This document shows positions 1 to 64,000 of a stretch of 64,000 bases of DNA, piece after piece. Where the stretch lies: the NCBI GenBank assembly GCA_963693365.1, contig CAVNZM010000002.1, positions 496,001-560,000 of the forward strand, given 5' to 3'. Below the pieces are notes generated by a model. It did not search any database. It was given only the letters and a program-made list of their open reading frames with translations, and had not been told where the DNA came from. The position numbers and the translations under genes are program-made. Within the stretch, counting starts at the first letter, position 1. Each line of letters opens with the position of its first letter. This DNA is from Amoebidium appalachense (lineage: Eukaryota > Protista > Ichthyosporea).

Positions 1-122
1 CGTGCGCTATCACTCCACTTCCTCGTGTGTCCTAGCGAGTGCCCATGCATGTGTGGCTGTCATTGCATGTGCATGCACTGTCCCTATCATCCCATCCCAA
101 GCACTCTTCCAGGGGCACGTAC

Positions 123-509
123 ACAGCACGGCACGTTCAAGGGTGAGCTCTGTGCTAGCCACCATTGCCGGGTGGGCCTCAGTGGGGATGGGCAGCAGAG
201 GGAGCAGCTGGTGCACAAGAAGATGCGCCGTGGGGGGGTTGAGCGCCCAATGAAGCTTGTCAAGCACAACCTTCTCCATGCGCTGTGTGTGTGTGTGGGG
301 GGGGGGGGGGGGGGGGGGTTGTGTAGGTGCGGGGGCGGGGGCGGGGGCGGGGGGCGGGGGAGGGGGGGGAGGGGGGGGGAGGGGGGGGGAGAGGGCAGGG
401 GGAACGAGGGGAGGGAAAGAATGGGTGTGTGGTGTGGGGGGGGGGGGGGGAGGGGGGGGGGGGAGGGGCAGGGAGAACGAGGGGGAGGGAAAGAATGGGT
501 GTGTGATGT

Positions 510-540
<31 letters not shown>

Positions 541-990
541 AGGTGGTGGTACTGGTGGTAGGTGGGGAAGTCGAGGTGAGTTCGTGGGTGGTGGTGAGGA
601 TGTGTGCATGTGGTGAAAAGGGGGAAGGATGGAAAGAGAAAGAGACAGAAAGAGAGGGCAGAGACGAGAGAGAGAGAGACACACACACACAGAGAGAGAG
701 AGAGATAGAAAGACCAAGAGAGCGAGAGAGAACAGAAAGAGAAAGGGTGTGTGTATGCTGCAAGAGTTTAAAAAAGCGTTACAGAGTATTAAAAACAAGT
801 TCACGACGGACAACACAAAAGAGAATGGAAGCACCCACAAACAGCATGCACCATAAGCAGAGGACATGTGTGTGTTGCATAAAAAAGGGGGGGGGGGGGG
901 GGGGGGGTGGAGGTGTGTGTGTGTGTGTGTGTCTCAGAGAGGGGTGGAGGTGTGTGTGTGTGTGTGTGTGTGTGTCTCAGAGAGGGGTGG

Positions 991-1036
<46 letters not shown>

Positions 1037-1244
1037 TGTTGCATGAGGTTTGGAATGCGTTAGAGTATGAATGAAGTGCACTTTATCAATGCAGAGTGCA
1101 AAAAACACATCAAGAGCATGGACATAAGCAGTGCCCATCCTCCGGGAAAGGTGGGGTGGGGAGGGGGGGGGGGGGGGGGGAGGGTGAGATGGTGGAGGAG
1201 GAGGTGGTGATGGGGACTGTGTGGTTGAATGTATGCATGTGTGT

Positions 1245-1295
<51 letters not shown>

Positions 1296-2423
1296 GAAAG
1301 ACGGGAGGAAAGAGAAAGAGAAAGAAAGAGAGGACGAGAGATAGGAAGAGGAAGCGGGAAAGGGAGAGGGAGAAAGATTTGTGTGCTCGTAAGGTGGGGG
1401 TGGGGGGGGGGGGGGGGGGGGGGGGGGAGGGGGGGCAGGGGGAGGGGGGGAGGGTGTGTGAGCCGTGGGTGTGTGTGTGCGTGTGTGTGGGTGGGACGGA
1501 GGCAAGGAGGGGGAGGGAGAGAGGGAGGGATAGAGAGAGAACGGGGAGAGGGAGAGAGAGAGAGGGAAGGAGGGAGGGAGAGAAAGAGAGAGAGCGGGAG
1601 AGGGAAAGGTAGGAGAGAGAGAGGGGGGGGGGGGGGGGGGGGGGACGGAGGGAGGGAGGGAAGGAGAGTGTGTGAGTTTGTATGCCCAAGTGAATGGGTG
1701 GGTAAAACGGTAGGGATGGGGGGAAGGGGTGTGCACGTGCACTGCAAACCAGCAGGTTTGCGCTGGCACATGAGTTTGGGTGTGTGTGTGCATGGGGCGG
1801 GGGGCTAAAGGGATGGACGAGAATAATGTGTGGTGTAGAAACAGTTGTCAGCCATGTCAGCCCCCCCCCCCCCCCCCCAAAAAAAAAAAAAGAGAGAGAA
1901 AGAAAAGAAAAACCCACCATAGTCCCACAAGCATTCCTGTCTTTCCCAACCCTTATCTCGGGCACTCACAACAACAACAACAAAAAACACCTGAACACCA
2001 AACACTCTACATGCCAACACACACTTCCTACCCACATTCCCCAATCCCCCCCCCACCTCCTCCCCCCCCCCCATTCCCCTCCCTTCTTTCCCCTTCCCAC
2101 CCAAACCCCCCCCCCCCCTCTCCCACCTTCACCTCCCTCCCTCCCTCTCCCCCTTCCTCCCCCCCCCCCCCCCTCCCCTACCTCCAGGTCGTTGCAGCTG
2201 AACTGCATGCCGCCCGCATTGACCAGCTCGTCCAGTGCCGGGTGTGTGTTCCAGACCTCATGCATCTTAGCAGAGAGAAGGAAGCACGTGGCTGCTATCA
2301 GCTGCACGTGCACGGCCTTGACCTTTACCACAGACAGCAGCCGGTCAAACAGGTTGGCCGCAACAGCAAACGTCTCAGGGTGGTACTCCAGCTTCTTGTT
2401 CATCTGCAGGAAATGAGTAGGTG

Positions 2424-2457
<34 letters not shown>

Positions 2458-3331
2458 TCGTGTCCGACGACTAAGCAAAAGCCAACCCCCCCCCCCCCCC
2501 CCCCCCCCGGTGCAAATACACAGGTCCAGAAGTTAGATAGCCTTCTCCCCATCGCACAACCTTTGTAAGTAACCAACCGATGTGTACGTGTAGAGAAAAA
2601 GAACCAGCCATCAACCCCTTCTCCTCCACACCTTCCCTCTTGCCTATACTGTGAGGATTAGAATGCAATTCAAAACATCAGTTTATGTACTGATTTTTGC
2701 TTCGCGATGTGTCTTGGTAACCCATACGGCCGTGGGGTGTCACAAGCCCCTCCCCCACCCCTCCCCCCCCCCTCCCGCCCCTTTCCAACCCCTCCCCCCC
2801 CCCCCCCCCCCCCCTTCCCCCTCACCCCCCCGCCCAACACCAACACTAGCACCTACACTCACCCCACGCACAGGCACACACTCTCCACCACCAGAACTCA
2901 CAACACTAATCACCGCTTCCGAACGGCCCGTTTTTGGCCGACCCAACCACTTGTGTCCAAAACAGCGAGCAGGCGGCACAAGCAAGTGTACCCACCCTGA
3001 GGATCCAGTCCAGAACCTCGTAGCGCAAACCACCGGTGATCTCGTCGCGCTGCACCTTGCTGAGGTAGTGGGGGTTGGGCATGTGCCGCTCCTGCCCAGC
3101 CAGAGACAGGGCAAGCAGGCGGTGGGCGGGGGTGAGGGAGGGGGAGTTGGCTTCGGCAAGCGTGAGCTTCTTCATGTGCGCGGCCAGGTTGAGGCCGGTC
3201 TCCTTGCGCGGCTTAAACGGCGCACTCTTAGCCACGCTGCGCAGGCGATCCTCGGGGGACGAGGGCTGCGCGCGAGGCGCGGGCCCCCGGGACCTGCGGC
3301 GTTGGGTTGGCTTGGTAGCGGTTTTCACCAT
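123..3331 (-). CDS. Cyclin G/I-like protein, 3' part beyond the window; exons 3331-2996, 2403-2182, 282-123
   Basis: GT-AG spliced exons join in phase into a cyclin box: [59 protein letters not shown]...[25 protein letters not shown]. The VKxK and RMExxxLDKLxW segments resemble cyclin I/G. Confidence 0.85.
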
Positions 3332-3916
3332 GTTGAATCTGAAGCCTGGAAGGCAACAGCGAGCCGTTGGTGCTTGTGGTAAATCAGGACGGCCACCAGA
3401 AGGCGGTATTCCCTGTTCACCCCAAGAAGGGAGAGGGAAAGGGAAGGAGGAAACCTCGCACGCCCTGTGTTTCCCGGTCCGTTTCTCGCAAGCAGACAAA
3501 AAAAAGGGAAAGGGAAGGGCCTTCGTTCGCCCTTTCGACGTGCAAGGGAGTGAGCCGCCGGCAGCATTACGTAACCACAAGCAAGAACAGCCAATCAAAT
3601 CGTGCTGTTAGTGAACCGAATTATCGCGAAATTTCCAACCCGGCTCGATAATCTAGGCCGCGGCAATACTCATTGAATACTGTCGGTTAGAAAAAGGCCT
3701 CACGAATAAATAGGCAAAAATTCAGGCAGGAAAAAACGAAGTAACCTCCAACTACGTTCTTAACTTCTAAGAACACTGGCTCCGAAGCCAGGTGAATCGA
3801 ACATATACAACCGCACGTTATGTCCAGTGTTAGGTAGGGGAAGATTCGCGGTTCACAAAATTCCGACTCGAATCGGCGACCCTTTGATTACGACAGCCGA
3901 AGAGTTGCGCAAACAG

Positions 3917-3931
3917 TGACGTCATGACTCA
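3917..3931. promoter_or_regulatory. Adjacent CRE (TGACGTCA) and AP-1 (TGACTCA) motifs in the divergent cyclin/glutathione reductase intergenic region
   Basis: Exact TGACGTCATGACTCA at 3917-3931; function inferred only. Confidence 0.35.
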
Positions 3932-4239
3932 CGCCCCGCACACGTACAACTGTCCGTGGGGCGTCGCCGATGATCAGGTGTGCTATTTAGGAGGCCTTGG
4001 CGTCGATTCGCACGGAGGACGGTCAGGATGCAAATCTTTTCAACAAACACATTACCAAAATTCTATGATTTAGATATGAAATTTAAATATATATGTAAAG
4101 AAAAATTCATCTTCAAGGTTCTATTAAAGAGTTCACACTATTTTTTTGTAAGTAGTGTTGGCACCTGCCACGGCCATCCGGATCTATCAGGATATCTTGC
4201 AATAAGGAACCAATCAAAACACAGACAGTGGCCTGACTG

Positions 4240-4669
4240 CAGGGTTGGACTGGGGTTCGCCAGCTTAACCGTATCGCCCTTTGGCCAGTCGTAACGGACA
4301 ATTTCTTAATCGTAACGGGGTGGGTTCTTGGGGTGCTGCAAGCCCCACCTAAAACGCCCCTCCAGTCGAAAAACTCAAAATACGTGTTTTTACAAATTGA
4401 GTACCGCAAGATTACAAGCCCCGAAATCTTATCGGGGCTCGATATTGCACATGAGAAGCGATGTAGATATGTTCTTGGGGGGGATTGTGCTGTTCTTAAA
4501 CAGAAATATTGAAAAAACAGGGAAAATTACATATTCAAGCCCCCAGGAAATATCTTATAATGCTACACACCTGATACGAAAGCTGTTACGAAGGTACCCT
4601 GACGTTATTCGTATCAGGGTCTCTCGTTAATCGTAATTACGACGATTTTTTTTCGTAATCCCTACCCTG
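4240..4669. mobile_element. Non-autonomous hAT-type MITE
   Basis: Begins CAGGGTTGG, ends CCTACCCTG; perfect 8-bp target-site duplication CCTGACTG at 4232-4239 and 4670-4677; internal repeated CGTAA/TTACG subterminal motifs. Confidence 0.8.
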
Positions 4670-4690
4670 CCTGACTGCAAATTTTTTTGA

Positions 4691-13578
<8,888 letters not shown>

Positions 13579-13703
13579 ATATAGTTGCATGGACTATTTT
13601 TGGGCACGAGGGTGACGTTATTGTTTGTGCCAAATAAATGCATGGTGAGAGTTGGGTATCTCCATCGGCGTGGATCTTGTATCTCCTCTGTTGATGGGAA
13701 TTT

Positions 13704-13734
<31 letters not shown>

Positions 13735-15188
13735 GTGTAGAGACATGAAAGTTGCCAAAAAAAAATAGAAAAAAGCATTTATGCTTTAGAGTAAAAAAAA
13801 ACCTTCTGTCACTGCTGTTCGAAAATTTGTAAATCATATGTATGCCCCTTGCAGTTTTTTGAAAGTGTCTAGACACGTATGGATCATCAATAAACTGTAT
13901 ATTGTGATCTCCTTCCATGTGACGGTATGCGAGAATCTGATGGCGATGCAAAGCCTTGCTACACGAGGTGCTCAGACTGTGTGAGGGTGGCTGCGGCACG
14001 GTGTCGTACTTGTGCCTTCCCTTGGGTTTGGGTAGTTGGGTGTGTGTGTGCGCGACAGACAATTTAGTAGTTGTCGTTGCATGGTGTTCACTTAAGAATT
14101 CTTTGTGTGACATCGTTTTAGTCAAGCAGTGGCGGGTGCAACTGTGGCCCATCAGCTGGGCTACAAGTTTATGTCTTGGCAGACTCCCTCTGTTGTTTAG
14201 GTGTATCTGTCTATTTAGATGCAAGGATTATGTGATGAATCAGGTTGAAGCCAGGGTTGGCGCATGGTTCAGTAGTGGTTGGTGTTACTGTTGACAACAT
14301 CTGAGGGTGCTATTATTATGAGAATATATTTAGACGAGTGTAGAGAGAAGCGATCGCGCGAGACTCGGGGTAGCTTCTTAGATCCGGCAACGTTTGTTTG
14401 AATTGAACAAAGCAGTGATGATCATAAGTTTTTTTGGGGGCACTGCCAATGCAACTCATGGTTGGAAGCGGCTCAGAAAAGATAGGAATAGAGGGGAAAG
14501 TTTTGGTGAGTAGACTCATTCTTGGCCATGGCCATGGTGTGTTAATTCTTGGTGAGAATATGTATGAGTTCTGGACTGACCTGGTCGTGCAGGGGGAGGA
14601 GGGGGGGGGGGGGGGGGAGGGGGGGGAGGGGAGGGGGAGGGGGGACATTTGTTGTGGTAAATATATTCAGGGGTGTGACTGTGCTATGTTTCCGAATGAT
14701 ACATTTCACACATACACCAACCAGCCACAAGCCATCGATGATCAGCGGTGCAAATAAATCAAGAAAAAGGTTTGATAGCAGTGATTCACTCCCTCTATCA
14801 ATGCACACACAATGTCACCACACCCCACCCATCATCTACTAGTAGGCCATTTTTTTCACTCACATAGGTCATTCATTCCCCGACATCTTTGCTCAAGAGC
14901 TTTACCGCAGATAAGAAGGGATATGTCAGATGTTACATGTTTTATACTCTTCATGATGTATGACAGGATGCTATGTGCTCATTTGCAAAAGAAAACAAAA
15001 AACAAGCAATTATCCTGATGGTCCAGGAGCAACTTATTAATTATTCAATAATTAAAATAACCCGCATTCATACTTGAGGGAGGCGGACAGACAACCAAAT
15101 AAATATTCAAGAAATTCATGCCTGGTAAACAGGAGAAAAAAAAACCAAATACACGTGCGCACACTCAAAAGTACATCCATATGTCCCC

Positions 15189-23605
<8,417 letters not shown>

Positions 23606-24239
23606 AGTGTCGTGTGGTTGTGAATGCTGGAGGAAAGATGGGGTACACTCTCGCGGGTTGTAAGTGCGTGCGGGTGTTGTCAGTTAGGGTGAGTGTGTGT
23701 TGGGTTGTCAGAATACTCATCAAGACCTAAAAAAACCGAAGCACTTTCCCTCAGTTGAGTATGAGAGCTCAATTGAAGCCCTGCAAACTGGGCAAAACAT
23801 GAAAAGGTGGCGGTACGGTACGCGTGGCAAAAGCCGACACCTCTCAAGTTCTGTGTGTGCACACAGTAAGCAAGCAGGTGCAAAAAGAAAACCGCACGAT
23901 CGCTCATAGATACATGTTAAGCCGTGGTCTGATTGGTTGATCGACCGATATGGAAGGTATAAACACTGATAAGACATCGCGGCCGCCGGAGGGAGCAAGC
24001 ACTGAAGGAGGTTGATTTACAAGGGAGCAAAAGGGTTGTACAAAACTGCATTAGGATTTTATACCTATAGGCTCTTCCGGCCCCAGCTGTACATCATGGC
24101 TTTACGACACCGACAAGCATATGTGTATTCCTACTTTTTTTTATTATTTATTATTTATATATATAGGTATTCCTACTTCAAGTGATGTAATCGATTGAAT
24201 CGATTCAACCCGATCTGTAAAATGATTGGTTTTTCTTTG

Positions 24240-24250
24240 TTTTGGCGCGC
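24240..24250 (+). promoter_or_regulatory. Canonical E2F site upstream of ORC6
   Basis: TTTTGGCGCGC about 160 nt before the ORC6 ATG, with an ATTGG (CCAAT) box just upstream. Confidence 0.55.
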
Positions 24251-24407
24251 ACCGATTAGATCCCCCGAGCCCTCAGGCTTCAGCTCGAAGCGCTCTGCAG
24301 AGAACTTCACACCCACTGGCCCCATGTTCCCTCTTTTATGTGCACTATCTTTTCCTGATTCGATTTGCAATCTGTCACTTGCATCTGTTAGGGCGTACAC
24401 GGGCACC

Positions 24408-30551
<6,144 letters not shown>

Positions 30552-31850
30552 ATATAGTGCCATGCTGGTGATGGGGTGCTAAAATTAGAATGAAATTGCG
30601 CCTTTTCCCCCAAATTAATGGGTAAATGTTTGTCCGCACAACCCAATCCAAAGATCTGGGTCTGTAATATATCCCGGTTTATTTTTTTCGATTTCCAATA
30701 AAAAGACGCGTTATTATATATCTGTATTCTATCTTCTTTTCATTTACCTGAAGAATACTCCAACCCCAACAACTTGCACAGCAGAGGGATCATTGCACTT
30801 TATTGGCCGCTGCCTCCGGCCAATCCGGAAAGAATGATAACGTCATGGAGCCAGTCCAGTACTCTGTCAGTGTGTGTGCGCCTGCACATTCGTGTGCGTG
30901 TGCTTGGCCCTGGCATTGCACATGTGCGTGACAGTGTGTGTGTGTGTGTGGGCATGTGGTGGGGGAAATCATGAACGTGGTGGGTGCACACACGAGGAAG
31001 TCGAAAATCGCATCCCCGTTGGACTTTTGCACAGGTGACGGTGCACACACCATGACGACACGGATGCCCAACACTATTTATTCCCTTGGAGCACAGGAAC
31101 AAACACCTTACAGACATGGCGAGATTATCTAATCATGACCACATGAAAGGATGCTCGCATGATATTAAAAAGTATTAAACAAGCATGACTATCCCAAAGT
31201 TAAACCCCTCCTTCATATGTACAACATTAGAGCTGCAAAAATCATGCAATTGGTAAAATTCGAAGTGTGTATACATGATTGCCACAATATCGGTACTATC
31301 AAGATATTTAAACACAAGATGATATAATGGTCTTAACTATAAAGCACTCTCGGTAAACTTAACATCCTTAAACTCTACATGCAAAACTCCGCTTATAAAA
31401 AAGAACATATATCTATGGGATATTTGCGTATCCAACTAACAGTAAAAACAGCACGCATACACAACTGCCCTAAAAATCCGCCATCATAATACAACTATCC
31501 CAGCATATTCAGGATTATCCCTATTATCGTATATCCCTGCAGTCAGCCTACATGGGAAGAACAAGCATAACTGAAGGATATTAAAGTGATACATTACAAG
31601 AACTCAAGCCGAATGGTACTATCATTCAATCGCTCCTAACCACAGAAATCGCGTTTCCATTCCATCCCCCCCCCCCCCCCCCCCCCGGACACCCCACCCC
31701 ATCCCCCCCCCCCTCCAGCCCACTCCCCCCCCCACCCCCCTCCTTCCCCCCTTCCCCCCCCACCCACACACATGCACACCGACGCACACACACGCGCACA
31801 CACGCACACCTACATGCACATGCACACACGTCAGGCGCTGTGCACGTGCG

Positions 31851-32668
31851 CTACAAATCGAGCATGTGGAAGTTGGAGCACGTGATAGCCAGCTGCAGCA
31901 GATTCTTTCTGCTGGCATCAAATACGGGTTGGATGGTCGTGAGGAACGCTAGGAGCTGCCCATCACCCCTAAAGGCAAACCACGTGCCCTGCCAGTGCCT
32001 GTGTACGTGTGTGTACGTGTGTGCAGAGAGAGAGAGTGTGTGTGTACGTGTGTGTAAGAGTGCGTGTGTGTGGTTGTGTGTCGGTGGGTGTGTGTGTATG
32101 TGTGTGGTGCACGTGTGAGGGAATGTGCATATGAATGTATGTGCGCGCAAGCGTGTGCACATGTGTGCTTGCAATTGCACGCATACATGCGTGAGTGTGT
32201 AGGCACGTGTGTGTGTGTGTGTGTGTGTGTGCTAAAAAAAACCCTCCGTGTGAGTATATGAAAGCAAAAAACATCTGTATTTTTTTTCCACCGTGAGCAC
32301 CCCTGTATTGTTCTTCGACCTGGCAAGCACATCTTAGTTGCACTCACCAACCCATCACCTATGGTGCGGCAACCACCCGCCCTCTCCTCCCTCTCCCCCC
32401 CTGCCCACTCCCGCACACAACCCACCAATACCCTCCACCACCCCCCTTAACCCCACCAATACCCTCCACCACCCCCCTTAACCCCACCAACCAGTGCCTA
32501 ATCCACCACCCCCCTTAACCCCACCAACCAGTGCCTCATCCACCACCCCCCTTAACCCCACCAACCAGTGCCTCATCCACCACCCTACCGGTAGCCCTAT
32601 GCAGGAAGGTACGCCCCAGGGTGTGTCTTCTAGCCTCTCCCCCCCCCCCCCCCCCCCCCCCCCTTTTT

Positions 32669-32699
<31 letters not shown>

Positions 32700-32805
32700 G
32701 GGGGGGTGCATCGTGTTATCCGCTGTTCATGTGTATTTCGTACTTATGACGCATTCAACCCCCCCCCCCCTCCCCCCTTCTTTTTTTTTTTTTTTTTTTT
32801 TTGGG

Positions 32806-32846
<41 letters not shown>

Positions 32847-33494
32847 TGAATGCGGAACACGGTACGAAGTACGCATACACGAAGGACACATGCAAAGGCA
32901 AACATTCAAGTATGCAACATAGCCATGCGCACAGTATGCGTCATAAGCAGAGCCCATCCTCAGGGAGGGCCCAAGTCATCAATTGCGTCTGAGTTTCGAC
33001 CCCTTAGCCCGCGTATATACGACTCTCCAACTCAGACAGCAGCATGAACTGAACTTGGGAGGGTCAACCCGTCTTGATCAAAGACGAGCAGGGTTGCTTA
33101 TGCAAGCAAGGTGAGCAAAACGGTGAATATGTGTGTGCAAACTAATGCAGTGCAGCGAAAAATGCGAATGTGCTTACAGATGCACGACACAGCAATCATG
33201 CCCGGTTGCATGGAAGTAAAGCGGGGGGGGGGGGGGGATGAATGCGTCATAAAGTTCGAAGTACACATGAACATCGGATAACACGATGCAGAGTGCAAAC
33301 CATACAAAAAGAGTATGCATAATAAGCAGAGCCCATCCTCGGGCGGAATGCAGTAGCAAGTACCAAATGCAAACTTGCATTCCAATAACGCAATAACATA
33401 GCTAAAAGAAAGCACAGAGGGTGCCCAGGGATTCGACCTCCCTCAGGAGGAGAAGAGGGGGGAGGAAGGGGAGGGGGGAGAGTTTTGGAGAGAA

Positions 33495-33530
<36 letters not shown>

Positions 33531-36177
33531 GCACGTACGTTCTGAGGGGTGTGTTTGTGAGCAGGTCGTACAGGGCTTGAAATATTTGGGCGCGCAGCAC
33601 AGGGTTGCGCATGAAGGGCAGGTCTTTTGCTGCGCGGCCAATCACAGCCTCCCGTGGCCGGCCAAAGGCGATCTCCCATTGGTGGTCCACAAACACAACC
33701 TGCTTGTGAGTGGTCAATAAAGGAACGTGTGCAATGATGGGGAGGGGGGGGGGGGGGATGAGGGCGATAATATATATGCCCATGCCCAGGTTCCATAGAT
33801 AGGCTGGCACCATCTTTAGGGCCACTGTGCATCGACAAAATACACCCATTCAAGGTACACAGATCCGACGAATTGATTGGTGCAAAGCAGATCCAAAAGA
33901 TCCAGTCGTGACGTAAGAAATGAAGGGGATTGGTTCCCAAGGTCGGCATTCCGAGCAGTCAACGATTCATTCATGTACATTTTATGCATGCCCTGAAATG
34001 CGGAGCATGAACAAGCTATTCAAACTTGTCGAGTCTACAAAAAGCTCTATGCATTCGTTTATATTTACAAATATAGGGTCGATTCATGTTGCAACCGAAC
34101 ATCCTTTAACCGAGCACCAGATCTGATGATTTCATTGGCTCTGGTCAGATCCAGTCCTGATGTAAGTAAGTACGGAAACTGAATTCGATTGGTTCCCTGA
34201 TGTCGACATCGAGATTTTGGATTTCCGTTCGTGTACATTTTATGCGTGCCCGAGTGTGAGCACATGGAAAAGGTCTTCCAAAATGTTCTACTCCATCAGA
34301 AACCATTTAGAACAGTTGAAGTAATAACTTATTTAAATTGCCTGCTTTTTTCTAGATGAAGGTGATAAATATGAGCTTCTGTCGACATCACATACTGCTG
34401 ACCACTGGTCCAGGTGCAAGCCATCATTCACAAACCGGCAACGGTAAACATATGATATGCAACCAATAGCTGTAAAGATCGAGGTGTTCGGTTAGTGGGT
34501 GAGATCTTGACAGCATTTGCTTTTCATGTTTTTGCTAGTAAATTAGACCGGAAGCGCTATTTTTATTTAACAACTGAAGATTTACATTATATTCTTACTC
34601 AGACAAAAAGAAAGTACCCGTTTTTCTCTATTGAGAGCTGAGATATTGCATAGATCGGGTGCGAAAACGGTTAATGGATAAGGTACCCTAATAAATTATT
34701 ATCAAAATTTCTAGAAAATGGCCTCCCGTTACTCTTGTGTGCCCCTCCACGGCAACAGCGCGCGGCTCTTCGGGAATTCGATTCCTTTCAGCGTGAATTC
34801 ATCCAGTTTATTTCTCGAACCTCGCGTAGGCATCCTTTGGCGGCTCCCTTGCTGAGTGTTTTTGGTCTCCCTCCGGCGCGCCAGCGTATGAATGAATTAG
34901 GACTTCGCTTTTGTTTTCATTTGGTTAGGCTTCCTTCTTATCATCCTTTGTTGCAATTCTTTCCTTCTTTAGCACCTGTTCCCGGCATTTCTAATGTTCG
35001 TGCGAAATGCCCTATCCCCAATCTCTCTCCCATTCCGAGATATCCTTTTAAATACTTATCTCCTTTATTTTTCTCTTCTACTAGTTATCAGCAGTATGTT
35101 ACTTGGTTTCATACTCAATATCCTTTGCTTCATCGTTGTGATAAATGTATCATGGTAGGGCTCTTGAGCCTGTGCTTCTTTTTATATTAGAGACTCGTCT
35201 ATTTTCTTTACAATCGTTGTGTAAATTAGCTACTTATATTTATCCTTCCTCTCGTAAACCTACCACCCTTACCGATTTTGCAATTCTAACCCCTCCTTGT
35301 GACATAGCTTGGAAATGTTTATTTTGGCGCTGTAACCTTTGTTTCCATATATGTTTGTGCCACTTTTGTGCAGAACCTTTTTCTCGTAAACACTTAGATA
35401 GATGTATCTATTTATCTCAGATTATTCCGTTAGAAATTAGAAGACTGGCTTATTTAGATAATCCTGATCTTACGTCTATTGACTATCTGTTGAACCACGG
35501 TATGTTTAATGAGTTTTCTAAGGTGTATGATTATTTAAGTCGTTATCTCCTCCGTATCCGAGAGTGAGGGCTTTTGTATTTTTCTTCTCCGAGATATCGG
35601 TGATATCTCGATGGCTTCTATTTTGCTGAGCATATCAATAAAGTCATTATATAAAATAAAAAAATTTCTAGACTAATGTGATAAGTTTGCACTTCTGTCG
35701 ACATCACATTCTGCCAACCGCCGGCTGTGTGACACCCTTCATTCACAACCCGGCAACGGTAAACATATGATATGCAACCAATGACTGTAAAAATTGAGGT
35801 GTACCTTAACTGGGTGAGATCTTGCCACCATTTGCTTTTCATATTTTCGGTTGTATATGAGCGCAAAAGTTCTGTTTTTACTCACGATATCGAAGATTTA
35901 CATTGTATACTTCCTTCGTTACAAAGAAAATACACGTTTATCTCCACTGGGGCTGAGATATTGCATAGATCGGGTGCTTGTACCTTGAATGGGCGAGGTG
36001 TCCTAATTGATTGTGTTGGATTTGTGTGTGTGTGTGTGTGTGTGCCTTCAGAGGAGGGCAATAAGTCCACAAGAGAGGTGGAGACACAGTGAAGGAAACC
36101 TGTCACAAACACAAAACGAACACACAACAGACAAAATGTACAGGATGTACAGGCTAAAAAAACACTGGGGGGGGAGG

Positions 36178-36209
<32 letters not shown>

Positions 36210-37122
36210 ATAGAAGAAGAGCATGAAGTGGACAGAGAAGTATTCCAGGGACAGGGTGTGTGTGCATGCCGTGTGTGTGTGTGCACATGCACGTGTATAT
36301 CTGCATGCACATGCACGTGTATATCTGCATGCACATGCACGGGTATATCGGCATGCACATGCACGTGTATATCTGCATGCACATGCACGTGTATATCTGC
36401 ATGCACATGCACGTGTCTATCTGCATGCACATGCACGTGTCTATCTGCATGCACATGCACGTGTATATCCGCATGCACATGCACGTGTATATCCGCATGC
36501 ACATGCACGTGTATATCCGCATGCACAGGCACGTGTTTGGTCACTGCATGTGTGTGCCCGTGCATGTGCCTGCGGTGCACACGTACCACCCTGCTGGCCC
36601 AGTCCACCAGCATGAGTGTGTGCATGTTGTTTGGCTTGGCCCTCATCAGCCTCTCCGTGTCAGCCTGCAGCTGCTCCAACTGCGCCGACAGCTGTGAGGG
36701 GATGGGGTTAGTGTGTGTTCCACACGGAACAATATCCTAACCACCGGAAAAGATTGCAAATATAAACCAGAGGCGGGGCGGGCGGGCGGGCCGGGGGGGG
36801 GGGGGGGGGGGGGGGGGGAGGGAGAAGGGGATAAGCATTCGAGGGTTGAGATGGTGTATATGCATTTATGGTCCCGTCCCCTACACCTCACACTTTCCCC
36901 CTTTCCTTACCTTCACCGCCCCATTCCTGTCCCCTCCCCTCCATCTCCCCTCCCCCCCCCCCATCACCACCACCACTATCCGATTCCTTCCAGGCACGCA
37001 CACACCTGTGAGTATACACCCACCCACCTACCCACATGTGCACACGCAAGAAAACGTGCAACATACACACACATCCACACCCACACATGCAATTTCCCCT
37101 ACTGCCCCTCCCCCTCCCCCCC

Positions 37123-37153
<31 letters not shown>

Positions 37154-37320
37154 CTGTTCGCTGTGTGCCTGCAGCTGTGAGTTCTCTCTCGTCTTTGCAT
37201 CCAAAAAGTCGGCAGCCCTTCGGAAGATTTCAGCCTTTGACAGAGACTGCGACTCTTTAAGGCCAGGCACAGAAACCTTCAGATCTCGAAGACTCTTGCG
37301 GATCTTTTCCCTGGGATAAT

Positions 37321-37376
<56 letters not shown>

Positions 37377-37895
37377 TAAAGGGGGGGAGGGGGGGGAAGG
37401 GGGGAATATAAGAGAGGAGGAAGAGAGGTAGAGAGTCGGTATGTGTGTGAGCACCCGTACGTGCTGTGGAAGTGAGCCATGTATGCATGTGTGTGTGTGT
37501 GCGTGCATGCGCGTGGCCATGTGTGTGTGCATGCATGTGTGTGCATATGCATGTGTGTTGACATACATGCGAGTCGTATGCACAGGTGAGTGCATGCATG
37601 TGTGCGTGTGTCGTGCCATTTTTGCCTAGTATGTATTATGGGTGTGGATGAAAATCGATAGGTTTTTGGCATACGTATACACGTGCTCATGTTTTCCAAC
37701 ATGTATTCGTGCGTCCACGTGCACGTATACATGTGAGCATGCATGCTGCTCTTCCTTCGTTTGGAAAAGTGAAAAGAGCCACGTGCATCCCGTTGCAAAG
37801 CCGAACAGTCTTACATGCACACACGCGCAGCACAACCCATCTTGATGCACGGCGCATGCACGCACGTACACGCCAACGCGCACGCGCCCACACGC

Positions 37896-37967
<72 letters not shown>

Positions 37968-38535
37968 GCTGCGCCAGTCTGCAGCCCTCCTTCCCTTCTC
38001 CGCATATCTCGGGTCCCCGTCCTCCTCACTGCCCTCCTCCATCCCCCCACTGTTGCCATTCTCCTGCCCCCCCTCTGACGTCATCGTGTCAGACTCCTCC
38101 GGTTCAGATCGCGCCGATCCATTTTCAGGGCTGCAATCTCCAAGCGATGGCTGCGATCCAAGTGTAATCGTGGGCAGGCGGTAGTTCCTAAAAATAGCGT
38201 CCAATTGCTGCCCTGTAATCGTGGCGGGGTCCACGTTCCCGAAATCGCTATTCTGGGTGGTTTCAACCACATCGCACTCCATCATCAGGGGGAGGGCCAT
38301 GGCGGGGTCTCGAATTTGCGGGGATGGGGGGGTTTGAGAATTTCGGACCAGGGTGTGAAAATGATTGAGTAGGTCGTCGACCTGGGTCACCCCCAGAGGC
38401 ACTACGGGGGCACTTGGACCAGACACTGGGGTGGTGTGTGTGTGGTCACGGTAGGAGCGGAGGGTCTCGGCTAGGTGCGGGTAGTTGTCTGTAGGGAAGA
38501 AGGGGGGGTTAGAACAGGTAGGTGTCTGGGTGGGG

Positions 38536-38587
<52 letters not shown>

Positions 38588-38716
38588 GGTAAAGAAGTTG
38601 TCTGTGAGGGGGTTTTAAAACAGGTAGGGACACACTGTGGCACAGTTGCAGGCACACGGTCAGTGCTGGGGCAGGAAGCAGTACTATTCATGCTCATGGA
38701 GAAGGAAGTGGGAAGT

Positions 38717-38809
<93 letters not shown>

Positions 38810-38894
38810 CGCGTTGCGTGTGTGTGTGTGTGTGTGAGTCCGTGCGCGTGTGCATGTGTGTGTGAGTGCGTGTTGAGAAAGGGAGACTGGGACG

Positions 38895-38932
<38 letters not shown>

Positions 38933-39006
38933 GGGGGGGGAGGGGGACGCGGGAAGCAGAGACAACACACCTGCTACATGCCCGGGGAAATCCGCACTCT
39001 TCTGCA

Positions 39007-39040
<34 letters not shown>

Positions 39041-39042
39041 CC

Positions 39043-39073
<31 letters not shown>

Positions 39074-39437
39074 ACGTGCACGTGCAATCCTCTCCAGCAC
39101 GTGCTCCACCCCCCCCACCCCCGCCGCCACCATTCTCTCCCCGTCCTGTGTCCTGTGCTCTGCCTCGCTCATGGTGTGGCACACAAAGTGGTCAAAATCG
39201 GGCACGTTGGGTGAACCGTGGAGCCTGTCTCGGTAGCAGAGCGGTCTGGGGGGGGGTATGTGTTAGAGCGTGGGATGTGAAAAGTGTTAGGAATATGGAA
39301 CGAAAAAAACGAAAAGGAAGTAGAAAAAGTGCTGGCAGGAAGGACTTGAAGAGAACTGCAATTACAAAAAAAAAAAAAAAAAAAAAAAAAAATGATTTTT
39401 ACCCTACGTGTGGGAAGCAGAGGGAAAGGGGGAAAGT

Positions 39438-39472
<35 letters not shown>

Positions 39473-40344
39473 TGAATGCGGAACACGGTACGAAGTACGC
39501 ATACACGAAGGACACATGCAAAGGCAAACATTCAAGTATGCAACATAGCCATGCGCACAGTATGCGTCATAAGCAGAGCCCATCCTCAGGGAGGGCCCAA
39601 GTCATCAATTGCGTCTGAGTTTCGACCCCTTAGCCCGCGTATATACGACTCTCCAACTCAGACAGCAGCATCAACTGAACTTGGGAGGGTCAACCCGTCT
39701 TGATCAAAGACGAGCAGGGTTGCTTATGCAAGCAAGGTGAGCAAAACGGTGAATATGTGTGTGCAAACTGATGCAGTGCAGCGGAAAATGTGTATGTGCT
39801 TACAGATGCACGACACAGAGCAACCATGCCCGGTTGCATGGAAGTAAAGGGGGGGGGGGGGGGGGGGGGGGGGGGGGAGGATCAAGGAGCAGTAGTGGGG
39901 TAAGGTTGGCAGGCAGAGGAAAAGGGGAACCAGGGGGGGATCCAATATGGGGGGCCATGTGTGTTGTGCCCATGTGCTCTTGTGTGTGCATGTCAGCGCG
40001 CATGGTGTGTGTGTGTGCGCACCTGGATGTGTGTGTGTGAGCACGTGTGCGCATGGGCATGCATGTCAGTGTGTGTGTGATTGTGTCTGTGTGTGTGTGT
40101 GTACGCGCGCGCCTGTTTTGTGTGCATGTTACTAGAATGAAAGTACACACGTGTTTGTGTTTCGTCTGAGCATGCGCTCACACAAACAACTATTAGACAC
40201 GTGCACACGGCACATTCGTATACACACACAAGAGTATATTCACGTGCGGACACACACACACACAAAAGCACACACAAGTACACATACAGCGTGCATTAAC
40301 ATAATCACATATACACACAGGGTATTCGAGACATGCACAGTACG

Positions 40345-40402
<58 letters not shown>

Positions 40403-40457
40403 ACGCACACACACACACACACACACATCCGCGAGCGCACACACACGCACGTTAACA

Positions 40458-40540
<83 letters not shown>

Positions 40541-42162
40541 CAGCGGCTCGTCCCCCACGACTATGACACAGCTGCACAGTGCCAGGCTGTCCGTGCTTGT
40601 GATTGGCTCCTCGCTGTCGCTGTACAGTCTTGCCTTCCTATTGGCTGTGCCGTACACTGCCTCGTGACACTGCGACGCTACATCTTCAATCGTGGTGTTG
40701 GGCTGAACAAGGGGGAAGAGGGGGGGGGGGGGGGGAAGAGGGGGAGGGGAGGGGGGGAAGGGAAGGGGGGGGGGGGGGGGGGGTATGGGGAACGGGTAAG
40801 TGAGTATTTACAAGGAGGAATATAGAGACACGACCAAGTGTGCACGTGTGAACGTGTGTTCATGTATGAATGGAAGTGTGCATGTGTGTGCCTGTGCATA
40901 AATGTATGCATATGTTTATGTGCGAGTGTTCAGAACACACATGATGTGCGTGCATTGGTTTAAAGGGGGATAGGTAGAGCAGAAGGGGACAACCGTGAGA
41001 AGTGACTGAGAATCGCAGATTCGGCACATGCCCACGTTTGTGCAAAAGACTTGGATCCACCCACACCAAGTATGTACATGCCTGTGTGAGAGCATGCCAT
41101 GTTTGCATGTTCGTTTCAGTTCAACTTGTTGGTATATAGAGAAGCGCATGAAAGGAGAACGAATGCATGTGCCGGCAAAAGTCTTCCGTCTATTGACCTC
41201 GTTAAAAGACCCCGCTCCCTCGTCATAGGAAACACAGAATAGTCTGCCCGTCCGCTTGCCCCTATTTACCTCCTGGTGATGCAAGATGCCACGTGCCAAC
41301 TTAAAAATTCAATGAGAACAAGAACATGCATTATGCAGAACCTGTCCCACCCCTCACCGGCAACAGATGAACAGAGGGTTACTTGTCCCTGCACATCTTC
41401 AAACTCTCTCTGCCGGTCTACTGTCTCCCTCCCTCCCTCACACAATTCCACGCATTCATTCCCCTACCCCATCACCTCCAACCTCAAACAACCGCACCCA
41501 CCCACCTGCAGTGTTGCTGTATACGGCACAGCACCAGAAACATCAGGTCTCCCCGTATTTGGAAACAGGGTGAGCGGTAGGTCTATCGACACATACCCGT
41601 GCAGCCCTGTGTGCGTGCCTGTCAGTACAGTGAAATGCAAGCTTTTAACATCTGCCCAAAAAATCCAATGCACAAGCACACAAAAACGTGCATATGGAGC
41701 AACGCATTGGTGGCAAGTGTCCTAGCACAAGACAACTAACATGCAGACTGTGTGGACCACACCCACGAAAACTAAACTCTGTGCACACCTCTTACCACCT
41801 CTTGTGCATGCAGGCACCCACAGCACAGCATACCCCAAAGCATACATGCGCACACACCCATTCTCACCGCCACCCCCTCCCCCTCCCTCCCCACACTCTT
41901 CCTCTCACACAAGCACACACACACATACAAAAACGCACGTGAACACATGTAAGTATGAACTCACGTACATACGCACACACAAACCGCTGCATGCACGCGC
42001 ACAGAAAAACGTGCACGCACACACACACACACAAAAGCCCCCCCGTGCATGCAAACACGCAAACACACATAAAGGCTACACCCACACACCGTTTCCTCTG
42101 TCGCCCAGCAGCCCGGCCAGGCCGTGGGGTTGGGGCTGCACAAGACTCTGTCCGAGCTCCAT
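31851..42162 (-). CDS. bHLH-leucine zipper-PAS domain protein; exons 42162-42090, 41606-41506, 40702-40539, 39245-38971, 38488-37966, 37310-37154, 36691-36587, 33699-33539, 31998-31851
   Basis: All nine GT-AG exons join in phase. HLH: RRAADWRSREKIRKSLRDLKVSVPGLKESQSLSKAEIFRRAADFL; zipper NSQLQAHSEQLSAQLEQLQADTERL; PAS-like LMLVDWASRVVVFVDHQWEIAFGRPREAVIGR...FRGDGQLLAFLTTIQPVFD. Confidence 0.78.
32420..32585. repeat. ~30-37-bp tandem repeat (ACCCCACCAACCAGTGCCTCATCCACCACCCCCCTTA)
   Basis: About five visible units. Confidence 0.75.
32845..33221 (-). mobile_element. Apparently full-length (~377 nt) structured repeat, subfamily B; flanked by A-type 3' fragments at 32706-32759 (+) and 33238-33345 (-)
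   Basis: Near-identical to 39471-39848; C-tracts at both ends on the element strand. Confidence 0.92.
34375..35977 (+). repeat. Diverged ~290-bp direct repeats (34375-34662 and 35692-35977)
   Basis: Shared CTTCTGTCGACATCACAT, CCGGCAACGGTAAACATATGATATGCAACCAAT, TGGGTGAGATCTTG, GAAGATTTACATT and GCTGAGATATTGCATAGATCGGGTGC. Confidence 0.85.
34735..35664 (+). mobile_element. 5'-truncated, frameshifted non-LTR retrotransposon 3' fragment
   Basis: Two overlapping ORFs give a post-RT segment (LLSVFGLPPARQRMNELGLRF) and a Cys/His C-terminus (WRCN...CHFCAEPFSRKHLDRC...IDYLLN), followed by a hairpin CGAGATATC-GGT-GATATCTCG, AATAAA and an A-rich tail. Family assignment is from recalled similarity only. 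Confidence 0.6.
36280..36530. repeat. 24-bp minisatellite (GCATGCACATGCACGTGTATATCT)n
   Basis: About ten tandem units. Confidence 0.9.
39471..39848 (-). mobile_element. Apparently full-length (~378 nt) structured repeat, subfamily B
   Basis: Near-identical to 32845-33221; embedded in a G/C homopolymer on both sides. Confidence 0.92.
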
Positions 42163-43290
42163 GGCGTGCGCTGGATGTAAAACCACCTCTCTTTCCGTAT
42201 GCACATGCATCCACCTATAGACACGCGTACAATCGTGTCTGTGTGCGTACTAAAGCTTCCTTATCTCTTGAAGAAGGCTCAACGGTGTAGCAGTGGCCAA
42301 ACTGGAGTTGAATGTCTATCCCTAACTGGTTTCTAAAAAAACACGCAAAAGCAAGAACAGCACACCCACACGTGCACACCAACAACAAGTATGTTGAAGG
42401 AAGACACAGTAAACCCCTGAGTAATGTTGTGCCTGTGCGTGTGGTAAAGCCGCCTGCCCCTCAGCTAAACGCTTCGAAACAGCCGCCATTCAGGCTCGGA
42501 GCTCATGAGACTGTGGCCAGGACTGAGTAGCCCTCAGTACTGTCCTGTGATAGATATGATGGAGGTTTACAGCTCTCCAATATAAAGCAGAATAGTAAGG
42601 CAAGAGTAAGAGAGCTGGTAATTGTATATTTCTGTAATAAATCTTTTGCTTAGATGATTTTTGTGTGTGTTTTTTTTGTGGTGAGTGAAGTAATTGCTAA
42701 TATCACAAGACCCCTTTCACTTCATTAGGTTTGGAGACATTAAAGAGTACGACCCTATTCGAGGAAAGCCAGAAGACTAAAAATAGAACATGACATCATA
42801 TTAGCCTCATCGAAAATGCTTTTCCGATTGGGAGAGAGCGAGTTAAAAGGAATACCAAGAGAGCGAAGCAGACAAACACTGCTATTCGGGCGTAAACTGA
42901 ATTGGTCAGAGGTTACCTGCGCGTGTTTCCACAGAAATATCCGTTATAATTCTCATTTATTTATCTTTGAAACCCTAATAAACTATTGAAAAAATAATAT
43001 GGTAAATCAACTCCCTGTACACTGTTGCCAAATCGCTTCTGTAAAGGACAAGATCATAGGGACGTGGGTGCTCCCAGCATCAAGCAACAATGTTTTGCCC
43101 TGCTCCAAGGCCAATCAGTATGCCGGGAACACCCCGCGCCACCAACTATAAAAGCAGAACCTTCAGTGTTTTCGCACCAAACCACACTGTGCTCTTAGGC
43201 GCATTCCAAAACACAGTCACCAAGCGGATTTCTTAGCCTTAACTCAACTGCGGACACTCGAAAGTAAGGGATTTTTTACCCTTTTTCAAT

Positions 43291-45069
43291 ATGGCGAAGA
43301 CCCGCATGGCGCTAGTCGCCACCCTCCTCTTCACCGGCTCCGCATACGGCGCTTTTCTTGAAGGTGAGAACCAAAGCTCAGGCGACAGCTCCACCCCAAC
43401 CTCAGTTTCCTCAAATCCCAACGATGTTTTCCCTGGTGTGCCTCAGGCACCTTCAAATTCGGATGGGCAGGCGGCCCAGTTTCCAGGTAGTGTAGCCATG
43501 CCTGGCATGCAAGGTGATGGAGAGGACACAGAGAACGACGGAGATAGTGACGACGGCTCCTCCTCTCCCTCCTTCCCCGGTGTCCCCAGTATCAACACCA
43601 TGCCCCCCATGGACAACAACCAGGGCCCATCCATGCCCAACAATGGCGACTACCAGGCCCCTGGTGGGATGATTGACATCATCATTAGCGACATGCCCAT
43701 GGGCGCTACTGATCCAAACGACGAGGGCCCAGACGAGGAGCCAGACATGCCCATGTTTCCCTCTGGCCCACAGGCAGGCAATTACCCCGCTGGTGCACCG
43801 AGCAACCTCGACGACATGTTCCAAATCATCAACGAGGCAGTCAACTCCATGCTCGGTAGCGGCGCAAATAGCAATGGGCCCGATGGTAAATGGCCCTCAA
43901 TTGTAAAGGGCGGCAACAGCAACCCCTACAAGTACCCGGGCCTGGGAGGCTACCTGAAGGGTGAATCACGTGAGCTGGCGAAGAACTGCACACGTGCCAT
44001 GGACGCTGCATGCAACTGCACGTCGACTGGGGGCATGCGCTGTGCCAAGGAGTGCTGGTTCGACGAGGCAAAGATTGACAATGCCGTTGCGGAGGGCTGC
44101 CCTGTGCTGAGCTGCCACCGTGCCACGCTCAAGCACTGCGACACGTGCTTCAATGCCCGCACATTCCGCATCAACGCCACGTGCATTGCTGAGTGCGATC
44201 TGACAAAGACTAAGGTGTGTACTCTCGGCCCCTCCGCCCTCCTCCCCTTTCATACGTTTCCTCCCTGTTTCTGTTTAGTTTTTGGAAGTCTGGGTAGCAA
44301 ATACTATTGAATGTCTCGATTCCTTTTCTTTTTCTTTCTTTCTTTCTTTCTTTTTTTTTTTTTTCTTTTGTTGATCGCGGCCTGAGCAGCGAAGAATGGG
44401 CAACGTGACTTTCGAATCCTGTGCTTCTGTAGTGTGACGGAATAGCCCTTCGGAGCCACACAGTGAAAAATTTGAATATGCAAAAACAGGTAGCAAACAA
44501 GGTCCTCTTCAACCCAAACTAACCATCGCATGCAATCACAGGAACTGATCGACGGGGGCTGCACCAAGCTCCAATGCCGCATGGCCACCAACCAGACCTG
44601 CACCCCAATTTGCAACGATGAGTGTGCCGATCTGTGCTCCGATTCCGCCACCACCACTGCCTCTGCCCCGACCCCTACGCCCGAAACCATACCTGCCGGC
44701 AGTACCGAACCTGCCACGCGCCACTGGGGCCATAATGGGCCAGCAGACATGATCATTGGGTGGGGTGACATGGGCCCAGCTAGTGACGAGCAGGCTGCAT
44801 TGGTTAAGGCCTATAAGTGCGCCGTGTGCACTGACAGGTGCTTTAGGAATTGCCGCCGTGACAATGCTGAGGCCCTTAACAAGCAGGGCTGCCAGCTTAA
44901 GGTGCACGCACGCCCTAGCACCACTGCAGACAGGCCCCTTAAACCCACAGCCACTGTAGTTGAGAGTGTGACTATCACGGAGAGTATCGTACAGACGGCG
45001 GCTGCTGCTGCTCCCCCTTCAAGTGCCGCCCCTGCTTTCCCCACGGCAATTGAGACACCCACTGCTTAG
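43291..45069 (+). CDS. Secreted Cys-rich repeat protein of unknown function; exons 43291-44214 and probably 44542-45069
   Basis: Signal-peptide-like MAKTRMALVATLLFTGSAYG, acidic P/G/D-rich linker, repeated Cx3C...GCx4C units, T/A/P-rich tail; branch-like CTAAC before the acceptor at 44541; TATAAAA at about 43148. Confidence 0.8.
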
Positions 45070-46910
45070 TGGGTGGGTGGAATTTGTGGAAAATTGCTGG
45101 GATATAATACACGGGAGAGTGCGAGTTGGGTACCGCAGGCCGGTGCATGCGCTCCTGGTTGAGCGCTAATTATTTTTGATAGTAGCAACCAGTGGTTGTT
45201 TGGTACAACATAAAAGTAGATATAAACGGTATTAGATATACCGGATAGTTTTAGGTGTGCCTGCCGCAGGCGGCTGTGTGCAAACAGTACATAGGTATTA
45301 CGTGACTGGTGAGGCCGGCCTCCACCAAGGGGAAGAGAAGCCACCGTACAGCAGGCCCTCTTACCCCACACTTGGATCGAAAAATAAGTTGAAACAAATC
45401 GCAACGTAATTGTGTGTGTGTGCGTGTGTGTGGTGTGTGTTTTCAAGTTTTGTGTTTGTGTGCTGGTGCGTCGGCGTGCCGCCATCTGCTTGCGTGTGTG
45501 TGGCGTGTGCACGAGCGCGCGCGCGTGTGCGTGCATGTGTGTGTGTGTGTGTGCGCGCGCGCGCGCACGCGCAGGCGCGTGCGAGTGTGCTTGTGTGCTT
45601 TTGTGCGTGCACGTGCGCGTGTTTAGGTGTGTTTGTGTCGGTGCCGGTGGGTGGGTGAATGTTGGTGTTGGTGGGTGAGTGTGTGTGTGATGTGTTTTCT
45701 TAGTTCTATAGGCCCTCCATCAGCTTACTGTATATCAAACTCAACCCAGAAGAATTCGTGTTGAAGGGGGGAGGGAAGCAGGGGGGGGGGGGGGGGGGGG
45801 AAGGGGGGAGGGGGGAGGGGGGGAAGGGGGGGGGGAGGTGGAGGGGGGCTGATCTGAGGTTTCGGTCTAAGAGTGAGAGAGCAAGGCACCTGGCAAAGTT
45901 GTGCATATATGCAGCTGTTCGAGTGGCATAGGTCGATGTATGCCTGTGGGGAAGGCAGTGAATGGGGGTAGGCAGGTGGGGGCGCTTGGGGGGGGGGGGG
46001 GGGGGGGGGGGAGGGGGCGGGGAAAGGGGGGGTGGCGGGGATGGGGGGGCGGGAGGAAGGGGGGGGAGGGGGGGGAGTGATGGAGGGGAGAGGGGGGGGG
46101 GGGGTTGACCTTTCACTGCAATCATGTGACTACACTGACCAATCACCTGCAACAACCCCATATTCATAATTTGTTTGGAGAGTCGGTTGGAAGGAAGCCC
46201 AGTTGTATAGTGCTTACAAACTAGTAGTAGCAATGCAAAAGAAACAGTGGTTGGCGAGTATGGGCCTCTTAGTGTGGGAGGCCGAAGAATTTAATGGATA
46301 CTGTTATTGTAGGAAAAGGCTTCAGTTTTGGAAGGGGTTGCACTGTATTCAACTCTGACAGTGTGCGTCTGTGTGATGAAAATTAAGTGTTGTGGGGGAG
46401 CCGGGGAGAGGGCGGGGGGAGGGAGGGGGGAGGTGTGTGTGTTTTGGCCCGGAGAGGGGGGTAGGCGGGGGGAGGGGGGGGAGGGGGGGGAGGCGGATGG
46501 GGGTAAGGGCAGGGTTGTGTGCGTGTGGTTGGGGGCGGGGGCAGGGGAAGGGGGTGGGAGGGGGGGGGGGGGGGGGGGGGGACTCTGACGTTTTTTTTTT
46601 TTTTTATTATTATTTTTTTTTTTTTTATGTGTAGGCTTGCCAGGTTTGGGAAAAGAAATAGAGCAATCACGTCAGCAAATGAGCCTCAAGAATCAAACAC
46701 AAGTTCTTGTTTCAGTGAGACCAAATGACCAATAGCTCTCAGTCACATCTGTGACCTGTCAACCCCCCCCCTCTTCCCCCCCATTTCCCCCCCCTATACT
46801 GGAAAAATTCTGCACAATGTCATATCGTCTGTGAAAAGATCACACGTGTATGTACTGGCAATACTACTGCATGCTCATGTGCATATGTGTGTTCAACCCC
46901 GCCCCCCCCC

Positions 46911-46944
<34 letters not shown>

Positions 46945-47450
46945 CCTCCCGCCATCATCCTACGGCTCCTCATACCCCACTGTAGGCCTGTGTGTTCATG
47001 TCCGGCTGTATGCATGTGTGTTTTGGTGTGTCGTTTTACAAGCTGTTCTGTGTGTGCTAATGCGTAGATATTCACATCTACACGTGTGCATTTTCGTGCC
47101 ATGTGTATGTGTGCACGCATGCATGTACATGCAAACTCTGGCGATGTGCCACGAAGGGCTGGATGTGCTCGTGTGTAAGGGATGCCAGTGGGTGCGCAAG
47201 GGAGGGGGGAGGAGGGGGAGGGAGGGGGTTGAGAGGGAGTACAGGTGTTGGGGGTCGTGTTATTTGAATAAAAGTTTAGAAGTCCACTGATGCGGTTGTC
47301 TCTCAAAGCCACAGTTACCCACCCCCCACTCCCCCCACTCCTCCTCCTCCTCGTTCCTTCCCCCCCCGGGCCCTCCTCCCCCCCCCCCCCCCCTCCCCCC
47401 CCTCCCCCTCCCCCCCCCCCCCCCCCCCCCCCCGGGGGCCACCACCACCA

Positions 47451-47508
<58 letters not shown>

Positions 47509-48401
47509 ACAACCACCACTTTTTCCCACCTTTCTGGCCATGGGGCCTCCCATTTCTTTCAGGTCCTTCTTCTTCTTCTTCTTCTTCTTCTTCTTCTTCT
47601 TCTTCTTCTTCTTCTTCTTCTTCTTCTTCTTTTTTTTTTTTTTTTTTTTTAAGCCCTTTTTTTGTGCTGGTGGCGGCGGAGAAGGGAAAAGGGAAAGGGA
47701 AAAAGGGGGGAGGGGGGGAGGGTAGGGAGGAGGGGGAGGGGGGGAGGGGGGGGGGTTGTACTTAAAAACGTAGGCAAGCAGCACATACCCACTAGTGATG
47801 CTGGGGCAAAGACGATTTTTCTCTCTCACGAGGATCCCCGGCGTGCCGTCTTCAAACCCCCCCCCCCCCCCCCATCCCGCCTGTGCCCCCCCCCCCCCCC
47901 CCTCCCCCCTCCCCTTTCTTCTGTTCGTTGTCTGTCTCAAACCGCAACTCCCCCTCCCCCCTTCCCCCCCCCTCCCCCGCCACCTCTCTTATCTGATGCA
48001 TACACGTGCATGCATGCATCACAAGAGCACACACCATGACTTGCACAAACACACACACATACACACCGAAACACTGTGACACACAACTTGTGACACACAC
48101 ACAGACGCGCATGATAGCACATGCCCACGCACCCCCTAACGTACACACACACATACACACAGACATGAACAGTTTCACACACGAACACATGTGGCGAAAT
48201 GAGCTCGGTCTCTAAAGGGCGGGGGCAGGGGCGGGAGGAGGGGGGAGGGGGGTGGGGGTGGGGGTGGGAGGATCTGATGATTGGGTGGTATTTGGGTTAG
48301 GGTGGGTGGGTGGGTGGGGGGGGGGGGGGGGGGGGGGTGGGGGTGGGGGGGGGGGGGGGGAGTGATTCGGGAATTGGAGAGGCCACCGTCATGCTGAAAA
48401 T

Positions 48402-48474
<73 letters not shown>

Positions 48475-49171
48475 CCATCCTCCCCCCTTCCTTCCATCCT
48501 GTTCCCCCCTCCCCACCCCCACCCCCCAACACCCCGCCATGCACCCGAGTTCCAAAAGCCGTTGAAGAGTACATCATAAGTGTCCTTGTTTGTGCGAATT
48601 CATGTTCGTGTTCGTGGCACTTGAATGACTTGCTGGACTTGATTTGATGCAGTGACTGGCGGCCAGTGCACGTGACACGAAGTCGAAAATCGAAATGCCA
48701 AAGAATGCATCTTATCTTTGTTTACCTCCAAACGATTGGCCAATAGAACGAGGCTGGTAAAGATGTAGATTCGTCTGATAACGAATGTCGTCAAGCAAGG
48801 CGTTATATATAGCTATGCATCTGTAGATGTACATGCACAGTAGGGCACTCAAAAATTATGAATCGTAATAAAACACGCTTATATAATTGTAATAAGAGCC
48901 ACTTTTTGTTTGCAGCGGTTTGTCGCAGAATTTGGTGAATATGAACTGGAAAGTGATGTACAGCATATTTTGCCCTCCTCTAATCCAAAGGTATATAACA
49001 GTAGAGGACTCGAAGTTCAACCAGTCAGTGTACTGAGCTGGGCAGTCGCAAGTGAAGTTCACTTGACTGCACCACGTGGTAAATCGGCATATGCAAAAAA
49101 ACCCAACCCAATGCTAACAGCTATAACGCCATAAGGCACATTGCTAATAACCATAACGCCATAGAAGCAAG

Positions 49172-49732
49172 ATGCAACATGTGGGCAGACTCTCCTTCAG
49201 CCGGGCCCCGCCCGCCCCCACCAACATCAACCCTGCACACGTGTTCACGCACGCCTTCCGGAGTCGTCGCCATGAGGGCGCCAGCCCCTTTGAAGGAATT
49301 CACGACACCATCCGCCTGGGAAGTCACGTGGTGGTTGCTATGGATACCAGGGGCCACGCGCACACGGGGGCGGTAAAGGTGCGCTATCACGACAAAGAGG
49401 GACACCCATGCAGCTACGAAAAATGGGCGGAGGTGTGGGACACACTGCTGGCAGATGCAACGGAAAACACGGACATGTGCGTGTGGACGTGCACGGATAC
49501 CCCCATGGGTGTTGAGCTGATGGATGCTAGCGAGAGGCAGGGGGTGAGAGAGAGATGTCTGAAAGCAGTAGGGTTGATTGTGGAAGTTGAAACATGGCGC
49601 ATGGGTGGAAGGGCGGGGAGGCAGTATGCGGCAAGTGTGTCGGTGCTGGTCGGGGAGAGGGCAAAGCTGCACCTGAAGGACGTGTGCAACAGGGTGTGCA
49701 CGCACATGCAACTGGCTTCTGGTGCTAATTAG
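49172..49732 (+). CDS. Hypothetical ORF or terminal exon (186 aa)
   Basis: Normal-complexity open frame; no recognisable domain and upstream exons could not be phased. Confidence 0.3.
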   Translation: MQHVGRLSFSRAPPAPTNINPAHVFTHAFRSRRHEGASPFEGIHDTIRLGSHVVVAMDTRGHAHTGAVKVRYHDKEGHPCSYEKWAEVWDTLLADATENTDMCVWTCTDTPMGVELMDASERQGVRERCLKAVGLIVEVETWRMGGRAGRQYAASVSVLVGERAKLHLKDVCNRVCTHMQLASGAN

Positions 49733-50660
49733 GGGTGGTATTACATAACCCGTATGCTTTGCAAACACCGTCTCAGTATGCTAACCCAAACGTATACATA
49801 CAGTACTGTACATATGCACGTATATGGCCCAGTGGCCTTGGGCTAGTCCCATGGCAATGCACGTCCGCATTTGGTGTTCGAATCATCCTGTCAATTATTT
49901 CTACTACATGTCGGCCGTGAGCGTTAGCTAACATGATACATACGCCCTGCTTAGGCTGTTACGGTACGTGTAGCTATAGCAACGGTTCGGTTCACTAATA
50001 TTAGTTGATTGTCTGCACAGGCGGCATAACATGTGAAGGTGGATATGACCAATAAAAAGCAATCAGTGATGGCAATAAAGAAATTTGCATCATAACCGAA
50101 GTTCGATTTCCTCTCTCCGTCCCATCCCCCCCCCCCCTCCCTTCCCCCCACCGGTGGTGGTGGGGAGGGGCGTCCTTCCACGATATTGGCAATATGAAAA
50201 AAACAGAGAACCCTCGTGGTGATGTTGCCATATTTGGCAGGCCTAGGACCTGGTGAACCGTCGCCCTCACATACTTCGATGGCACCTGCCTCCCTCCGGC
50301 TTAAAAGCCATATATGTAACACATGTGCTTGCCATATCCCCCCCCCCCCCCCCCGGCCCCCCCCTCCCCTCCCCCCCGCGGGTTGCCAGCGGTTTATGAT
50401 ACTGAGGCCCTTGTGCACTGTCAGTGTACACATGATCAGTGCAAATTTAAATCCGCTAATGTTAGTCCATTGTGGTTGCAGTGGGGTTGTATGCGTGCAC
50501 AAGCGTGCCCATGTGTGTGCGTGCGCACGTGATGTGTGTGTGTGGCTCTACTAAAGAACAAAAAAAAACACCATAAAGTTGGCACTAAAGAAGAGCGAAA
50601 ATTTTAGCCACACGCGCTCGGAACGAGCACATTCGCACACACACACGATGATGCACACAC

Positions 50661-50698
<38 letters not shown>

Positions 50699-50742
50699 TC
50701 ACGCGTGGTTGCGTATACACACACACACACACACACACACTG

Positions 50743-50777
<35 letters not shown>

Positions 50778-50781
50778 GTGC

Positions 50782-50823
<42 letters not shown>

Positions 50824-50944
50824 TCTCTGTTACAAGCATATAGCCACTCACATGCACATACGCACAGGCACCCTTGTGTGCGCGCGCACCCACACATCCC
50901 CCCCTCTCTTTCGAGGGTCTAACAAACTCTCCTCCCGTGCAGTT

Positions 50945-50982
<38 letters not shown>

Positions 50983-51894
50983 CAACCAACAGCCACCCCT
51001 TCTCTCTAAATTCAAGGAAACAATGCACACGGCATAAAACGAAGCCACAAAAAGCTTTTCACCGCAGTATGCGTCAACAACCCGCACACGCCCGCACACC
51101 GTGCCCGCAAACGCCAAAAGCACATCCGCGTGTTTTCGAGTTCGCCTGCCTGCCCGCCAGCCCACCCATGCACATGCACACGTAAATGCACACAGCCTAC
51201 AGAAGAAAATACAGAATTTTTTTTATTTTTTTTATTTTTTTTATTTTTTTATTTTTTTATTTTTTTTTATTTTATCCCGTTTCACTCCCGGCGAGGCACT
51301 GCCTCAGGGGAGCTTACCGTCTTCCGCCTAGACACAGATCGTACTGTATAGCACACTCATAAGTCAGGGAAGAAAATACAGAAGGGGGGGAAGAAAATGG
51401 AACGGAAAAAAAAGAAGAAGAAGGAAAGCTTGCAAGGAAAACAGAAAAATACGCGATGAACTCATTGGCAAGTTAGCCGCCAACTGCCCCAATCTCCCAA
51501 TATACATTTGGTACCCCATTGCATCATAGCGTCAAGTTTGATATTAGATGCATTATCAAAACCTGCATCTCTGAGCAGACATGTGCTCCACACACGTGCA
51601 CACACAAGAATGCAGGCCCAAATTTTAACCATTGCTACACTAGTACTAAGCGGCATTTCATATTTCAGAGGTTTGATTACAATGTATTCGTCTCGGCAAC
51701 TGAGGTCAAGCTACACCCTCCCTCCCCTACTAGTCCCCACCCCTTCTAACATGCACACAATGCAAGGCTACCGGGCTAGTGGAATATGGAAGCACCGAAA
51801 CGCAAACGGATGGCAGTCACAGACACAGAGTCTGACATGCATGCGACACTGTGCACACGAGATTTCAGTCCATTTTGCAGGCACACACCAAACA

Positions 51895-52365
51895 CACATG
51901 CACACACATGCATACAGGTGCACGTGCACGCATACAGGTGCACGTGCATGCACACACGTGCATACAGGTGCACGTGCACGTGCACACACGTGCATACAGG
52001 TGCATGTGCACGTGCACACGTGCATACAGGTGCACGTGCACGTGCACACACGTGCATACAGGTGCATGTGCACACACGTGCATACAGGTGCATGTGCACG
52101 TGCACACACGTGCATACAGGTGCACGTGCACGTGCACACACGTGCATACAGGTGCACGTGTACATGCTCACACGTGCATACACGTGCACATGCACGTGCA
52201 CACACGTGCATACAGGTGCACGTGCACGTGCACACACATGCATACAGGTGCACGTGCACGTGCACACACATGCATGCAGGTGCACGTGCACATGCACACA
52301 CGTGCATACAGGTGACGTGCACACACATGCATACACGTGCACACACATGCACACACGTGCACGCA
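51895..52365. repeat. ~30-bp minisatellite (GCACACACGTGCATACAGGTGCACGTGCAC)n
   Basis: Many tandem variants. Confidence 0.9.
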
Positions 52366-53118
52366 GGTACATTCTGGCACGTGCACCCGAGCACACACAT
52401 ACACACGCACTCAGGCAAGCAAGCATGTACATGCACACACAAAAAACACATGCAGACATGTGCACAAATACACGTACATCGCCAAAGGCACACACACACA
52501 CATGGTCACACACGAGCACATCCGCACATGCACACATCCGCACATGCATACGTGCGCACAACCTCAGTAGCTCAAACAGCTTGATCCAGGTCCACCCACA
52601 TTCACGAACATCACGAGGCACACAGACACATGTTATAGTTGGTGCAGCATTTACTTGCTAAATACACTAGAAGCATTCATTCGTCCTTCATGTTTACAAG
52701 ATAGTTCTGCGTAACAGTGCTGAGTCTTCTCAACACTACCTCACCCTCACAATAACTCCGACCTACATTCCTAAAGATGTGATATGAGACCTATCCTGAT
52801 AAAAGGAATACAACATCATATATATCGGGGAGAGAGTTACTCTTCCTCAGGCATCAGCATACATTCAAGCGTCATTACAATGGTCACCTGGGCAACACAG
52901 CCATCCACCCAACCCCACCACCGCATGATGTATGCACCTACTCTTCCCAAACCTCTGCCCACATATCACACCCATTGTGTCCCTTGTCCACACCGCACAC
53001 GCACACGCGCATCCGTTACATTCACGTGCACCTACAAACCTACCAGCACACACGCCTGTCTCTGCTTACAGCGCAGCACACATTCTAAACACACACCCGT
53101 GCACGTGCCCACACCCAA

Positions 53119-54742
53119 CTAGGCCATTGTAGGCAGCAGGCGGGAGACGGACAGCACGACATAGATGAAGGACAGCCCTATGCCCATAGCCATCACAAGC
53201 CCCACCTGTAACGCACACCGATCGGTGGGTATTGTGAATATTCAGTTTAATGACACTGTGATGAAAATTAGGTTTCTTTGCTAGCAGATAGAGAAGTACG
53301 TTTGTGGTTGCGTATGTGCTGGTGGTGGTGGTATGGGCGCGGGAGACGTTGGCGCGCGCAGGGGGAGGGGGGGGGGCGGGGGTTGTCGTCGGAATGTGTT
53401 TACAGAATACGAGTGCACAGTTATGTCGGACAACACAAATGCAGATTTGCAAATAAGAAAACACACGACGAGTATGCATCATAGGTAGATCCCATCCTCC
53501 TTACCCCTGGGATCGATAGGAAGGCCCGCGCAGGGGGAGAAGGGGGGGGGGGGGGGGGGGGGGGAGGGGGGGGAGGGAAGTGAGAAAGAGAGAGAGAGAG
53601 AGTGAGAGGGGGAGGGGAGGAAGTGTGAGAGGGAGAGAGAGAGAGGGAGACAGAAGTGTGCGTCACGGTGCGCACGTGTGTGTGTGTGTGTCAGCTAAAG
53701 GAGGGGAGTTTGGGGGTCGGAGGGGAGGGGAGGGGGAGGATGAGGGCACGGGGGGATGTGGTAAAAGACACGAGGGGGGGTGACAAGGCTGGGAAGAAGG
53801 GAGCGAGGGGGAGGGGGAGGGGGGGGGGGGGGTTGTGTGCTACGGTGTGTACTGCTCTTTTGGTAGCCATAAGGGTTGGTGGTGGTGATGGTGGAGGGGG
53901 GGGGAGGGGGGGTGCGGATCAGGGAAGAATGCTTAACACAGAGGAAGGGGACTCGGGGATGGCAAATGACATGTGCCTCATAATAGACCATGAAGGGTGC
54001 CGGGGGGTGGGGGGAGAGGGGGGGGGGGGGGGGGGAGGGGAGGAGGGGGGCAAAGTTGGCAGATTGAACAGAAGCTTGAGGGACTGGCACTCTGTCGGGA
54101 GGCCGAGGGGTGTAGGGGGGCGCCCGAAGCGGTGGAGGGGGAGGAGGGGGGAAGGGGCAAAATGGCTACCACAGAGTCCAAAAAGAAAACACCCACCCAT
54201 ACCCCGTGCCTCTGCCAAGCAGCACATGCACACACCTGTGGCTCGTAGATACCATTCTTGCACACCAACCCTATCAACACCGCAGTTATAGCCCCAGTAT
54301 ACGCCGTCACCAGCACGCCGAAAGCATTGAAGATGGTGATGATCAGAGGCCACCTTTTGATGTCTTTTCGAAACGTCCAGCAGGCAACCAGACCGGCAAC
54401 AGTGTGGATGCACAACATGGACATGAGCATCCAGAAGAACACAAACAGGAAGATGTCCTGCACAGAGCTGCATCGGATAAATGAGGAGGGCAAGTAATTT
54501 TTTTTAAAATGTTGCTCAAGGGAATGAAGGTAAAACAAGGCATTCCAAAGGACCACAGTTAACTGCCCAGAAACCAGCCAGTTAAAAAAACCTGTCGAGC
54601 TTGTGAGCACGAGTACATGCCAAAACACAAAAAATGGGGGGCACGTAGCGGTTGTTATCGGTCGGTTGTTATATAAGACAACGTTCAGAGGACACCGAGG
54701 GAGGCTACAAAACAACCAGGTGCATTTCCCCGCCCGCCCCAT
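53119..54742 (-). CDS. TMEM170: TMEM170-family membrane protein; exons 54591-54236 and 53205-53119, 5' exon(s) uncertain (possible ATG at 54742 or 55464)
   Basis: [30 protein letters not shown]...[14 protein letters not shown]...[28 protein letters not shown] parallels the TMEM170 pattern VFLWAL..HVPAGLLA.FTLR...SFLRILATL. Confidence 0.75.
53391..53511 (-). repeat. Degenerate 3' fragment of the structured repeat
   Basis: Reverse complement GAGGATGGGATCTACCTATGATGCATACTC...TTTGCAAATCTGCATTTGTGTTGTCCG...CACTCGTATT. Confidence 0.6.
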
Positions 54743-55102
54743 CACTGCTTCTTCATCCCCATCTCTTAAAAGACACACACACACAAACAAACACACACAC
54801 ACGCACACACACACGCACGCACGCACGCACACACACACACGCTGACACAAGCACACACATACAGACACAGACACACAGGAACAAACACACACACACACAC
54901 AGACACAGACATACAGACACAGACACACACACACACACACGTGTGACTCTTCGACTGAATTTTGCTTGCTTTTGCTTCACAGACACCCCCTCATTCCTAT
55001 TTTTACACCCACGCACACGATCTCCCTCCCTTCCTTCTCCGTCTCTTCGAACTTATTAATCACGTCCATACCTTGTGTATATATTTCTGCAATACCCCTC
55101 AG

Positions 55103-55133
<31 letters not shown>

Positions 55134-55794
55134 TTCTCACCCCAACCCCCCCCACCTCCCTCGTGCCCTCCACCCACTCTCCATAGAAGCCTTTGTCCTG
55201 TCTTTAAAAAGGTTCTGTCTCCCCCTGCTGCTTCCTCACCCGCCCGTACGCCTCCCTCCCATTTGCTCTGCATCGTGAACACACAAAATTGACTCTCCTC
55301 TCTTCCCACCTGCCTTGTTTGAATTCGTACCTACCCTATCCTAGGCCTCCCACGCCGACAACAAAGACTGTGTCAGGCACCAATCACGCCAAAAGCACAA
55401 ACAAAGCATACAGAACACACCTTAGGGCACTAGTGGGGTTGATGTCCAGCCAGGGGTTTGCCATCCTTCCTTTGCCCTCTCACATTCACCGGAGGTTTAT
55501 TATATTATGGGGTTACCCAGCCCGTGCATAAGCGTTCATGGCTGTGGTCAGGAAATACAACTACCCAAGCGGCTTCCTGGTGCAGAGAAAGGACACCGTG
55601 CACATATGACATACCAAAAAAACAAAACAAAAACTTCTCCTCGGTGGTCTAGGTGCCCACACACGAAACAAATCCACTTGTAAAGTGTGCAGTCTGCTGT
55701 GTGTACCTGACTCACACAATCAATGTGCTGGGATGAAGATCACAATCTTATACACGGACAGATACACGGACATGGCCACGGCCCTCTGAAAAAT

Positions 55795-56322
55795 GGCCCC
55801 CGACTGGACCTGTTCGAATGGCCAGGTCTGGGTCCAGATGCATAATTGCCCGAATGGACCTGAAGTTCGATCGAAAGGCCAGGTCCAGGTCTGGCAGCGC
55901 GTGATGGAATGCGGCCAAATTCCACCAATGGAACCGGAAACCGGCCGGCGTTGGACTAACGGCAGGCCGCTGAATGCGTGAGTCACGTCCAGATTCGGTA
56001 GCAGCTGGACGTGCCAGCGGCGGCGGCTAGGTCAGGAGTGGTTTTAGGTTTTATAGAATCATTATTTTAGGTAATCGACTGGGATCACAGATTGATCGAC
56101 CAATCAGCTGTAATTAGACCGCATTCCTGCGATGGGATGACAGGCTGAAAACCGATGCATCGTTTTCCAGCCTGTCTGTCGTCCAGGTTCCGGACATTGG
56201 AATGCGGATTCTGGACGTCCAGATCTAATCCAACAGATCGTTGGTCTGATACGAGGAATTTGGCCGCATTCCATCACCCGCTGCCAGACCTGGACCTGGC
56301 CGTTCGAACAGGTCCACTTGGC
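55795..56322. mobile_element. MITE/foldback-like element with long inverted repeats
   Basis: About 55877-55923 is the near-perfect reverse complement of 56255-56301; TGGACCTGTTCGAATGGCCAGG (about 55805-55826) is inverted at about 56294-56316. No TSD identified. Confidence 0.65.
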
Positions 56323-58382
56323 GTGCGGCACCGGGCCGCACCAGTCTTACCAGTCCGCACCGGGGCAGCCTGCCAGTGTGCCTGTCACTCACTGTCGAAG
56401 TGCCCGCTGATGGCATCCCACCCCCACCTCGGTGGTGCATCCCCCCCCCCCCCCCCCCCCCCCCCCCGCTCACCCTCAACCTCCCCCATCCCCCTGGCGC
56501 GCTGGGCAAACACCTCTCAAAGCTTATGGTGCTCATGATGCGGGTGATGTGTGTGTGTAATCATCGTGTTGTTTGGACGAGCGGAACAATATTCCCGACT
56601 CTACAACAATGTGAGTACTGTGTTGCCACAGTGCGCGTGGGTATTGCATGCTGTGTGTGTACGTGCGCGCACACACGTGTGTGTTGGACATTGTGTTCAT
56701 AGAAGCTAGTTCTAGTGCACGTTGTTCCTTCTGTAAGTCAGAAATGATTGCATCTTGTGAGGCCAACCTCTGCTCCAGTAGTTGGACTAGTTGCTGCAAC
56801 TGTAAGTTGTCAGACATAGTGTCGTGTATGATGGGTAACTAGTCTATGTGTTTTGTGCACTGAAAACGACAGTAGAAAAGTGTAAATCAAACGTTCTGCT
56901 TCCCATGTTTGTGACGTGGGAGGCACTGCTTTATATAGTCGTTGGCCACCTCATGGTGGCCTCGTGTGCACCCTGGTGGTGGGCCATGTACAGCATGGCC
57001 GAAAAGAGAGCACAATGAAAACAAGTCGTTAAAGATATAAAAGTTAACTGTGCACGTTGAGTGGCTAGTTAACTTGTACTAAAGCACACAAATAAACGTG
57101 TTTAACACACCAATTGCAGTTAAACGTAAATCTTACTTCACACAACTAAAAATATTCTGAGAATATCCGGGAATAAAGCACACTACCACTCTAAGAATAG
57201 AATCCTGTGGCAAATATAGACGTCATGACATCATCTGAACCGGGAATATTAATTAATGAGCACAATTAGGACGTTGCTAGTGAAGCTCGTCATTGGTACA
57301 GTTTTGGCTCAAACATATAACTACCATATATGAATATGACCGTAAACAAAAAGCTCTATGCACTCGAGTGAGTGTTGAAACAATTATTCAATTGCTCAGA
57401 AACTTTCTCTAACAGACATTGCTAGCCGGGAGTACCAGTGTACTCCAACAGTGTGTACATGTGTGTGTGCACGTGCACGTGTGAAGCCACGGCATGTTCA
57501 CTTCGTGTGACAGTGGTACCGTGCCTGAGTTTGTCTACTTTCATTGTGTCACAGCAGACACACGTTTATGTTAATAACATATATGTGCGTCAGTTTGGGT
57601 GTATGTGTGTTGATCATCGTTGTTGGCGTTGCGTGGATGCCATGCACGTGTATGCGCCATCAGTAATAAGTATCTAGTACATAGAGAGAGAGGTGGGTGG
57701 CCACGGAAATTTAACGGGGAGCAAAGTTTAAGATTTTCGAGAGGCTCGCGGAGAGAGGAGGGTGTGTGTGTGTGGGGGGGGAGGGGAACACGGGGAGTGA
57801 CTCGAGGGAAGGGACTCCGAGAAAGGTTCGCCGAGAAATATGTGCCACGATCCATGTGTAATATGCGAGGGATTTGGGCGCGTTTACTCGAGCTCAGTGC
57901 AGCTTCCTGAGTCCTTCTGACGACGTGAGTTTTAAATGTGTTCGCCTGTGTTCCACGGAGCATGTGTGTGCCAGTAAGTCGCAGCATGTGTTCTTTAGTG
58001 CGTACGTGAATGCGGGCACGAGTGTGTAGATGTGCCACTGTCTTAGAGTAGTACTCCCGGGTACTACTGGGCGGATGTGACACTAGTGTACACATGCATC
58101 GTGTTATATATGTGAGCGTTTCAATTTAATGGGAAAAATACCGGGTAAGAAAGCAAGTGTAAATCTTGGAGGTTTCTTCTTCGAATCCCCCTGCAAACAC
58201 TCGCTCCCATGCGCCGTGTGACCACACGTCCTTTATGTATGTTCAGGTCCACGGAACTGTCGACAGACAACCAATGATCCGGATAGCAGGCAAATTCAAA
58301 TACACATCCCCAAAATGGTCGGTTGAGACATAAGCTATTAAAGGTGGTGTTCACCGGTATGACCATTCACTCTGGAAACTTA

Positions 58383-59323
58383 CAGCAAAATTGGAAAATC
58401 GGGCCACTTTTTTAATCGGGCCACCTTGGATGTAACTTCGCTTAAAGCCCCATCTTAGCTCCTGCGGAAGTATAGTAAAACCCCTCGTGCATACTTGCAT
58501 ATCTTTCCGTCGAATAAATCCAGTCAAAAGAAAAAAAAAAAAAAGAAAAACCCCCCCCCTCCTTTTTGGTGTCGCTGGACGGTATACACTAAGAGCTATA
58601 AGGAGACACCCGGAGGGCCAGGGCCGCTGTTGATATGGGCTGGTGGAGGCGGTTCAAAACACGACGATCCTGAAAAAACGGCCAAGATTTTAAGGATCAT
58701 GGCGACCTGGTGTATGAACTAAAGCCCCCAAAAATTCGAAAAAATATGGAAAATTTTGTTTTAAAGTAGGTGAGCATATATTACATATATATATAGAATT
58801 ATTGTATACATATTATGATATTAATTTGTACTTGTTAAACACACTGCAGAGCATGAGATGTACGGCGTCAAGAACATGCATATACAGTACGTGATGCTGA
58901 TGTTGCCATAGCACCTCCCGGTAAGCAAGCTTTCGCATAAAGAGCGGATGTAACAGCCGTGAACCATAGAAAAATGCTAGCTATTATTAGAGCTAACTGC
59001 TTTTCCACGACAATATTGTAGTAGCACAGAGCTTTATGTCAACACCACAGGCGCATCTCTGCAGGCCACGTCCGAGCCTCAGTCGCGGGCCGAATAAAAA
59101 ATATTCCAAAATGAGGTGCACATGATCGTCGCCGTCGCTAGTAAAAAAAAAAAATCCTATTTTTGTTGACTTTCATATATGTATATATGTATTAGTAGTA
59201 TTTAAAGTATTTTTTCCTTATTTTTGGCGATTTGTTTTCTTCTTTTTTACATATGAAAAAAGGTGTATGCACAATCCGCTGCCGAAAAGTATCGAAAAGT
59301 GGCCCGATTTTCCAATTTTGCTG
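58383..59323. mobile_element. Non-autonomous Tc1/mariner-type element
   Basis: Perfect terminal inverted repeats CAGCAAAATTGGAAAATCGGGCCACTTTT at both ends, flanked by TA (58381-82, 59324-25); no transposase ORF. Confidence 0.85.
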
Positions 59324-61572
59324 TATACGTAAACCTTGTAAAAGTGCTCTGTCTGTAATAAGCTTAGTTCCAGTTTGGCAGACCCTTGAAAACACGCCGT
59401 GGCACAGCGCTAGCGGTACGAGCGTTGGCCGTTTGATGCGCTGGTCTTCGATATTTTCTTTAGTTTTCAAACATATGCATGCCTTTCATGATTGTCCTCT
59501 CTTGTGGTATATTATACCGGATATCTAGTATGGATGTACACAGGTTGAGATATACGCGCACGTGTACATGTATATATACCACTGTGTTTGATCTTAGGCA
59601 GGCCAGTATGCATGTCCCCCCAGTCTTGTGCGCATGAGCATAGAGTTAAACATATGTGCACGTGCAACTTGCAGGATTATTCATGGGAAAACAGATATAA
59701 TAGTCACATGGGACCGACACGTAGTAGAGGAACCATGAGCGTTCAATAAGTTATAGTTTTTATCATGGGAAAATATGCAAGTAGCCGTGAGGTATGACTG
59801 TGGAATGCATCGATAATCAAGTACTGTCACCCGATTGGCTCACTAGGTTTATTGGAACCGTGATAGCCATGGGACAGAACCGTGAACCGTATGTGATTGG
59901 CTCTCGTAGCCAAAAAGCACATACCGATGCGCATGTCTGAGTCGCTGTGCGAGCTCCGATATAAGGGCATGTCGGGGGCTTCAGAGCTCACTCAGTGTGC
60001 TCGGCTTACTAGGTGTAAGTAGGACTAGCACGTAACTAAGCAAAGCGTGGTCTAGTCAACCCCGTTCATTTATAAACATATTGTTTGTCACAGACACACG
60101 ATCATATTATACAACAGCTGAGCTACACCCCCTGCAGCGCTAGTTCTTGCGCTGCAAGTGTGCTCGTATCAAGCAAGTACTATGTTTTTAGTTGTTTGGG
60201 TTCTAACATGTCTAACCACCTTGGTGACAACAATGCCGGCCCTAGTGGCCTGCATGGGGGGGAAGCTAGAAACGCCGACCTCATTTTCCTTGAAGAACTC
60301 GGCTATAATGTTCCCCTTTCCCCCCCCAGCGCTTCACCGTGGCACCCTCCTGGAGCAGACATTCCGTTGCTCGACCGTGTCTACTTCCGCTCACACGACT
60401 TGCAACACGACAATCAATACTGCTTCTCTTTTCATTCAGGGGAAACCGACTACGGCCAATCATTTGACCCCGAAGACCTGCCACCTGAAGATAATCGACA
60501 TTCATCAGTCGACCTTCTCCACGGGCTGGAAGTCGAGGTCAACGCAAACGCAAGCAGAGGCACCAGACGCCCTGGTACGCGCCCTAACGGAGTATGCAAA
60601 TTTGCACAACAAGACGGGCGTGAGCCTGGCAGCTTGGTGCTGGTGCGTTCTTGGGTGTCTCCTTCTGTTCATGCTGCTGGCATTTTTGGTATCGAAGTTT
60701 GCCAGCTGTACAGCGCGCACGGCACTGTACCGTTCGTCGTCGGCACTCACCATGCTCCACCAACAACTACTCGCCCTCGCGAATGTATTCACTTCCAGGC
60801 AAAACTACGCGTGCCTTTCAGGGCAGTCTTCCCCCATCACTAAGTCACATGAATTTATCAATCAGTTAGTGACTCTTAGTCGTGGTGAGCTCGACCTAGT
60901 GGTTACTGTAAACATCTGTACACGCCGTACATGTTTACTATTACGAATATACTGTACATATCATAGTGATCACGTAGATATTGTGTACATATGATCAGAT
61001 CAATATCACACGCGACAGCCGCGGGCTGCGGCTCACGACTGAGCCGCGGCGCCGGCAATATGCAGTGGCCGTGCAGTCAGTATGAACCAATAGAATTCGA
61101 GAACCGCTAGGATAGGAATGCAAGTCTCATCCACTACGGAGGCGACATCTATAGCTAAACGAACGGAACCAATAAGGAAATCAGACCCTGGCAGTTGCAT
61201 AAACCTAAACGGGCTTAAGTATTGACCAATCATTTGCCACAAAGTTATCCTTTTAGTTAGCTTCATGTTATTGGTGCACTGTGTGCACATAAAGACGACC
61301 GCACTCTTCTGACTGGTCAGAAGTCACGAAGGCATCAATGCCACCCATCCAGATGATCCGGAACCTGGGGGCTATATAAACAAGCCGTCCCAGTACGGGG
61401 GATCACTCTGAACGAGCACATTAAATAGTAACCTGGCCGCGTGTGCCTTACTACCCGTTCTCTGTCTTTATTCTGATTCAGTTGTTCTCTGCCTTATCCC
61501 AACTAGTTCAACTGTTTACATTGGCGACCGCGCAGTTCCAGAATCTCACATCTTTCAAGAATCTCTTCAACC

Positions 61573-62613
61573 ATGGCGGGCGAATTTGACGACTACCCTG
61601 TACTCTCGGACAATGAAAGCAAACTGACACGTGACACCAAGAAGCCTACCGCAGTCAAACCGCCGCCCCCAACGCAGAAGAAAGCCAAGACTCCGGGGCA
61701 GGGCACGAAAACACTCCCCACCCCTCCCCCTACACAGCCTCGTGCTCCCCAGAAACCGAACACGATCACAAAACCCAACACACACACGAACACAAAGGCA
61801 ACTACGAAGCCCACTGGCAACGAACAAACGAAGCCCAACGAAAGCACGAAACCCAAAGACAAAACGAAGCGCAACGAACACACGAAAACCAACGAACATA
61901 CGAACACCAACGAACACACGAACACCAACAAACACACGAACGAACTTCAAGTAGCAACGAAGGAAAAAACGAAACAAGACCGGGACACTGCCACAGCTCT
62001 GGCAGAGGTGCGGGGCCGTGTTCTCTCCAAGTTCTATCGTATTGAAACTCTGAGACGTGCCATTCAAACTGCAATCGATGCTGGGCGGCCTGTGATGGAC
62101 CTCGAAGCTGATGTCGCGCAGATTTACAGTGAGATTTCGCAGATGGAAGACACCACACTGTCTAGAATGTTGTGCACGTCCGCGAAATGGTCTGAGTTGG
62201 AGCGGGAAGCACAGTTGGTGGCTGAGGCACGTGTGAAAAATACGACGGTGCCCACCACCCCCCGTCCTCCCCCACCCACCACAGGCAAGAAGCCTTTGTC
62301 CCCGGTCCCATCTGGGTGCACTGATCCCAAGGTAATTGCACCTCCCGCACCCCCCACTAAATTTACATATAAGGATGTGCTTGCGCGCACACTCAGCTAC
62401 ACTGATTCTGATGCTGAAAATGAAGAAAAACACGAACAAAGTTACGAAGACACACCCACAAACGAAAACGAACACATGACTGCGAAAGTGCATGAAGAAG
62501 ATCACTTCGACCAGCCTAAAGCACCCGTATTTAACGAAATCCCCCTTGCAGGATCCCCTCTGGCGTCTGCAGGTGGACTGGCAGGCACGCCAAGGCGCCC
62601 CGAGAGGCTCTGA
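61573..62613 (+). CDS. Retrotransposon ORF1 / N-terminal part of Gag (NEHT-type hexapeptide repeats, coiled coil)
   Basis: ATG in good context 52 nt after the LTR; 346-aa open frame. Confidence 0.7.
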   Translation: MAGEFDDYPVLSDNESKLTRDTKKPTAVKPPPPTQKKAKTPGQGTKTLPTPPPTQPRAPQKPNTITKPNTHTNTKATTKPTGNEQTKPNESTKPKDKTKRNEHTKTNEHTNTNEHTNTNKHTNELQVATKEKTKQDRDTATALAEVRGRVLSKFYRIETLRRAIQTAIDAGRPVMDLEADVAQIYSEISQMEDTTLSRMLCTSAKWSELEREAQLVAEARVKNTTVPTTPRPPPPTTGKKPLSPVPSGCTDPKVIAPPAPPTKFTYKDVLARTLSYTDSDAENEEKHEQSYEDTPTNENEHMTAKVHEEDHFDQPKAPVFNEIPLAGSPLASAGGLAGTPRRPERL

Positions 62614-63574
62614 TGTCAGCACAGGCTCAGGAGGTAAGGCTGGGTCTATATTGAACAAGCACTTTGCAGAGCACGAAAAACTGTGGTTGCACCCTCTCCG
62701 CCAGTTGCATGCATCCGAATACGGCCCCATCTTGGCTGCATTGAAACTACCAGAATACAAGGGTGACTTGCAGGATAAATGCACGGTGATTGAATGGCTG
62801 CACGAATTTTCCCAGCAGATGTTTTGCATTGCAGGGGTCCCCCCCACACTTGCTGTTCGCTGGGCGGTGCAGTGCTTTCCTCTTGCTTCCCCCGCCCGTG
62901 TGTGGTACACGAATTTTACCAGGACACAGGGAGAACTCACGTTTGATGCATTTGCACATGCACTAGTTACGAAATTTCACGACCAGCGTGTGCAAGAGGC
63001 ACTCAGTGCCGAATTAAATGCACTCAAACAAGGCAAGCAAAAGGTGGCCGAATTTGCAAGCAGGCATGCGCGTTTGTGGGCACGTGTGTACCCCCTTAAG
63101 TCTGAGGCACACCAAATTTTGGATTTGTCTCACCGATTGGGTGGGGAAGACGAACAAGAATTTCGCAAATATCAACTCAGACAAACACGAAAAGAAGAAG
63201 AATTGACCCTGTCTGGAGTTGTTGCCTATCTCGCAGAAAAAGAAAGAGACAGGCACACACGAACCCCATCCACCATTCTAACACAGAAACCCCCCACAAA
63301 ACAGCAACCCGGTGGTGGATCTGGTGCCAGCGAGAAGCCGTCTATTTTTTCGCGCATGGGCACCACCCCCTGCAACCGTGGGTGCAAGTACGGCAGCCAC
63401 GCCGAAGGCAAGACGTGCCCGGCCCTCAAATTCGAATGCCACTCCTGCAAGCAGAAGGGGCACTTTGGGGGGTCACCAATTTGCCCCAAGTACGACCCCA
63501 ACTTTAAGAAGGGAACCCGCAAGGCAGAGATTGAGGCTAATCGGGCCAAGTTCAAGAGAGCACGTGTAGAATAG
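62492..63574 (+). CDS. gag: Gag capsid plus zinc knuckles
   Basis: LPEYKGD...EWL, ARVWY...TFDAFAHALVTKF...LKQGKQKVAEFASR (retrotransposon Gag/MHR-like), CHSCKQKGHF knuckle. Confidence 0.88.
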   Translation: MKKITSTSLKHPYLTKSPLQDPLWRLQVDWQARQGAPRGSDVSTGSGGKAGSILNKHFAEHEKLWLHPLRQLHASEYGPILAALKLPEYKGDLQDKCTVIEWLHEFSQQMFCIAGVPPTLAVRWAVQCFPLASPARVWYTNFTRTQGELTFDAFAHALVTKFHDQRVQEALSAELNALKQGKQKVAEFASRHARLWARVYPLKSEAHQILDLSHRLGGEDEQEFRKYQLRQTRKEEELTLSGVVAYLAEKERDRHTRTPSTILTQKPPTKQQPGGGSGASEKPSIFSRMGTTPCNRGCKYGSHAEGKTCPALKFECHSCKQKGHFGGSPICPKYDPNFKKGTRKAEIEANRAKFKRARVE

Positions 63575-64000
63575 GAAGGCGGGCAAGGGACTGGTCTCTC
63601 CCCAGTAGAACATAATGTATTTGATTTAATAGCAGAGCTGGAACTGTGTTCCCCTCTGGCAGATAAATTGCAAAACAAATCTACTGGTGCGGAAATTTCT
63701 GTTGTCTCGGAGCCCTCCCACGAATCTGCATGTGCCCCACCCCCCCACGAACAGTTACCCCCGTGTACTGACCCCCCCATGCACACGCACACCCCGCCCC
63801 CGCGCAAAAAGAAAAATGTGCATTTTGCTGACCGTGTGCACTCCTCCATTGCAGAACCACGGCATGAAAATGCCACTGTGTGCACATTAACCCACAAAAA
63901 TAAATGCACAGCCACACTTGCGCGAATGTATGTGCATGGGAAGCTAGTCACAGTAGTTGTCGACTCTGGTGCTAGCCATAGCTGTATAAGCACAGCATTT
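63575..64000 (+). CDS. pol: Start of pol (aspartic protease), in frame with gag after a single TAG; truncated by window end
   Basis: Stop-free frame from 63575 reads ...VHGKLVTVVVDSGASHSCISTAF, with the catalytic GAC at 63962. Confidence 0.85.

Follow-up and report, generated by a model that had tools for sequence, protein, structure and literature searches.

A predicted split hammerhead ribozyme in a dispersed repeat of Amoebidium appalachense, with similar wiring in Naiad Penelope-like elements

A dispersed repeat of the ichthyosporean Amoebidium appalachense carries the core strands of a hammerhead ribozyme in an order in which the catalytic strand appears to be opened between A9 and G10.1. 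The repeat was analysed in a continuous stretch of 64,000 nucleotides (the window, whose positions are used throughout). Judged from sequence, the motif is real and far beyond chance and is well supported as a structure, and the split wiring described below is very probably correct. The block order is known already from the type-SGC hammerheads (Eckert et al., 2023; PMC10085705), while the break at A9/G10.1 and the setting in a genomic retroelement go beyond what is described there. The motif can be regarded as an SGC hammerhead re-opened at A9/G10.1; by analogy it is predicted to work like type-SGC, although block C, uninterrupted by definition in that type, is interrupted here. On balance, the best explanation overall is that the repeat is the tail or a derivative of a Chlamys/Naiad-type element carrying a predicted SGC-class split hammerhead, which likely acts as two copies.

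Core strands and anatomy of the motif

The window DNA is eukaryotic and rich in microsatellites, with 151 runs of C or G of at least 10 nt. It holds four long copies of the repeat (B1, B2, A1 and A2; Table 1), all of which contain CUGANGA, GAAA, NUH (H not G) and the A15.1-U16.1 pair. The core strands follow the order cleavage site > GAAA > CUGAGGA (S > G > C), and the stems cross. An earlier note on this DNA had named the same four core-bearing copies, and the gapped pattern GAAA...GATGAC...CTGAGGA finds exactly these four in the window and nothing in 100 shuffles. The positions given there for the + copy, A2, are right (GTT at 27274-76, TGGGTT-GAAA at 27298-307, TCC-CTGAGGA at 27335-44), as is the B1 triplet at plus-strand 39655-57; the predicted cut falls between 39655 and 39654.

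A strict descriptor of the split hammerhead, with at least 5 bp in stem III, at least 3 in stem I and at least 5 in stem II, matches three of the four long copies (B1, B2 and A1). A2, quoted in the earlier note as the example, does have the core strands but fails the descriptor because of a C-U mismatch in stem III. Applied to 200 dinucleotide shuffles of the window, the descriptor gives a mean of 0.015 matches and a maximum of 1. Shuffling everything but the core letters restores the three stems in 1, 7 and 6 of 20,000 trials (B1, B2 and A1 only). A chance resemblance within the repeat could appeal to the shortness of the core motifs and to the small number of sequences, since B1 and B2 are 97.9% identical and the window thus provides only about three independent ones. 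Against it stand the shuffle controls and the fact that the complete wiring recurs in several phyla of animals, and such a coincidence can be regarded as vanishingly improbable.

Hammerhead families are absent among the 150 Rfam matches listed (of 308 at E<=1), as expected for a permuted form. Pattern matches in viral (9/9) and metagenome (7/7) sequences were rejected: by eye their stems are missing, and they look like chance in coding DNA. A minus-strand ribozyme, as in a viroid-like rod, was also dropped; the GTTTC complement occurs in subfamily A only.

In B1 the motif spans 39568-39729, with the minus strand as the element strand. Its first half, read 5' to 3', consists of the P0 5' strand, a hairpin, the stem II 5' strand, the bridging helix, a 3-nt bulge with tandem G.A, stem III and GUU. 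The second half continues with the stem I 3' strand, a 21-nt linker, the stem II 3' strand, GAAA, stem III, the bridging helix, the stem I 5' strand, CUGAGGA and P0. Stem I has just 3-4 bp. The proposal of the earlier note, a split or pseudoknotted hammerhead whose stem II 5' strand lies upstream, is supported by pairing, by energy and by the wiring of distant Naiad records read by eye. The closing helix and hairpin that it placed between A9 and G10.1 are found in the copies, and the hairpin is likewise placed in the Naiad records. The split wiring of that proposal stands, but its architecture overlooked the bridging helix and the kink-turn-like motif. In the lowest-energy B fold, the stem I 5' strand pairs with the core end and the following GGG (hairpin 39581-39595, minus strand), which represents a possible off state.

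Table 1. Elements of the B1 motif, copies of the repeat and a Penelope-like coding fragment in the window
Feature	Position	Strand	Remarks
Closing helix P0, 5' strand	39717..39728	-	8 bp distal + 3 bp proximal; partner 39568-39581; distal part in MFE fold
Hairpin abutting G10.1	39693..39715	-	with P0, domain inserted between A9 and G10.1; same place in Naiad records
Stem II 5' strand	39686..39691	-	begins at G10.1 (39691); partner 39624-39629
Bridging helix 5' strand	39676..39685	-	equivalent of type-SGC 'I' helix; partner 39596-39604
Predicted kink-turn, bulged strand	39670..39675	-	3-nt bulge, then G.A, A.G, U.U; partner 39605-39607
Stem III 5' strand	39656..39669	-	ends in U16.1; partner 39608-39620
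GUU triplet and predicted scissile bond (39655/39654)	39654..39657	-	by analogy to hammerhead core
Stem I 3' strand	39651..39654	-	partner 39590-39593
Stem II 3' strand and G12-A13-A14-A15.1	39620..39629	-	
Stem I 5' strand plus core CUGAGGA (C3-A9)	39583..39593	-	
Copy B1, 378 nt	39471..39848	-	between two poly-C runs (element strand)
Copy B2	32845..33220	-	97.9% identity to B1; k-turn G1b altered
Copy A1	16687..17410	-	motif 16772-16927; 13-bp stem III; Kt-7-like k-turn (3b.3n = A.G); upstream limit approximate
Copy A2	27195..27445	+	motif 27204-27359; mismatches in stem III, bridging helix, P0
Copy A3	23074..23247	-	5'-truncated; core decayed
Adjacent pair of 5'-truncated copies, C-run between (partial tandem)	9601..9887	+	
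5'-truncated A-type copy	33224..33343	-	immediately upstream of B2
5'-truncated B-type copy	5030..5184	+	starts at C-run preceding CUGAGGA
5'-truncated 3' end of Chlamys/Naiad-type Penelope-like ORF	18732..19100	-	last 122 aa of P0001

The motif is neither a nested three-way junction nor a circular permutation of C > G > S, and it belongs to none of the hammerhead types I, II and III. The order UH > GAAA > CUGANGA, which the earlier note had set apart from these types, is present here but was already published as type-SGC (PMC10085705). Type-SGC (HRIMA-1 and variants) and type-CSG both cleave in vitro; in the description by Eckert et al. (2023; PMC10085705), the SGC examples come from metatranscriptomes, none from the genome of a known organism, and type-CSG is known from two metagenomic sequences. 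The repeat shares with type-SGC the order site > GAAA > CUGANGA, the full core, a short linker between stems I and II, a helix bridging the other sides of these two stems and the same puzzling distance to stem III (PMC10085705). However, here the cleavage block is preceded by one bridging strand and by the 5' strand of stem II, P0 and a hairpin lie at A9/G10.1, both strands join the bridging helix to stem III via a predicted kink-turn, and the motif sits in a eukaryotic genomic repeat. Type-CSG has the same cyclic block order opened elsewhere, with block C intact (PMC10085705). The rule of Eckert et al. is that block C is uninterrupted and that stem II begins within 1-2 nt of A9 (PMC10085705); one unpaired nucleotide at A9/G10.1 is known from hammerheads.

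Hammerheads of Penelope-like elements (PLEs) offer a second comparison. The minimal type I hammerheads of canonical PLE pseudo-LTRs and of non-LTR retrozymes (PMC4209133; bioRxiv 10.64898/2026.07.22.740005) are similar in their PLE terminal-repeat setting, presumed dimers and non-autonomous derivatives, but the minimal type I forms have the canonical order and dimerise via stem III. In the repeat, stem III is long and pairs within one molecule, and pairing between copies would involve stems I and II. Work by Lunse from 2017 is said to be related to the minimal type I hammerheads of PLEs and retrozymes. Non-LTR retrozymes are marked by circular RNA and by tandem units with a type I hammerhead, and the repeat motif is not of type I. 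In mainly open literature, covered mostly through titles and the openings of abstracts, there is no account of the split form or of permuted hammerheads in PLEs.

Pairing, the stem II partner and the kink-turn

In the alignment of the four long copies, 95.2% of 188 cells are paired and five pairs show a two-sided change, compared with 28-43% in slid controls. This is support rather than proof, because the sequences are few and related and the structure was derived from them. The bridging helix comprises 9 pairs, with 94% of cells paired and one two-sided change.

The choice of stem II partner decides whether block C is interrupted. The earlier note also allowed for a strand 2 nt past CUGAGGA as the partner, which would leave block C intact and make the motif an ordinary type-SGC hammerhead. 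Such pairing can form (22/24 cells, six possible pairs in B1, B2 and A2, one two-sided change), and the 2-nt insertion is within the range tolerated by Eckert et al. (PMC10085705). However, the upstream partner pairs in 24/24 cells with two compensatory pairs, and its duplex energy is -6.7 to -8.7 kcal/mol vs -2.2 to -5.1 for the downstream one, so that it is the more stable by 3.0-4.5 kcal/mol in each copy. The downstream strand is G-U-rich, forms merely 4 bp in A1 and competes with P0, and the Naiad records Plae and Movir-2 are without such a partner. As the upstream partner is favoured in both energy and pairing, block C is interrupted and the motif lies outside type-SGC as defined; pairs with the downstream partner can form in three of the four copies, but an intact SGC fold is very improbable.

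Variation among sequencing contigs bears on the same helices. Run X1, which may be the window's own source, provides 7,006 contigs on B1 and 10,559 on the A1 stretch, figures that are not copy numbers. At one stem II pair, 87 contigs have a variant at position 16886 and 89 at 16832 (3.2% and 2.7% of depth), and these matched rates fit a U-A to C-G change, the variants being unphased. Other helix variants on the A1 stretch mostly keep the pair; pairs are broken in the hairpin at 16894 (11%) and in the bridging helix at 16800 (2%). Over the contigs on B1 and A1, one hairpin pair is broken in 11-16% of X1 depth. The core positions C3 and U4 are each variant in 1.8% of X1 depth, but the scarcity of core variants is no test of selection, because the contig variant tables are sparse throughout, with 19 rows in 366 nt and 36 in 731 nt.

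The kink-turn at the joint of the bridging helix and stem III is predicted from sequence alone, against the definition in PMC5061560. B1, A1 and A2 have two helices separated by a 3-nt bulge and tandem G.A/A.G, but B2 does not, its G1b being changed to C; contigs on B1 contain no variant at G1b that reaches 3%. In subfamily A the bulge is followed by G.A, A.G and A.G, as in HmKt-7, and in B1 by G.A, A.G and U.U. A U.U at 3b.3n, the state of subfamily B, is box C/D-like. In comparison with the standard kink-turns (HmKt-7, box C/D; PMC5061560), the 3-nt bulge, G.A and A.G are common to both, and the A.G of subfamily A at 3b.3n is like that of Kt-7. The motif is kept at this joint in subfamilies A and B and in the octopus Naiad records.

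The repeat family and its Penelope-like relatives

A profile search of the window gives 17 matches, 14 of which extend to at least model position 375 of about 378. The 5' ends are variable, and almost every match abuts C-rich sequence. Copies A2 and A3 are decayed, and no copy in the window begins or ends at the predicted cut site. Upstream of the A1 motif lies about 480 nt of extra sequence that is likewise repeated in sequencing contigs and contains no ORF recognisable by eye. Head-to-tail units are found in single contigs, with a joint of 39841 to 39514 in X1 and X20 and a 438-nt period in one X13 contig.

The position of the truncations is an observation of its own: many 5' truncations fall at the C-rich stretch preceding CUGAGGA and are fused to poly-C (5030, 9758, 33343; loose ends 16799). 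They likely reflect microhomology with the target or a stall of reverse transcription at the structure.

A shared 3' end, 5' truncation, a (C)n microsatellite target and partial tandems are traits that the repeat has in common with Naiad and Chlamys elements. The last three are described for these elements by Craig et al. (2021; PMC8557442), and the likeness extends to the wiring of the 3' UTR motif in 11 Naiad records. A coding fragment of the same kind lies in the window (Table 1), and its 122 residues (18735-19100, minus strand) are 100% identical to the end of P0001, a 938-aa transcriptome protein. P0001 has an N-terminal GIY-YIG motif, CxC, DKA and a C-terminal RT, and its endonuclease core is without the Naiad CxxC. 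Its best homologues are 31-37% identical, and a search with it gave no viral locus. These motifs suggest that P0001 is Chlamys-like and of the same class as the likely mobiliser, the likeness holding at class level. The fragment lies between two poly-C runs, the second beginning about 25 nt past its end, and the motif does not follow it. The sequence traits of the repeat make it likely that it comes from a Chlamys/Naiad-type Penelope-like retroelement, as its tail or as a non-autonomous derivative, and it is quite probable that its driver is Penelope-like.

Naiad 3' UTRs were read by eye, unscored, in the supplement of Craig et al. (PMC8557442), whose consensus list has 54 Naiad families; the reading covered all 117 places of 16 strings NCTGANGA, the line-start cases in part and two whole parts. 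Within this scope, 11/54 Naiad consensus records, from ctenophore to octopus, have the split wiring with unrelated stem sequences. Five are confirmed by their headers (Plae, EuTe, Aacu, Anas and Ovul), and the others are named via file order (Bfor, one Clytia family, Amil, Movir-2, Obim and one squid family). Stem II has 4-6 bp, stem III 5-12 bp and stem I 4-6 bp (2-3 in Bfor), with three stem II mismatches in Aacu and one in the squid record. In every one of these records a hairpin lies at or very close to G10.1, and P0 starts 0-1 nt past A9 where its partner is in view (not in Bfor; weak in octopus). In the two octopus records, the joint of the bridging helix and stem III has a box C/D-like k-turn of the opposite polarity.

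Other Naiad records contain intact forms, again read by eye: type-CSG in six records of the nematode range, and type-SGC in two arthropod records, with the cleavage block ~130-230 nt upstream of GAAA. Four partial or ambiguous records are left out of the counts: Dst-1 and the record preceding Sdum, which follow the S > G > C order with stems I and III but an unclear stem II, and two more from Darwinula. The remaining Naiad records gave no match in the portion covered (most bivalves, incomplete consensus sequences, line-broken strings), and the split form was not seen by eye among the Chlamys consensus matches there. Chara families have canonical motifs, already in File S2 (PMC8557442). Craig et al. 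(2021; PMC8557442) describe Naiad and Chlamys as being without canonical hammerheads, some elements having cores or 'half cores' with GAAA 35-50 nt off on either side. Some motif-bearing Naiads are labelled HHR_core or HHR_half_core in that source, where the half-cores are given no fold. The split form offers a concrete answer to why Naiad and Chlamys seemed hammerhead-free and to what the 'half cores' are.

Predicted docking and cleavage

The RNA is predicted to fold as a hammerhead of the type-SGC class in which the chain enters and leaves via P0, between A9 and G10.1. By analogy to validated SGC and CSG RNAs, cleavage would occur after GUU, in B1 between 39655 and 39654. GUU is a weaker cleavage triplet. 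Each copy would form a rod made of the bridging helix, the kink-turn and stem III. The loop of the rod would present the 3' strands of stems I and II, the latter with GAAA, together with the cleavage site, and its base the 5' strands of both stems, that of stem I with CUGAGGA. One copy could then dock by its base on the loop of a second within a tandem or two-pLTR transcript, and two kinked rods could even close a reciprocal dimer (a parallelogram, offered as an idea only). Cleavage would trim multi-unit transcripts and spare single copies. At least some copies probably cleave.

Docking between two copies is favoured because, with the kink formed, one rod is too short for its base to reach its own loop: the reach is 25 A vs 70 A needed, estimated with rough parameters of our own (2.8 A per pair and 6.3 A per free nucleotide). 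A monomer would also be strained, since the bridging helix is tied to the far ends of stems II and III, which point apart; in hammerheads these two stems stack coaxially, pointing in opposite directions (PMC10085705). PLE hammerheads elsewhere need dimers and are weak in vitro. Given cleavage, this geometry somewhat favours a two-copy assembly.

The same split wiring could instead cleave as a monomer if fraying, or remodelling by a protein, opened the kink-turn and distal stem III and so let the bridging helix reach round. In subfamily B the slack suffices once the kink-turn region is melted (83 A vs 48 A needed), and the ctenophore record, with a 15-bp bridging helix and a long insertion, would have room to reach. 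Isolated SGC and CSG RNAs of 77-81 nt self-cleave during transcription (PMC10085705), and one active PLE hammerhead provides the precedent of protein assistance. However, A-type copies are too short even when melted (51 A vs 62 A). The EuTe and Acropora Naiad motifs are similarly short in reach, the 5-bp bridging helix of EuTe running straight into a 10-bp stem III and the 10-bp helix of Acropora into one of 12 bp. Retention of the kink-turn motif at the joint in both subfamilies and in the octopus records also speaks against fraying, and monomer cleavage is considered unlikely.

The lowest-energy folds hide the core, and freeing the docking strands costs 6.0-13.5 kcal/mol. Single-strand folding z-scores are mixed (-2.69, +0.45, -1.17), from a method that does not model pseudoknots. 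The fold could also be read as a catalytically silent relic, or as a mere binding or initiation structure for the retroelement protein; the competing folds, the decayed copies and the lack of an insertion end at the cut site in the window are consistent with this. For the one active, protein-assisted PLE hammerhead, insertion in vitro did not require hammerhead cleavage, and its insertion ends likewise do not lie at the cut. On the other hand, no catalytic letter of CUGANGA, GAAA or NUH (H not G) is lost in the split Naiad records while their stems are turned over, which matches the prediction of selection for catalysis. A silent fold is improbable, and a cleaving, two-copy split hammerhead is the preferred reading.

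A broader proposal is tentative: the motif may be a seventh natural hammerhead wiring, opened through the catalytic strand as a four-helix junction, and may be the hidden ribozyme of Penelope-like elements with an N-terminal endonuclease, in hosts that range from animals to this probably non-animal one. It would act as a copy-counting switch, in which two kink-turn-bent rods dock base-to-loop and only tandem transcripts are cut, possibly under the control of a host L7Ae-family protein. The split motif would overturn the assumption that the CUGANGA block and stem II are inseparable, which confines hammerhead searches to six permutations. Non-circularly permuted ribozymes would move from a few environmental RNAs to high-copy eukaryotic retroelements, and a ribozyme with a tolerated core insertion site and possibly an obligate two-copy assembly would be a useful design module.

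The window has several further features. A tRNA-Tyr(GTA) with an 11-nt intron lies at 12219-12303 (+); its reading as tRNA-Leu is a miscall that arises when the intron is ignored. A Ty3/gypsy-type gag region at 61507-63574 (+) matches PF03732 and PF19259, has a zinc-knuckle-like motif and is preceded by a 368-aa low-complexity frame. The segment 33900-36000 is an AT-rich island (GC 40%) with an internal repeat and two overlapping frames without a Pfam match, and looks like a decayed foreign or mobile insert. Intron-rich host genes at 6900-11300 (+), 2182-3300 (-), 15189-15953 (-) and 20134-20784 (-) encode a glutathione-reductase-like oxidoreductase, a cyclin and two GATA zinc-finger proteins (the second by eye), and several copies of the repeat sit in introns of such genes.
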